Shown here one piece after another: positions 1 through 64,000 of a DNA stretch of 64,000 bases (position 1 is its first letter; every line of letters begins with the position of its first letter). The notes beneath the pieces are model-generated. The model ran no database searches, was not told the origin of the DNA, and saw only the letters and a list, made by a program, of their open reading frames with translations. Both the position numbers and the translations under genes were made by a program. The DNA is taken from positions 437,160 to 501,159 of the forward strand of contig OZ245888.1 in NCBI GenBank assembly GCA_965229565.1, read 5' to 3'. Origin of the DNA: Gammaproteobacteria bacterium (GTDB lineage: Bacteria; Pseudomonadota; Gammaproteobacteria; Eutrophobiales; Eutrophobiaceae).

Positions 1-937
1 CGATTGTGTCCTCAAAACGCCCGATTACCCATGAGCCCAGAAAGACCGTCATCAGGTTAATACCCAACCAGACAGCGCGACTGCGGGTACTGGACAGTAC
101 GGACGAAAACATATCATCCTCGCTACCGAGGCCGGCCATACTGCGCACGGTTTGGTCGGCAGCACTCTGAATGACATCAACCACGTCGTCGATGGTGATA
201 CGGCCGAGCAGGTGCCCCTCTTCATCGATCACGGCAGCAGAAACAAGGTCACGCTGTTCAAACAGCCTGGCAACTTCCGAGGTAGACACATCGGCCTTCA
301 GCGACGGTGTTTCTTCCAGCCATTCACCAACGGTTGTGCGTTCATCCCTGATCAGCACGTCTGTCAGGTGCAGGACACCGAGGTAATGGTTATCGCGGTC
401 GACAACCATAATGTTATCGGTATCTTCCGGTATTTCCCCCATGCGCCGTAAATAGCGTGCTACCACATCCAGCGTGACGTCGGCACGCACCGATGTCACA
501 TCCAGGTTCATCAGGCCGCCGGCAGTGTCTTCCGGGTAGGTCATAACCGAAGCCAGGCGGTGACGATGCTGTTCATCCATGGCCAGCAGGATAGATTCGG
601 CCACCGGTTCCGGCAGGTCCTGGAGGATATCGGCAACATCGTCGGTATCCAGGTCCTGGGTTGCCGTTGCCACCTCGTGTGGCAGCATCTGCTCCATGAG
701 TTCTGCACGCACTACGTCCTGGGTATGCGACAAGACGTCGCCCTCGATCTCGGAATCGATCATCTTCCAGACTTCGTAGCGCTGCTGCTTGGGCAGGCCT
801 TCGATAACGTCAGCTATTTCGGAGGGATGCAGGGAATCAACAACTGAACGGGCAAGAGACTCGTCCTGTTGATCAAGTGCCTCGTGAAGAGAATCAAGCG
901 CGGTTTTTTCTTGTTCCTGTTCTGTTGTTTCGCTCAT
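1..937 (-). CDS. mgtE: Magnesium transporter MgtE (3' end outside window)
   Basis: Not in the ORF track because it has no stop in the window. My translation from ATG at 937 gives MSETTEQEQ...LHPSEIAD...YPEDTAGGLM...LLGRITIDDVVDVI...RAVWLGINL, the MgtE N-domain, CBS and TM motifs. Confidence 0.93.
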   Translation of the reverse strand, partial: MSETTEQEQEKTALDSLHEALDQQDESLARSVVDSLHPSEIADVIEGLPKQQRYEVWKMIDSEIEGDVLSHTQDVVRAELMEQMLPHEVATATQDLDTDDVADILQDLPEPVAESILLAMDEQHRHRLASVMTYPEDTAGGLMNLDVTSVRADVTLDVVARYLRRMGEIPEDTDNIMVVDRDNHYLGVLHLTDVLIRDERTTVGEWLEETPSLKADVSTSEVARLFEQRDLVSAAVIDEEGHLLGRITIDDVVDVIQSAADQTVRSMAGLGSEDDMFSSVLSSTRSRAVWLGINLMTVFLGSWVIGRFEDTI

Positions 938-1053
938 GATAATTTTCTGCCCTGGACGAACAGCAGTCTATCAGTGTTGGCAATGAATACTAGCGACTGT
1001 TTATTGTTACACAGCCAGGCTTGTTTGGAACAGTAGCGCGTTTAAATGCAGCG

Positions 1054-2802
1054 TCAGTCGCTATCGGGGAAGAATTTCCTGAGCATGTCATGTACCTCGG
1101 CACCATTTTTCGCACGCAGGGCACTTTTCGCCACGCGCGTCGCTTCCTTGCTATCACTATCGATAATGATCTTTTTTATCTCCAGCAGGTTGGCCGGATG
1201 CACGCTGAATTCCCGTAGTCCCAGCCCGAGTAACAAGCGGGTGCAAACCGGATCACCGGCCATTTCACCGCACATGGCCACCGGGATTTTGGCTTTTTTA
1301 CCTGCTGTAATTGTCATTTCTATCAGTCTTAATACTGCCGGATGCAGTGGATCATAAAGATAATTGACCTCTTCGTTTACACGGTCTATGGCCATGGTGT
1401 ACTGGATCAGGTCGTTGGTCCCGATTGACAGGAAATCCAGCTGCCTGGCAAACGCATCGGCACACACGGCAGCAGCCGGCACCTCGATCATGCCGCCAAC
1501 CTGGAGTTCGTGGTCATAACCAATACCTTTTTCATCCAGATCGTTTTTGATCTTGTCCATCATCGACAATACCTGCTGCATCTCTTGGGTATTGGTTAGC
1601 ATCGGGATCATGATACGAACCGGTCCATGGGCCGAGGCCCGGATGATGGCGCGCAGCTGTGGCACGAACAAACCCGGTTCTTTCAGGCAAAGACGTACCG
1701 CCCTGAGACCCAGTGCCGGATTGGCGCGCTGGGCACCGTATTGCCTGCCAATGCCATCCACTTGCTTGTCACCGCCAAGGTCGAGCGTCCTGATCGTTAA
1801 GGGCAGCCCGCCCAGTGTATCCATGACATTGATATAGGTTTGATAATGTTCTTCCTCGTCAGGGGCCGAGTCCCTGTTCATGTAAAGAAACTCGGTACGA
1901 TAAAGCCCGACACCCCTGGCGCCAACGTGACGAACCGTTTCGAAATCGCTGGGCAGTTCGATATTGGCCTGCAGGTTTACCAGCACGCCATCACTGGTTT
2001 CGGTGTCTGTATTTTTTAACCTGCCTAATGAGGTGTAGTAGCGCTTGTCTTCTCGCTGTCTTTTCTCAAAATAGGTCTGCACATTGTCATCGGGGTCAGC
2101 AAGCAGAACGCCATTGGTACCATCAACAATGACCAGATCATCATTCTGGATGAAACGACGGGCATTATGTAAACCAACAATGGCGGGAATGCCGAGGCTG
2201 CGAGCCAGGATGGCTGTGTGCGAAGTTGGGCCGCCATATTCGGTTGCAAAGGCGATAATGCCATTATGCTGCATCATAACGGTGTCGGCCGGTGTTAAAT
2301 CCTCTGCCAGGATTACCTTGTCCTTGAGGTTGTCGTTCGCTGTTTCATGTACCAGCGGCTTTTGATTCAGTAACACGCGCAGGATACGGTTGACGACGTG
2401 ATCGACATCATCACGACGGGTACTAAGGTAGGCATCCGCCATTTCTTCAAAGACATTAACCAGCGCATCGCGCTGTAACTTGAGTGCCCATTCGGCGTTG
2501 CATTGACGCTCCTTTATGATTCGCTTTGGTTCCTCGGTCAGGGCGACGTCTTCCAGCATCAACAGATGCGTATCGATAAAGGCAGAAATATCAACCGATG
2601 TTGATACCGGGATATGATCACGAACAGCCCTTAATTGCTGACGCGCATCAGCTATCGCGTCATTCAGTCTACTTATCTCTTCCTCAATGCGTGTTTTACG
2701 AATATTGTATTCACGCACCTCCAGCTGATCGCTTTGTAGAATATGCACATGACCAATGGCGATACCGCGGGAGACACTAACGCCTTGTAAGGAAAATGTC
2801 AT
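1054..2802 (-). CDS. ptsI: PEP-protein phosphotransferase (PTS enzyme I, no GAF domain)
   Basis: GGPTSHTAILAR phospho-His motif, GVGLYRTEF, NPALGLRAVR, SIGTNDLIQY, MCGEMAGD; 582 aa. Confidence 0.95.
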   Translation of the reverse strand: MTFSLQGVSVSRGIAIGHVHILQSDQLEVREYNIRKTRIEEEISRLNDAIADARQQLRAVRDHIPVSTSVDISAFIDTHLLMLEDVALTEEPKRIIKERQCNAEWALKLQRDALVNVFEEMADAYLSTRRDDVDHVVNRILRVLLNQKPLVHETANDNLKDKVILAEDLTPADTVMMQHNGIIAFATEYGGPTSHTAILARSLGIPAIVGLHNARRFIQNDDLVIVDGTNGVLLADPDDNVQTYFEKRQREDKRYYTSLGRLKNTDTETSDGVLVNLQANIELPSDFETVRHVGARGVGLYRTEFLYMNRDSAPDEEEHYQTYINVMDTLGGLPLTIRTLDLGGDKQVDGIGRQYGAQRANPALGLRAVRLCLKEPGLFVPQLRAIIRASAHGPVRIMIPMLTNTQEMQQVLSMMDKIKNDLDEKGIGYDHELQVGGMIEVPAAAVCADAFARQLDFLSIGTNDLIQYTMAIDRVNEEVNYLYDPLHPAVLRLIEMTITAGKKAKIPVAMCGEMAGDPVCTRLLLGLGLREFSVHPANLLEIKKIIIDSDSKEATRVAKSALRAKNGAEVHDMLRKFFPDSD

Positions 2803-3068
2803 TCGTCTTCACCAAAACGATTTTCGATTAACTCTGTCAGTGCGTTCATCGCTTCTTTCTCATCCTTGCCTATGGTGGTAATACTAATCTCCTTACCCTT
2901 TCCTGCTGCCAGCATCATGATGCCCATGATGCTTTTGCCGCTTACCTCGCGATTGCTACTGGTAACGGTAATTTCTGACTGGAATGCAGATGCCGTTTGC
3001 ACAAACTTGGCAGCTGCACGCGCATGTAACCCCAGCTTGTTAATAATTATTATTGTTTTTGCCTGCAT
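2799..3068 (-). CDS. ptsH: HPr-family phosphocarrier protein
   Basis: GLHARAA (His15) and GKSIMG (Ser46) motifs; 89 aa. Confidence 0.93.
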   Translation of the reverse strand: MQAKTIIIINKLGLHARAAAKFVQTASAFQSEITVTSSNREVSGKSIMGIMMLAAGKGKEISITTIGKDEKEAMNALTELIENRFGEDE

Positions 3069-3075
3069 GTATTGT

Positions 3076-3465
3076 TTATCCCCTGTCTATGCTAACCCCG
3101 TCTATTGCTCCGCTGTAAGCCTTATCGGCCAGTTGCTGTAAATCCAGTTCCGGGTAGTTTAATACGCGGATCATCATTGAAAGGTTAAGGCCAGTCACAA
3201 TATTGACCCTGGCGTGTTCAAACAACTTACGGGCAATATTGCTTGGCGTCGAGCCAATCAGGTCCGTTAACACAAGTATCCCATCACCAGAATCAAGCTC
3301 TTTCAATAAACTGATCGCTGTTTCAAGTAATTCATCGGGATCACTTTCACGACTGGCAGACAATAATTTTATCTCCAGTGGACTGTCCTTGATCATAAAA
3401 TTTGCAGTACCGTAAACCGAGGCACCAATACCATTATGTGAAATTATTAAAATACCAACACTCAT
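3076..3465 (-). CDS. PTS mannose/fructose-type EIIA component
   Basis: GILIISHNG and DGILVLTDLIGSTPSN...GLNLSM motifs; lies between rapZ and HPr. Confidence 0.9.
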   Translation of the reverse strand: MSVGILIISHNGIGASVYGTANFMIKDSPLEIKLLSASRESDPDELLETAISLLKELDSGDGILVLTDLIGSTPSNIARKLFEHARVNIVTGLNLSMMIRVLNYPELDLQQLADKAYSGAIDGVSIDRG

Positions 3466-3468
3466 TCG

Positions 3469-4338
3469 CTAAACATCCCTATGTCTGATAATGACCTGTT
3501 TATCTAATTCTTTCAGTTTGGCTGCTAGCTGTTCAGCAAGATAAACAGAACGATGGTGGCCCCCGGTACAACCAAGAGCAATGCTGAGATAACTACGATT
3601 TTCTTCTTCAAACCTTGGTATCCAGTAATAAAAAAATGCGGCCAGGTCTTGCAGCATCTTGCCAACGCTCTCCTGTTGTGACAGAAAGTCGATGACCGGC
3701 TTGTCCTTGCCGGAAAAAGGGCGTAGTTCCTTCTCCCAGTGTGGATTGGGCAAGCAGCGCAGATCAAACACGAAGTCAGCATCGGTTGGTGTACCGTGCT
3801 TGAAACCAAATGACATGATCTGCAGCGACATAGTGCGTACCTCCTGGCGTGCCAGCCTGTCCCTGACAACATCACGTAGCTCATGCAGCAGCATACGACT
3901 GGTATCGATCCTGAAATCAGCGGAATCGGAGAATGTGGTCATGATTTCCCGTTCGCGCTTGATGGCATCATCAAGTGACCGGGAGTTGGTCGTCAGCGGG
4001 TGTTTACGCCGGGTCTCACTGTAGCGCTTGGTCAGGACATCATTGCTCGCGTCCATGAACACCAGTTCAATATCAACGCTGTGCTTGTTGTACTTTCTGA
4101 TGATATCGCCAAGTCCTGACAAATCATCGAGGCTGTTGCGCGCATCGATTCCGACGGCCACCTTTTTTGGAAGCTTGCTGTCATGATCAGAGATTTGTTC
4201 CAGAAAAGTATGTAACAAGCTGATAGGCAGATTATCAACAGTGTAAAAAGATAGATCTTCAAGCGTATGCAGCACGATAGTCTTACCAGCCCCGGACAGG
4301 CCGGTCACAATGATAAGGCGTCTGGCGCTGTCATTCAT
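3469..4338 (-). CDS. rapZ: RNase adapter RapZ
   Basis: IVTGLSGAGKT, DNLP, SFGFKHG, DLRCLPNPHW, GCTGGHHRSV. Start moved to ATG 4338 to avoid overlapping hprK. Confidence 0.95.
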   Translation of the reverse strand: MNDSARRLIIVTGLSGAGKTIVLHTLEDLSFYTVDNLPISLLHTFLEQISDHDSKLPKKVAVGIDARNSLDDLSGLGDIIRKYNKHSVDIELVFMDASNDVLTKRYSETRRKHPLTTNSRSLDDAIKREREIMTTFSDSADFRIDTSRMLLHELRDVVRDRLARQEVRTMSLQIMSFGFKHGTPTDADFVFDLRCLPNPHWEKELRPFSGKDKPVIDFLSQQESVGKMLQDLAAFFYYWIPRFEEENRSYLSIALGCTGGHHRSVYLAEQLAAKLKELDKQVIIRHRDV

Positions 4339-4342
4339 GGCA

Positions 4343-5365
4343 CTAATCGCCAGCGTCAATAAGGCTTTGTTGACGTTTGGCAAACACCTCGGATGCGTTA
4401 TATCCGCCCTCGCGCAGGATATGATTACGTGCAGCACATTCCATCATGATGGCCAGGTTTCTGCCGGGCGCCACTGGCAAGGTGATTTCCGCGACCTCCA
4501 GTTCGAGCACATTGCGCGTACTGTAACTGCCCTCAAGTCGATCCAGCGCAAGCAGGTTATTCTTGTCCATTGGTTGCAGGTTTACGATTAGGCGCAGGTA
4601 CTTGTTCTTTTTTATTGCGCTATCACCAAAGAGCTCACGTACATTGATAATGCCCAACCCCCTCACCTCGAGGAAATCCTGTAATGTTTGCGGACAGGTG
4701 CCGTTAATAATATCCGGTGCCACCTTGGAGAACAGCGGTGCATCGTCTGCAATCAATCTATGTCCACGGGAAATCAGTTCAAGAGCAAGCTCGCTTTTGC
4801 CAATTCCGCTGGGCCCGGTAATTAATACGCCAATTGCCATTACTTCCATGTACACGCCATGCAGGGTCAGCATATCGGCGAACAGGTTGGTCAGGAAATA
4901 GTGCAACACGTCTGATAACTTGTCGCTATTCATGGGCGAGGTAAATAAAGGGATACTATGCTCGTTACTTTTTCGCTTTAGTAATGTAGGCGGTTCCAGA
5001 CCGTCAGCAACTATTACGCACGATGGTTTGCTTTTATAAAGCTGTATGACCGCATCCTGCATGGAGATATTGCGCAGGCTTTCCAGGTAACGTACCTCAA
5101 CTTCCCCTATGATCTGGATTTGATGAGGGTGTATCAGGTTGAGGTGCCCGACCAGGGACAGGCTTTTCGGTTCGCGTCCGGATGTACGTCGCTTCTTTGT
5201 GCCGGTTTTTTTCTTGCCACGGCTTTTACTGGATGTAGCCGGTTCTTCTTCACGCATGATGGCGTGCCTGGCACCCTGTTGTCCGGCAATCCATTCCAGA
5301 TCGAGCTTGTCTTTATGTATATTATAAAGGTCCTCGATACTTAACTGGTTGGTTATGCCGACCAT
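4343..5365 (-). CDS. hprK: HPr(Ser) kinase/phosphorylase
   Basis: LHGVYM, GPSGIGKSELALELISRGHRLIADD, LEVRGLGII, PVAPGRN. Confidence 0.95.
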   Translation of the reverse strand: MVGITNQLSIEDLYNIHKDKLDLEWIAGQQGARHAIMREEEPATSSKSRGKKKTGTKKRRTSGREPKSLSLVGHLNLIHPHQIQIIGEVEVRYLESLRNISMQDAVIQLYKSKPSCVIVADGLEPPTLLKRKSNEHSIPLFTSPMNSDKLSDVLHYFLTNLFADMLTLHGVYMEVMAIGVLITGPSGIGKSELALELISRGHRLIADDAPLFSKVAPDIINGTCPQTLQDFLEVRGLGIINVRELFGDSAIKKNKYLRLIVNLQPMDKNNLLALDRLEGSYSTRNVLELEVAEITLPVAPGRNLAIMMECAARNHILREGGYNASEVFAKRQQSLIDAGD

Positions 5366-5368
5366 GGT

Positions 5369-5815
5369 CTATTCCGTCAGGATAGAATATAACTCTTCCG
5401 GTGTAGTTGCCTTCCTGAGGTTCGTCACGACCGAGTCCTGGCTGAACATTTCTGCCAGTTTGGCCAGGATTTGTAAATGTTCATCAGTTGCTTCCTCTGG
5501 CACTATCAGGGCAAACAACAGGTCAACCGGTTGCTTGTCACTTGCATCATAGTCCACTGCATTTTGCAGGCGCAGGAATGCTGCCAGTGTTTTCTTGCCC
5601 TGCTGCAAGCGACCGTGAGGAATAGCGATACCCTTGCCAAGCCCGGTACTGCCGAGCCGCTCCCTTGCCAGCAGGCAATCGTATACCTCGGATTGGGAGG
5701 TTGCGCTATCCGAATCGGCAATGGTTTTCGCCAACCTGTCCAGGGCATCTTTCTTGCTATGACAGTCAGTGTCGCGAATGACACAGTTCAGGGACAGAAA
5801 ATCTGAAATTTCCAT
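5369..5815 (-). CDS. ptsN: PTS EIIA-Ntr nitrogen regulatory protein
   Basis: RERLGSTGLGKGIAIPHGR motif; downstream of rpoN-hpf. Confidence 0.93.
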   Translation of the reverse strand: MEISDFLSLNCVIRDTDCHSKKDALDRLAKTIADSDSATSQSEVYDCLLARERLGSTGLGKGIAIPHGRLQQGKKTLAAFLRLQNAVDYDASDKQPVDLLFALIVPEEATDEHLQILAKLAEMFSQDSVVTNLRKATTPEELYSILTE

Positions 5816-5845
5816 ACAAACCTTACTACTTAAATTAAAAAAAAA

Positions 5846-6172
5846 TTATTCTGCTTCTTGATCGCGATGACGACCCTCGCTGCGGTGATGGTCAGTTAAC
5901 TTTTCCTTGTGCTTTTTAAGCTGTCGGTCGAGTTTATCTACCAGGCCATCGATAGCCGCATACATGTCTTCCTGTTCATCATCTGCAAACAGGTTGCCTC
6001 GATTAACATGTACCGTAGCTTCAGCTTTTTGTCGTTCTTTTTCAACTGTCAGAATGACATGAATATTGGTGATATGCTCAAAATGCCTTTCCAGGCGGGC
6101 AAACTTACTATCTACATACGATTTCAGTGAGTCTGTAATTTCCACATGGTGACCGGTAACACTGATTTGCAT
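5846..6172 (-). CDS. hpf: Ribosome hibernation promoting factor
   Basis: MQISVTGHHVEIT...DMYAAIDGLVDKLDRQL; canonical position after rpoN. Confidence 0.93.
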   Translation of the reverse strand: MQISVTGHHVEITDSLKSYVDSKFARLERHFEHITNIHVILTVEKERQKAEATVHVNRGNLFADDEQEDMYAAIDGLVDKLDRQLKKHKEKLTDHHRSEGRHRDQEAE

Positions 6173-6205
6173 AGTCCACTCCTTGCAGTATTTTCATTGT
6201 AATTT

Positions 6206-7693
6206 TCAAGACAGGCGCTTTCTTTCATTGGATGGGGGTATAGACATCGCCTCGCGATACTTGGCTACAGTGCGCCGGGCCACGTTAATGCCCTGTTCAT
6301 CCAGTATCGCGGCAATCTTGCTATCACTTAAAGGTTTATTGGGTGTTTCTGCACTGATTAATTTTTTTATCAGTGCCCTGATCGCGGTTGACGATGCAGC
6401 ACCGCCATAATTGGTACTGACGTGGCTGGAGAAAAAATATTTAAGCTCAAAGATACCGCGAGGCGTGTGCATGTACTTCCTGGTTGTAACACGTGATATT
6501 GTTGATTCATGCATACCCAGTGCCTCGGCAACATCATGCAAAACCAGTGGTTTCATTGCTTCTTCACCGTATTCCAGGAATGCGCGCTGGCGTTCCACAA
6601 TGCAGGTAGTTACACGCAACAAGGTCTCGCTCCGGCTTCTCAGGCTTTTGATAAACCAGCGTGCCTCCTGCAGGTGGGACTTTAACGACGCATTATCAGC
6701 GCTGTTGTCAGCACGCTTGATCATGTTTGCATAAGTCGAATTAATACGCAGGCTGGGCATGGCCTCGGTATTCAACTCAACCTTCCAGACACCTTTATGC
6801 TTGCGCACATAGACATCCGGGATCACGTACTCGGTTCGGGTTTCACTCACCGAGCCGCCCGGACGCGGATTCATCGACTGAATCAGGTTGACCACTTCAG
6901 TCAGCCCTTCCCGGTCAAGCTTCATCTTGCGCATCAACTGGTTGTAGTCATGTGCAGCCAGCAGGTCCAGGTAATTATCAACCAGCATTTGCGCCTCGGC
7001 CAGGCACGGCGTTTCAGGGTCACAGTGTCGAAGCTGGATACTCAGGCATTCCTTGATGTCCCTGGAACCCACACCAGGCGGGTCCATGGTCTGTATCATG
7101 TGCAATACCGCCTGCACTTCCTCGATACCAATGTCATCTTCATCCGCGTCATCCTTGTCCTTCACGGACGACAGGATGTCTTCAAGGGAATCTGTCAGGT
7201 AGCCATCGTCGTCCAGCGAGTCGATGATGGCCATCGCAATTATCTTGTCGGTATCGGATGTGGGAGTCAGGTTTAACTGCCACGCCAGGTGATCGCGCAA
7301 TGTCTTCTCACTGGTATCCTGGTTTTCGAAACCATCATAACCGGCAGAATCGCTGCTGGCCTTGCGGTAACTGACACTACCGTCATATACGTCATCCCAG
7401 GCACTGTCGACCGGAAGGTCATCGGGCATGGTTTCACGTTCCATGGAATTATCTGATGAGGCATCTTCCTGGCTTTCCTTGGCCTGTTGCGACATTTCCT
7501 GGGGAGCTTCGCCATTAGCTCGCTCGCGCTCGGCTTCGTTTTCCTCCATTTCCAGCATCATGTTGGATTCCAGTGCATCCTGGATCTCGGCCTGCAACTC
7601 AACGCTGGACAACTGCAACAGCCGTATCGCCTGCTGCAACTGCGGCGTCATGGTCAGGCTTTGTCCAATCTTGAGTTGTAATGAAGGTTTCAT
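6206..7693 (-). CDS. rpoN: RNA polymerase sigma-54 factor
   Basis: TPQLQQAIRLLQLS, HESTISR HTH and the RpoN box ARRTVAKYRE. Confidence 0.98.
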   Translation of the reverse strand: MKPSLQLKIGQSLTMTPQLQQAIRLLQLSSVELQAEIQDALESNMMLEMEENEAERERANGEAPQEMSQQAKESQEDASSDNSMERETMPDDLPVDSAWDDVYDGSVSYRKASSDSAGYDGFENQDTSEKTLRDHLAWQLNLTPTSDTDKIIAMAIIDSLDDDGYLTDSLEDILSSVKDKDDADEDDIGIEEVQAVLHMIQTMDPPGVGSRDIKECLSIQLRHCDPETPCLAEAQMLVDNYLDLLAAHDYNQLMRKMKLDREGLTEVVNLIQSMNPRPGGSVSETRTEYVIPDVYVRKHKGVWKVELNTEAMPSLRINSTYANMIKRADNSADNASLKSHLQEARWFIKSLRSRSETLLRVTTCIVERQRAFLEYGEEAMKPLVLHDVAEALGMHESTISRVTTRKYMHTPRGIFELKYFFSSHVSTNYGGAASSTAIRALIKKLISAETPNKPLSDSKIAAILDEQGINVARRTVAKYREAMSIPPSNERKRLS

Positions 7694-7747
7694 ATATACA
7701 AGTTTAACTTAAATTTCATTCATTTGAATAAAACTGTTTAGAGTGAA

Positions 7748-8473
7748 TCAAATCTGAAACTGGTCACCAAGATACACTTCCCGTACCTGTGAATTGCTCA
7801 GTATTTGCTCCGGTGAGCCTTCTGCAAGGATACGTCCCTCACTGACTATGTAGGCACGGTCACAGGTGCCCAGTGTTTCCCTGACGTTATGATCGGTTAT
7901 GAGAATTCCGATGCCGTGTTCAGAAAGCCGATGAATTAAATGCTGAATATCATTGATTGAAATCGGATCGATACCGGCAAAAGGTTCATCCAGCAGTAAA
8001 AAGCGGGGCTCCGAGGCAAGTGCTCGCGCAATCTCAAGCCGCCGACGTTCGCCGCCGGACAGGCTCATGCCCAGGTTGTCGCGCAGGTGGGTAATATGAA
8101 ACTCCTGAAGCAGGTATTCCAGTCGCTGCTCGGCCTCTTCCGGCTGATCCGGCAGACGCATCTCCAGGATGGCCATGATATTTTCTGCGACAGTGAGCTT
8201 TTTGAAAACCGATGCCTCCTGCGGCAGGTAGCCGAGGCCAAGGTGCGAACGTTGATCCATGCTCAGGCTACTGATCTCACGGTCGTCGATATAAATCTCG
8301 CCAGCATCTGACTGCACCAGTCCCACAATCATATAGAAACTGGTCGTCTTTCCGGCACCATTGGGACCTAGCAGGCCAACTACTTCCCCACTGGTCACGT
8401 TTACGCTGACATCGGTAACGACTTTCCTGGAGCGATAGCTCTTGGATAATTGGCGTGCGGACAAGGTACTCAT
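7748..8473 (-). CDS. lptB: LPS export ABC transporter ATP-binding protein
   Basis: [48 protein letters not shown]. Probable start ATG 8473. Confidence 0.96.
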
Positions 8474-8550
8474 AGCATTCGTCTGTGGTTCAACCCGCGC
8501 AGGCAACGCTTGACCAGTTCATCCGGCTAAGGGTAAAGCGAATCGGGTTG

Positions 8551-9084
8551 TTACTCTTCCTCTTTCTTTTTCTTGATAATTAATTTGACGCGTTCGCCTT
8601 CCTTCGGTTTTGCATCCTTGTCATCTATTGTTGTTGTGGTTCTGCTTTGGGCCTTTGCCTGGTTAGTTATCGTGTCATATTCAATACGGTCACCGCTGAG
8701 TCGCATCCCCTCCTGCGTCACCAGTGCCTCATCAATAAGAATCACATAATCCTTTAGTGCATAATACTCCATACGTAGCGACTCGGCTTCGTCATATACT
8801 TCACTGTCGTCAGGCAACTGCCTGTAGGTTGCAGGCTTGCCTTCCATGACGACCAGTTCCATATCATCATTATCATCAAAATAAACGGTCATGATATCTC
8901 CCGTCATGCGTATGCTCCCCTGCACGACAATCACATCACCGCGATAGATCGATATCCCTTTTACATCATCCATCTCGGCGCTATCGGCTTCAATCTCTAT
9001 ATCCTGTTGTTTGTCAGTAGACAGTGCCAGTGAAATTTGACTGAAACACAATAACGATAAGACAAGCAGTAATTTATTCTGCAT
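8551..9084 (-). CDS. lptA: LPS transport periplasmic protein LptA
   Basis: Signal peptide then ALSTDKQQDIEIEAD...YRGDVIVVQGS; between lptC and lptB. Start placed at ATG 9084. Confidence 0.9.
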   Translation of the reverse strand: MQNKLLLVLSLLCFSQISLALSTDKQQDIEIEADSAEMDDVKGISIYRGDVIVVQGSIRMTGDIMTVYFDDNDDMELVVMEGKPATYRQLPDDSEVYDEAESLRMEYYALKDYVILIDEALVTQEGMRLSGDRIEYDTITNQAKAQSRTTTTIDDKDAKPKEGERVKLIIKKKKEEE

Positions 9085-9649
9085 TTTTTGGCTCGATAGT
9101 AGTGTGTACATTGCTAAGAAACTCAAGTCGTTGTTCTGCCATGTAGGCTCGCATCCCTACCGAATTGGTAACCATGCGTTTTCTAATCAGTGTCGCCGAA
9201 TTATCCGTCTCGGCATAGTCTTCCTTAACCAGTACCCTGGCGTCGTCAGCAATAACTTCCAGTTCAAGATTGCCTGCCGCGTCATTCTGATGCAGGTACA
9301 CGTTCCCGGATAACAGGATCACTTCATTATTGGACGTGACCCAGCCCTTATCAGAACGTACATTGATAGGTGGCTTGGATTCCTGGAATATTTCCATTCG
9401 TGGCTGGTGTAACTCGGTCGTATCATCGTCCGGATAGTGGGCCATGTATTCAGCAGTAATCCGGTTTTTAGGCAAGCCATCCAGGTTCATTGTCAGTGTG
9501 GTAAAATTTTCCATGTAGTAGTCAGGATACTGTGCCAGGTCCCGCAGCGCGACCTCTTCTTCCTCGGTGATTGAGCGAAGTACCCAGTAACTTACTCCGG
9601 CTGCAATCGCCAGTATCACTGCCAGTCTACGCCTGTTTAAAAACATCAT
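9074..9649 (-). CDS. lptC: LPS export protein LptC
   Basis: N-terminal TM helix, PDYYMENF...HYPDDDTTEL; kdsC-lptC-lptA synteny. Confidence 0.9.
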   Translation of the reverse strand: MMFLNRRRLAVILAIAAGVSYWVLRSITEEEEVALRDLAQYPDYYMENFTTLTMNLDGLPKNRITAEYMAHYPDDDTTELHQPRMEIFQESKPPINVRSDKGWVTSNNEVILLSGNVYLHQNDAAGNLELEVIADDARVLVKEDYAETDNSATLIRKRMVTNSVGMRAYMAEQRLEFLSNVHTTIEPKNAE

Positions 9650-9675
9650 ATTCGCCAGTCATCTCGGCGAGCAAA

Positions 9676-10221
9676 TTACTCTGTCACCAGGTACGACTGC
9701 ATTTTCGTGTCAAAACTTCCCTGTGCCCGCATGATCGTTTCACATACTTCTCGCACCGCACCCTGGCCGCCACGGTTTTCTGTTACCCAGTGTGCATGTT
9801 CTCGCACGAAAGGATGCGCATCGTTGACCGCGATGGCCAAACCAACACGACCCATGGCCGGCAGATCGATAACATCATCACCAACATAAGCCACCATGTC
9901 GGGAGTCAAAGACAGTTCCTCAAGCAGACTCAGCAGTCGCGCACCCTTGTCTTTTTCACCCTGGTATACATATTTGATACCCAGCTGTGCCATTCGTTCA
10001 GCGACGATATTCGAGGTTCGCGCAGTAATGACCGCGATCTGGCATCCGCTCTCCAGCAGCATAACCAGACCATGGCCGTCACGAACATGAAAACACTTGT
10101 ACTCGTTGCCACTCTCGCCAAGTATTAACTGGCCGTTGGTTAATACACCATCGACATCAAACACGGCCAGCTTAATGCTGGCTGCCTTCTGCATGTAAGC
10201 ATCATGATCCAGTTGGCTCAT
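9676..10221 (-). CDS. kdsC: KDO 8-phosphate phosphatase
   Basis: HAD motifs FDVDGVLT and YVGDDVIDL; GGQGAVREVC. Confidence 0.95.
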   Translation of the reverse strand: MSQLDHDAYMQKAASIKLAVFDVDGVLTNGQLILGESGNEYKCFHVRDGHGLVMLLESGCQIAVITARTSNIVAERMAQLGIKYVYQGEKDKGARLLSLLEELSLTPDMVAYVGDDVIDLPAMGRVGLAIAVNDAHPFVREHAHWVTENRGGQGAVREVCETIMRAQGSFDTKMQSYLVTE

Positions 10222-11198
10222 ACGACACGCGCCCGCAACAGATCATGCATATTCAGTATTCCTACCAGTTTTTCATTTTCATCAACAACCAACAGCGCAT
10301 TGATACGCTGTGTCTCCATTAGCGACAATGCCGAGGCAGCCAGTTCTTCCCGGCGTATGGTTTTACCATGCGGAGTCATGACGTCGGTAATGCGACAGGT
10401 TTTAATATCAATATCCGCATCCAGTGCTCGTCTGACATCTCCATCAGTAAAAATACCCAGCACATTATCGTGTTTGTCCATGATAGTAGTAACGCCAAGT
10501 CCTTTTTCACTCATTTCCAGTAGCGTGTCGCGAAAGCTTGCGTCTTCATATACCCGGGGTATCTCATCACCAGTATGCATGATATCGCTGACATGTAATA
10601 ACAGGCGTCGACCAAGACTGCCGCCAGGATGCGACAGGGCAAAATCATTCTCACTGAAACCACGCGCATCAAGTAGTGCAATGGCTATCGCATCGCCCAT
10701 TACCAGGGTGGCAGTAGTACTCGATGTCGGGGCAAGGCCAAGAGGACAGGCTTCCTTGTCAACACTGACATCTATATTGACATTGGCTGCCTGGGCCAGT
10801 GTTGATTCGGAATTACCGGTCAGCGTAATCATGGGCGTATTTAATCGTTTTATAACCGGTAACAGGGCGATAACTTCATCGGTCTCACCAGAATTGGAAA
10901 GCACCAGCACCACATCCTGCGCGGTTATCATACCCAGGTCGCCATGACTGGCCTCTCCCGGGTGCACGAAAAACGCGGGGGTCCCGGTACTCGCGAGTGT
11001 CGCCGCAATCTTGTTGCCTATGTGACCGGATTTACCCATGCCAATAACCACGACCCTGCCCTCGCACTGCAGGATAATCCGGCAGGCCTCAACAAAATTC
11101 TTATCCATGCGTTTGCGCAGTGCGGCAACGGCCTGCCCCTCGGTATCAATGACAGCCTTGCCGAGCGCGATCAATTTTTCATGGCTGGGTTCTTTCAT
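10218..11198 (-). CDS. kdsD: Arabinose 5-phosphate isomerase (KpsF/GutQ family)
   Basis: GMGKSGHIG, HPGEASHGDLG, EACPLGLAPTSS, HPGGSLG, C-terminal CBS pair. Confidence 0.95.
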   Translation of the reverse strand: MKEPSHEKLIALGKAVIDTEGQAVAALRKRMDKNFVEACRIILQCEGRVVVIGMGKSGHIGNKIAATLASTGTPAFFVHPGEASHGDLGMITAQDVVLVLSNSGETDEVIALLPVIKRLNTPMITLTGNSESTLAQAANVNIDVSVDKEACPLGLAPTSSTTATLVMGDAIAIALLDARGFSENDFALSHPGGSLGRRLLLHVSDIMHTGDEIPRVYEDASFRDTLLEMSEKGLGVTTIMDKHDNVLGIFTDGDVRRALDADIDIKTCRITDVMTPHGKTIRREELAASALSLMETQRINALLVVDENEKLVGILNMHDLLRARVV

Positions 11199-11210
11199 GA
11201 CTTTCTCTGC

Positions 11211-12182
11211 TCAAGCGCCAGGAACGCTTTGTACGTACAATACATATTGATAACCAAAAAAGCATGCTAATAATAGCGCACCTTCAATTCGCAGCAGCTT
11301 ATTCTTCTTCGTGGCGAATAGCATCAGCGCCAGCAGCACCGTAAGGCCAATCATAACCGGGAAGTCGCGATACAATACTGCGTCTTCAAACTTGTCAGGA
11401 TGTATAAGCGCCGGGATACCAAGTACTGCCAACATATTAAACATATTCGAACCGATGATATTACCGATAGCGATATCCGCCTCTTTTTTCTTGAGGCTGG
11501 CAATGGATGCCGCCAGTTCCGGCAAACTTGTGCCAATTGCAACAATTGTCAAGCCGATCACCAGGTCAGAAACACCGAAGTGAGCGGCAATATCAACAGC
11601 ACCTCGCACCAGCAGATCAGCGCCGATCAATAACATGGTAAGACCGACCACCAGTTTGAAACTCGCCTTGCCGGCAGATTCCGGCTCGGTGAACTCGCCC
11701 TCGTACTCCTTTAACAGTGGATCACGTTTCGACACGTGTTTGGCTATCCAGACTATCCAGCCCATTGATATCACCAGGCAAACCAGTAACACAAACCCAT
11801 CCAGTCGATCCATGCTGCCATCAAGCAACAGGAACAAGGCGATAAATATAGAGGCGAACAGCAGTGCAAACTCGCTTCTAAGCGTCCTGGACTGAACAGT
11901 AATTGGAATTAACAGGATACTGACTGCCAACACCAGGCTGATATTGGTGATATTGGAACCAAGTGCATTACCGATGGCAATCGCAGACTTTTCATTCCAG
12001 GCGGCGATTGAGCCAACAATCATCTCTGGTGCCGAGGTGGCAAAACCGACGACGGTAAGACCAATCATCAACGATGACATTCCCAGTATGCGGGCAATAC
12101 TCGCAGCGCCTTCTACAAATACATCGGCACCATAAACCAGTAGTGCCAGGCCAAAAATAATAAACAAACAAGAAAGCAACAT
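11211..12182 (-). CDS. yrbG: Calcium/sodium antiporter (YrbG family)
   Basis: Two alpha repeats: GFATSAPE...GNALGSN and GTSLPEL...GNIIGSN. Confidence 0.9.
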   Translation of the reverse strand: MLLSCLFIIFGLALLVYGADVFVEGAASIARILGMSSLMIGLTVVGFATSAPEMIVGSIAAWNEKSAIAIGNALGSNITNISLVLAVSILLIPITVQSRTLRSEFALLFASIFIALFLLLDGSMDRLDGFVLLVCLVISMGWIVWIAKHVSKRDPLLKEYEGEFTEPESAGKASFKLVVGLTMLLIGADLLVRGAVDIAAHFGVSDLVIGLTIVAIGTSLPELAASIASLKKKEADIAIGNIIGSNMFNMLAVLGIPALIHPDKFEDAVLYRDFPVMIGLTVLLALMLFATKKNKLLRIEGALLLACFFGYQYVLYVQSVPGA

Positions 12183-12301
12183 CTGCCGCTAAATCCTTTA
12201 AACTATTATCAAATTAATTAATGATGCCAGAATCGGGCTAGGCTGAAAAACCGACCGGCCATACAATGAACTACTATTGTTAATCTTCTTACCCAATTTC
12301 T

Positions 12302-13303
12302 ATGTCCCAGCGTCAACAAGCACGAGCTGAATGGTTAAAGACAATACTTGAGACGGATTCGTTCAGGCTTACCCCTGCCTCGGAAGATGCCAGCTTCCGC
12401 TCCTATCATCGTGTGTCGTTACCGGACAGTAGTTACATACTCATGGATGCACCACCGGAACAGGAGGACTGCAATCCTTTTATTGATATTACCGGCCGAT
12501 TACTGGCCTGCGACGTCAATGTCCCGATAATACATGAACAGGATTTACAGCAAGGGTTCCTGTTGCTCAGCGATCTTGGCAATGAACAATATCTTTCCCG
12601 TCTAGACAGTACCGCCGCCGACAAATTATATAAAGCTGCTATAGACTCGCTCGTCAGGTTTCAACTTTCTGCCTGCACCAATGGACTGCCAGCATATGAT
12701 AAGACATTACTGGTAAACGAGATGAATTTATTCCCGGACTGGCTGTTGTGCAGGTATCTCGATATCAAACTGAGCAATGAAGAACAGCAGGCACTGGCAG
12801 AGATATTTGCCTTACTGGTCGACAATGCCATACAGCAACCACAGGTCTTTGTGCACAGGGACTATCATTCACGCAACCTGATGCTTGATGGCGATAATCC
12901 GCCCGGAATTGTTGATTATCAGGATGCGGTCGTCGGCCCACTCAGTTATGACCTGGTATCGTTATTAAAGGATAGTTATATCAACTGGCCCCCGGAGCAA
13001 CGACAACATTGGATTGACTATTACCTGGAACAGCTGGCACATGCCGACCAGGGCAAGAGGCCTGAGCCAGCCCTGTTCAAGCGCTGGTTTGACCTGATGG
13101 GCGTGCAACGTGAACTGAAGGTGGGTGGAATTTTTGCAAGACTGTACCTGCGTGATGGCAAAGTCGGCTTCCTTAAAGACATCCCGCGCACCCTCGCCTA
13201 CATTACCGAGCTTGGCGACGATTACCCGGAGCTGGTCAACCTGGTCAACTTACTCGATAAACGCGTACTACCAGGCCTGGAGCAGAAATTATGCGGGCAA
13301 TGA
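12302..13303 (+). CDS. amgK: N-acetylmuramate/N-acetylglucosamine kinase AmgK
   Basis: ASEDASFRSYHR, MDAPP, HRDYHSRNLM, DYQDA; overlaps murU. Confidence 0.88.
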   Translation: MSQRQQARAEWLKTILETDSFRLTPASEDASFRSYHRVSLPDSSYILMDAPPEQEDCNPFIDITGRLLACDVNVPIIHEQDLQQGFLLLSDLGNEQYLSRLDSTAADKLYKAAIDSLVRFQLSACTNGLPAYDKTLLVNEMNLFPDWLLCRYLDIKLSNEEQQALAEIFALLVDNAIQQPQVFVHRDYHSRNLMLDGDNPPGIVDYQDAVVGPLSYDLVSLLKDSYINWPPEQRQHWIDYYLEQLAHADQGKRPEPALFKRWFDLMGVQRELKVGGIFARLYLRDGKVGFLKDIPRTLAYITELGDDYPELVNLVNLLDKRVLPGLEQKLCGQ

Positions 13304-13956
13304 TACTGGCAGCCGGCCGCGGCGAACGCATGCGACCACTTACTGACAGGGTTCCGAAACCGCTACTTGAAGTTGGCAAAAAACCCCTTATCCAGCATCA
13401 GCTCGAGGCACTGCGCCGGGCCGGTATCGCCGAGTTCGTCATTAACGTTGCCGGCCTCGGCAACCAGATATGTGACTACCTGGGTGACGGCAGCAGGTTT
13501 GACGTCAACATTACCTACTCCAACGAGGGTAACGAACCGCTGGAAACAGCGGGAGGAATCATCAAGGTACTGGACTTCTTTCAGCAACAACCCTTTGTCG
13601 TGACCAATGCTGATATCTACACCGAGTTTGATTACCGTGACCTCCCAGAAACACTGGATTCAGATGCGCATCTCGTGCTTGTCAATAACCCGCCGCATCA
13701 TCCAGACGGCGATTTTTCCTTGCAAGCGGACAAGCTTGGTTTAAGCGGGGAAACCAGGTTCACTTTCAGCGGCATCGGTGTCTACCAGCCCAGGCTGTTT
13801 GCAGGGCTGACGCCCGGACACCGTAAACTGGCCCCCATCCTCTATGAAGCGGCCGCACAGGGCCGTATTAACGGCCAGCTATATACAGGCTACTGGAACG
13901 ACATCGGCACGCCCGATCGCCTGGCAGAGGTTAACAAGGCTTTATCTGGCGCGTAG
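13291..13956 (+). CDS. murU: MurNAc-1-phosphate uridylyltransferase
   Basis: MRAMILAAGRGERMRPLTD..PKPLL, LETAGGI, NPPHHPDGDF, WNDIGTP; paired with amgK. Confidence 0.9.
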   Translation: MRAMILAAGRGERMRPLTDRVPKPLLEVGKKPLIQHQLEALRRAGIAEFVINVAGLGNQICDYLGDGSRFDVNITYSNEGNEPLETAGGIIKVLDFFQQQPFVVTNADIYTEFDYRDLPETLDSDAHLVLVNNPPHHPDGDFSLQADKLGLSGETRFTFSGIGVYQPRLFAGLTPGHRKLAPILYEAAAQGRINGQLYTGYWNDIGTPDRLAEVNKALSGA

Positions 13957-14096
13957 TAAATACTAACTAGCCATGCCCTTGCCGGCATTACAATCAGCCT
14001 CAATACAGGGCCTGGCAGGATGTCCGGAACATAAATCCTTCAATTGTTGCAGTGCAATATCACGTGTGATAAAGTTTGCGCAACTATTCGTACTAA

Positions 14097-14143
14097 ATCC
14101 TATATATAGCGTTTTTTTAAAATCTAACCGCTATATATAGCTA
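14097..14143. promoter_or_regulatory. Tandem NrdR-box-like palindromes
   Basis: Perfect palindrome CTATATATAG at 14100-14109 and 14131-14140, 31 bp apart. Matches the NrdR box core (CwATATATwG) and its usual tandem spacing. Confidence 0.6.
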
Positions 14144-14161
14144 ATTTCCCCTTACCAAGCT

Positions 14162-16396
14162 ATGATGCCGGTCACAAAACAGCGGAGTCTGGTTTTGGTG
14201 GGTCTGTTACTTATGAAGACAAAAGGCTTGTACACAACCCGACTCGTTCTGTTCGGCATGACATTTCTGTCCATGCTGTTACCGTCGATCGTCCTCGCCC
14301 AGACCCAGCCTAATACTGAACACGTCAATGATTACTGCCAGAGCCCGGACCCGGCGCAGCTGGAGCAAGGTCTCTACGAGTTGAACAGTGACAGCCACAT
14401 GGACGCGATCAGCAAACGAGGTTTCCTGCGCGTCTTACTGGTAAAAAATTCCAATGGCTGCAGTGTCAGTAATATTGAGAAAGAATTGCTCGAGCAATTC
14501 GCCAGCAGCCATGACCTGGATGTGAAATGGGTATACGTTGACAATGAATGGAACCTGCTACCCGGGTTACTGGCCGACAAGGGCGACATCATTATTGGTC
14601 AACACAACAAGTTCAGCACAGGTATGGACAGGCAACTGGATTTTACCTTCACCTGGACCAATGCCTCGCTACAAATCGTACAGCGCGCCAACAGCGGTCG
14701 CATATCCAAGCTTGAAGACCTGGCAGGCAGGCAGGTAGCGGCATACAGTCATTCTGATGCATGGTCGGTCCTGAGCGTTCTTGACGAAAAATTACCGGGC
14801 TTTGTTCTGGAAGAAATACCAGCTGACATGACCTACCTTGATGTCATGCAACGGGTTAGCAGCGGCGAATATGACCTGGCCGTTGCAGACAGCCTTTTTC
14901 TAAAAAGCTATCTGCCTTACCACCAGGATTTAATAGCCGATTTCAGCCTGACCAGTAATCGCAGCATGGCCTGGGCAATACCTTCGGACTCGAACCTGCT
15001 TAAAACGAAACTGAATACATACCTCGGCCAACAACATGTAACCCATGACGTCACATCAGTCTATTTCGATGATATGTCCGGCATCAGGGAACGAGGCATC
15101 CTGCGCGTCATTACCAGTTCCAATCCGTCACACTATTACCTGCACAACGGTAACCTGTATGGCTTTGAATATGAACTAATCAAACACTTTGCGGAACAGG
15201 AACGACTCAGGGTAGATGTCATCGTCGCCAGAACACGGGCAGAGATGTTTCGCTTATTGCGCGAAGGGAAGGGCGATATCATTGCTGCATCCTTACCAGC
15301 TGGCCTGATGCAAACAGATAAACGTATCGGGTTTACCGCCCCGTACAGTTATGGAAACCCGGTACTGATAGGTCGTGACAGTGATGCAGCCGTACTCGAT
15401 ATGCGCGAACTGGATGGTCGACGTGTTACCTTGCCGGCTGACAGTCCTTACTGGGACTATATGCTGGAATTGCAGGAGCAGGGCGCTGATTTTGAACTGG
15501 TCAGGGCAGAATCCGGTATTAACATGGAAGGGACCTTGTTAATGGTCGCACTTGGCATGTATGACCTGACAGTGATTGGTAATCACCAATACAAGAATCG
15601 TTTTTCGAATACTATCGGGGTTACCTCTGTATTCAACCTGTCTGAACCAATCGGACACCGCTGGGCCGTGCGCGCCAATAACACAGTGTTACTACGCAGC
15701 CTGAACAACTATATCGAAAATAGCTATCGAGGCGAACATTACAATGTTCTACACGCACGATATTTCGAGAGAGAAACCCTGCCCAAGGCAAGTGAATACA
15801 ACACATCACGTATTTCATCACTGTCGCCGTTTGATGCCAAGATTCAGAAATATGCCAACGAATACGGTTTTGACTGGCGCTTGATTACGGCGCTGATGTT
15901 CCAGGAAAGTCGTTTTAATCCCTCAGCAGAATCTGATGTGGGCGCAGAGGGCCTTATGCAGTTGATTCCTACAACAGCGGAACTTATGGGTGTCAGCGAT
16001 ACGGAACACCCTGAAACCAGTATCAATGCCGGCATTCGCTATCTTGATTACCTGCGCGGTAAATTTGAGAAAGGTTTGGCGCTGGAGGATCGCATGTGGT
16101 TCACGCTCGCGTCCTATAATGCCGGCTATGGTCGCGTTAAATACGCGAGGCAGCTTGCGACCGAAATGGGACTGGACGCAAACCGCTGGTTTAATAATGT
16201 CGAACTGGCCATGATGAAGATGGCTGAACCCTACAAGCGCGAGGGTGAAACAAGGCGCCGCTGTCGTTGCGGTCAAACAGTCGTCTACGTGCGTGAAATA
16301 CGCACACGCTACTTTAACTACATCCGCCTGACGGAGTCACTGCGTATCGCTTCCGCCGATGGCTATCTTGCCCCTGCGTCAACGCGCATTAACTAG
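14162..16396 (+). CDS. MltF-like lytic transglycosylase with two periplasmic-binding-protein domains
   Basis: Two PBP-type repeats (..RGFLRV.. and ..RGILRV..GFEYEL) then an SLT domain (QESRFNP, GLMQL, ASYNAGYG). True start may be ATG 14213 or later. Confidence 0.85.
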   Translation: MMPVTKQRSLVLVGLLLMKTKGLYTTRLVLFGMTFLSMLLPSIVLAQTQPNTEHVNDYCQSPDPAQLEQGLYELNSDSHMDAISKRGFLRVLLVKNSNGCSVSNIEKELLEQFASSHDLDVKWVYVDNEWNLLPGLLADKGDIIIGQHNKFSTGMDRQLDFTFTWTNASLQIVQRANSGRISKLEDLAGRQVAAYSHSDAWSVLSVLDEKLPGFVLEEIPADMTYLDVMQRVSSGEYDLAVADSLFLKSYLPYHQDLIADFSLTSNRSMAWAIPSDSNLLKTKLNTYLGQQHVTHDVTSVYFDDMSGIRERGILRVITSSNPSHYYLHNGNLYGFEYELIKHFAEQERLRVDVIVARTRAEMFRLLREGKGDIIAASLPAGLMQTDKRIGFTAPYSYGNPVLIGRDSDAAVLDMRELDGRRVTLPADSPYWDYMLELQEQGADFELVRAESGINMEGTLLMVALGMYDLTVIGNHQYKNRFSNTIGVTSVFNLSEPIGHRWAVRANNTVLLRSLNNYIENSYRGEHYNVLHARYFERETLPKASEYNTSRISSLSPFDAKIQKYANEYGFDWRLITALMFQESRFNPSAESDVGAEGLMQLIPTTAELMGVSDTEHPETSINAGIRYLDYLRGKFEKGLALEDRMWFTLASYNAGYGRVKYARQLATEMGLDANRWFNNVELAMMKMAEPYKREGETRRRCRCGQTVVYVREIRTRYFNYIRLTESLRIASADGYLAPASTRIN

Positions 16397-16434
16397 TTAG
16401 CATCGTCCGGCTTGTCTCTTAAGCCATTTACAAG

Positions 16435-16677
16435 CTAGTCCAACAGGTAAAATGCAAGTAGTGGAACCAGGTTAAACACAATAACCAGCACCTTTAAATT
16501 GGCCATATAAGTATAAACGACCTGGGCAACCTGCTTTTCATCTACGCCAAACATGCTCGAATGCATCCGATAGATTGCACCCCTAAATACGATGACAATC
16601 ACGGTAGAAAACAGCAATAAGCCGAAATTGATCAACGTCATCCACAGCAACAGCATTTCTATCTGTACCATTGTCAT
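16435..16677 (-). CDS. Small two-TM membrane protein (DUF6868-like)
   Basis: LWMTLINFGLLL...IYRMHSSMFG...KVLVIVFNLVP pattern; 80 aa. Confidence 0.65.
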   Translation of the reverse strand: MTMVQIEMLLLWMTLINFGLLLFSTVIVIVFRGAIYRMHSSMFGVDEKQVAQVVYTYMANLKVLVIVFNLVPLLAFYLLD

Positions 16678-16859
16678 ATCAACACCCGTGTGCGAGTTAT
16701 CGTACTATCAGCATAGTAAATAAAGGACCGCTGTGCTTGTGCTGGATCAATTAATCCTGAAATAAGTGTATGTTCGGATCCGTTCATGCAAACAAAAATG
16801 ACGCCACAGATTCAGCTTACAACCCTCTACTACTCCATTTTCTCACGTTAATTGAAGTG

Positions 16860-18056
16860 CTATACCACGAGTCCTGCTGCATAACCGGAAGACCACGCCC
16901 ATTGAAAGTTAAACCCGCCCAGGTGTCCGGTCACGTCAACGACCTCGCCGATAAAATACAATCCTCTATGGACATTGCTCTCCATTGTCCTGGACGACAA
17001 TGCATTCGTATCCACACCGCCCATGGTAACTTCTGCCGTGCGATAACCTTCTGTGCCAGACGGTTTGAACTGCCAGTGTTGTAAATTGCTAGCGATATCT
17101 TTTAAATCATTATTAGATATCTCTGATAAGGGTTTATCCGCAACATGTAGCCAGAATAATTCTTCCAGCAAAATCACCAGCTTCTTAACCATGAATTGAC
17201 CCAGGCAACTTCTGAGCAATATCTTTGGGTGAGAATTCTTGTTTTCCAATAAGAACTGATAAAGGTCCTGCCCGGGGAAAAAATTAATCTCAATTGCTTC
17301 CCCCGGTTGCCAGTAACTGGATACTTGCAATACGGCCGGGCCACTTAAGCCACGATGCGTAAACAACATATCTTCGATGAATGACTGCCTGGTTGAAGTA
17401 ATAGAAACAGTATGTGAAATGCCGCTGAGTTGTTTGCACTTGTCTTTGAGTTTATCAGTCAGGGTAAAGGGGACTAATGCGGGACTTATGGGAATGATGT
17501 TAATGCCAAATTGTTCAGCGATTTTATAACCAAAACCGCTCGCGCCCATTTTAGGAATAGACAAGCCACCGGAGGCAATAACCAGGCTCTCTGCCCTAAA
17601 CGTGCCTTTATTGGTTTTAATTTGATATTGCTGTTCTTCTGTTTCACTTTTTATAGTGTTATTAACCTGGCATTCGGTCAATATGGTGACTCCGACTCGA
17701 TCACATTCTTCTTGCAACATGGCGAGTATCTCTTTTGACGATCCCTTGCAGAATAATTGCCCATGCTTTTTTTCCTGATAGTCGATACCGTGTTTTTCAA
17801 CTAATTGAATAAAGTTCCATTGCGTATACCTGCTCAGCGCTGATTTGCAAAAATGCGGGTTACGGGACAGATAGTTTTCAGGCGTAATATTCAGATTGGT
17901 AAAATTACATCTGCCCCCACCAGACATCAGTATTTTTTTGCCTATCTTGTTACTGCCCTCAATAACCAGCACTCTACGACTTCGATTACCGGCTGTGATT
18001 GCGCACAACAAACCTGCAGCTCCACCTCCGATAATAATAACGTCATATTGATGCAA
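16860..18056 (-). CDS. HI0933/YhiN-family flavoprotein oxidoreductase
   Basis: IIIGGGAAG, GKKILMSGGGRCNFTN, ASGGLSIP, LFTHRGLSGP, GGFNFQWAWSSG. Confidence 0.92.
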   Translation of the reverse strand: MHQYDVIIIGGGAAGLLCAITAGNRSRRVLVIEGSNKIGKKILMSGGGRCNFTNLNITPENYLSRNPHFCKSALSRYTQWNFIQLVEKHGIDYQEKKHGQLFCKGSSKEILAMLQEECDRVGVTILTECQVNNTIKSETEEQQYQIKTNKGTFRAESLVIASGGLSIPKMGASGFGYKIAEQFGINIIPISPALVPFTLTDKLKDKCKQLSGISHTVSITSTRQSFIEDMLFTHRGLSGPAVLQVSSYWQPGEAIEINFFPGQDLYQFLLENKNSHPKILLRSCLGQFMVKKLVILLEELFWLHVADKPLSEISNNDLKDIASNLQHWQFKPSGTEGYRTAEVTMGGVDTNALSSRTMESNVHRGLYFIGEVVDVTGHLGGFNFQWAWSSGYAAGLVV

Positions 18057-18128
18057 GTTAAGCTACCTGACGATCACCGATCTGTGACAACATGGAAAAG
18101 ACCCGTATCAATTATTCTATTAGCTGTT

Positions 18129-18806
18129 TTATTGATATCGAGTAGGGTCGTCAATTTTGGCGGCAATAAAACCTTCTTTCCTGAAACGACAGGAATCACA
18201 GACACCACAGGCGCGGCCGTCGGCATCTGCCTGGTAGCACGAAACGGTTTGGGCATAATCAACTCCAAGCCTGTGACCTTCATGAATGATGCCGGCCTTG
18301 CTCAACTCGATCAGCGGCGTATGGATAGTCAATTTGGCGCCTTCTACGCCAACCTTGGTTGCGACATTGGCCATCTGCTGGAAGGCGAGGATATATTCCG
18401 GGCGGCAGTCCGGGTAACCTGAATAATCAACCGCGTTCACGCCGATAAATATATCGTCAGCCTTGATGACTTCCGCCCACGCCAGCGCATACGAGAGAAA
18501 CAGGGTATTACGTGCAGGAACGTAGGTAATCGGGATTCCCTCGGAAGGGGCATTGGGAATGTCAATACTCCTGTCTGTTAACGCCGAACCGCCTAGCTGA
18601 CCCAGGTCCAGTTGTATAACCCTGTGTTCGGCTACCTGGTAACTGGCAGCAATGGATTTCGCCGCGATCAGTTCAACAACATGGCGCTGGCCATAATCAA
18701 AACTCAAGGCATAACATTCAAAACCCTGGTCCCGGGCAATGGCCAGTACCGTAGTTGAATCCAGGCCACCGGAAACAAGGACAATCGCTTTCTTATTTGT
18801 AGTCAT
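18129..18806 (-). CDS. queC: 7-cyano-7-deazaguanine synthase
   Basis: [34 protein letters not shown]. Confidence 0.97.
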
Positions 18807-18873
18807 GGTTACATTCTAATAATTTTTATACTTGGTTTCTTGCACCATTATTTACAATACTGTTTATTAGCAT

Positions 18874-19001
18874 ACTAAAAAACGAAGTAGTTTTATTGCT
18901 GGCACGGCGGAGCGCTTTTGAGTAGCGGAATTTATAAATCATAAATGAGCATCGCAAACAGCGCGACAACAAAGCTAGCGATAAAAATAGCCATTTTTAG
19001 T
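18874..19001. repeat. ~128-bp palindromic ERIC/RPE-like element, copy 1
   Basis: Ends ACTAAAAA/TTTTTAGT; inner stem TTTTATTGCTGGC/GCTAGCGATAAAA; core CGGAA-TTTAT-aaatc-ATAAA-TGAG shared with 59151-59274. Includes the queE stop codon. Confidence 0.7.
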
Positions 19002-19683
19002 GGCCGGGATTGTTTCCCCAAAGATATTTATGGAGTTGAACCTGCAATCGAACATTCAGTTTATCTTCCAGTATCCAGTCGGCCAGGTCGGTTGGATTAA
19101 GTGAATCATGTTCCGGAGACAACAACACTTCGCAGATATCGACAAGGCGATACTCCTTTATTTTCGCTTTAACCCAGTCGTAGTCGTTACGATTACAAAC
19201 AACAAACTTGATCTGATCGCTATCGTTAAGGGATTCAAGGTTTTCGTAGCGATTTTTATCTTCTTCCGTGGATGCCGGGGTCTTGATGTCCATTACCTTC
19301 ATAACACGTGGATCCACGCCGGAGAGATCGATCGCGCCACTGGTCTCCAGTGATACCTCGTAACCTTCATCACAGAGCCTGGTCAGCAAGTCATGACATT
19401 GACGCTGCGCCAGGGGCTCACCACCGGTCACACAAACATGGCGGGTACGATACTGGCTTATGTTTTTAATTATGCTATCGATGCTCTGTTTTTCACCGTC
19501 ATGAAAAGCATACGCCGTATCACAATAACGACAGCGTAATGGGCAACCGGTAAGACGAATAAAAATAGTAGGCAGGCCAACCTTGGCTGATTCACCCTGC
19601 AATGATAGAAAAATCTCGTTGATGCGCAGCTCTGTTTGCGTTTGTGATTGCGCAAGCATATCAGGCGAGGGCGGCGTGGCCAT
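18997..19683 (-). CDS. queE: 7-carboxy-7-deazaguanine synthase (radical SAM)
   Basis: EIFLSLQGE, GCPLRCRYCDT, VTGGEPL, QLHKYLW. Confidence 0.96.
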   Translation of the reverse strand: MATPPSPDMLAQSQTQTELRINEIFLSLQGESAKVGLPTIFIRLTGCPLRCRYCDTAYAFHDGEKQSIDSIIKNISQYRTRHVCVTGGEPLAQRQCHDLLTRLCDEGYEVSLETSGAIDLSGVDPRVMKVMDIKTPASTEEDKNRYENLESLNDSDQIKFVVCNRNDYDWVKAKIKEYRLVDICEVLLSPEHDSLNPTDLADWILEDKLNVRLQVQLHKYLWGNNPGH

Positions 19684-19684
19684 A

Positions 19685-20554
19685 TCAGGTATTACTGTCT
19701 TTCTGGCTCAGGATCTTGCGTAACCTGTCGGTTGCAAGCCTGGCCGCGGTTGTACCCGGATATTGTGATTTGACCTCATTTAATGTTTTTTCAGCATCAC
19801 TGTTATTACCCAGTTCGGCATAGCTGTAACCAATCTTCAGCATTGCCTGCGAGGCCTTCTGACTGTCCGGGTATGAGTTCAGCAGGACCTGGTATTCATT
19901 AATTGCGCTATCGTATTTCTGCATCACGAAATTGGTTTCGCCCAGCCAGTACTGTGCGTTGTCAGAATAACTGGATCCGGGGTGATCTGTTAAATACTGC
20001 TTGAAAGCAGTCAGGGCCTGCTCGTAGTTTGACTCCTTTAACAACCGGAAAGCACGCTGGTAATCAGCCTGTGCCTTGACTGAATCAACGGCATCTTGGC
20101 TGGAGGGTGCCTTGTTGTTTACGGCTACTGTCGGTGGTTTTTCTGCTGCGCTGTTACCAGGCTGCTGTTCAACAGGTTTATCAACACCCGACTCTGACGG
20201 CAGGCTGGCAGTGTCGTTGTTATAGCCGTTTTTTTCCATGCGCTGCAGGCGACTGTCGACATCGGTATAGAGATCGCGTTGTTTCTGTTGCAACTGCTCG
20301 ATGTTATAGGTCTGTATCTCAACCTGGCCACGCAGTTCATTGACTTCAAGTTTTAACTGTTCCAGAACATCCAGCATGTCCAGCAATGCAGAGTTATTCA
20401 GGTATTTTTCGAGCCGGTCAAGGCGCCCGCTGATGTCCTGTGTGATGGGTTCATAGCCAGACATCTGTGCATCAACCTCTGCTGCTGGCTGTGTCTCCTC
20501 GGCAAAAACCGGGGCAGCCAACAGCAGGGAAAAAAGTACAATCAGATAGTACAT
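19685..20554 (-). CDS. cpoB: Tol-Pal system protein YbgF/CpoB
   Basis: Signal peptide, coiled coil (LRGQVE..QRDLYTDVDSRL), TPRs (NAQYWLGE, MLKIGY, YPGTTAA); downstream of pal. Confidence 0.92.
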   Translation of the reverse strand: MYYLIVLFSLLLAAPVFAEETQPAAEVDAQMSGYEPITQDISGRLDRLEKYLNNSALLDMLDVLEQLKLEVNELRGQVEIQTYNIEQLQQKQRDLYTDVDSRLQRMEKNGYNNDTASLPSESGVDKPVEQQPGNSAAEKPPTVAVNNKAPSSQDAVDSVKAQADYQRAFRLLKESNYEQALTAFKQYLTDHPGSSYSDNAQYWLGETNFVMQKYDSAINEYQVLLNSYPDSQKASQAMLKIGYSYAELGNNSDAEKTLNEVKSQYPGTTAARLATDRLRKILSQKDSNT

Positions 20555-20563
20555 AGTATCCGT

Positions 20564-21112
20564 TTAATACAGTATTTCTACCCGACGATTCTGTTGCCAG
20601 GAATACTCATCGTGCCCATCAATCGCCGGACGCTCTTCGCCATAGCTGACCAGTCGAATCTGATCGGCACTGGCACCAAGTAACAGCATTTGTTGCTTGA
20701 TCGATTGTGCACGGCGTTCACCCAGTGCCAGGTTATATTCACGTGAGCCTCGTTCATCAGCATGACCTTCAAGTGTGACGGTCGTGCCCGGGTTCTGGCT
20801 CAGGTACATGGCATGCGCCTCGACAACAGGGCGAAACTCTTCCTTTACCGAACTGCTGTCGTATTCAAAATAGATAATGCGCACAGACAACTGGCTGGTC
20901 GGGTCATCCAGTTGACTAAAGGTTGACCCGGATGTGGCATCGGTTCCGTAAGCCTGTGCACCGCTATCGTAACCATCTGAACCACTACCACCTGCACCGG
21001 CCGAGCTACTCAGGTCCTCGACTTCAACCTGCTGTTCATCTTTAACCTGGTCGGAACTACAACCAAACAACAATGCCGACAACCCGATAACACATAATAA
21101 GCGGACGTACAT
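20564..21112 (-). CDS. pal: Peptidoglycan-associated lipoprotein
   Basis: Lipobox LFGC; EGHADERGSREYNLALGERRA, SYGEERP, NRRVE. Start ATG 21112 follows AAGGAG. Confidence 0.96.
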   Translation of the reverse strand: MYVRLLCVIGLSALLFGCSSDQVKDEQQVEVEDLSSSAGAGGSGSDGYDSGAQAYGTDATSGSTFSQLDDPTSQLSVRIIYFEYDSSSVKEEFRPVVEAHAMYLSQNPGTTVTLEGHADERGSREYNLALGERRAQSIKQQMLLLGASADQIRLVSYGEERPAIDGHDEYSWQQNRRVEILY

Positions 21113-21227
21113 GGTTTTTCTCCTTAACATAAAAAGTCCGAACGCCTGGAAGGCGAAGCATAACACTCCGCGACCTTACTGTAGAGCATGCGAGCTGCTC
21201 CTGGCGTATGGAAACAGTAAACAACTA

Positions 21228-22532
21228 TCACTTTAAAAATGGTCCCCAGGCTGGTTCCCGAACCTCAACGGCCTCATCACCGAGACGTTGCTGAATAGTG
21301 CCATCGGTTGACACCGCCGCCAGCCGACCGCCATCGCTGCCCTGGGTGGCATAGATAATCATGCCGCCGTTAGGCGCAAAACTGGGCGATTCATCCAGCC
21401 GTGCCGTGGTCAGGATATCGATATAACCGGTGGCGATATTGAGTAAACCAATTCGATAACTGCCGGAATTGCCATGCACCAGGGCAATCTGACGACCGTC
21501 GGGGGAATAATCAGCACGTGCGTTATAACTACCCTGAAAGGTAAGACGCTGTGGTTCACCACCATTGATCCCTATCTCGTAGATCTGTGGCGCGCCGCCA
21601 CGATCAGAGGTAAAGGCGAGTTTTTTTCCATCCGGAGACCAGGTCGGCTCGGTATCGATCGCCGGGTTGCGAGTCATCCGACGCAGCTGCCTGGAGGCCA
21701 GGTTCATAATATAGATTTCAGTATTCCCATCTTTGGAAAGCGTCATGGCCAGGTTCTGCCCGTCTGGCGAGAAAGCAGGTGCACTGTTGATACCCGGGAA
21801 ACCTGCCAGCTTGTCGCGCCGACCGGAAACCACGTCCTGCACATAGATTGCCGAGTTCTTGCCCTCAAATGACACGTAGGCAATGCGCCGTCCGTCGGGG
21901 GACCATGCCGGGGACAACAGCGGCTCCGAAGATTCGAGCAGTATCTGTGCATTGGCACCATCGGCATCGGCTATCTGTAGTGAATACAATTTGCCGTTAG
22001 CCTGTTTCCTGACCGTGACATAAGCGACGCGTGTATCGAATGCACCGGGAATACCAGTCAGTTTTTCAAAGATAATGTCACTAATCTGGTGCGCAACACG
22101 ACGCAGCATGTTAGGCCTGGCAGGGATGCGAAAGCCGGCGATCTGTTGCTGCCGATACACGTCCACCAACCTGAAGCTGATATCGTAGTCACCGCCAGCG
22201 GTAAGGGCCATGTTTCCAATCAAAATGTTTTCCATGCCCAGTTTACGCCAGTCACCAAAATTGATTGAGTCATAACTGGTTGGCCTCTGCGGCAAGTCCT
22301 GCTCTGGCATGACATCAAAGCGGCCACTGCGTGACAGATCCTGGCTGATTATCGCCGACAAATCCAGCGGCGCCACACTGGAGGCCTGCGACCAGCCAAA
22401 TGGAACGATGGCAATCGGCAGGGCATTTTCAATCCCGTCTTCGATGACAATACGCAACGGTTCATCGGCACGGGTTGCAACAGATACCGTCATGCCGACT
22501 ATCACTAACAGGTTTATTAAAACTTTTTTCAT
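21228..22532 (-). CDS. tolB: Tol-Pal beta-propeller protein TolB
   Basis: PIAIVPF and repeated SPAWSPDG/PAFSPDG/PTWSPDG. Start moved to ATG 22532 (signal peptide). Confidence 0.96.
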   Translation of the reverse strand: MKKVLINLLVIVGMTVSVATRADEPLRIVIEDGIENALPIAIVPFGWSQASSVAPLDLSAIISQDLSRSGRFDVMPEQDLPQRPTSYDSINFGDWRKLGMENILIGNMALTAGGDYDISFRLVDVYRQQQIAGFRIPARPNMLRRVAHQISDIIFEKLTGIPGAFDTRVAYVTVRKQANGKLYSLQIADADGANAQILLESSEPLLSPAWSPDGRRIAYVSFEGKNSAIYVQDVVSGRRDKLAGFPGINSAPAFSPDGQNLAMTLSKDGNTEIYIMNLASRQLRRMTRNPAIDTEPTWSPDGKKLAFTSDRGGAPQIYEIGINGGEPQRLTFQGSYNARADYSPDGRQIALVHGNSGSYRIGLLNIATGYIDILTTARLDESPSFAPNGGMIIYATQGSDGGRLAAVSTDGTIQQRLGDEAVEVREPAWGPFLK

Positions 22533-22533
22533 A

Positions 22534-23478
22534 TTAACTCTTTGGTCTAAATGTAATCTGTATAGTTCGCATCTGGTTAAATACGCGTGGTTCATATGGT
22601 ACCGGTAATGGTGAAGCCGAATATACCGCGGTCTCTGCGCGTTTATCGAACAGTTCGTTACCACTCGATTTTGCAATTGATGCTTCGGCCACCTTGCCGC
22701 CCTCCAGCAACCGGATAAGTATTTCGCAGGAAAGACCATCAGGCAGCCCCAGCTTGTTAAACCTGCTTTCAATGGCGCGGGCAATAAGCGCCGAGTATTT
22801 TTGTATCTCGGTCAGGTCCTGTTTTTCCTGCAAGGCACGCTGCTCAGCTTCCAGCTCTGCCTGCAAGGCTTCTTCAGCCTCACGTTGTTTACGTTCCTCT
22901 TCCTCTTTACGCTTACGCTCTTCCTCGGCTTTGCGAGCTTCTTCTTTACGCTTACGTTCTTCCTCGGCCTTGCGCGCCTCTTCTTCTTTACGCTTTTTTT
23001 CTTCTTCCAGTTTTTTCTTTTCCGCCTCTGCGCGTTTTCTTTCTTGTTCAGCTTTCTGCTTTTTCTCGAGCTCAAGCTGCTTTTGTTTTTCCAGCTCCTG
23101 CTTCTCCTTTTCCAGTTGCTTACGTTTTTCTTCTGCCTCTTTCTGTTTCTTTATTTCCTGCTCTTTCTTCTGTTTTATCTCTGCCAGCTTGCGTTCTTCC
23201 GCTTCCCGCTGTTGCCTGGCTTCCTCAGCCTTGCGTTCCAGCTCCTGTTGCTTCTTAAGTTCAGCATCTTTTTTTGCCTGTTCCTGGTCAGCCAGGCGCT
23301 GCAGTTCCTTCTCTACCTGTTGCTTATCGACCGATACGGCCTTCACCAGGTTGACCTTTGGCGGTGGTTTCGGTGCCGGGGTAAACTCAAAACTGAACAC
23401 CAGCAACATGGCCACAACGGCATGCAGCGCGAGCGCCTGCAACAATGACCTGATGGTCGTAAACAATCCCAACTGCAT
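22534..23478 (-). CDS. tolA: Cell envelope integrity protein TolA
   Basis: TM helix with LHA motif, long E/K/A-rich repetitive helix, C-terminal SSGNELFD...PLPVP domain. Confidence 0.92.
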   Translation of the reverse strand: MQLGLFTTIRSLLQALALHAVVAMLLVFSFEFTPAPKPPPKVNLVKAVSVDKQQVEKELQRLADQEQAKKDAELKKQQELERKAEEARQQREAEERKLAEIKQKKEQEIKKQKEAEEKRKQLEKEKQELEKQKQLELEKKQKAEQERKRAEAEKKKLEEEKKRKEEEARKAEEERKRKEEARKAEEERKRKEEEERKQREAEEALQAELEAEQRALQEKQDLTEIQKYSALIARAIESRFNKLGLPDGLSCEILIRLLEGGKVAEASIAKSSGNELFDKRAETAVYSASPLPVPYEPRVFNQMRTIQITFRPKS

Positions 23479-23482
23479 GAGT

Positions 23483-23905
23483 TTATTGTTCAGGCGGCTC
23501 GGTAATCATACCGACCGAAGGCACACCCGCCTGCTGTAACAACGTCATCACTCGTACAACCTGGCCATAGGGCACATTATTGTCGCCACCAACCAGTACC
23601 GGTATTTCGGGTTGATATTTCAGCAGCGCACTGACACGATTCACCAGGACGTCAGCTGCAACAGGTTTATCCTGGTCATCACCATAATTGATAAAAAAGT
23701 TTCCCGCCTTGTCGACGTTCACGATTACCGGTTCCTTTTCACTTTGTTCTAACGGTGCTGAGGGCGCCTGGGGTAATTCCACCTTCACGCCCTGGGTTAA
23801 CAGGGGGGCAGTCACCATGAATATAATGAGTAAAACCAGCATCACGTCGATATAGGGCACGACGTTGATCTCGGACATCGGTCGCTTGCGTATCCTTTGC
23901 CTCAT
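23483..23905 (-). CDS. tolR: TolR
   Basis: SEINVVPYIDVMLVLLIIFMVTAP. Confidence 0.95.
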   Translation of the reverse strand: MRQRIRKRPMSEINVVPYIDVMLVLLIIFMVTAPLLTQGVKVELPQAPSAPLEQSEKEPVIVNVDKAGNFFINYGDDQDKPVAADVLVNRVSALLKYQPEIPVLVGGDNNVPYGQVVRVMTLLQQAGVPSVGMITEPPEQ

Positions 23906-23930
23906 TTATTCAAACCCGGTATTTGTTTTT

Positions 23931-24608
23931 TCAGGAATGTGCATGGCGGTGTAGTATTGATGCAAACTCTTCCATGAAATTGTCGTACCGATTGATCAAT
24001 CGCTCTACATCGTAGGAAAAACGGTTGTAGGCAATCACTGCTGGTATGGCGGCAAACAGGCCCATGGCCGTAGCAATCAGTGCCTCGCTGATGCCGGGGG
24101 CGACCATCGCGATGGTCGCCTGCTGCACATTACCCAGCGCCTGGAAACTGTTCATGATGCCCCACACGGTGCCAAACAGACCAATATAAGGACTGGTTGA
24201 ACCCACTGTGGCCAGGAATGAAAGGTTTGTCTCCAACTGATCCATCTCCTTGTTCATGGCGATGCGCATGCTGCGCTGGGCTGCATCCAGTACGACCTCG
24301 GCTTCAATATGTTCCTGCTTGCGCAGGCGTACGAATTCCTTAAAGCCTGCCTCAAAGATCTTTTCCATACCGGTGGGCTCGTAGCGACCCTTGGTGATAC
24401 GTGTATAGAGAGGGCTCAGGTCCTCTACCGACCAGAACTGGTTTTCAAACCTGGTGGCCTCCTTGATCGCGTACTGCAGAAACTTGCGCTTGTTAAAGAT
24501 CATGGTCCACGAGATGACAGAGGCAAGCACCAGTATCAGCATGACGAATTGCACCAGCAAACTGGCATTCAGGATTAAATCTAGAAAGGAATGATCAGTG
24601 GACATCAA
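23931..24608 (-). CDS. tolQ: TolQ
   Basis: FLATVGSTSPYIGLFGTVWGIM, APGISEALIATAMGLFAAIPA. Confidence 0.96.
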   Translation of the reverse strand: MMSTDHSFLDLILNASLLVQFVMLILVLASVISWTMIFNKRKFLQYAIKEATRFENQFWSVEDLSPLYTRITKGRYEPTGMEKIFEAGFKEFVRLRKQEHIEAEVVLDAAQRSMRIAMNKEMDQLETNLSFLATVGSTSPYIGLFGTVWGIMNSFQALGNVQQATIAMVAPGISEALIATAMGLFAAIPAVIAYNRFSYDVERLINRYDNFMEEFASILHRHAHS

Positions 24609-25005
24609 GTAACTCCGTCAACAAGGCATCAGGCATTGCAGAAGGTCGCAGTGTTTCAGCATTGAGACATGCCACTTTGACCTCGGCCTGACTAAGTAAT
24701 TCGTTATTCTCATTTTTTATTTGTTGTGCAAACGTAATGCTGGCACCGCGATGACTGAGAAACCTGGATGTAATCGTCAACAATTCATCCAGTCGTGCTG
24801 GCATAATGTAATCGATTGTTAATTTTTTTACTGCGAACAACACACCAAATTCTTCATGCAGTTTGTGGTGTTCAAAACCAATATTCCTTAGCCATTCGGT
24901 ACGTGCGCGCTCCATGTAACGCAGGTAATTGGCATAAAAGACCACGCCGGCAGCATCGGTATCTTCATAGTAGACACGCACATTCCATTCAAATTCAGCC
25001 GACAT
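24595..25005 (-). CDS. ybgC: Tol-Pal-associated acyl-CoA thioesterase
   Basis: RVYYEDTDAAGVVFYANYLRYMERARTE. Confidence 0.93.
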   Translation of the reverse strand: MSAEFEWNVRVYYEDTDAAGVVFYANYLRYMERARTEWLRNIGFEHHKLHEEFGVLFAVKKLTIDYIMPARLDELLTITSRFLSHRGASITFAQQIKNENNELLSQAEVKVACLNAETLRPSAMPDALLTELLDVH

Positions 25006-25022
25006 GTTTCAGGAAGCAGTTG

Positions 25023-26069
25023 TCAGTCTTCGCTATCGGAAAAAAGATCGGTACTCTGCGGAGTTTCGGCTGGCGCTTCCAGGCCGAAATGTTGCCATGC
25101 AGTCTTTGTTGCCACGCGTCCGCGCGAGGTGCGCATCATAAACCCTTGCTGAATCAAGTACGGTTCGAGCACATCCTCGATAGTATCGCGCTCCTCGCCT
25201 ATTGCAGCAGCCAGGCTATCGATACCAACCGGCCCACCATCAAACTTTTGCAGGATGGCGAGCAATAACTTTCTATCCATCATATCGAAACCGTGTGCAT
25301 CCACGTTCAGCATATCCAGCGCCCGGGATGCGATGTCACCGGTTACCTTGCCGTCACCCTTTACCTGCGCGAAATCACGCACGCGGCGTAACAGGCGGTT
25401 GGCAATACGTGGTGTACCGCGCGAACGGGCCGCGATCTCACCGGCCCCGGTATTGTCTATTTCCACCTCCAGTATGCCGGACGAACGTTTCACAATTTCC
25501 CCCAGTTCCTGCGGCGAGTAAAACTCCAGGCGCTGCACGATGCCAAAGCGGTCACGTAACGGCGAGGTCAACAAACCCGCGCGGGTGGTGGCACCCACCA
25601 GTGTGAATGGCGGCACATCAAGCTTGATTGCCCGTGCCGCGGGCCCTTCGCCAATCATAATATCTATCTGGTAGTCTTCCATGGCCGGGTACAGCACTTC
25701 CTCGACGACAGGACTAAGCCGGTGAATCTCGTCGATAAACAGCACGTCGTGTGGTTCCAGGTTGGTCAGTAACGCGGCCAGGTCGCCGGGACGTTCCAGT
25801 ACCGGCCCTGAGGTCTGACGCATGTTGACACTCATTTCATTAGCGATGATGTGGGCGAGGGTAGTCTTGCCGAGCCCGGGCGGGCCAAATATCAGTACAT
25901 GGTCCAGCGACTCGGCACGCTGTCGGGCAGCACCAATAAAGATCTCCATCTGCTCGTGGACAGACGTTTGTCCCAGGTAATCTTTCAGGAGTTTGGGACG
26001 CAGGGTATTGTCGGCAAGCGCGTCTTCGGCAGATCCCTGCGGTGAAATTACTGCGTTTGGTTCAACCAT
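25023..26069 (-). CDS. ruvB: Holliday junction helicase RuvB
   Basis: [36 protein letters not shown]. Confidence 0.98.
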
Positions 26070-26191
26070 GTCGGGTGTCTATTTTCCCTTTTATTACGGG
26101 TTTGCGCCAGTCTATGATGCGCTTACTGTAACACAGTCATTGAGGCAAACTGCTGACAGCAATCTGGCAATCCGGTGACAATTTATCCTGA

Positions 26192-26794
26192 CTATTGCTT
26201 GACCGAGTTCTTCAGCGCCTCACGGATCAACTCCTCGCTGCTCATACCGTCAACAGCGACTGCCAATACAAAGCGACTCGCTTCCGGGGGTTTATATCCC
26301 AATCCGATCAAGGCACTGACGGCATCGTTAACAGGATCGTTTGCCGTTACGGCCGGGCGTTGCCCGGTGCCACTTTTCACAATGGCTGGCAGATCATCCA
26401 GCCTGTCACGCATTTCCACGATCAGTCTTTCAGCTGTTTTCTTGCCAACACCGGGTAGCTTGGTCAGCCTCGCAACGTCATCAGCCTGGACACAGGCGGC
26501 AAATTCATCGGCCTCGATACCTGACAAGATCGTCAATGCCATACGCGCGCCGACACCGTTAACCTTGATCAGTGTGCGAAACAAGTGGCGTTCGTTTTCA
26601 GTTGCAAAACCGAATAGTAAATGGGCATCGTCTCGCACGACGAGGTGGGTAAATAGTTCAATCTCGACCTCGGTCTCGGACAGGGCATAGAAGGTGGTCA
26701 TCGGGGCTTCCACCTCGTAACCCACGCCCTGTACATCGATCAACAGTAATGGCGGCTGCCGCTTTACGATTACACCTCGCAGGTATCCAATCAT
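26192..26794 (-). CDS. ruvA: Holliday junction DNA-binding protein RuvA
   Basis: MIGYLRG start (ATG 26794), GVGYEV, VRDDAHLLFGF, LPGVGKKTAERL, ALIGLGY. Confidence 0.96.
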   Translation of the reverse strand: MIGYLRGVIVKRQPPLLLIDVQGVGYEVEAPMTTFYALSETEVEIELFTHLVVRDDAHLLFGFATENERHLFRTLIKVNGVGARMALTILSGIEADEFAACVQADDVARLTKLPGVGKKTAERLIVEMRDRLDDLPAIVKSGTGQRPAVTANDPVNDAVSALIGLGYKPPEASRFVLAVAVDGMSSEELIREALKNSVKQ

Positions 26795-26806
26795 GTAACC
26801 GTCCCC

Positions 26807-26997
26807 AAGGGCGCTTCGGAAAATAGTAATTTTTTCGTGAGAGCGAGGAAGCCTGCGCGGACGAATGCATGGATGCAGGAGATAGAGCGACGCAGGAAGC
26901 CAAAGCCGAGAACCGAAGTGTATGAAAGAATACATGAGGATTCGAGCACAGAGCTGACGAAGCTATCGCGGAAAAAGTGCATTTTCAAAGCGGCCTT
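26807..26997. repeat. ~190-bp palindromic RPE-like element with GGA-rich insert, copy 2
   Basis: Ends AAGGGCGCTT/AAGCGGCCTT; stem TTTTTCGTGAGAGC/GCTATCGCGGAAAAA; core CGAAG-TGTAT-gaaaga-ATACA-TGAG. Abuts the ruvC stop. Confidence 0.7.
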
Positions 26998-27515
26998 CAT
27001 TGCAGCCTCCCGTAGCGCATACCACTCACACCTTGCATACGCAGCAGGCCTTCCCTGGAATGGGCATGGCAAAGGGCAATGGCGAGGGCATCGGCGGCGT
27101 CGGCAGGGGGCGAATCTGACAGGCAGAGCAATACCTTGATCATATGCTGTACCTGCTGCTTGGAGGCATGCCCCTTGCCCACGGTGGCCTGCTTTACCTG
27201 GTTGGCCGTATATTCATAAACGGGCAGGTCACGGATCGCACAGGCCGCGATGGCAACACCTCTTGCCTGGCCCAGTTTCAGTGCGGAATCGGCATTCTTA
27301 TCCATGAATACTTTTTCTATGGAGACTTCCTGTGGCTTAAATTCGTTAATGACGGCAGTTATGCCCTCGTGGATCATCTTGAGTTTTTCCGCCAGCGTCT
27401 CGCCCTTGATCTTGATGACGCCGTGATCGATTTGTCTTGAATGGTTGCCTTCGGTGTCAACGATGCCGAAACCGGTGTTAATCGAGCCTGGATCAATTCC
27501 CAAGATTCGGATCAT
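26997..27515 (-). CDS. ruvC: Crossover junction endodeoxyribonuclease
   Basis: ILGIDPGS, EKVF, LKLGQARG, DAADALAIALCH. Confidence 0.97.
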   Translation of the reverse strand: MIRILGIDPGSINTGFGIVDTEGNHSRQIDHGVIKIKGETLAEKLKMIHEGITAVINEFKPQEVSIEKVFMDKNADSALKLGQARGVAIAACAIRDLPVYEYTANQVKQATVGKGHASKQQVQHMIKVLLCLSDSPPADAADALAIALCHAHSREGLLRMQGVSGMRYGRLQ

Positions 27516-27518
27516 GGA

Positions 27519-28265
27519 TTAGTTCAACTGCTCGAGTATGTCATCGGCAATATCGGCGTTGGAATAAACCTTTTGTACATCGTCCAGGTCTTCCAGCATA
27601 TCCAGTAGTTTCAACATGGTCTGCGCACCATCAAGGTCCAGCGCACTGGAGGTCTGCGCACGCATGGTAATCTCGGCGCTCTCCGGTTTTTGTTTAGCAG
27701 CAAGCAGGGCTTCTTTCACGTCCATGAAGTTATCAGGCTCGGTGATCACATCGATCGATCCATCCTCATTGGTAATGATGTCTTCTACACCTGCTTCCAG
27801 TGCCGCTTCCATCAGTTTGTCCTCGCTGGTGCCACTTGGGTAAGACAACAGGCCCACCTTGTCAAACAGGTAAGCCACGGAACCATCAGTACCGAGGTTG
27901 CCACCAAACTTGCTAAAGGCGTGTCGTACCTCGGCCACGGTGCGGTTACGATTATCGGTCATACAGTCGACCATCACTGCAACACCGCCCGGTCCATAAC
28001 CTTCATAGCGAACCTCTTCCACGTTTTCGCCTTCGCCACCACCGGCGCCGCGCGTTACGGCACGTTCGATAGTGTCCTTGGTCATGTTGTTGGACAGGGC
28101 ATTATCAATAGCTGCCCGCAATCTCGGGTTGGAAGAAGGATCGCCGCCACCCATCCTCGCGGCCACGGTAATTTCACGGATTAACTTGGTAAATAACTTG
28201 CCCCGCCTGGCATCTTCCCGACCCTTGCGATGCTTGATGTTTGCCCACTTACTATGCCCGGCCAT
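27519..28265 (-). CDS. yebC: YebC/PmpR family protein
   Basis: [37 protein letters not shown]. Confidence 0.96.
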
Positions 28266-28344
28266 GCTCTGACTTGTGTTCCTGTATCACGAATGAATTT
28301 GCGGCGTATTCTAGCATTCCACCCCACATTGCCCAACAATGTGG

Positions 28345-28983
28345 CTAATCGCTGTGCTGGAAGCATCCCTGTTCAATAAACTGCCGACTTTGTAACCACG
28401 CACTCTCCGCCAGCAACAGTCCGAAGTGACTGGCATGTACCACAATATGATCCTGCATACCCTCCAGCCGCGTTTCCTCGACTGCAATCGTCCCATCATT
28501 TGGCTCCGGAATTCCGGGGATGATCATGCCCATACCAAGGCGTAGATCACCGGCAATCACACCAAGAGGTATTGCCTCATTCCATTCCGGCAACGGACCC
28601 AGTAGTCCATGATGCAGGCTGTTACCCAGCAGCCATTGCCCGCCCGGCCAGTTCTTCAGGGTAGCCGCGGCGCGGCTGGTCTGGTTTGGCGTTCCGAGCA
28701 TAACGACGCTGCCAATATTGATTGCATTTTCCCTGTTGAGGTATTGCCTGGCCACAAGGCCACCCAGGCTATGGCACACAAGGTGTGGTGGATTTAGTTC
28801 GAAGTGTTGCAGATAGTCTGTAAGTCGAGCTGCATTTTCTGCCACGCTGCAGCGAGAAGGATAGTGAAAGCGATGGGTACGATAACCGGCATTGTCGAAA
28901 CGATGCATTAACAGGGACATGTCGTAACCGTTCATCCACAGACCATGGATAAAAACGATGTCCTTGTCCTTACAACCGATCAG
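28345..28983 (-). CDS. Alpha/beta hydrolase (small lipase/esterase-like)
   Basis: Nucleophile CHSLGG, MLGTP, NDGT and H catalytic candidates. The frame stays open upstream of ATG 28935 through IVFIHGLW to a CTG overlapping the nadA stop; start uncertain. Confidence 0.8.
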
Positions 28984-30053
28984 GCGTCTCCTGCCAACAG
29001 CAAGGAAGACTTGTCGCTGGTGAAATCGAGCAGGCGCTGAATCGACACTTTTGCCTTCTGAATGACATCCGGGTCGACATGGATCTCATTATTGCCAGTC
29101 TCCAGCACATGGGCAACCTTGCGCAGGCCGTTCATGGCCATCCACGGACAATGGGCACAGCTGATACAGGTGGCACTTCTACCGGCAGTCGGTGCCTCGA
29201 TCAGCACCTTGTCCGGCGCGGCCTGTTGCATCTTGTGAAAAATACCGCGGTCAGTGGCGACGATAAATTCCCTGGCATCCATGCTGGCCACTGCCTTGAT
29301 CAGGCCCGTGGTTGAGCCGACGTAGTCGGCCTGCTCGACCACGCCTGCCGGAGACTCGGGGTGCACCAGTACTTTCGCGTCGGGATGTTCAGCACGCAGG
29401 GCCGCCAGTTCCTGCGACTTGAATTCCTCGTGTACGATACAGGCGCCTTGCCAGATCAGCATGTCGGCGCCGGTTTCCTGCTTGACGTAATCACCGAGAT
29501 ACTTGTCCGGGGCCCAGACGATCTTTTTTCCCTGCTCATGCAGGTGGCGCACCACGTCAACGGCACTGCCGGAAGTCACCATCCAGTCGGCCCGGGCCTT
29601 GACCGCGGCGCTGGTATTGGCATAAACAACAACCTCGCGATCCGGGTGGGCATCGCAAAATTTAGCAAAGTCATCAATGGGGCAACCGATATCCAATGAA
29701 CAATTGGCCTCCAGGTCCGGCATCAACACCCGCTTTTCCGGGTTCAGTATCTTGGCTGTCTCGCCCATGAATTTAACCCCGCAAACGACCAGGGTATCGG
29801 CGTCAGACTCGTTACCGAAACGCGCCATATCCAGCGAATCGGAGACGTAACCACCGGTGGCATCGGCCAGCACCTGGCAATCCGGATCGGTGTAGTAATG
29901 CGCCACGATAACGGCGTTCTGCTGCTTTAACAGCTGCGTGATCCTGTCCGTCAGGCGCGCACGTTCAGCCTCGTTGATCTCTTCCGTCACCGTGGGCGGA
30001 ATCTGATCCCGGGGCAATTCGTAGGACCGTTCCAGTAATGCGTCTGCAGTCAT
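28980..30053 (-). CDS. nadA: Quinolinate synthase
   Basis: [41 protein letters not shown]. Probable start ATG 30053. Confidence 0.96.
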
Positions 30054-30107
30054 GAGATTAAGTAAATCGGAGATTACCCTGTTAGACAAGCCAGAGCGGC
30101 TGAATTC

Positions 30108-31886
30108 CTAGTCTGGCTTGTTGGATTTTGCCAGTTTGATGCCCAGCTCGCGCAGCTGCCTGGCGCCTGCCGCTGCGGGGGCAGCGGTAAGCAGGCAACT
30201 GGCAGATTGCGTCTTTGGAAAAGCGATGACATCACGGATCGTGGTCGCGTTAGCCATCAACATGACGATACGGTCAAGGCCAAAAGCGATACCACCGTGC
30301 GGAGGGCAACCGTAGGTCAGCGCATCGAGCAGGAAACCAAACTTCTGCCGGGCTTCTTCTTCATTGATACCCAGCAGTTCCAGTACGGCCGACTGCATCT
30401 CCGTATCATGGATACGAATCGAGCCTCCGCCCAGTTCAATACCGTTCATGACCAGGTCATAGGCACGCGACAGTGTCTTGCCGGGGTCCTGCTTGATTTT
30501 CTCAATATCGCTGGTGTTCGGGGCCGTGAACGGATGGTGCAGGGATTCCCAGCGCTTCTCGTCGTCGTTGTACTCGAACATCGGAAAATCGATCACCCAC
30601 AATGGCTGCCATTCGCCTTGTAGCAAGTCGAGGTCTTGTGCAACCCGGTTGCGCAAGGCGCCTAGCGCATCGTTGACTACGCTGGTCTTGTCAGCACCGA
30701 AGAAAACCAGGTCGCCGGCCTGGGCGCCGGTACGCTGCATGATCTCGGCAATCACTTCGTCAGGCAGGAATTTCAATATGGGCGACTGCAATCCTTCTCG
30801 CCCGCTGGTCGCGTCATTGACCTTGATATAGGCAAGGCCCTTGGCTCCAAACTGGCCAACATAGGCAGTGTAATCATCGATCTCCTTGCGCGATAGCCTG
30901 CTGCCACCAGGTACCGGCAATGCCGCGACACGACCATTTTCCATTTTCGCCGGGGCGGAGAAGACCTTGAATTCGACTTCCTGCATCAGGTCACTGACAT
31001 CAACCAGTTTCAAAGGGTTTCTCAGATCGGGTCTGTCACTGCCATATTCATACATGGCATCGGCATAAGTCATACGCGGGAACGGGGACGGCAGATCCAC
31101 GTCCAGGGTCTGCTTGAACAGCTTGCGGATCATCTCTTCCATCAGGCCGGTGATACCGGCCTCGTCCATGAAAGAAACCTCGATATCAAGCTGGGTAAAT
31201 TCCGGCTGGCGGTCTGCACGCAGGTCTTCATCGCGGAAGCAGCGGACTATCTGGTAATAACGGTCCAGCCCCGACATCATCAACAATTGCTTGAACAACT
31301 GTGGCGACTGCGGCAGGGCGAAGAAATTGCCGGGGTGAGTGCGACTGGGCACCAGGTAGTCGCGCGCGCCCTCGGGCGTGGCCTTGGTCAGCATCGGGGT
31401 TTCAATATCAAGAAAGCCGCGGCTGTCGAGAAAGTCCCGCATCTGCTTGACCACGTTCGAACGCATCCTCAGGTTTTGCTGCATTTGCGGTCGACGCAGG
31501 TCGACATAGCGATATTTTAATTTAACGTCATCATGAACATGGTCGTCGTCAAGCTGGAAAGGAGGCGTGTTGGCCTTGTTCAATATTTCAATGGTATAGC
31601 CAAGGACCTCGATTTCACCGGTGGCCATATCGGGATTGACGGTGCCCTCGGGGCGGCTGCGTACCTTGCCGCTGATGCGGATAACATATTCGTTACGAAC
31701 CGAGTCAGCGATCTGGAACGGCTCGGGCCGATCCGGATCGAAGACGATCTGGGCAATACCCTCACGGTCGCGCAGATCGATAAATATCACGCCGCCATGG
31801 TCACGACGACGATGCACCCAGCCACAAAGCGAAACTTCCTGGTCAATATGGGTACTGTTTAATTCTCCGCAATAGTGGCTGCGCAT
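30108..31886 (-). CDS. aspS: Aspartate--tRNA ligase
   Basis: [60 protein letters not shown]. Confidence 0.98.
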
Positions 31887-31927
31887 TGATGGTGTTTCCG
31901 TCAGGGATTAAAACAAAGGGCGGAATC

Positions 31928-32584
31928 TTACGAGCCAGCCGCGTTTTGCGCAACTTTATTACTGGTTAATTTGGTCTTTAACGGGCCATCCGGGATGATG
32001 ACACCCATGGAGATGATAAATTTGAAGCCTTCCTCGATCGTCATATCCAGCTCCACGATTTCTTTCCTTGGCACCATCAGGATAAAACCGGAAGTCGGGT
32101 TCGGTGTTGTCGGCACAAACACGCCGGTCATGTTGTCGTTGTCTATTGGATCAAGGTCATGACGGATGTCTTCATTGGTCAGGAAACCAATACTCCACAG
32201 GCCCTTACGCGGATATTCCAGCGCCACCACCTTGCGAAATGACTTGCCCTGGGAGTCGAGCAGGGTGCTCGAAATCTGTTTCACACTATTATATATGGTG
32301 CGCACCAGCGGCAGCCGGTTGAGAATCGATTCCCACACATCGAACAGGCGGCGCCCGAACAGGTTGGAGGCAAGCATACCCGTCAAAAGCAGGATAGCGA
32401 TGGCAAGCACGATACCGTAACCCGGCACCGAGAAACCGAGCACGTTGGCCGGCTGGTAGTCGGGCGGTAACAACAGGATTAGACGGTCAAGCAGGTCGAT
32501 GACCAGCTTGATAATCGCGACCGTGGCGGCCAGCGGTAACCAGACCAACAGCCCGGCAATGATATATTTACGCAGGGTCCCCAT
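31928..32584 (-). CDS. DUF502 family membrane protein
   Basis: YIIAGLLVWLP, IYNSVKQ, VFVPTTPNPTSGF, IISMG. Confidence 0.9.
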   Translation of the reverse strand: MGTLRKYIIAGLLVWLPLAATVAIIKLVIDLLDRLILLLPPDYQPANVLGFSVPGYGIVLAIAILLLTGMLASNLFGRRLFDVWESILNRLPLVRTIYNSVKQISSTLLDSQGKSFRKVVALEYPRKGLWSIGFLTNEDIRHDLDPIDNDNMTGVFVPTTPNPTSGFILMVPRKEIVELDMTIEEGFKFIISMGVIIPDGPLKTKLTSNKVAQNAAGS

Positions 32585-32595
32585 AGCGGGTCATT

Positions 32596-32916
32596 CTACT
32601 CGGAACTGGCAGCCTTGTTTCCCGATTTAGTACTGTCAGTCTTCGTTTCTGTACTTTTTTCAGACTTGCTGCTATCTGATTTATCCCCGGCAGACTTTTT
32701 ATCTGTGTCGGTCTTATCTCCCGACTTCGGTTTTTTATTTTTAAAATCAGTTTCATACCAGCCTGTTCCCTTCAGCTTGAAAGCAGCTGCAGATACCATC
32801 TTTTTCAAAGTGTCCTTACCGCAGGCCGGGCAGGTCTTCGCGGGAGGGTCACTGATCTTCTGTAACTTTTCAATCTGTTCGCCACACTGCTCGCATTTAT
32901 ATTCGTAAATAGGCAC
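32596..32916 (-). CDS. FmdB-family zinc-ribbon protein
   Basis: MPIYEYKCEQCG...CPACG...FKLKGTGWYETDF with an S/K/D-rich tail. Confidence 0.9.
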   Translation of the reverse strand: MPIYEYKCEQCGEQIEKLQKISDPPAKTCPACGKDTLKKMVSAAAFKLKGTGWYETDFKNKKPKSGDKTDTDKKSAGDKSDSSKSEKSTETKTDSTKSGNKAASSE

Positions 32917-33085
32917 GCATCTAGCTCCAGGAGTTTATACCGCGCGAAAAATAGGGGCGTCCAGGATCAAAATCAAGCTTTACTTGTGAATTTGCCGATA
33001 AATTTTACCCAAAGACAAATCTTGGGTATTATCGCCGCCTTTGTTATGGGGCAGGTTTATTCTTTCCATGCCATTATTCCGCTAC

Positions 33086-33161
33086 GGGCCGTTAGCTCAG
33101 CTGGTAGAGCAGTGGATTTTTAATCCATTGGTCGGGCGTTCGAATCGCCCACGGCCCACCA
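33086..33161 (+). tRNA. tRNA-Lys (anticodon TTT)
   Basis: Cloverleaf: GGGCCGT/ACGGCCC acceptor stem, D arm GCTC/GAGC, anticodon arm GTGGA-TTTTTAA-TCCAT, T arm GGGCG-TTCGAAT-CGCCC, encoded CCA; 76 nt. Confidence 0.96.
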
Positions 33162-33178
33162 TTCCCTACAGTTGTTAA

Positions 33179-33451
33179 CTACAAGCGTTTACTAATTCGT
33201 GTGCCGGATCCTGGCTTTTTAACTAAACGGCTGCGGAACACGTCCTGGAGTCCATTCCGGGCGGAAATGATTTCCACACCGTTTGCATCACAGGCACCGT
33301 ATCCGTCACGATTCTTGAAAAAGATGGCGCGGGTGATGCCATCCTGGCTTACCACCTCATAAACATCCATGGTCTTGTGGGTGGCACGGTAACCATGTTG
33401 CGTCATCAGTAACTTTAGGTCGGTTGGCGAGAACCTGGGGAAGTGAAGCAT
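33179..33451 (-). CDS. Hypothetical protein (90 aa)
   Basis: ORF fills the gap after the tRNA, has a weak AGAG upstream and a plausible composition. No recognised motif. Confidence 0.55.
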   Translation of the reverse strand: MLHFPRFSPTDLKLLMTQHGYRATHKTMDVYEVVSQDGITRAIFFKNRDGYGACDANGVEIISARNGLQDVFRSRLVKKPGSGTRISKRL

Positions 33452-33589
33452 GGTTGTACTCTTTAAACATTTTATCGTACTCCAAGTTTATGGTGCAGCA
33501 TGTGAATGGATCGTGAAACGCGTGTCCTGCTCACTTGATGTCGAAAAGTCCGGCTAGCGGGAAAATTCTAAATCTGGCAACAGTCCTTC

Positions 33590-34660
33590 TTAAGGAAATG
33601 TCAGCAGTTTATCAGCGTGGATCGTCTTGCCGGTCGCCGCGGAACTGTAGCCGGGCAACCTGGCAATCTGTTTTTTCAAATTGTTATGTTTTAGCAGACG
33701 TCTTAGTTCATTCTGGGCTGTTGCTGGCAACAATTTATGGTAAGCAAGGATGTAGCTCTCTTCCAGCAAGGGTAGAAATTGCAGATCAAACTCGACTGCA
33801 GCTGCCTTCAGCCCGAAACCGACATCAGCATGGTTACTTGAGACCATGGCCGCCACCGCCGTATGGGTAAATTCCTCACACTTGTAACCATTGATATCTC
33901 GAGGGTTTAGATCATTTATCTGCAGCAAATGATCAAAAATCGTGCGGGTACCGGATCCTTTCTGCCGATTGATAAACGTCAATGAACGGCGTGTTAAATC
34001 AGCAATACCACGGATATGTTTCTTTTGAGATGACCGAAACATCAAGCCCTGTTGACGCTGTGCCAGGTGTATATAACCAAAGCGCCTGTCATCAAGCAGC
34101 GGCCTGTAGTCAGCGGCCACTTCTTGTGCAATGGGACCATCCGGGAAATGGAAGCCGGCAATGACCAGTTCTGAAGCATATAATTGCTTTAGCGCATCGA
34201 GACTACCGCGTGAAACAAACTCAACCGCAATGTCTTTGGAATCTTCACAGAGCGCTGCAAAGCCCTGCACAGCAAGATCATGGCTCGTGTAAGCAATCAG
34301 ACCTGTCTGCTTCTTGCCAGGGCTGGATAGCTGAGCGATATCTTCATTCAGGGCATCCGCAGACTGCTGCAATGACCTGGAGAAGGCCGCATCAATTTTT
34401 TGTTTCGTGCTGACCAGCTTTTCGCCCAGTTGTGTCAGGCGCGTCCCACGCCCCCGGTTCTTGGTACAAAGCGGCATACTGAATTGAGCATTCCAGTGCT
34501 CGATGATCTGCCAGGCCGTACGATAGGAAACACCAACTTCCTCAGCTGCTTTCTGCAATGAACCATGTTGATCTATCTTCACCAGCAATTGCAAAAGCCG
34601 GGGATCGATCGCACCAGCGCCATCGGCAAACTGCCAGTTAATTGCAAAGGCCAGCTTCAT
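33590..34660 (-). CDS. Transcriptional regulator: ModE-like HTH plus PBP (oxyanion-binding-like) domain
   Basis: N-terminal GSLQKAAEEVGVSYRTAW...RGRGTRLT; C-terminal SHDL, GSLDAL, AGFH, FINRQKGSGTR, THTAVAAMV, ADVGFG. Confidence 0.85.
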   Translation of the reverse strand: MKLAFAINWQFADGAGAIDPRLLQLLVKIDQHGSLQKAAEEVGVSYRTAWQIIEHWNAQFSMPLCTKNRGRGTRLTQLGEKLVSTKQKIDAAFSRSLQQSADALNEDIAQLSSPGKKQTGLIAYTSHDLAVQGFAALCEDSKDIAVEFVSRGSLDALKQLYASELVIAGFHFPDGPIAQEVAADYRPLLDDRRFGYIHLAQRQQGLMFRSSQKKHIRGIADLTRRSLTFINRQKGSGTRTIFDHLLQINDLNPRDINGYKCEEFTHTAVAAMVSSNHADVGFGLKAAAVEFDLQFLPLLEESYILAYHKLLPATAQNELRRLLKHNNLKKQIARLPGYSSAATGKTIHADKLLTFP

Positions 34661-34697
34661 ATATATTTCACTTCATATTTTTAAAAAAACAAAAATA

Positions 34698-34744
34698 GCA
34701 TAATTTAAATTCATAGAAACAATAATTATGCAATTTATTACATA
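34698..34744. promoter_or_regulatory. Candidate operator in the divergent regulator/porin promoter
   Basis: Very AT-rich 104-bp gap. Perfect inverted repeat GCATAATT (34698)/AATTATGC (34724) and near-palindrome TATGCAAT-TT-ATTACATA (34727-34744). Confidence 0.4.
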
Positions 34745-34764
34745 TATTAAGAAAGGAAAAAACC

Positions 34765-36123
34765 ATGTACAAATTCACCTGTGTTTTTATAGCGGCTTTA
34801 CTCGTATCCCCGCTTGCACAAGCCAATACCAATGCAGCATTAATGGAGTTGCTTAAGGCCCTGGAAGAAAATGGAACGATCAACAGCGACATCTACGACA
34901 TGATAATCAACGTCGCCTCGCAACCCGAACAGCGACAAGTTGCTCAAACCGACAAGGAAGCAGTCAAAGAACTGGTTAAGAAGGAAGTTGCAGCAGCCAC
35001 CAGTAATCAACCGGTGATCACTGTAAAGGAAAAATTCGAGGTAAAGGATAAAAACGGTGACTTCAGTTTTCGGGTTGGTGGCAGGATACAAGCCGATGCA
35101 GCAACTTACAGTGAAGATGTGCTTGACCATAACGATGGTACAGAGATGCGACGTGCTCGTCTGTTTGCACAAGGAACGATGTGGAAGTTCTGGCAATACA
35201 AACTCCAGTATGACTTTGTCAGCACCGGGAACAGCGGTATTGCCGATGCCTACATTCGCTATTCCGGCTATTCGCCCTGGCAGTTTACGTTTGGGCATTT
35301 TAAACAGGCATTCAGCCTGCAAAACATGACCAGCTCCAAGTATGTCACGTTTACCGAGCGCGGCTTGCCCCACGTGTTTACGCCGGGAAGAGCCATTGGC
35401 TTTAATGTAGGTCGCAATGGCAATAACTGGAGTTCCAACATAGGCCTTTTTGGCGAGGGTATTGATGGTGCAAGTGGCACGGCTGATGAAGGCTATGCCG
35501 TAACAGGACGCCTCACTTATGCACCTGTACTGCAAGAAAGACAACACTTGCACCTGGGTGTTTCAGCGTCTTATCGTGACAGCGGCACCATTGATGCACT
35601 TTCATTCAGCGATCGACCTGAATCACACGTAACGAACACGCGTGAAATCAATACCGGCTCCTTTAATGCTGACCATAATACAAGAACTGTAATGGAAGCA
35701 GCTTACACGTTCGGCCCGGCCTCTGTTCAGGGAGAGTACTATCTCGTTGACATCGGTCGGGATGGTGCGGGAGCCGACCTGGATTTTTCCGGTTATTACC
35801 TGGAAGGCAGCTGGTTTATCACCGATGATCACCGTAACTACAGCGGTAGCAAGGGCAGCTATGGAAAAATTAAACCCGGTTCAGTACTGGGCAAAGGCGG
35901 CCTTGGCGCCTGGCAACTGGCAGTACGTTTCAGCAGTGTTGATCTTAATGATTCAGACATCTCTGGTGGTGATGCCCGGAACCTGACACTGGGGATGAAC
36001 TGGTTCCCGACGAACAATACACGTATGACGGCAAATTACGTCAAGGTTCTGGACGTCGAAGGCGGCCCATCAGACGGCGATGAACCCGAGGCATTTCAGT
36101 TACGAGGCCAAATCGAATTTTAA
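34765..36123 (+). CDS. OprO/OprP-family anion-selective porin
   Basis: Signal peptide, GGRIQAD, EMRRARL, FGHFKQAFSL, TSSKYVTFTER, GAWQLAVR, GMNWFP, C-terminal Phe; strong AAGGA RBS. Confidence 0.88.
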   Translation: MYKFTCVFIAALLVSPLAQANTNAALMELLKALEENGTINSDIYDMIINVASQPEQRQVAQTDKEAVKELVKKEVAAATSNQPVITVKEKFEVKDKNGDFSFRVGGRIQADAATYSEDVLDHNDGTEMRRARLFAQGTMWKFWQYKLQYDFVSTGNSGIADAYIRYSGYSPWQFTFGHFKQAFSLQNMTSSKYVTFTERGLPHVFTPGRAIGFNVGRNGNNWSSNIGLFGEGIDGASGTADEGYAVTGRLTYAPVLQERQHLHLGVSASYRDSGTIDALSFSDRPESHVTNTREINTGSFNADHNTRTVMEAAYTFGPASVQGEYYLVDIGRDGAGADLDFSGYYLEGSWFITDDHRNYSGSKGSYGKIKPGSVLGKGGLGAWQLAVRFSSVDLNDSDISGGDARNLTLGMNWFPTNNTRMTANYVKVLDVEGGPSDGDEPEAFQLRGQIEF

Positions 36124-36146
36124 TCAGCAAAAACGAGAAAGATACT

Positions 36147-36956
36147 ATGCGTAATATCGTACTTATATTATTAAACCTGCTTCTAATAATCTGTGCCAGC
36201 AATGTGCAGGCAGAAACAGAAAGGCTCAGGTTGGCAACTACTACCAGCACTGATAATTCCGGGCTGCTGCATGTACTGCATCCGGCATTCGAACAGAAAT
36301 ACAACATCAAGGTAGATGTTATTTCTGTTGGCACGGGCAAGGCATTACGCCTCGCCGAGAACGGCGATGTTGATGTCCTTATGGTGCATGCGCCTGCTGC
36401 AGAGATAAAGTTTGTCGAAGCCGGTTACGGTATAGAACGCCTTCCGGTCATGCATAACGATTTTATCATTGTTGGGCCAGCATCTGATCCGGCCGGATTA
36501 AAACAGGCTTACGATCTCGAAGAAGCGATGCAAAAACTTGTAGACGGCAAACACGGCTTTGTTTCCCGCGGTGACGATTCCGGTACGCATAAAAAGGAAA
36601 TGCGGTTATGGCAGCGGGTTGATGCCAATCCTGATGGCGACTGGTATATGTCGGTAGGCCAGGGCATGGGCGTGGTACTCAGGATAGCCAGTGACAAGAG
36701 CGCATACGCCCTGACCGATCGCGGCACTTACCTGGCCTTTATGGATAAACTGGAACTTGATGTTGTGTTTGAGAACGACGCCGCCCTGTACAATCCCTAC
36801 CACGTCATCATTGTAAACCCTGAAAAACACCCGCATACACAGGTAGGCATGGCGCAAAAATACGTGGATTTCATTCGCGGGCCGGAAGGCCAGGAATTGA
36901 TACGCAGCTTTCGCGTTAATGGCAAGGTACTGTTCCATCCCGACGTCATCAAGTAG
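36147..36956 (+). CDS. tupA: Tungstate-binding periplasmic protein TupA
   Basis: RLATTTSTDNSGLL (TTTS motif), GTGKAL, VHAP, FVSRGDDSGTH, GQGMG, LTDRGTY, NPY. Confidence 0.88.
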   Translation: MRNIVLILLNLLLIICASNVQAETERLRLATTTSTDNSGLLHVLHPAFEQKYNIKVDVISVGTGKALRLAENGDVDVLMVHAPAAEIKFVEAGYGIERLPVMHNDFIIVGPASDPAGLKQAYDLEEAMQKLVDGKHGFVSRGDDSGTHKKEMRLWQRVDANPDGDWYMSVGQGMGVVLRIASDKSAYALTDRGTYLAFMDKLELDVVFENDAALYNPYHVIIVNPEKHPHTQVGMAQKYVDFIRGPEGQELIRSFRVNGKVLFHPDVIK

Positions 36957-37025
36957 AGACGCTGAATTTCGGCGCCATCGTGTTTATACTATTGATACAT
37001 AGTTAAATCAGAAACAGGAGCCGAG

Positions 37026-37193
37026 ATGAACGAAGATCATATTATCGCGGCAATACTTGCTGCCGGTCTGATAGCCAAAAACAAGGATGAAGATATTCAA
37101 CCCAGGGACGCCGTAGGCATCTACAGCCTGTGCCTGTCCGAGCTACTGGAGGCCAACCGGGCACCACGTGAAGATCTCGCTGCCTCCAGCTAG
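37026..37193 (+). CDS. Small hypothetical protein (55 aa)
   Basis: AGGAG RBS and upstream TATACT; MNEDHIIAAILAAGLIAKNKDEDIQPRDAVGIYSLCLSELLEANRAPREDLAASS. Below the ORF-track cutoff. Confidence 0.6.
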   Translation: MNEDHIIAAILAAGLIAKNKDEDIQPRDAVGIYSLCLSELLEANRAPREDLAASS

Positions 37194-38068
37194 GGTTTTA
37201 CCTGCCTGCTATAACGCAGGTAATAAAAACTGATACAGGCAAGCATGACGCCGAAACTGATCCAGCCAAAGGTCGAGTTATACTGGCTAACGAGATACTC
37301 GAACTGACTGCTGTAGGTACGCTGACCGTAATAGTCGCTGACCTTGATTGCCATCACCACACCGGCATGCAACCCGATGCAGGCCGCCAGCGTGCCGTGT
37401 CGCAAGCGTAACAATGAGAGCAATACGCCGAACGCAAACAGGGTCAGGAAGTAATCCGCGATGGACCACTCATAAAAACGTCTGAACGCATCCGGCAACA
37501 TCTGCAGTCCGGTGGTCCAGCCAATCTCCATACCTTGCGGAACCTGGCCGTAGCGTATGAAATGTACGGCAGAATAAAGCAGGGATGACAATACTACGGC
37601 GACTGTCACACCGGCTTTTTTATGCAACCCGGCAAACAGGCCTCCACGAAATATCGCTTCTTCCAGCAGGCTGATGAGCAACCCTGTAATCACGGCCTTC
37701 AGCAAACGAATGACAAATTCGTCCAGCGTATAACTGCGACGCGAATCCAGTTCATGGATACCGAGTGAATAAAGTATCAGCTCGATCAGCAGGATAATTA
37801 AAATTCCATAGGCACTGGCGCGCAGAAGCACCTTGATAAAATCGCCACGACTGCCGGAGAAACCAAACGCCTTGAAAGATAACAGTGAATAGGTTCTTAG
37901 ATAGATTACGCTGACAAGTATGCCATTCAACAACGTGGCATAGGTCAGGTACTTGCGGTATTCAAGTTCGAGGAAGGGGTCCAGTGCCAGGAATAATGGA
38001 TAGGCCAATACTGCACCTGCCAGGTAGGCCAATACAATAAAAACCAGGAAAACGAACACTGCCGGCAT
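37190..38068 (-). CDS. CPBP (Abi/CAAX) intramembrane metalloprotease
   Basis: Multi-TM protein; LEEAIFRG (EExxxR), YSAVH and IGLHAG motifs. Confidence 0.88.
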   Translation of the reverse strand: MPAVFVFLVFIVLAYLAGAVLAYPLFLALDPFLELEYRKYLTYATLLNGILVSVIYLRTYSLLSFKAFGFSGSRGDFIKVLLRASAYGILIILLIELILYSLGIHELDSRRSYTLDEFVIRLLKAVITGLLISLLEEAIFRGGLFAGLHKKAGVTVAVVLSSLLYSAVHFIRYGQVPQGMEIGWTTGLQMLPDAFRRFYEWSIADYFLTLFAFGVLLSLLRLRHGTLAACIGLHAGVVMAIKVSDYYGQRTYSSQFEYLVSQYNSTFGWISFGVMLACISFYYLRYSRQVKP

Positions 38069-38081
38069 TCAGTGTTTGCCT

Positions 38082-38393
38082 CTATTCAATGATGGTTTCC
38101 GCGTAGTCTGTCTCGCCCTCGGTATCAAGCCAGGCCAGTTCAAGCTTGTCACCCGCTATAGCACCGGTAAATTCAAACGACAGGTAAGGGTTTTTTGACA
38201 CGGCACGGCTCCAGTCGCAAGACAGTACGGTCTCACCATTATGCTTGACGGTCACCAGCTTGATGTAATGAGCCGGCACAACTTCCTGTGTCTCCTGGTC
38301 AACCCGAAACCCGGTTTCCATGGGGTGACGAATGATGGCACGCACTGTAGTGACACCTTCTTTTAACCTTGTCCTCACCCGAATTGTCGACAT
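38082..38393 (-). CDS. soxZ: SoxZ-like sulfur carrier subunit
   Basis: VRAIIRHPMETGFR, PAHYI, AVSKNPYLSF, WLDTEG. Start overlaps the soxY stop. Confidence 0.88.
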   Translation of the reverse strand: MSTIRVRTRLKEGVTTVRAIIRHPMETGFRVDQETQEVVPAHYIKLVTVKHNGETVLSCDWSRAVSKNPYLSFEFTGAIAGDKLELAWLDTEGETDYAETIIE

Positions 38394-38845
38394 CAGGCAC
38401 AACCTCCCTCATGCACTGTGACATAGGTCTTGTTGCTATAGACCTGGTCTCCTGACACAACCACAACCATGATCTCGGATGACTGATCCATTTTCATGCG
38501 TGTTGAAACAAAACCGCTTGTACGAGGAGATAGATCAAAATTAGCAATAAGTGGATTCGGGTTTTTCTCAACGAATATCGCAATGGACTTTATGTCTGGC
38601 AAGTCACTGTTGATCTTGATGGGTACCACGGCACCATTCTCTATTTCCTGGCGCACACCAATTGAAATCCTGTCACTGGCCTTGATAGTAGCACCTGGAT
38701 AGTAGGCATCCAGTGCGGCTTCCTGGTTCTGGGCACCAAATGCGGCATCGTTCCAGATAGCCCATGCCTTGACCGGTTTCAGTAACCCACTGATAGCGAC
38801 GGCACCACTACCCAACAAAAGCTTAACGAGATCACGTCTTAGCAT
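38393..38845 (-). CDS. soxY: SoxY-like sulfur carrier with a divergent C-terminus
   Basis: Tat-like MLRRDLVK, IENGAVVPI, VEKNPNPL, STRMKM; ends VTVHEGGCA. Confidence 0.85.
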   Translation of the reverse strand: MLRRDLVKLLLGSGAVAISGLLKPVKAWAIWNDAAFGAQNQEAALDAYYPGATIKASDRISIGVRQEIENGAVVPIKINSDLPDIKSIAIFVEKNPNPLIANFDLSPRTSGFVSTRMKMDQSSEIMVVVVSGDQVYSNKTYVTVHEGGCA

Positions 38846-40318
38846 TTATATATTAATGGCCTTTTCCAGTTCGAGTTCGTACTTCAGTTCTGTCATTTTC
38901 GCCTTAACGCGTTCTTCCTGATAATAGTCAAGCCGATACTGTTGTTGAATAAATTTTAATTTATCAATTGCAAGCTTGGTTTCGCCGGCATGGAAATAAT
39001 AATCCGCCTGGATAATCGCTGTTTCAATTTCATTACCAAGCATGGCCTCGGCCTGTCCTAGCAAGGCATAAGTGTTCAAGTCATGCGGGTAAAAACGTTC
39101 GTATTCCTTTAACAACTCGCGCGCCTTTTCACCTTTCTTTACATCCAGCAGGGCGCGACTGTAGGCAACCAGTACCGGCTTGTAGTCAGGGTATAATTTA
39201 TATGCCCTCTCATAAATAGCGAGCGCCTGTTCATAGTTCGACTGTTCTACATGAATCTTTGCCGCCAGCAACATGTACGAGGAACTGTCGGCGTCCGCTT
39301 TCAACAAAATATCTGACTGCACCCTTGCCTGGACATAATCATTGTTTCTCAGGTAGGCGTGGCCCAGTCCATAACGAACAGATAACTTGTCCTTTTCGGA
39401 GAGCCCGGGGCTGTTCAGGCGCAGGTTCAATTCGTTAATCGCATCAGCAGGGTTCTTGTAGGCGTATGCAGTCAGCTTATTCTTTACCAGCTGATAGGTT
39501 AATGAATCGTCATACACCTCGCGTGGGTAGCTCTCGGCACGGGCCATGGTGTCGGCGATACGTGAAGTAGTCAGCGGGTGAGTGCGCAGAAATTCGGGGG
39601 CATTAACCTGCGAGTAGCGTGATACCTGCTGCAGTTTCTCAAAGAACGCGGGCATGGCGCGTGGGTCGTGGCCGGAACGCGCCAGTAACTGCATACCGAT
39701 ACGATCGGCCTCCTCTTCATTGGCACGGGTAAAATTGATCTGGCTCTGGAGGTTTAAACCTGCAACACCACTTAGCGCAGCAGCACCTGCCTGGGGGTTC
39801 ACAATGGCCAACAGGATGGCGCCCACCATGGCAGCAGCACTGGGGATACTATATTTATCATGCTGTTCAAACATGCGCGCAAGGTGACGCTGGGTAACAT
39901 GGGCAATTTCATGGGCCATTACGGCAGCAAGCTCACTTTCGCTGTCTGAGTTCAGTATCACACCGGTATGGATGCCAATCATGCCGCCAGGGCCGGCAAA
40001 CGCGTTGATAACCGGGTTGTTGACGACAAAAAACTTGAAGGGCTGCTGTGTATTGTCGCTATGCGAAACCAGCTGGTAGCCGATCGATTGTATATAGGAT
40101 TCCACCTCGGGATCGCGGTTAATATCCGAATAGTAGCGGACTTGCTTTAAAAACATCTGTCCCAGGCGGCGCTCGTACTCGGGTGAAATAACGCTACCGG
40201 CCGAGTCCGCGAAATCCGGCAGATCCGAGGCACCGGCAAAGACCAGCAAGGGGAACAAGGCAGCGATAAGCGTGAACTTGTATTTAGCCGAATGTGTTTT
40301 GATAATAGTGCGAAGCAT
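38846..40318 (-). CDS. bepA: M48 metalloprotease with TPRs (BepA/YfgC)
   Basis: INAFAGPGG, ESELAAVMAHEIAHVTQRH, FTRANEEEADRIG, FLRTHP, C-terminal TPRs. Confidence 0.9.
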   Translation of the reverse strand: MLRTIIKTHSAKYKFTLIAALFPLLVFAGASDLPDFADSAGSVISPEYERRLGQMFLKQVRYYSDINRDPEVESYIQSIGYQLVSHSDNTQQPFKFFVVNNPVINAFAGPGGMIGIHTGVILNSDSESELAAVMAHEIAHVTQRHLARMFEQHDKYSIPSAAAMVGAILLAIVNPQAGAAALSGVAGLNLQSQINFTRANEEEADRIGMQLLARSGHDPRAMPAFFEKLQQVSRYSQVNAPEFLRTHPLTTSRIADTMARAESYPREVYDDSLTYQLVKNKLTAYAYKNPADAINELNLRLNSPGLSEKDKLSVRYGLGHAYLRNNDYVQARVQSDILLKADADSSSYMLLAAKIHVEQSNYEQALAIYERAYKLYPDYKPVLVAYSRALLDVKKGEKARELLKEYERFYPHDLNTYALLGQAEAMLGNEIETAIIQADYYFHAGETKLAIDKLKFIQQQYRLDYYQEERVKAKMTELKYELELEKAINI

Positions 40319-40442
40319 GATTGATATGCTGCAATGATCCAGCAGCGGCCGGTTATATTTTTTGCCAGTTTAGCATACAAGTAAGACCGGCTTATTAACC
40401 GATCAGTTTCATAACTTTCTCTCTAATTCAGGAGCATACAAC

Positions 40443-41711
40443 ATGGCAGCGGCCAAAAACGCATTTTACGCACAATCCGGTGGTGTCACCGCCGTCATCA
40501 ACGCCAGTGCCTGTGGCGTCATAGAAACGGCCAGACAGCATTCCGACCGGATTGCCAACGTCTATGCCGGCCGCAACGGCATCATCGGCGCCCTGACCGA
40601 GGACCTGATCGATACCAGCCAGGAAAGTGCTGCCGATATCGCCGCGTTACGCCATACACCCGCGGGCGCATTTGGTTCCTGTCGCTACAAGTTGAAAGGC
40701 CTGGAAGAGAGCAAGGCAGAATACGAACGCCTGATGGAAATCTTCAAGGCCCACAATATTGGCTACTTTTTTTACAACGGTGGAGGGGATTCGGCCGACA
40801 CCTGTCACAAGGTTTCGCAACTATCTGAAAAAATGGGTTTCCCAATACAGGCGATCCATGTACCGAAGACAGTGGATAATGACCTGCCCATCACTGATGT
40901 CTGCCCCGGTTTCGGCTCGGTTGCCAAGTATATCGCCACGTCAGTACGAGAGGCCTCGTTCGATGTGTGCTCTATGGCGCGCACGTCGACCAAGGTCTTC
41001 GTGATCGAGGTCATGGGTAGACATGCCGGCTGGATTGCAGCCGCGGGAGGTCTTGCTGCCGATGCCAACAACGATATCCCTATCGTCATCCTGTTTCCGG
41101 AAGTGGAATTCAACCAGGAAGCATTTATCACGAAGGTGAAGGCAATGGTCGAGAAGCACGAGTATTGCTCCATCGTGGTTTCTGAAGGTGCACATTGGCC
41201 GGATGGTAAGTTCCTGGCCGAGCAGGGTACCCGCGATGCCTTTGGCCATGCCCAGCTTGGCGGTGCTGCCCCGGTTGTGGCCAACATGGTAAAAGACGCG
41301 CTGGGTTACAAGTTTCACTGGGCCGTGGCAGATTACCTGCAACGTGCGGCCCGGCATATCGCCTCGAAGACCGACGTGGACCAGGCCTATGCGCTCGGCA
41401 AGGCAGCGGTAGAGATGGCACTGGCGGGGGACAACGCCGTCATGCCCACGATTGACCGGAAATCTGACTCACCTTATGTGTGGGAAATTGGTAAAGCAAA
41501 ACTGGAAGACGTGGCCAACGTGGAGAAGATGATGCCAGCGGATTTTATCACCGACGATGGCTTCGGTATTACAGATGCCTGTCGCCGTTACCTGTTACCG
41601 CTGATTGAGGGCGAAGATTACCCGCCTTATGAAAATGGTTTGCCGAAGTATGTAACGCTGAAAAACAAACCGGTAAAGAAAGTAATAAACTCTGAATTTA
41701 AGCTCAAATAG
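40443..41711 (+). CDS. pfp: Phosphofructokinase, probably PPi-dependent
   Basis: AQSGGVTAVIN, NGGGDS (Asp at the PPi-determining site), PKTVDND (Lys), EVMGRHAGW. Confidence 0.85.
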   Translation: MAAAKNAFYAQSGGVTAVINASACGVIETARQHSDRIANVYAGRNGIIGALTEDLIDTSQESAADIAALRHTPAGAFGSCRYKLKGLEESKAEYERLMEIFKAHNIGYFFYNGGGDSADTCHKVSQLSEKMGFPIQAIHVPKTVDNDLPITDVCPGFGSVAKYIATSVREASFDVCSMARTSTKVFVIEVMGRHAGWIAAAGGLAADANNDIPIVILFPEVEFNQEAFITKVKAMVEKHEYCSIVVSEGAHWPDGKFLAEQGTRDAFGHAQLGGAAPVVANMVKDALGYKFHWAVADYLQRAARHIASKTDVDQAYALGKAAVEMALAGDNAVMPTIDRKSDSPYVWEIGKAKLEDVANVEKMMPADFITDDGFGITDACRRYLLPLIEGEDYPPYENGLPKYVTLKNKPVKKVINSEFKLK

Positions 41712-41740
41712 GAACGAAAACGTCAAAGGGTCTTAATCAT

Positions 41741-43012
41741 ATGAATCTTGAAACCATTGCACTACATCAAGGCTATAGCGCCGAAACTACGACCAGGGCA
41801 GCGGCCGTACCTATTTATCAAACCACTTCCTATACTTTTGACAATACACAGCATGGCGCAGACCTGTTTGATCTCAAGGTAGAAGGAAATATCTATACAC
41901 GCATCATGAACCCGACCACGGCCGTGCTGGAGCAACGGGTTGCAGAAATGGAGGGTGGAATAGCAGGATTGGCACTGGCTTCTGGTATGGCGGCCATCAC
42001 CTACGCTATTCAGTGCATATGTGAAAGCGGCGACAATATCGTCAGCACCAGCCAGTTGTATGGTGGCACCTACAATCTGTTTGCACACACATTGCCAAAA
42101 CAGGGCATTGAGGTCCGCATGATCTCACATGATGATTTTGACGCGTTTGATCAGGCAATCGATGCAAACACCAAGGCCGTATTTTGCGAATCCATTGGTA
42201 ATCCCGCGGGTAATGTTGTTGATATAGCCCGACTGGCAGAGATCGCACACCAGCATGGCGTGCCGTTAATCGTAGATAATACCGTTGCTACGCCTTACCT
42301 GTGCCGTCCATTCGAACTGGGGGCAGACATCGTCGTGCATTCCTTGACTAAATACATCGGTGGTCATGGAACGTCCATTGGTGGAATGATTGTAGATTCC
42401 GGCAAATTTGACTGGGTAGCCAACAAGGACCGGTTTCCCATGCTGAATGAACCAGACCCTTCCTATCATGGCGTAATTTATACCGAAGCACTTGAGGCAG
42501 CAGCCTACATAGGCCGGTGCCGGGTGGTGCCGCTGAGAAATACAGGTGCAGCGATCTCACCAATGAATTCCTTCCTCATATTGCAGGGCCTGGAGACACT
42601 GGGCTTGCGCATGCAACGGCATTGTGAAAATGCAGAACAACTCGCCGGCTTTTTGAAGAAACATGAAAAGGTGAAATGGGTGAATTACGCGGCTTTGCCC
42701 GACAGCCCCTTTTATGACACTTGCAAAAAAATTACGGGCGGCAAGGCGTCGGGCATTTTGAGTTTTGGTATCGAAGGTGGCCTTGAGGCCGGCAGCCGGT
42801 TTATAGACTCGCTGCAGATGATACTCCGACTTGTCAATATCGGTGATGCAAAGTCACTTGCCTGTCATCCTGCGTCGACAACACATCGCCAGTTAAATGA
42901 TGACGAACTCGCAACCGCCGGTGTTACCAGGGATCTGGTACGGATTTCTGTGGGGATAGAACATATCGACGACATCATTGCTGATGTCAAACAGGCTTTG
43001 GATAAGGCATAG
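41741..43012 (+). CDS. metY: O-acetylhomoserine aminocarboxypropyltransferase
   Basis: PIYQTTSY, YTRIMNPT, SLTKYIGGHG (PLP Lys), NIGDAKSL, HPASTTHRQL. Confidence 0.92.
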   Translation: MNLETIALHQGYSAETTTRAAAVPIYQTTSYTFDNTQHGADLFDLKVEGNIYTRIMNPTTAVLEQRVAEMEGGIAGLALASGMAAITYAIQCICESGDNIVSTSQLYGGTYNLFAHTLPKQGIEVRMISHDDFDAFDQAIDANTKAVFCESIGNPAGNVVDIARLAEIAHQHGVPLIVDNTVATPYLCRPFELGADIVVHSLTKYIGGHGTSIGGMIVDSGKFDWVANKDRFPMLNEPDPSYHGVIYTEALEAAAYIGRCRVVPLRNTGAAISPMNSFLILQGLETLGLRMQRHCENAEQLAGFLKKHEKVKWVNYAALPDSPFYDTCKKITGGKASGILSFGIEGGLEAGSRFIDSLQMILRLVNIGDAKSLACHPASTTHRQLNDDELATAGVTRDLVRISVGIEHIDDIIADVKQALDKA

Positions 43013-43015
43013 TGA

Positions 43016-43528
43016 CTATGACTGTTGCTTAAGAACTAATGCCTCCTTCCATTTAGCCAGCTTTTTCTCCATCGACAACGCCGCATTGGCAGGACTGGTC
43101 GAGGGCAGGCGTTGATAAGACAGGTATTGTGCATCCAGTTCTTTTAAAACTTGGCACCTGAACAGCTGTTCTGCCTTTGCTCCATTAAAAAACACATGTT
43201 CAATTTGTGGGTACTGTTGCAAAAACGATTTGAAATCGTTGCAGTTGGCAGTGGTCGGATCAATAGCAGAATCCAGACTGCCCGAACGGAAACAACTCTG
43301 CAGCACATCCCATAGCGCGATTCGGTTCTCCATCAGTAATTGCTGTTTTTGCGAGTAACTCAAATCCAAAGGAGCGTTGAATAACCTGCAGATAATTGGC
43401 CAAAACGCATTACGCGGGTGCGCGTAGTATTGCTGTTGCTGCAAGGATTTTTCGCTGGGCATGGAACCCAGTATCAGTATATGGGCATCCTTGCGGGCTA
43501 TGGGTGCAAAACCGGTGTTGTGAGACAT
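43016..43528 (-). CDS. DNA-deoxyinosine (hypoxanthine) glycosylase, UDG superfamily
   Basis: ILGSMPS..SL...QYYAHPRNAFW, LWDVL, GSLDS, FFNG, LPSTSPANA. Confidence 0.88.
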   Translation of the reverse strand: MSHNTGFAPIARKDAHILILGSMPSEKSLQQQQYYAHPRNAFWPIICRLFNAPLDLSYSQKQQLLMENRIALWDVLQSCFRSGSLDSAIDPTTANCNDFKSFLQQYPQIEHVFFNGAKAEQLFRCQVLKELDAQYLSYQRLPSTSPANAALSMEKKLAKWKEALVLKQQS

Positions 43529-43550
43529 TAAATAATTTTACATCGAGTAG

Positions 43551-43587
43551 AAACAATAAAGCCGCAACAAGTGCGGCCTTATTGTTT
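43551..43587 (-). terminator. Intrinsic terminator downstream of hppA
   Basis: AAACAATAAAGCCGCA-acaag-TGCGGCCTTATTGTTT hairpin 15 nt after the hppA stop, with T-rich tails on both strands. Confidence 0.7.
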
Positions 43588-43602
43588 AAAACAGCATTAT
43601 CG

Positions 43603-45618
43603 TTAAACAAGTAATGGGGCTATCACCAGGCTCACGATAGCCATCACATTAATCAGGATGTTCATCGATGGGCCCGAGGTATCTTTCAACGGGTCACCCA
43701 CAGTATCACCGACAACGCACGCCTTGTGCACATCGGAACCCTTGCCGCCGAGGTTACCCTGCTCCACGTATTTCTTGGCGTTATCCCAGGCACCACCGGC
43801 GTTGGCCATCATCAAAGCCATGGTCACACAACAGATAAGTGCGCCGCCGAGCATACCTCCCAGTGCCTTCGGACCAAGCACGAACCCGACAACCACCGGC
43901 GCCAGTACGGCCAGTGATCCAGGCAGAATCATGCGTTTCAGTGCCGCCTTGGTAGCAATTTCCACGCAGCGTGCGGTATCCGGTTTGCCGGTGCCTTCCA
44001 TCAGGCCCGGGATCTCCTTGAACTGGCGACGTATCTCTTTAATCATGTCGAACGCCGCGTCACCAACCGCGGTCATGGTCATGGAACTGACCAGGAACGG
44101 GAAAATTGCGCCCAGGAACATGCCAGCCAGTACCAGCGGATCATTGATCTGCAGGATAAAGTTCTCATGGTGCAGTGAGACCTTTTCAATGTAGGCACTG
44201 ATCAATGCCAGGGCTGCCAGGGCCGCAGCACTGATAGCAAAGCCCTTACCAATGGCAGCCGTGGTATTACCCACCTCGTCCAGAGAATCGGTAATTTTGC
44301 GCGTCTCTGGCCCCATTTCGGCCATCTCTGCAATACCACCGGCATTATCAGCCACCGGACCATAGGCATCGATTGCCATGGTAATGCCGACCGTGCTCAA
44401 CATTCCCACGGCAGCAATACCCACGCCGTAAAGACCCGCAAAATGGCTGGCAATAAAAATAATGGCACAGATCGTCACGATTGGAATCGCCACGGATTGC
44501 ATGCCCGTTGCCAGGCCGCTGATCATAACGGTGGCCGGACCGGTTTCACCGTCCCGCGCGATCTTGCGTACCGGTGCACCCCCGGTGTAGTACTCGGTCA
44601 CGAGACCGACCACGATGCCGCCCACGGCACCTGTCAGCACGGCCACCCAGATATTAACCGACCCACCCAGGAAACTGATCAGGATGTAGGCAGCAATAAT
44701 GAACAGGACGGATGAACCCATGGTACCGATTCGAAGTGCCGTTTCAGGACTCTGGTTTGAAAATAGCTTTACGGAATAGATGCCCAGCATGGAGCAGATC
44801 AGGCCGGCCGATGCCAATGCCAGCGGCATGAACATCAAGACATCAGCACCGCCTCCCGGTGCCAGGTCAAAGACCTCTGTTGCCGCCATGGTAGTGGCCA
44901 GGGCAAGGGTCGCGATCATGGAATTACAATAGGACTCGAAGATATCGGAACCCATACCGGCGACGTCTCCGACGTTATCACCCACGTTGTCAGCAATAAC
45001 ACCCGGGTTACGCGGGTCATCTTCCGGAATTCCGGCCTCGACTTTACCAACCAGGTCCGCGCCGACGTCGGCACTCTTGGTAAAGATACCGCCACCGACA
45101 CGTGAAAACAGCGCCACCGAGGATGCACCCATGGCAAAACCCTCAATGGCATGCACGGTATGAGTATCACCGGCAAAGAAATAATACAGGATACCGATGC
45201 CAAGCAGGCCCATGGCAGCGACGGTCAGTCCCATAATGGAGCCACCAAAGAAGGCCACGTCCAGTGCAGCAGCCGCGCCTTTCTGGTTGGCGGCGATGGC
45301 AGTACGGACGTTAGCGTGCGTGGCGGTATACATACCCCAGTAACCCGCAACGCCGGAACATACCGCACCCAGCAGGAAGGCCAGGGCAGTATTAATACCC
45401 AGGTCAGAAACAGCGATGGCAACAATACAAATGATGCAGAAGATAGCCAGGCGCGAGTATTCGGCCTTCATGAAGACCATGGCGCCCAGGTGTATTTCGT
45501 CAGAAATCTCCTTGACCCGACCTTCACCGGCAGGCGATTTTTTCACCATGGCAAATACGAAAATAGCCGCTAGCAGGCCAAAGATACCCAACCCAATGGG
45601 CAGAAATGCATTGGACAT
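43603..45618 (-). CDS. hppA: Membrane-bound cation-translocating pyrophosphatase (K+-dependent, Na+-type signature)
   Basis: [52 protein letters not shown]. Confidence 0.95.
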
Positions 45619-45818
45619 ATCCTGAATTCCTCTTGATTAATTCATTAATTTGGAGGGGCGCGTCGTTTACTCGTTATAATTATTCCCCGCGAGTTTTATA
45701 CCGAGTTCGGCCCGAACTGTAAAGCCAAGCGTAGAAAACCGGGACAGAATCGGGGGTTTTACCACAGGCGTAATGCCCCGAAGTCGTGAATAAATTCCAG
45801 AGAACAGAGGGTAGTTAT

Positions 45819-46322
45819 ATGACAGTAGCACAATACATCAAGACCTCGCTGGCAGTAATATTGCTGGCCAGTGCCTCGCTAGTGACGGCCGAATCCATCC
45901 TGGAATATCACCAGCGGCAGTGTAGTGCCGGTATGGAATCCAGCTGTGAACGCGCCCGTGTGATGCAGGAGGCGGACGCGCAGGCGCAACGTATCGAGCA
46001 ACTGGGTGATGCATTTGCCAAAAACATCGATCGTGAAAAGTATGAAATCGATAACAAGCCGAACCTCGAACTGGCTTATACCGAGGTAATGCATGATTTT
46101 TTCACGGCGGAACAGATGGAAGGAGTTAAACAGACGATTAATGACCAGATGCTGGAATTCTGTGCCGGACATTTTCATGACCACTGGGTCAACCGGAAAC
46201 TGGTGTGGCCAACAGACGCCGAACAGAGACCGGACTGGTCAGCAATCTACTACTACATCGTCGACCATTATTATGGCTACTGCGTACGCAGTTACCTGGG
46301 CGGGTTTAGCAGCAATTCATAG
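45819..46322 (+). CDS. Exported hypothetical protein
   Basis: GAGG RBS, signal peptide (LAVILLASASLVTA), four Cys and an HFHDHW motif. Confidence 0.7.
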   Translation: MTVAQYIKTSLAVILLASASLVTAESILEYHQRQCSAGMESSCERARVMQEADAQAQRIEQLGDAFAKNIDREKYEIDNKPNLELAYTEVMHDFFTAEQMEGVKQTINDQMLEFCAGHFHDHWVNRKLVWPTDAEQRPDWSAIYYYIVDHYYGYCVRSYLGGFSSNS

Positions 46323-46852
46323 GTCTCATACAGCGGCAGGCCCATCACGCCGCTATAACTTCCCTGTAGTTGCTCGATAAAGACGGCCGCGTAACCCTGT
46401 ATGGCATAGCCACCGGCCTTGCCAATGGGCTCCCCGGATTCAACATAGTTTTCGATCTCCGAGGGTTTGAGTAAACGAAACGTGACAATACTTTCATTCA
46501 TCATTGTTCTTGTGCCATTTTTTATGACCGTAACAGCCGACAGCACGCGGTGTGATTTGCCTGAGAGGCGTGTCAGCATATCGGCGGCCATTGCCGGGCT
46601 CTCGGCCTTGCCAAGGATATCGCCGTCCAGCACGACCGCCGTATCTGCTGCCAGCAGGGGGAACTCATTAGTAACCATGGTACTTCCTGCCTCGGCCTTT
46701 TCCCTGGCAATGCGGCAAACATAGTCCTCGGCCTTTTCTGTACCATTCCAGTTTTCATCGATTTCGACATCAACCAGTTCGAACTCAACGCCTATCTGTG
46801 CCAGTAGCTCGCGACGACGGGGTGAACGTGATGCCAGGTAAACCTTCATCAT
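46292..46852 (-). CDS. maf: Maf nucleotide pyrophosphatase (YhdE-like)
   Basis: YLASRSPRRRELL, AADT, GKAGGYAIQG, GSYSGVMGLP. Confidence 0.93.
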   Translation of the reverse strand: MMKVYLASRSPRRRELLAQIGVEFELVDVEIDENWNGTEKAEDYVCRIAREKAEAGSTMVTNEFPLLAADTAVVLDGDILGKAESPAMAADMLTRLSGKSHRVLSAVTVIKNGTRTMMNESIVTFRLLKPSEIENYVESGEPIGKAGGYAIQGYAAVFIEQLQGSYSGVMGLPLYETYELLLNPPR

Positions 46853-47760
46853 TATTTATCTGATTTTTCGACGCCGCCGAATTCTGTAAGCAGTTCCTTG
46901 ATAAGCTGGTGCAACTGCATACTCATAACAGCAAAATCCTGGTCGAACCGGGTAATGCGATCTGCGTCTTCCGAGTCTGCCTGTTCCTGCACGATTTCCT
47001 CAAAGCGCACGCGCTTGATGGTAAGGTCCTCTTTTAAAATGAAGCGTATGGCATCGCGCCACAGTAGCGCAAGTTGCACGACCCGCTTTCCCGCCTTCAG
47101 GTGACTGGCGATCTCGGCACTCTCCAGTTCCTGGTTTTTACAGCGCACGATATTTTTACTATCGCGCGGGTTCTGCAATTCACACTCGTCATCCAGCGTA
47201 AAGTGTTTGGGCAAACCGTCTTTCAACCAGTGCGTCATGATATTCGCCGCATCACCATGACAGCTCAGTGGCACTACCGGCAAACTGCCCAGCGATGCGC
47301 GCAGGTGTTCCATGAACTCCTCGGCGCGACTGCTGCTGGCCGTATCGATGATCAACAGCTTCTGCTTTTCATCGATATAGGCGTACGTTAACGACGAACG
47401 CGTTAATGCACGTGGCAACAATGTGTGCACCACGTCTTCTTTCAACGTGCGCTTTTCCTTACGATACATCTTGCGTGCCTGGGCCGATTCAAAATCTGCC
47501 ACCTTCTCCTCTACCAGTTCATTCACGGCAGCAGGCGGCAATATTTTTTCCTGTTTACGGGCACAAAGCATACTGAAACCGGCGACCGCATGGACCAGCA
47601 TGTCGCTGTCGCGACCCAGGGGAGAAACCCAGCCAATGCGTGAGAAGTCCATGCTGGCACAGGGTTTAAACGCCTGTTCAGCCAGTGCTGCCTGCAAGGT
47701 GTCGGCTGACAGATCGATGTCCTGAGTGAAGCGATAGATACGAAGATTTTTAAACCACAT
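46852..47760 (-). CDS. rdgC: Recombination-associated protein RdgC
   Basis: MWFKNLRIYR, GWVSPLG, EKILP, LLPRA, LGSLPVVP. Confidence 0.95.
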   Translation of the reverse strand: MWFKNLRIYRFTQDIDLSADTLQAALAEQAFKPCASMDFSRIGWVSPLGRDSDMLVHAVAGFSMLCARKQEKILPPAAVNELVEEKVADFESAQARKMYRKEKRTLKEDVVHTLLPRALTRSSLTYAYIDEKQKLLIIDTASSSRAEEFMEHLRASLGSLPVVPLSCHGDAANIMTHWLKDGLPKHFTLDDECELQNPRDSKNIVRCKNQELESAEIASHLKAGKRVVQLALLWRDAIRFILKEDLTIKRVRFEEIVQEQADSEDADRITRFDQDFAVMSMQLHQLIKELLTEFGGVEKSDK

Positions 47761-47846
47761 AGATAAGCGTGTTGATGAAAAGCGCCGGATTATGGCGTAG
47801 CGATTGTTGTGATAGCAAATGCTATCAATGAAATGGATTTCTCGTG

Positions 47847-47986
47847 TTTTCTTTTTTCTTGGTTTCGCATTGAGCGGCGATTTTCTTTCAGCATGGATTT
47901 CGCCTTTTAGCGGATCGTTTTTTTAGCATTGGTTTCGCCTTTGAGCGGCGAATTTCTTTTAGCATGGATTTCGCCTTTAACGGCGA
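47847..47986. repeat. Four imperfect ~35-bp tandem repeats
   Basis: Consensus TTTCTTTyAGCATkGrTTTCGCCTTTGAGCGGCGA, units ending at 47880, 47917, 47951 and 47986. An inverted copy lies at 48388-48420. Confidence 0.85.
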
Positions 47987-48420
47987 CTGACTTTTCTTCA
48001 AAGAAAAGTCAGCAAAAGAACCTTTGCCTGCTGCCCAGGCCTGCAGCTTCCCTCGTCAACCTCTAACGCTGACGCGTCGCGCATACATTCGTCCATGAAT
48101 GAATGCGCTAAAAATGACGTCCTGTCATTTTTTCGCTAGCGTTATTGGTCGCCTCGGCTGGGCCGCACGGCGAATGATGAATCTCTATATCCCCTTGTGA
48201 TTTGCCGAGGAACGGGTTTATGTCAAGGCTGAGCAACATGGATGTTGCGAAAGCATCGTGAGGACAGGAGTCCTCTGGATGCGTGCCTTGGAAAATAAAG
48301 TTGTGACGAGGATGGAGCGCAGCGACAAATCACCTGGGGTGGTCTTTCTTTTGGTACCTTTTCTTTGACCACGCAAAGAAAAGGTACTCGCCGCTCAAAG
48401 GCGAAATCCATGCTGAAAGA
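47952..48420. repeat. Composite inverted element with two back-to-back structured modules (MITE-like or structured RNA)
   Basis: ~33-bp terminal inverted repeats, each followed by a CTTTTCTT/AAGAAAAG hairpin. Each arm has CCGAGG...GACGAGG and two GGA-loop hairpins. Confidence 0.7.
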
Positions 48421-48460
48421 ATCACGCCAGCAGGCGAAAAGAAAAATCAAACAAAGACTC

Positions 48461-49987
48461 TTAACTCAAAAACAACTTATACGCAGGATTATCCTTTTCC
48501 GCCCAGTACGGCATATCCAGCTTATCGAGGAACTTCTGGAATTCCTGTTGTTCCTCATGTTTCACCTGGAAACCCATGAGTACCCGTCCATAGGCCGCAC
48601 CATGATTGCGGTAATGAAACAGACTGATGTTCCAGCTTTCGCCAAGCTGTGTCAGGAAATGCAGTAATGCGCCCGAACGTTCGGGAAACTCGAAGCGATA
48701 GATTACCTCGTTGTCTGCCTGCGGCGCATGACCACCCACCATGTAGCGAATGTGCATCTTGGCAATGACATCACTGCTGAGATCGGTCACAAGGTAGCCC
48801 TTGTCCTTTAAATGCGCCAACAGCTTTTCCTTTTCTTCCACCCCGTGTTTTAACTGCACACCCGCAAAGACCTGTGCATCATTATCATCCGCGTAGCGAT
48901 AATTAAACTCGGTGATGAGCCTCGCGCCCAGGTCATGACAAAGCCGCCTGAAGCTGCCGGGTCGTTCCGGTATTTGTATCGCTATCAACGCCTCACGGTG
49001 TTCACCCAGTGCCGATAGTTCGGCAATATGGCGCAAACGATCAAAATTGACATTGGCACCACTGAAAATAGCAACCATCTGCTTATCGGTCAGCTTTTCA
49101 CGAGATACATATTGTTTCAGGCCGGCCAATGCCAATGCGCCAGCCGGTTCTGGTATAGAACGTGTGTCTTCAAAGATATCTTTTACCGCTGCACAGATCT
49201 CATCGATACTGACCATCAGCACTTCATCAACCAGTTCCTTGCAAATACGATAGTTTTCCTCGCCAGCCTGCTTTACCGCGGCGCCATCGGCGAAAATGCC
49301 TATCTGTTCCAGGATCACACGTTCACCTGCCTCCAGCGCATGATGCATGCACGGTGCCTCATCAGGCTCAACGCCAATAATCCGGATATCCGGGTACTTG
49401 TCCTTCACATAGGCAGCGATACCGGCAATCAGGCCACCGCCGCCAACCGGCACAAAGATATAATCAGGCCTGGTACTGAGCTGCTCCATTAATTCAACAC
49501 CCACGGTTGCCTGCCCTGCGATCACCAGCGGATGGTCATAAGGTGGCACGTAATGCATATTTTTTTCTTTGGATAATTTTAATGCGTGCTGGTAGGCATC
49601 ATCGTAATTATTGCCGTGTAATATGACCTCGCCCTGCATGCGTTTGACTGCCGCAATCTTTATCTCCGGTGTCGTTTTAGGCATGACGATGATCGCCTTG
49701 ACCTTCATATACATGGCCGCCAGCGCTACACCCTGGGCATGGTTGCCGGCAGAGGCCGCAATGACGCCTGGCCCAATCTCTTCCGGGGTCAGCGCTGCCA
49801 TCATGTTGTAGGCACCGCGCAGCTTATAGGAAAAAACCGGCTGCTGGTCTTCACGTTTTAACCATATCTGGTTATGCAACCGCTCGGTTAATTGTGGCGC
49901 AAAATCGAGATCGGTGCGCTTGGCCACGTCGTAGACCCGGTGACTTGCATCGTCGATCAACTTCTTGTATTCATCAAACATCGGCAT
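48461..49987 (-). CDS. ilvA: Threonine ammonia-lyase, biosynthetic
   Basis: KREDQQPVFSYKLRGAYN, SAGNHAQG, PVGGGGL, regulatory PERPGSF and YRNHGAAYG. Start placed at ATG 49987 (49981 possible). Confidence 0.96.
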   Translation of the reverse strand: MPMFDEYKKLIDDASHRVYDVAKRTDLDFAPQLTERLHNQIWLKREDQQPVFSYKLRGAYNMMAALTPEEIGPGVIAASAGNHAQGVALAAMYMKVKAIIVMPKTTPEIKIAAVKRMQGEVILHGNNYDDAYQHALKLSKEKNMHYVPPYDHPLVIAGQATVGVELMEQLSTRPDYIFVPVGGGGLIAGIAAYVKDKYPDIRIIGVEPDEAPCMHHALEAGERVILEQIGIFADGAAVKQAGEENYRICKELVDEVLMVSIDEICAAVKDIFEDTRSIPEPAGALALAGLKQYVSREKLTDKQMVAIFSGANVNFDRLRHIAELSALGEHREALIAIQIPERPGSFRRLCHDLGARLITEFNYRYADDNDAQVFAGVQLKHGVEEKEKLLAHLKDKGYLVTDLSSDVIAKMHIRYMVGGHAPQADNEVIYRFEFPERSGALLHFLTQLGESWNISLFHYRNHGAAYGRVLMGFQVKHEEQQEFQKFLDKLDMPYWAEKDNPAYKLFLS

Positions 49988-50036
49988 AAGATAACATTTA
50001 ACTATAGCGCGAACATTACTTGTATGAGGTAACGCA

Positions 50037-50690
50037 ATGTCGCAGGACGAAAGAAAAAAGGAAGTAGCCCGGGCTGCCATCAAGTTTATAGAAGACGACA
50101 CCATTGTTGGTGTCGGTACCGGCAGCACCGTCAATTTCTTTATCGAGGAACTGGCCGCTATCAAGGGTCGCATTGAAGGTGCCGTGTCCAGCTCCGAGGC
50201 CAGCGAAAAGCTCCTGAAAGAACATGGCATCCCGGTCGTATCGTTAAACAGCGTTATCGAGATACCTGTTTACGTTGATGGTGCCGACGAGTCCACGCGT
50301 CATCGCTACCTGATCAAGGGCGGTGGCGGGGCGTTGACACGCGAAAAGATCGTGGCAGCAGCCAGTAAAAAATTCGTTTGCATCATCGATGACAGTAAGC
50401 TGGTACCGATGCTGGGCGAATTTCCGCTTCCGGTAGAAGTGATTCCAATGGCGCAAAGCTATGTCGCGAGACAAATCGCCAAGCTCGGCGGCAAGCCGGT
50501 GCTTCGAGACGGATTTACCACCGACAATGGCAACATTATCCTCGATGTGCATAACCTCAAGATTGATAATCCGCCGGAACTGGAGGGGAAACTCAACCAG
50601 ATCGTGGGTGTTGTTACCAACGGGCTATTTGCACGGCGTCCGGCCGATATCGTCCTGATGGCCGGTAAAAACGGCATTGAAACGTTTTAA
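50037..50690 (+). CDS. rpiA: Ribose 5-phosphate isomerase A
   Basis: [31 protein letters not shown]. Confidence 0.97.
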
Positions 50691-50795
50691 TTGCAAGCAT
50701 TTACAATAATTTACTGGACTTTATTGGCGTAATTACAGATTATTGGCTTACAATAGCAACAACAATGATTGAACTGGCAATATAGGGGCTTAGCA

Positions 50796-50948
50796 ATGCT
50801 GTTTTACATCGTTTATGCGTTGTCAGTCGTAGTGCTGATATTACACTTTACCGGCTTCCTCGCGCGCAGGAATATGGACTGGGTTGTTCTGGTTGCAGCT
50901 GTCGCGATCTTCACGGTCAATATTCTCGATTTTCTAAAAATTATCTAG
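50796..50948 (+). CDS. Small two-TM membrane protein (50 aa)
   Basis: AGGGG RBS; MLFYIVYALSVVVLILHFTGFLARRNMDWVVLVAAVAIFTVNILDFLKII. Below the ORF-track cutoff. Confidence 0.65.
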   Translation: MLFYIVYALSVVVLILHFTGFLARRNMDWVVLVAAVAIFTVNILDFLKII

Positions 50949-50975
50949 TCTCCCTACCCAACGCTGCAAGACTCC

Positions 50976-51409
50976 ATGATTGGATTATTGCAACGCGTAA
51001 AAGGCGCATCTGTTTCGATTGGCAACAAGAAGGTTGCCGAAATTGATTCAGGTTTGCTGGTCCTGGTCGGTATTGAACAGCAGGATAGCCAACAGCACGC
51101 GCAACGACTGTTCGAAAAACTTATCCGCTATCGTGTGTTCCCTGACTCTTCCGGTAAAATGAACCTGTCACTTACAGATATTGCCGGAGGCCTGTTACTG
51201 GTACCGCAATTCACGCTCGTAGCCGACACCCGCAAGGGGTTGCGCCCGGGCTTTTCCAACGGCGCCAGCCCCGAACAGGGTAAACAGCTGTTTGAATACC
51301 TGGTTGATCATGCAAGGCAGAACTATAACAACACGGAGAGCGGTGTATTTGGTGCTGACATGCAGGTCAGCCTGGTCAATGATGGGCCTGTTACTTTCTG
51401 GCTGCAGGT

Positions 51410-51413
<4 letters not shown>
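50976..51413 (+). CDS. dtd: D-aminoacyl-tRNA deacylase
   Basis: LLQRV, GKMNLS, VPQFTL, FGADMQVSLVNDGPVTF. Confidence 0.96.
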
Positions 51414-52533
<1,120 letters not shown>

Positions 52534-52564
52534 CTATCACGCGTATTTTAGCAGGGTAGATGCA

Positions 52565-53158
52565 ATGACTAAGCGTAGCGTGAGCGTTAATCGCGACACC
52601 AAAGAAACACAGATTGAGGTTTCAATTAACCTTGATGGCAGTGGCAAATCCGATCTTTCCATAGGCATACCGTTCCTCGAACATATGCTGGACCAGATTG
52701 CACGCCACGGCATGTTTGATCTCACCATCAAGGCCAAGGGTGACCTGGAAATCGACGCGCACCACACCGTTGAAGATGTGGGCATTACACTCGGCCAGGC
52801 CTTGACCAAGGCACTGGGTGATAAAAAGGGGATTCGTCGCTACGCCCATGCCTATGTCCCACTGGATGAAGCCCTGTCACGTGTTGTCATCGACTGTTCC
52901 GGTCGACCCGGACTTGAATATCACGCCGAGTATCCGCGCGCGCGCATTGGCGAATTTGATGTGGACCTGTTCTACGAGTTTTTCCAGGGCCTGGTAAACC
53001 ACGCCATGTTGACGGTGCACATCGACAATATTCGTGGGCGCAACGCACACCATATCGCGGAAACCATCTTCAAGGCATTTGGACGCGCGCTGCGTGTTGC
53101 CGTCGAGATCGACCCGCGCCAGGAAGGCAGTATTCCATCCACGAAGGGATCACTTTAA
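52565..53158 (+). CDS. hisB: Imidazoleglycerol-phosphate dehydratase
   Basis: [32 protein letters not shown]. Confidence 0.97.
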
Positions 53159-53167
53159 GCAGCAATC

Positions 53168-53809
53168 ATGTCCCGCGTCGTTGTTCTCGATTACGGCAGC
53201 AGTAATCTACGTTCGGTCGCCAAGGCACTGGAAACAGTCAGCAACCGTAACGACCAGGTTGTAATCAGTAATGATGCCGCCACCATTCTCGCTGCTGACC
53301 GCGTGGTCTTTCCAGGCCAGGGTGCCATTGGCCAGTGCATGCAGAGCCTGCAGCAACAGGAACTGGATGATGTGATTCGCGAGTGTATCCGGAACAAACC
53401 GTTCCTGGGTATTTGTCTCGGCCTGCAGTCGCTGATGGATCACAGTGACGAGGACGGTGGTATTGCAGGACTGGGCATTATTCCCGGCAAGGTGTTGCGC
53501 TTCGAGTCCAATGTAAAAGATGGTAACGGCGTGTTATTCAAGATCCCGTCGATGGGCTGGAACCAGGTATTTCAGACACAACCACATGTACTCTGGAACG
53601 GCATCGAGGACGGTAGCCGCTTTTACTTTGTGCACAGCTACTACGTTCAGCCCGAGAGTGAATCTGATATCGCCGGAGAAACCGACTATATCTGTCGTTA
53701 TACCTCGGTGGCCGCGCGGGATAACCTGTTTGCCACCCAGTTTCACCCTGAAAAAAGCCAGCACGACGGCCTGGCCTTGTTAAAAAACTTTATTAACTGG
53801 CAGATTTAG
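53168..53809 (+). CDS. hisH: Imidazole glycerol phosphate synthase glutaminase subunit
   Basis: DYGSSNLRSV, FPGQG, LGICLG, YFVHSY, QFHPEKS. Confidence 0.96.
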   Translation: MSRVVVLDYGSSNLRSVAKALETVSNRNDQVVISNDAATILAADRVVFPGQGAIGQCMQSLQQQELDDVIRECIRNKPFLGICLGLQSLMDHSDEDGGIAGLGIIPGKVLRFESNVKDGNGVLFKIPSMGWNQVFQTQPHVLWNGIEDGSRFYFVHSYYVQPESESDIAGETDYICRYTSVAARDNLFATQFHPEKSQHDGLALLKNFINWQI

Positions 53810-55586
53810 GTTTACGTCGGCGATTTTTTCCAGCGGCAGACTTCGGTTTGCGTTTCTTCGTGGACGGCTTTCTGTTCTTGTGATTGTCGGACTTTGGTTT
53901 TTGCGGCATGTCATCATCAAGACGACTGATATTGAGTTGCTGACCACCTACCCGGGTCTTCTGCAGATCACGAAAGATAGCGCGCGGCATTTCCGAAGGC
54001 AGGTCCACGATTGAATAGTGTTCGTTGATGCGCAGGTTTTGAATATACTGGCCCTCAAGCCCAGCCTCGTTGGCAATGGCACCGACAATATTCGCGGCAG
54101 TGATGCCATGTTTAGTGCCTACTTCCAGTCGAAAACGCTCCATATCATCAGCCGGCCTGTCATTGGCCGGTTTACCCTTACCCGGTCTGTCTCTGCCCTG
54201 CCTGTCTTTCCCTGGCCTGTCTTTGCCCTGGTTTCGCGCCGGTTTTTCTGACCTGTGTTGTGGTTTGTCGGCTAGCAGGAAACGCTGTTGTCCCTGCGCC
54301 ATCGCGGCCAATGCGGCAGCAAGATCCAGCGTAGGCACATTCATTTCTTTGCGAAAGTCCTCGATGATCTTTCGAAACAGATCCATGTCCGGACTGGAGA
54401 GTGCTTCACCCATCTGTTGCTTGAAACGCTGGATGCGTTCCCTGTTTATGGTTTCGGTACTTGGCATCTGCATGCGCTCGATGTCTTTGCCGGTCACCTT
54501 TTCTATTGTGCGTAGCAGGTGTTTTTCCCGTTGCGTAACAAACAGGATACTCTCACCGCTACGTCCCGCGCGCCCGGTACGGCCAATACGATGTGTATAG
54601 GCCTCGGGGTCATTGGGTATGTCATAGTTGATTACATGGCTGACTCGCTCGACATCCAGTCCACGCGCTGCCACATCCGTCGCTACCAGGATATCCAGTT
54701 CGCCTTTCTTGAATCGTTTGATCGTGGCCTCACGAATGCGCTGGGTAATATCACCGTTTAATGCACTACAGGCATAACCCCTGGCAGACAGTTTCTCTGT
54801 GAGTTCCAGTGTCTCTATCTTGGTCCTGACAAAAACAATAATGGCATTGAACTGCATGGCTTCCAGCAGGCTGGTCAGGGCGGAGAGCTTGTCGCGGCCG
54901 TTTACAAACAGGTAACGCTGCTGAATTGTTTCAGCAGTAATGCTTTTTGCCTGTACCGTGATCTGCTCCGGGTCGTTCAAATATCTTTTTGAGATCTTTC
55001 TTATCGGGGCCGGCATGGTCGCAGAGAATAATGCGATCTGCCGTTTCGCCGGTAACTGCTCCAGGATCCATTCGACGTCATCGATAAATCCCATGCGCAG
55101 CATTTCATCGGCCTCATCCAGTACCAGGCAACTCAGCGCATTCAGTTTCAAGGTACCACGACGCATATGATCCATGACGCGGCCCGGGGTACCCACGACA
55201 ACATGGGCACCGCGCTTTAACTGGCGCAGTTGAATACCGTATTCCTGGCCACCGTAGATAGGTAAAACGTGAAAGCCTTTCATTTCAGAGGCGTAACGTT
55301 GAAACGCCTCGGCAACCTGTATGGCCAGTTCACGCGTTGGCGCTAGCACGAGTATCTGTGGTGTCTGTATTGATAAATCAATCTTTGAAAGTATTGGCAG
55401 TGCAAATGCTGCCGTTTTGCCAGTACCGGTCTGGGCCTGGCCAATGACATCTCGACCCTGCAGCACATACGGGATGATGGCCGCCTGTATCGACGACGGG
55501 ACTTCATAACCGACTTTTTGTAATGCCTTCAGGACGGGAGCAGATAAGGATAGATCGCTGAATGCGGGTAAAGCAGATGATGACAT
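53793..55586 (-). CDS. deaD: DEAD-box RNA helicase DeaD/CsdA
   Basis: AQTGTGKT, PTRELA, DEADEML, SAT, HRIGRTGRAGR, DbpA-type RNA-binding domain (IVGAIANE), basic tail. Confidence 0.93.
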   Translation of the reverse strand: MSSSALPAFSDLSLSAPVLKALQKVGYEVPSSIQAAIIPYVLQGRDVIGQAQTGTGKTAAFALPILSKIDLSIQTPQILVLAPTRELAIQVAEAFQRYASEMKGFHVLPIYGGQEYGIQLRQLKRGAHVVVGTPGRVMDHMRRGTLKLNALSCLVLDEADEMLRMGFIDDVEWILEQLPAKRQIALFSATMPAPIRKISKRYLNDPEQITVQAKSITAETIQQRYLFVNGRDKLSALTSLLEAMQFNAIIVFVRTKIETLELTEKLSARGYACSALNGDITQRIREATIKRFKKGELDILVATDVAARGLDVERVSHVINYDIPNDPEAYTHRIGRTGRAGRSGESILFVTQREKHLLRTIEKVTGKDIERMQMPSTETINRERIQRFKQQMGEALSSPDMDLFRKIIEDFRKEMNVPTLDLAAALAAMAQGQQRFLLADKPQHRSEKPARNQGKDRPGKDRQGRDRPGKGKPANDRPADDMERFRLEVGTKHGITAANIVGAIANEAGLEGQYIQNLRINEHYSIVDLPSEMPRAIFRDLQKTRVGGQQLNISRLDDDMPQKPKSDNHKNRKPSTKKRKPKSAAGKNRRRKPKSAS

Positions 55587-55656
55587 AGAGATTCCTGTGG
55601 GTAGTTCAATTGGCGCTAATTCCGAATGCTGCCAATCGAATAGCCTGTGGCGCGCG

Positions 55657-55684
55657 AGTATACGCCCCTGTATTAGCGTGACAA
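55657..55684 (-). promoter_or_regulatory. Probable sigma-70 promoter of deaD
   Basis: Minus strand reads TTGTCA-16 nt-TATACT followed by a GC-rich discriminator (CGCGCGCC). Confidence 0.5.
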
Positions 55685-55702
55685 GCTAATTTGGGCCTGG
55701 TC

Positions 55703-56863
55703 TCAGGAAAACCAATGCCGTGTTTTCTGGCAAAATGCCACCAGTCCCAGCATCAGCGGGACCTCGATCAGTACGCCGACCACGGTCGCCAGTGCGGCGC
55801 CCGAAGACAGGCCAAACAGCATCACCGCCGTGGCGATGGCAACCTCGAAGTGATTGGATGCCCCGATCATCGCACTGGGCGCAGCATTCTCGTAGGAAAG
55901 GCCAAGCTGTTTCGCGAGCCAGTAGGTAATAGCGAAGATCAGCAGTGTCTGGATGAAAAGCGGGATCGCAATCCACAAAATCGTCAGCGGATTGGCAATG
56001 ATGACATCGCCCTTGAATGAAAACAGCAATACGAGTGTTAACAATAAGGCGAAGATGGTTACCGGCGTCAACACGTGCAGGAACTTGTCCTTGAACCATT
56101 GTTCACCCTTGTGCGAGATGATCCATTTGCGCGAGTAATAACCTGCTACCAGCGGCAATGCGACATAGATGCTGATCGATAACAACAACGCCTGCCAGGG
56201 CACCGGTAATTGCCCCACACCCAGTAAAAAACCACCGATTAACCCAAACAATACCAACATCACCAGTGAGTTGACCGCCACCATGACCAGGGTATGGCCA
56301 TCATTGCCTTTTGCCAGGTAACCCCAGACCAGTACCATGGCAGTACACGGCGCTATTCCCAGTAGAATGCAGCCCGCCAGGTAGCTGCGCCATAGTGGTA
56401 CGGCCAGCATCTTGATCCCGTCCTGCAACACCACGGTACCGGCGCCGTAACTGGCACCGACTGGCAGGTCCAGTCCAAACGGCAACTTTACATAGTCGAT
56501 AGCGTCAGTGCCGATCAGGGATTTAAATAACACGCCAAGAAACAGGTAGGCGATCAAATACATCGTGAATGGTTTTACAGCCCAGTTGATAACCAGGGTG
56601 AGGGCAACAGGTTTTACATTTTTTCCGGCCTTGACGACAGCGGCAAAATCGATCTTGACCATGATAGGGTACATCATGAAAAACAGGCAAATGGCGATCG
56701 GCACCGACACCACCGGCGCGCCATTGATATTGATGCTCATACCATCGAGCGTTCTTGCAAATCCCGGCGCCAGTTGTCCAAGCAGGATGCCGAACACGAT
56801 ACACAAGCCTACCCATACCGTCAGGTAACGCTCAAAGATACCCATAGTATTTTGTTTACTCAT
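55703..56863 (-). CDS. acr3: Acr3 arsenite efflux transporter
   Basis: [49 protein letters not shown]. Start moved to ATG 56863. Confidence 0.94.
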
Positions 56864-56877
56864 AGCCTGGATTCGTC

Positions 56878-57237
56878 TCAGGCACAAACCTGGTTGGCGG
56901 GTCGGTTCGGCATCTTTTTCAGAATTTTCAAGTCCCGCTGGTACTGCGCTTGTTTGCTGCACCCTGCCTGTATTGACTCCAGCAAATCTGCTGCCCAGGC
57001 GGGCAGCTCAGTACTGACGCTGTAATAAATCCATTGACCGGCACGGCGATCATTGACGACGTTTGCGTCACGCAGGGTTGCAAGATGACGGGAGATCTTC
57101 GGCTGACTCAAACCCAGGGCATAGGTCAGTTCACAGACACATAATTCTCCTTGCTGAAGTAATAACAACATACAGCGAAGACGCGTCTGGTCAGATAATA
57201 GCTTCAGTAATATTTCCGGCGACATATCATTCTTCAT
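56878..57237 (-). CDS. arsR: ArsR-family arsenite-responsive repressor
   Basis: ELCVCEL box, [19 protein letters not shown]. Confidence 0.92.
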
Positions 57238-57250
57238 AATATATGGTTGG

Positions 57251-57276
57251 ACATATATATGTTAAAACGAATATAT
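57251..57276. promoter_or_regulatory. Candidate ArsR operator
   Basis: Palindrome ACATATATATGT and imperfect inverted repeat ATATATATGTT-aa-AACGAATATAT in the 68-bp divergent arsR/arsC gap. Confidence 0.45.
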
Positions 57277-57305
57277 TATCATGTATTTGAACAATGAGGT
57301 AAACA

Positions 57306-57809
57306 ATGTCTGAAAAAATATTCAATGTCCTGTTTCTATGCACCGGGAATTCGGCACGCAGTATTATGGCCGAGGCCGTACTGCAAAGACTGGGTATGGG
57401 CAGATTCAGGTCATTCAGTGCCGGCAGCATGCCAAAAGGCAAGGTGAATCCTTACGCGATAGAGTTATTGCAGAAAAACAATTTTAAAACTGCCGATTTT
57501 CGCAGTAAAAGCTGGGAAGAATTCAGCGGCGACAATGCACCGGTCCTCGATTTCGTTTTTACCGTCTGTGACAGAGCGGCAAATGAAGTCTGTCCTGTTT
57601 GGCCGGGCCAACCCATGACCGCACACTGGGGTATTGAGGATCCTGATCAACCGGAACTGGATGCAGAGCAACAGCGAAGACTGTTTCGTAATGCTTTCCA
57701 GGAATTGAGTGCACGCATCAGGATATTTACCAGTCTGCCTATCGAGAAACTGGACAAGCTCTCACTACAGAAAGAACTCGACAAGATAGGGAAGGGCCCA
57801 GGGAAATAA
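57306..57809 (+). CDS. arsC: Arsenate reductase (LMW-PTP fold)
   Basis: LFLCTGNSARS, RSKSWEEF, TVCD...CPVWPG, HWGIEDP. Confidence 0.9.
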   Translation: MSEKIFNVLFLCTGNSARSIMAEAVLQRLGMGRFRSFSAGSMPKGKVNPYAIELLQKNNFKTADFRSKSWEEFSGDNAPVLDFVFTVCDRAANEVCPVWPGQPMTAHWGIEDPDQPELDAEQQRRLFRNAFQELSARIRIFTSLPIEKLDKLSLQKELDKIGKGPGK

Positions 57810-57823
57810 ATACTGCCAGGAAT

Positions 57824-59110
57824 CTATTCCTGTTCTCGCGCTACGGCGCGATAACCAATGTCCTTTCGATAAATCATGCCGTCATAGGATATGCCAGCCA
57901 GTGCTTCATAGGCCCTGGCCTGGGCATCGGTAACACTATCACCAAGCGCGGTTACGCATAAGACACGACCACCGGCAGTGACGGTCGCATCATCCTGTTC
58001 TGCCGTGCCGGCATGGAAGACCTTTACACCATCGTCAAACTTGTTATTTAGACCGGAAATCACATCGCCTTTACTGGAACTGGCCGGGTAGCCAGCGGAA
58101 GCAGTGACGACACCCAGTGCGGATCGTTCATCCCATTCGGCCTCGAATTGATCCAGCTCACCCCGTGTCGCAGCCAGGCACAGCGCCACCAGGTCACTTT
58201 GCAGTCGCATCATGATCGGCTGCGTTTCGGGGTCACCAAAGCGACAATTGAACTCCAGCACCTTTGGCTTACCGTCTTTGGTAATCATGACACCGGCGTA
58301 GAGAAAACCCGTATAGGTGCGCTTTTCCTCGGCCATACCCTTGATAGTCGGCATGATCACTTCTTTCATGATGCGGTCGTGCATATCTGCATCAACGACC
58401 GGTGCCGGTGAGTAAGCGCCCATACCACCGGTATTGGGGCCCTGGTCACCTTCATCACGTGCCTTGTGGTCCTGGGAACTTGCCAGCGGTAAAACATGCT
58501 CACCGTCGGCCATGACGATAAAGCTGGCTTCTTCGCCCTCAAGGAATTCCTCGATTACAATACGATGACCTGCCTCACCAAACTTGTTACCGGCCAGCAT
58601 GTCGTGAATAGTTGCGATGGCTTCCTGCTCGTCCTGGGCTATGACCACACCCTTACCCGCTGCGAGACCATCGGCCTTGATAACAACCGGGAATTCCCCG
58701 GACTGTATATACTTAACAGCGGCATCCACCTCTGTGAAGTTCTGGTACTCCGCCGTAGGGATGTCAAAACGTTTTAAAAAGTCCTTGCTGAAAGACTTGG
58801 AACCCTCGAGCACGGCCGCCGCTGAGCGGGGACCAAATATAGCTAGCCCGGCATCCATGAAATGATCGACGATGCCAGCTACCAGCGGCGCCTCGGGGCC
58901 AACGATCGTCAGGTCAATCTTCTCCTTACCGGCGAACTCAAGCAAGGCATCGATGTCTTCCGCGGCTATGGCCACGTTCTCGAGTTTGGGCTCCATCGCG
59001 GTACCGGCATTACCGGGAGCAACATAGACCTTCTCTACCTGCTGACCCTGTGCCGCCTTCCATGCCAGCGCATGTTCACGACCACCACCACCTACAATAA
59101 GCACTTTCAT
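57824..59110 (-). CDS. purD: Phosphoribosylamine--glycine ligase
   Basis: GGGGREHAL, IVGPEAPL, KADGLAAGKGV, QDHK, EFNCRFGDPE. Confidence 0.98.
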   Translation of the reverse strand: MKVLIVGGGGREHALAWKAAQGQQVEKVYVAPGNAGTAMEPKLENVAIAAEDIDALLEFAGKEKIDLTIVGPEAPLVAGIVDHFMDAGLAIFGPRSAAAVLEGSKSFSKDFLKRFDIPTAEYQNFTEVDAAVKYIQSGEFPVVIKADGLAAGKGVVIAQDEQEAIATIHDMLAGNKFGEAGHRIVIEEFLEGEEASFIVMADGEHVLPLASSQDHKARDEGDQGPNTGGMGAYSPAPVVDADMHDRIMKEVIMPTIKGMAEEKRTYTGFLYAGVMITKDGKPKVLEFNCRFGDPETQPIMMRLQSDLVALCLAATRGELDQFEAEWDERSALGVVTASAGYPASSSKGDVISGLNNKFDDGVKVFHAGTAEQDDATVTAGGRVLCVTALGDSVTDAQARAYEALAGISYDGMIYRKDIGYRAVAREQE

Positions 59111-59150
59111 TTTTTACTTTTCAACTCGTTAAAAATTTAAACTATGTTTA

Positions 59151-59274
59151 CTAGCGTTTTAGATTTTTTGTTAATTCGAGGCGCATTTGGGAGCGAGCAA
59201 CGGAGTTTATAAATACATAAATGAGTAGCGCAGCAACAATTGCAACAAAGAAGCAGCAAAAAAATATCCGCTAG
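59151..59274. repeat. ~124-bp palindromic ERIC/RPE-like element, copy 3
   Basis: Ends CTAGCG/CGCTAG; core CGGAG-TTTAT-aaatac-ATAAA-TGAG...CAACAAAG shared with 18874-19001. Includes the purH stop codon. Confidence 0.7.
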
Positions 59275-60833
59275 TGCAAGAAGTGGCGCATATTAGTGAA
59301 GACCATCGCAATACCATGCTCGTCGGCCGCGGCGATCACTTCTTCATCACGCATGGACCCACCCGGCTGTATCACTGCCTTGATGCCCACTGCCGCGGCT
59401 GAATCAATACCATCGCGGAATGGAAAGAAGGCATCCGAGGCCATGACCGAGCCGGCAACCTGCAGGTTTTCATCCCCGGCCTTGATAGCCGCAATCCGGG
59501 CACTGTAGACACGGCTCATCTGGCCGGCACCGATACCGATCGTCTGCGCGTTATGCGCATAGACAATCGCGTTGGACTTGACGTACTTGACCACGTGCCA
59601 GGCAAACAGCATGTCGTTAAATTGTTCTTCAGTCGGAGTCAGCTTGCTGACTACCTTGAGATCCTTTCTTGTTATCAAACCCAGGTCATTATCCTGCACC
59701 AGCAATCCACCGCTGACCCGCTTGAGGTTAAGCTGCTGCAGTTGTGTCTTGCGATAACCCACTTCGAGCAAACGCACGCCGGCTTTCTTTGCTATTACCG
59801 GGATACAGGCCGGGTCGATTTCCGGGGCGATGATGACTTCAACAAATTGCTTATCAATGATTGCCGTTGCCGAATCAACATCGAGTTTTTTATTGAATGC
59901 AATAATGCCACCAAAGGCCGAGGTCGGGTCGGTAGCATAGGCCCGCTCGTAGGCCTCCAGCGGACTGGCGCCCAATGCAACCCCGCATGGGTTGGCATGT
60001 TTTACGATAACGCAGGCCGTCTCCGGGAATGACAACACACATTCCAGTGCAGCATCGGTATCGGCTATGTTGTTATAGGAGAGTTCCTTACCCTGCAACT
60101 GTGTTGCGTTCGCAAGCGTACCGGCTGGCGGCGTTGGCTCTGAGTAAAACGCGGCGGTCTGATGCGGGTTTTCGCCATAGCGCAGTCCCTGCTTTTTTCG
60201 AAACTGTACGGAGTAGGTCAACGGATAATCGAGCGGCTCTTTATCTTCCGTAAGCCCACCCAGGTAATTGGAGACATTGGCATCATAGGCGGCCGTGTGG
60301 GCAAACACCTTTTGTGCCAACCTGAAACGTGTGCCATCGGAGACAACATTGTCGTGTTGTTTCATCTCGTTTAGCACCATCTCGTAATCCTGTGTATCTA
60401 CGATGACCGTTACCGAGGCGTGGTTCTTGGCTGCCGAACGCAGCATGGCAGGCCCGCCAATATCAATATTTTCGATGGCATCATCAAAACTACAATCAGG
60501 CTTGCTTACCGTTTGCTCGAATGGATACAGGTTTACTACCACAAGGTCGATAGCATCAATGCCGTGCTTTTGCATGACGTCATTATCGGTGCCACGACGA
60601 CCGAGCAAACCACCATGAATCACCGGGTGCAATGTCTTCACACGTCCATCCATCATCTCCGGAAAGCCGGTATGATCAGAGACCTCGGTTACCTTGACAT
60701 CGTTATCGGCAAGCAACTTTGCCGTTCCACCCGTAGACAGGATTTCCACGCCAAGCGCCTGCAGGCCCTGGCATAATTCAACGATTCCGGATTTATCCGA
60801 CACACTGACCAGTGCGCGTTTTATCTTGGACAT
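59271..60833 (-). CDS. purH: Bifunctional AICAR formyltransferase/IMP cyclohydrolase
   Basis: [44 protein letters not shown]. Confidence 0.98.
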
Positions 60834-60880
60834 AACAACTAGCTTCCTCGGCTGTACAACTGGTAATTTTATTTTAAGAA

Positions 60881-61162
60881 TTAATCGATCTGGTATTTTT
60901 TGAGACGGTTACGCAGGGTAACGCGATTCATACCCAGTATCTTTGCGGCATGGGTAATGTTGCCCCTGCTGTGTTGCATGACGACATCAAAGAATGGTTT
61001 CTCCACCTGTTGCATGAATAACTCGTAGAGAGCGCCGGCTTCATGTCCGTCGAGATCGTCAAAATAGTCTTCCATGGCCTTGCGCACACTGTCGGAGAGA
61101 CATTTCTCTGATGATTCCTTGCGGTCGGAGGGTGTCTGCTTGCGGGTCTTGGCCTTGATCAT
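60881..61162 (-). CDS. fis: Fis DNA-binding protein
   Basis: [12 protein letters not shown]...[24 protein letters not shown]; dusB-fis-purH synteny. Confidence 0.88.
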
Positions 61163-62136
61163 GCAGCCTGCTCCTGCTGCTGCTCAAAAAATGATTGCGT
61201 CATGTCGATTTGCTCTGCCGCTGACTCGACCTGGTTGATGGCGGCACGAAAGGCACCGGCCTCGGCATGTTGCTTACAATACCAACCGATGTGTTTACGG
61301 GCGATACGCACACCCTGGTATTCACCGTAGAAGGTATGCAACTGCCGCAGGTGTCGGGTTAATACCTGGCCCACTTCCTGTAATGAAGGTACAGGCAATC
61401 GATTGCCCGTCTTCAGGTAATGATCAATCTGTTGAAAGATCCAGGGATTGCCCTGCGCAGCGCGACCGATCATGACTCCATCAACATGGTAGGTATCCAT
61501 TATCCACTTCGCCCGCTCCGGCGTCGTGATATCACCATTAGCGATGACAGGAATGTCGACTTGCGCTTTGATGATGCCAGCGGTCTCGTGTTCGGCCTCG
61601 CCCCTGAAGGCACAGGCGCGGGTACGGCCGTGCACGGTCAGGGCCTGGATTCCATTTTGCTCGGCGATTCGAGCAATAGTCAGGGCATTACGATTGTTCC
61701 TGTCCCAGCCTGTCCTTATCTTCAGTGTCACCGGCACGTCAACTGCAGTGACCACGCCATGCAGGATATCTGCAACCAGTCTCTCATCCCTGAGCAGTGC
61801 CGAGCCGGCGGCCACGTTGCAAACCTTTTTGGCCGGGCAACCCATGTTAATGTCGATGATCTGTGCGCCATGCTGCACGTTGAATCTTGCAGCCGCGGCC
61901 ATTTGCTCAGGGTCAGCACCGGCAATCTGTACACTGCGAGGCTCGGGCTCACCGGTGTGACACAAACGTAGTTGTGTTTTACGAGTGTGATATAGCGCGG
62001 GATTGGATGTCACCATTTCCGACACGACAAGACCTGCGCCAAGTTCCCGGCAGAGTTGCCGAAACGGTTGGTCAGTGACGCCTGCCATTGGTGCAAGCAC
62101 CAGGCTGTTTTTTAAGCTATGGGACCCTATATACAT
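61159..62136 (-). CDS. dusB: tRNA-dihydrouridine synthase B
   Basis: LAPMAGVTD, DINMGCPAKKV, KIRTGW, HGRTR, ANGDI. Confidence 0.96.
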   Translation of the reverse strand: MYIGSHSLKNSLVLAPMAGVTDQPFRQLCRELGAGLVVSEMVTSNPALYHTRKTQLRLCHTGEPEPRSVQIAGADPEQMAAAARFNVQHGAQIIDINMGCPAKKVCNVAAGSALLRDERLVADILHGVVTAVDVPVTLKIRTGWDRNNRNALTIARIAEQNGIQALTVHGRTRACAFRGEAEHETAGIIKAQVDIPVIANGDITTPERAKWIMDTYHVDGVMIGRAAQGNPWIFQQIDHYLKTGNRLPVPSLQEVGQVLTRHLRQLHTFYGEYQGVRIARKHIGWYCKQHAEAGAFRAAINQVESAAEQIDMTQSFFEQQQEQAA

Positions 62137-62241
62137 GAGAGCGTTGCGCCTAAGTCAGCGAAACGTGGATAGTTAACCGTATGATAACCGCATACATGGA
62201 CTTGTAAAGCCGCTATATTTTAGGCCGTAAAATCAGCGACT

Positions 62242-63204
62242 TTACAGGAATCGGAACTCGAAGCTGACAGCCTCCTCGGACGACCCCGCCACTTCCAGCA
62301 CAAAGTGAACCGGAGAATCAACCGGCATACCTTCATCAATATCTATGCTGGCATCAAGATAATCGGTGGGTTCAAATTCACGATAACCGATCAGGGCACC
62401 GGCCGTATCGAACAGGGTTAACTGCACCTGTGGATAAGGTTGCCTGATTGATAATTCATTTTGCATGGTGGCATTGACCAGCAAGGTGTCCTGGTAGGTT
62501 GGATGCAACCTGACATCACGATTAACGAGGCTGATTGCCCGGGTATCACGCTCACGTATAACCCTGCAATCAAGTTTTTCACATAGTTGTGTTACATACG
62601 GACGCAGTTCCGGGTAATCGAGCAACAGCCGATCTCGCTGAAACCATGCCAGCTGTAACGCAAACAGTAACAGTACCATTAGCACACCAGCGGACCACCA
62701 GGTATTCATACGTCGACCGGCATCGTCTTCGGTGTCTGCTGTATCAAGCGCCTCGTCATCGAACTCATACCTGATTTCAGGCCGTTTCGCTTTACTGGCC
62801 TCAGCATCGACAATTTTCTGTTGTTTCTCGGCGTCATATTCCTCGTTGTCAACAACGGCAGGATGGTTGCTACCTGTTTCCGGTTGTTCTGCAAGCGTTT
62901 CATCCGGATCTTCAGCGGCGACTGGCTCTGCCGACTCTATTTCCTGCAAAGCCGGCTCGTCTTTCACGGGAGTAACATCATCCTGCTCATGCTGCGGTAT
63001 TTCGAACTGGGGCTCTTCGGGTGATGCCTGTACCCGGTTTGCCATATTGGCCAGTTGTTCCAGTGTTAAGGGTTGGTCATAGAGACGTTCAAGCGCGTTG
63101 AACTGTGACTGGCAGAAACCACAGCGCACCTGTCCCGCCGCAGCCGCGATATGCTCTGCGTACAGGCGAAACTGGCGTAGGCAATCAGGACAAACAGTAA
63201 ACAT
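62242..63204 (-). CDS. Zinc-ribbon plus DUF3426 membrane protein
   Basis: CPDC...VRCGFC zinc ribbon, acidic linker, TM helix, C..LDC and YPQVQLTL; usual position between prmA and dusB. Confidence 0.85.
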   Translation of the reverse strand: MFTVCPDCLRQFRLYAEHIAAAAGQVRCGFCQSQFNALERLYDQPLTLEQLANMANRVQASPEEPQFEIPQHEQDDVTPVKDEPALQEIESAEPVAAEDPDETLAEQPETGSNHPAVVDNEEYDAEKQQKIVDAEASKAKRPEIRYEFDDEALDTADTEDDAGRRMNTWWSAGVLMVLLLFALQLAWFQRDRLLLDYPELRPYVTQLCEKLDCRVIRERDTRAISLVNRDVRLHPTYQDTLLVNATMQNELSIRQPYPQVQLTLFDTAGALIGYREFEPTDYLDASIDIDEGMPVDSPVHFVLEVAGSSEEAVSFEFRFL

Positions 63205-63216
63205 TTCTAGTCATCG

Positions 63217-64000
63217 CTAGTGACGGACACCGTGCAAGCAGGCCCACTCTGAATCAAACTCGGGAGTATCCATATTAAAGTAGCCGGAATAACTCGCCAA
63301 ACATTCATCCGCCTGGATGTGTAACAGTCCCGATAGCACAATATCACCACCACTTTGTGTCAGCTCGGCGAAATCCGGCGCCAGCTCTTTCAACGGGTTT
63401 GCCAGGATATTGGCCACCAGTATATCGGCACATGGTAATTTCATCGTATCCGGCAAACCTATATGAATCTTGTCCTCCAGTGCATTCTGTTTTGCATTTT
63501 CAGAAGCAGCCTGTACTGCCTGTGCATCAATATCGACGGCATATACTTCCCTGGCGCCCAGGCGTGCAGCAACCATCGCCAGTATGCCCGAACCACAGCC
63601 GTAATCGATAACGACCTTGTCTGCAAGATCGTGGCTGGCCAGCCAGCTAACACACATGGCAGTGGTAGGATGTGCACCGGTGCCAAAGGCGAGACCGGGA
63701 TCGAGAACCAGGCCGGGCTTGTCTGAATCTGGTCTGTCGCACCAGCTGGGAACAATCCATATCCTGTCAGCGAACAACACCGGTTCATGCTGTGCCTTGA
63801 ATTCACCGATCCAGTCCTTATCGTGAACGCGGTCAATCTGGTGGCTGAAGATTCTATCGGCACCGATACGATCACGCAGGCAGACCAGCAGGATATCCAG
63901 GTCGGTATCAGGGTGCAGCAGTGCACTGACTCGGGTTTTATCCCAGTACTGGCGTTGCTGTTGATCCAGGTGATCAAACACGGGATCGTCACTGGACGCA
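63217..64000 (-). CDS. prmA: Ribosomal protein L11 methyltransferase (5' end outside window)
   Basis: LDPGLAFGTGAHPTT, DYGCGSGILA, VANILA, LSGLL. The frame stays open to the window edge. Confidence 0.95.
   Translation of the reverse strand, partial: ASSDDPVFDHLDQQQRQYWDKTRVSALLHPDTDLDILLVCLRDRIGADRIFSHQIDRVHDKDWIGEFKAQHEPVLFADRIWIVPSWCDRPDSDKPGLVLDPGLAFGTGAHPTTAMCVSWLASHDLADKVVIDYGCGSGILAMVAARLGAREVYAVDIDAQAVQAASENAKQNALEDKIHIGLPDTMKLPCADILVANILANPLKELAPDFAELTQSGGDIVLSGLLHIQADECLASYSGYFNMDTPEFDSEWACLHGVRH

Follow-up and report, generated by a model that had tools for sequence, protein, structure and literature searches.

The closest described element is TwoAYGGAY (Rfam RF01731), which belongs to the Csr/Rsm clan CL00106 and was described from Gammaproteobacteria by Weinberg et al. 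2010 (PMC2864571) with its function unsolved. Gardner and Eldai 2015 (PMC4333381) record tandem GAs for this element and propose it as a CsrA-sequestering RNA. Papers of 2010 to 2015 already contain the twin GGA loops, the tandem G.A pairs and the idea of a CsrA sponge. A September 2026 preprint by Li et al. (10.64898/2026.09.22.753630) describes a basal stem that is elongated, further hairpins and a pseudoknot on the 3′ side, finds 2,164 of 3,166 (68.4%) in divergent doublets, reports repeats 3′ of the RNA and a variable copy number, and suggests a Csr/Rsm sponge role with mobile-element-like spread. That survey is centred on Pseudomonas, where the median gap is 249 bp and 5′ GMTBT(T) repeat arrays are seen. 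Its main text contains no mention of Hoogsteen, triplex, cargo, cassette or island, some of which the supplements may cover; the triple-helix reading and the bracketing of cargo given below are both absent from that main text. RsmU of Xanthomonas campestris (PMC7694677) is a further relevant case, an RsmA-binding RNA of 77–117 nt with GGA motifs that is processed from an mRNA 3′ UTR and not made from its own promoter; it is reported to lack an Rfam homologue.

The sequence treated here lies in the window, which is the whole stretch of 64,000 nucleotides analysed. The host genome (2.7 Mb) carries seven TwoAYGGAY-type divergent doublets and the window pair is one of them. It is a cargo-less insertion of ~620 bp with ilvA on the upstream side and rdgC on the downstream side. 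In orthologous loci the ilvA-rdgC spacer is 58 bp (G004) or 14 bp (G002), and the element is absent from both. The common flank sequence stops at GCTATCAAT on the left and restarts near CTCTTAAC on the right, but the block boundaries are approximate because the species compared are just 70–78% identical. The element exceeds the coordinates of the original prediction, as TCGCC-N5-7-GGCGA hairpins flank both modules, with tandem 35–36-bp units on the left. The parts are as follows.

47830..48450, no strand: whole inserted block, running from the flanking hairpin repeats through the left module, the centre and the right module to the flanking hairpins
47870..47986, plus strand: tandem 35–36-bp units, each a TTCGCC-N6-7-GGCGA(A) small hairpin and a T-rich run (direct-repeat family D1), resembling weak intrinsic terminators when read inward; of 38 genome-wide matches to the flanking-hairpin pattern, 15 fall at the seven element loci
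47899-47914, 47934-47952 and 47971-47986: terminator-like sites of the left flank (the region has five such sites versus 1.2 expected)
47982..48171, minus strand: left module, TwoAYGGAY-type, 5′ end at the centre and 3′ end outward (163.4 bits, E 9.8e-43)
48080-48107, minus strand: left-module GGA-loop hairpin 1, CATTC-ATGGAC-GAATG inside GCGCAT/ATGCGC
48110-48132, minus strand: left-module GGA-loop hairpin 2, AAAAATGAC-AGGAC-GTCATTTTT
48172..48190, no strand: centre between both 5′ ends, 19 bp, variable among copies and the cargo position in relatives
48191..48392, plus strand: right module, TwoAYGGAY-type (covariance-model match 182.4 bits, E 4.9e-48), with outer stem GTGATTTG/CAAATCAC
48205..48210, plus strand: CCGAGG of the right module, which pairs with GACGAGG at 48305-48311 (C-G, C-G, G.A, A.G, G-C)
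48233..48282, plus strand: right-module GGA-loop hairpins, GCAAC-ATGGAT-GTTGC (48233-48248) and GCATC..GAGGAC-AGGA-GTCCTC..GATGC (48253-48282)
48354-48367/48374-48387, plus strand: right-module terminal hairpin, followed by TCGCC
48388..48404, plus strand: flanking hairpin of the right module, TCGCC-GCTCAAA-GGCGA; a minus-strand terminator-like site (48405-48387) faces ilvA

All stems, loops and motifs named in the original prediction are present in the sequence at their places in both modules. The left module has its parts in the order of the right module but with stems of other sequence, as seen in the alignment with 13 other modules. From the centre outward, each module shows a long basal stem with tandem G.A pairs, then a junction holding two A(N)GGA-loop hairpins and one small hairpin, then a 3′ H-type pseudoknot, and then one or more small flanking hairpins. 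RNA folding energies are −80.3 (right) and −82.4 kcal/mol (left) versus shuffled means of −59.2 and −58.3, with z-scores of −4.91 and −5.99, and none of 200 shuffles is as good in either module.

The original prediction also proposed that selection acts on the single-stranded fold and that a covariance model be built from both arms. A model from the copies in the genome yields 14 full-length modules with strong covariation. Selection on the single-stranded fold is supported, since covariation is seen in the stems and conservation in the loops and the CCGAG/CGAGG motif. For the 14 modules, RNAalifold finds 45 pairs, and compensatory changes are present in 34 of these. When 77 modules from the host genome and relatives are considered, 89.6% of cells pair versus 67.6% in shuffled controls, two-sided changes are found in 55 of 61 pairs, and the covariation score is 0.534 versus 0.167 shuffled and 0.056–0.093 with partners slid, although this alignment was fitted to the covariance model, which favours the structure. 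Helices 1-2, 11 and 12 are supported in the 77-module test. CCGAGG and GACGAGG are predicted to be tandem sheared G.A pairs within the basal stem. RNAalifold pairs columns 15-126, 16-125 and 19-122, and the 19-122 pair covaries from G-C to A-U in two of the 14 modules. The wobble asymmetry (G-U plus U-G in 169 cells versus A-C plus C-A in 50) favours the strand chosen in the original prediction; the opposite strand would turn the conserved G.A/A.G tandem into C.T/T.C.

The element had been thought to belong to no named family, but its twin-hairpin core is that of TwoAYGGAY. Novelty, which by the original prediction's own statement depended on there being no match to a described family, falls with RF01731. 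The comparisons show the window pair to be a divergent doublet of extended, Pseudomonadota-type TwoAYGGAY elements. An Rfam search of the window returned only a tRNA at the gathering threshold, and at E ≤ 10 the element region gave merely chance-level microRNA and snoRNA matches, with RF01731 absent for both modules. Thus the Infernal comparison with Rfam that had been suggested finds nothing for the window modules themselves, but homologues in Solimonas and Aeromonas pass the RF01731 threshold, with scores of 58.1 and 58.6 bits (Solimonas L161) and 43.5 bits (Aeromonas L148). The gathering threshold of 43 bits is an operational cut-off and not a structural feature; the left module of host copy C (L003:1336-1492) reaches 40.6 bits across all of the Rfam model, positions 1-168 (E = 0.0023). 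The model built from the 14 host modules alone gives 117.7 and 98.5 bits for the two Solimonas sequences and 118.4 bits for the Aeromonas one. The RF01731 matches sit within the stretches found by the host-built model and with an identical strand call. As the window modules have no RF01731 match, family membership rests on transitive homology.

Structural features agree with this assignment. In both window modules a shared basal stem carries two neighbouring hairpins whose loops are of the AYGGAY type. The right module has ATGGAT and AGGA and the left module AGGAC and ATGGAC, two of the four being A-GGA and not strict AYGGAY. CCGAGG and (A)CGAGG are conserved, and the flanking pair covaries from G-C to A-U, which is the tandem G.A feature of the family. 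The window adds a diverged TwoAYGGAY lineage missed by the Rfam model, in a family that has been an orphan since 2010.

A pyrimidine third strand lying parallel to a purine strand is found in telomerase RNA, in the SAM-II and preQ1-II pseudoknots and in the MALAT1 and PAN ENE, which stabilise 3′ ends. Segments of the 3′ domains that may form a comparable structure are the following.

48339..48387, plus strand: right-module 3′ H-type pseudoknot with predicted triple helix; S1 is GTGGTC (48339-48344) with GACCAC (48367-48372)
48345-48352, plus strand: right-module putative third strand, TTTCTTTT
48354-48367/48374-48387, plus strand: right-module Watson-Crick hairpin GTACCTTTTCTTTG/CAAAGAAAAGGTAC, purine tract 48375-48382
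47987-47998/48001-48012, minus strand: left-module 3′ domain hairpin CTGACTTTTCTT/AAGAAAAGTCAG (inverted repeat I10; whole domain 47987..48020)
48014-48020, top-strand coordinates: left-module upstream pyrimidine strand TTCTTTT, used in the triple-helix register test

Three-way covariation argues for a major-groove triple helix within the 3′ pseudoknot. The first loop would lie in the major groove of the polypyrimidine/polypurine hairpin, with 7–8 predicted U.A-U and C+.G-C triples. In the register test, which covers 71 of the 77 modules since six with truncated 3′ domains were dropped, the third strand fits the purine strand as T.A or C.G in 483 of 497 cells, and this falls to 222–301 of 496–497 cells when the register is shifted. 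The 71 modules contain 18 triple-helix haplotypes, and at least four of these shift the C/G position jointly in three strands (TTTCTTTT/AAAGAAAA, TTCTCTTT/AAGAGAAA, TTTTTCTT/AAAAAGAA and TTTTCTTT/AAAAGAAA). The four core S1 pseudoknot pairs are formed in 42–44 of the 46 long-loop modules and covary. The left-module 3′ domain is a short-loop variant without the extra pseudoknot stem. The pair of Pasteurella multocida has the scaffold and the triple helix but no GGA loops, and on a plasmid of Burkholderia cepacia the triple-helix hairpin stands alone, without the GGA hairpins; these two cases give the 3′ domain a role that does not depend on CsrA. It is formally possible that the opposite DNA strand could hold a purine-motif triplex. 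Runs of 7–8 base triples are rare in bacterial RNAs, and the 3′ domain gives a handle for testing function.

A repeat-like character, in agreement with the original prediction, is borne out by the seven divergent pairs and by the insertion polymorphism at ilvA-rdgC. In the host genome the host-built model finds exactly 14 full-length modules in seven divergent pairs (E ≤ 1.1e-40), and the sole other matches are two short palindromic ones to the terminal hairpin. The centres of the seven copies are 6–19 bp. Copies A and B share 90.6% (left) and 97.0% (right) identity over about 500 bp. The sequence divergence between the two arms of a pair is as great as that between arms taken from separate pairs. 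Modules at shared loci in G000, G003 and G004 were considered as orthologs, but they are not mutual best matches. Module copy number differs between genomes, as it also does in Li et al. (10.64898/2026.09.22.753630). Among the rows listed for relatives, pairs within 3 kb are 27 divergent, one tandem and none convergent; convergent module pairs are present in Xanthomonadaceae loci. An exact 47-nt scan of a genome contig collection gave no match, and the taxon list of a degenerate rescan is a sample among the matches listed, skewed to one triplex haplotype. The Aeromonas module had no match in E. coli complete genomes. Matches in a plasmid collection are unannotated or in spacers inside operons.

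Relatives carry accessory genes between the two 5′ ends of a pair; these genes vary, and many are defence genes. A Septu system is found among this bracketed cargo, as are OLD-type ATPases and nucleases, and one orthologous locus has an integron. Of the 27 divergent pairs in the rows listed for relatives, 17 have interiors of 524–1885 bp, and an ORF of 90 aa or more is present in 15 of 17 interiors of 500 bp or more. Loci B, C and G are empty pairs in the host, and in the congeners G003 and G004 they show a module pair or a single module with added genes beside; at locus E the ORF of G003 is a candidate cargo only. The original prediction raised linked mobility genes, but none of the 33 interior ORFs tested has a transposase or recombinase domain, and no integrase or transposase link was found. 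Literature searches returned no relevant described cassette system with such ends.

Both loops carry GGA in 65 of the 77 lineage-set modules and in 48 of the 70 modules in the wide set. The sequence of many loops is ACAGGAUGU or CAUGGAUG, which resembles the CsrA SELEX consensus. The check for csrA suggested in the original prediction finds a single gene in the host genome. csrA is found in 30 of 32 module-bearing genomes, but since it is also found in 89 of the 101 genomes searched, the co-occurrence says little; in G011 (100% complete, 12 module matches among those listed) there was no csrA match. A crude consensus-based scan showed no sigma-70-like promoter inside the element and no outward terminator; the sole promoter-like site is that of rdgC (47818-47789). 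An AT-rich TTTWAWT just 5′ of the modules (T at −1 in 51 of 77) was rejected as a −10 box since it is too near the paired 5′ end, and a −35-like ATGACA in some left arms was rejected because it sits within a covarying stem. The region is covered by contigs of four metatranscriptome libraries of one study, which lack strand, ends and level and may reflect DNA carry-over. One strandless 285-nt RNA-library contig spans the centre (48109-48393), again with DNA carry-over possible.

The explanation we favour, with modest confidence, is at the RNA level: an extended TwoAYGGAY doublet with a CsrA clamp and a triple-helix-stabilised 3′ end that serves as a slot marker. The module would act as RNA made by read-through from a neighbour gene or from cargo between the modules, and with the divergent arrangement a transcript from either side would end in one sense module. 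One CsrA dimer may be clamped by the pair of GGA loops, which lie ~30 nt from each other on a scaffold that would be rigid. The triple-helix pseudoknot would block 3′-to-5′ decay and set a stable 3′ end, the flanking hairpins may damp incoming transcription, and the pair would mark a slot for accessory genes.

A fold at the DNA level seems unlikely. In this reading the modules would be the structured termini of a mobile cassette that is not autonomous (MITE- or MIC-like), a recombinase or transposase encoded elsewhere would recognise each as a folded single strand, and the protein would make use of the GGA loops and the G.A motif in doing so. MITEs and mobile insertion cassettes are defined by inverted ends, a target-site duplication and a related autonomous element with a transposase; inverted ends and presence/absence polymorphism are observed here. 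The inverted arrangement has sense strands running from 5′ inside to 3′ at the element end; the insertion polymorphism, the near-identical copies A and B, the variation in copy number between genomes, the variable cargo without a recombinase inside (0 of 33 interior ORFs) and the lack of a promoter in the element by the consensus-based scan all fit this explanation, and T.A-T and C+.G-C triplexes form in DNA too, with G.T tolerated. However, a target-site duplication is not definable at the 70–78% flank identity, and no partner enzyme was found in the host, which has two rve-domain genes and no DDE_Tnp_1. The one Y1 transposase-like ORF of the host was considered as the mobiliser and rejected; it has its own inverted repeats, which are unrelated to the element hairpins. 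In addition, a fold of 200 nt that combines a three-way junction, tandem G.A pairs and a pseudoknotted triple helix is what RNA typically shows and has no precedent at a transposon end, the arms of one pair are as divergent as those of different pairs, and the Rfam curators and two papers treat TwoAYGGAY as RNA.

It is quite improbable that the pair serves mainly to insulate horizontally acquired genes from transcription and to stabilise their RNA ends, with CsrA uninvolved. The inward small hairpins would stop host transcription, and the outward module with its triple helix would end and protect cargo transcripts. In favour of this, each side carries terminator-like hairpins that point inward. 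All seven host pairs are downstream of at least one gene, four in convergent and three in tandem spacers with none in divergent ones; whichever way the cargo is oriented, its 3′ end is always followed by a module in the sense direction, and the Burkholderia hairpin and the Pasteurella pair do without GGA hairpins or loops. But the inward hairpins are short (5–6 bp) and weak, retention of both GGA loops (65/77 and 48/70 modules) is left unexplained, and empty pairs such as that of the window insulate nothing.

Modules and intI occur together in 16 genomes, modules only in 16, intI only in 18 and neither in 51 (a tally that includes G099, with intI detection at E ≤ 1e-40); one module lies directly 3′ of intI in G004, whose integron sits at the locus orthologous to host pair B, and the cargo is compact and cassette-like. 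An attC site is an imperfect palindrome of 55–140 bp with R″/R′ cores, in arrays beside intI. Modules as unusual attC-like recombination sites served by IntI are nevertheless extremely unlikely and attC identity was rejected, as the G004 cassette array has ordinary 60–70-bp attC sites and no module inside, the modules are dispersed with no R″/R′ core sites visible, cargo-bearing pairs occur in G003 and G018 (100% complete) with no intI match at E ≤ 1e-40, intI is undetected at that cut-off in 16 of 32 module-bearing genomes, just one intI gene is seen adjoining a module, and the host intI is a decayed remnant only.

To return to the RNA-level explanation, a wider proposal can be put forward tentatively, namely that divergent doublets might be the boundaries of a widespread Pseudomonadota gene slot that lacks its own recombinase and is bordered by CsrA-coupled, triple-helix-capped RNAs, the slot being occupied by anti-phage systems, an integron and further accessory genes. 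If true, an RNA family that has been an orphan for 16 years would gain a genomic role, and bacterial RNA biology would gain a long major-groove triplex. Should the CsrA link hold, a global post-transcriptional regulator would be connected to defence cassettes acquired horizontally; if the modules act as DNA instead, they would represent a new kind of cassette boundary. The cargo between paired modules in relatives is a second handle that makes TwoAYGGAY function testable.

The window modules share with RF01731 the paired AYGGAY-type hairpins, the shared basal stem and the tandem G.A pairs, but the 168-position Rfam model ends short of their 3′ triple-helix domain. The extended architecture in the preprint of Li et al. 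is found here in all its features, namely the longer basal stem, the added hairpins, the pseudoknot at the 3′ side and the arrangement in divergent doublets; unlike the Pseudomonas elements of that survey, the host gaps are 6–19 bp and no GMTBT(T) arrays fit. As in the CsrB and CsrC as well as the RsmX, RsmY and RsmZ sponge sRNAs (clan CL00106), GGA is found in hairpin loops with a spacing predicted to suit a CsrA dimer. Unlike these RNAs there are two sites per module, with no own promoter or intrinsic terminator found, and the modules are multi-copy, insertion-polymorphic inverted pairs with a large extra scaffold and triple helix. The read-through origin proposed for the modules is like that of RsmU.

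Integron gene cassettes with attC sites, mobile insertion cassettes and REP/REPIN arrays are also comparable: the cargo is compact and variable, is often of the defence type and brings no recombinase, the boundaries are structure-conserved and sequence-variable, and REP-like hairpin arrays adjoin the RNA. Unlike in those systems there are two inverted ~200-nt modules versus one 60–140-nt attC, and the elements are dispersed and not arrayed, with no integrase or transposase link found. As in the RNA major-groove triple helices named above, loop 1 of an H-type pseudoknot is predicted to lie in the major groove, and as in MALAT1 a predicted run of U.A-U triples is broken by C+.G-C. Unlike in those RNAs, the purine strand of the module is internal and not a 3′ poly(A)-like tail, and the predicted triple helix belongs to a bacterial host and a repeat-element context.

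The divergent pair of structured modules lies in a 700-bp spacer, window positions 47761-48460, with rdgC on one side and ilvA on the other. The genome under study (G000) is a single contig of 2.71 Mb with 49.3% G+C. The features of the region are:

46852-47760, minus strand: rdgC (Pfam RdgC, 378 bits)
48172-47982, minus strand: left module, fold of -82.4 kcal/mol
48191-48392, plus strand: right module, fold of -80.3 kcal/mol
48461-50230, minus strand: ilvA, threonine dehydratase (PALP and Thr_dehydrat_C)

Shuffled sequences fold with means of -59.2 kcal/mol (right module) and -58.3 kcal/mol (left module), which gives z-scores of -4.91 and -5.99, respectively; 0 of 200 shuffles is as good for either. 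The stems, loops and motifs listed in the original prediction are all present where it placed them, and its structural reading is borne out by these z-scores together with covarying stems. BLAST and R1, a covariance model built from alignment A2, both show exactly 14 full-length modules in G000 and no solo modules. The 14 form seven pairs (A to G, pair A being that of the window). In every pair the minus-strand module comes first and the plus-strand module second, and their 5′ ends face each other across 6-19 bp. The stems can be tested by covariation because the modules differ, with identities of 70-97%. RNAalifold gives 45 pairs for the 14 modules, with compensatory changes in 34. When 77 modules from G000 and its relatives are taken, 89.6% of cells pair (67.6% when shuffled), both sides change in 55 of 61 pairs, and the covariation score is 0.534 vs 0.167 shuffled and 0.056-0.093 with slid partners, although these figures lean towards structure because the alignment was fitted to the model. 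G-U plus U-G pairs occupy 169 cells vs 50 for A-C plus C-A, and on the opposite strand the conserved G.A/A.G tandem would turn into C.T/T.C. Thus the functional strand of each module goes outward from the center of the pair. From the 5′ end, a module consists of:

basal stem: P1a (CCC/GGG) and P1b (8 bp, covarying)
CCGAGG opposite (A)CGAGG: two C-G pairs, tandem G.A pairs and one covarying pair
P2: long, variable stem between the G.A motif and the junction
junction: two hairpins, loops with A(N)GGA
P5: small hairpin, 5′ of the 3′ domain
TCGCC-N5-7-GGCGA: at least one small hairpin, 3′ of the 3′ domain

GGA is present in both loops in 65 of the 77 modules of this lineage set and in 48 of the 70 of a wide set.

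In the 3′ domain a run of pyrimidines (TTTCTTTT for the right module) is followed by a hairpin with a mirror-image 5′ arm, TTTTCTTT, and the 3′ arm AAAGAAAA. In long-loop variants the hairpin loop pairs with the stretch directly upstream of the pyrimidine run (GTGGTC/GACCAC), which gives an H-type pseudoknot with loop 1 parallel to the purine strand; its four core pairs covary and are present in 42-44 of 46 long-loop modules. In 483 of 497 cells (71 of the 77 modules, the six with truncated 3′ domains being left out), the letters of the third strand and the purine strand are compatible as T.A or C.G, whereas in shifted registers they are so in 222-301 of 496-497 cells. The C/G position shifts in concert across all three strands in several haplotypes. 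A single module in G005, a related genome (L048:1717-1909), shows a T-A inversion in the purine strand with G opposite in the third strand, which we take to be the classic G.T-A triple. This pattern points to 7-8 consecutive major-groove triples in the pseudoknot. Formally, the opposite DNA strand could form a purine-motif triplex.

The Rfam search of the window shows a sole match at the gathering threshold, a tRNA gene at 33086-33158, and nothing for the modules. The original prediction recognized no named family, which is wrong: Rfam matches within homologous modules identify RF01731, TwoAYGGAY, which belongs to clan CL00106. Scores are 58.6 and 58.1 bits in Solimonas and 43.5 bits in Aeromonas schubertii (threshold 43), and the matches at these loci fall within R1 matches on the identical strand. 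The pair C left module of G000 reaches 40.6 bits (E-value = 0.0023) over all 168 model positions, and this match stops 5′ of the triple-helix domain. The window locus, whose modules escape detection by the Rfam model, adds a diverged member to a known orphan family and has the recently described doublet form.

R1 matches are found in 32 of 101 related genomes, G000 counted: modules are present in 26 of 60 other genomes of the same family and in five genomes from 5 of 40 other families of the class, each sampled by one genome. A degenerate pattern of one triple-helix haplotype gives at least 120 stretches. Those among the matches listed include Dyella, Xanthomonas, Lysobacter, Stenotrophomonas, Pseudoxanthomonas, Aeromonas, Solimonas, Methylobacter, Methylocaldum, Methylophilus and Pseudomonas, as well as metagenome-assembled genomes of Desulfobulbus and Desulfurivibrionaceae. 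R1 gives whole-model matches in most of 72 such loci. Xanthomonadaceae loci include convergent pairs. A Pasteurella multocida pair keeps scaffold and triple helix with GGA loops absent. The aceF-lpdA spacer of a Burkholderia cepacia plasmid (L223:4985-5049) carries the triple-helix hairpin alone, with a short stem upstream and the TwoAYGGAY core absent.

In two congeners, each 100% complete, the orthologous ilvA-rdgC spacer lacks the element and measures 58 bp (G004) and 14 bp (G002); in a third congener, G003, it is ~380 bp of unrelated sequence. The ~620-bp block of G000 (~47830-48450, flanking hairpin units counted) is therefore an insertion when set against these genomes, or was lost in all three. 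A target duplication is not definable because the flanks are too diverged. Over ~500 bp, pairs A and B share 90.6% identity on the left and 97.0% on the right, which hints at the copying of an entire pair.

Relatives show a cargo slot between the modules. Among the matches listed there are 27 divergent pairs. In 10 of them the modules are 15-194 bp apart, and in the other 17 the gap measures 524-1885 bp; 15 of these 17 long gaps carry at least one open reading frame of at least 90 aa. The cargo open reading frames are closely packed and in both orientations. A Pfam scan of 20 interior open reading frames gave matches in seven, spread over 6 of 15 loci: DUF4238, a DpnII/MboI-type nuclease domain, HNH, T5orf172/MUG113, DUF6151, DUF411 and DUF1304. 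Between rlmJ and dcuC of Aeromonas schubertii, two paired modules stand 4.1 kb apart and enclose a Septu system (PADLOC; PtuA 539 bits, PtuB 321 bits) and other genes. A JUMPstart element (RF01707, 44.1 bits) is found inside A. schubertii cargo, upstream of the cargo genes (L148:2305-2342). OLD/AriA/GajA-like ATPases are cargo in Aeromonas salmonicida and a Methyloglobulus metagenome-assembled genome.

At three loci where G000 has empty pairs (B, C and G), congeners have a module pair or single module plus added genes. G003 shows a 237-aa open reading frame on the glutaredoxin side of the pair G locus and one with a nuclease domain at the pair C locus; at the pair E locus, its 234-aa open reading frame, with a single module on one side and the shared flanking gene on the other, is candidate cargo only. 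The pair B locus of G004 holds a complete chromosomal integron (L035:1769-2740 and L070:300-6050), with intI (436 bits vs TIGR02249), one module directly 3′ of it, and ~11 cassettes of small same-strand open reading frames with ordinary 60-70-bp attC sites. Modules at shared loci are not mutual best matches; concerted evolution or re-insertion has erased their orthology, and cargo may have been gained or lost. A module-integron link is weak, since the G004 cassette array has no modules and cargo-bearing pairs occur in genomes without an intI match. Both are present in 16 genomes, modules only in 16, intI only in 18 and neither in 51, the unpublished genome G099 being counted. Outside the window, G000 carries a decayed integron-integrase remnant (G000:C1:2547664-2547966) whose fragments, with stop codons, match TIGR02249 positions 1-36, 31-78 and 290-315.

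Fold, strand, family, insertion and cargo slot are established; as to mechanism, we infer that the module most likely acts as RNA made by read-through, from ilvA here and from cargo elsewhere. At least one gene lies upstream of every G000 pair (gene context convergent in four, tandem in three and divergent in none), and a scan for sigma-70-like promoters inside the element found none. Contigs from RNA libraries span the region, one across the center, though such contigs are no proof of transcription. As the original prediction pointed out, transcripts entering a divergent pair from both directions would each end in one sense module. Its two GGA loops would probably clamp one CsrA dimer, and its triple-helix pseudoknot would probably shield the 3′ end. 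The main rival is that the modules are ends of a non-autonomous cassette, with a fold that works in single-stranded DNA. As to the linked mobility genes raised in the original prediction, 0 of 33 interior open reading frames tested shows a recombinase or transposase domain. A Y1 (IS200/RAYT-like) transposase open reading frame outside the window (G000:C1:1630200-1630967) has its own inverted CCGGGGACAGTATACTT repeats on both sides, unrelated to the element's hairpins. A second rival takes the pair as an insulator with CsrA not involved; the flanking hairpins score as weak inward-facing terminator-like sites (5 in the region vs 1.2 expected). As to the proposed CsrA binding, csrA is present in G000, in 30 of 32 module-bearing genomes and in 89 of 101 genomes overall, and a csrA search of G011, a 100% complete genome with at least 12 module matches, gave no match.

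TwoAYGGAY was described as a probable RNA, not cis-regulatory, from gut metagenomes, Gammaproteobacteria and Clostridiales (Weinberg et al., 2010, PMC2864571). Gardner and Eldai (2015, PMC4333381) record its tandem G.A pairs and propose that it sequesters CsrA. The available text of a preprint (Li et al., bioRxiv 10.64898/2026.09.22.753630) reports for Pseudomonadota a lengthened basal stem, further hairpins and a 3′ pseudoknot, along with repeats flanking both sides, very variable copy number and an enrichment of doublets, 2,164 of 3,166 (68.4%) of them divergent and separated by a median of 249 bp; it proposes Csr/Rsm sponging and mobile-element-like expansion and leaves function open. Most of the sightings and proposals of the original prediction are therefore already in print. 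As far as these texts show, neither the triple helix nor the cargo-slot pattern has been described before, and the supplements of the preprint may bear on both. Three tandem units of 35-36 bp at 47870-47978, each a small hairpin with a T-rich run, resemble the REP arrays that the preprint text places 3′ of the TwoAYGGAY RNAs of Pseudomonas fluorescens SBW25. RsmU, an RNA of Xanthomonas campestris that binds RsmA and arises by processing of the comEA 3′ UTR, is reported to carry GGA motifs and to have no Rfam homolog (PMC7694677, as far as its available text goes), and might be another TwoAYGGAY-type element.
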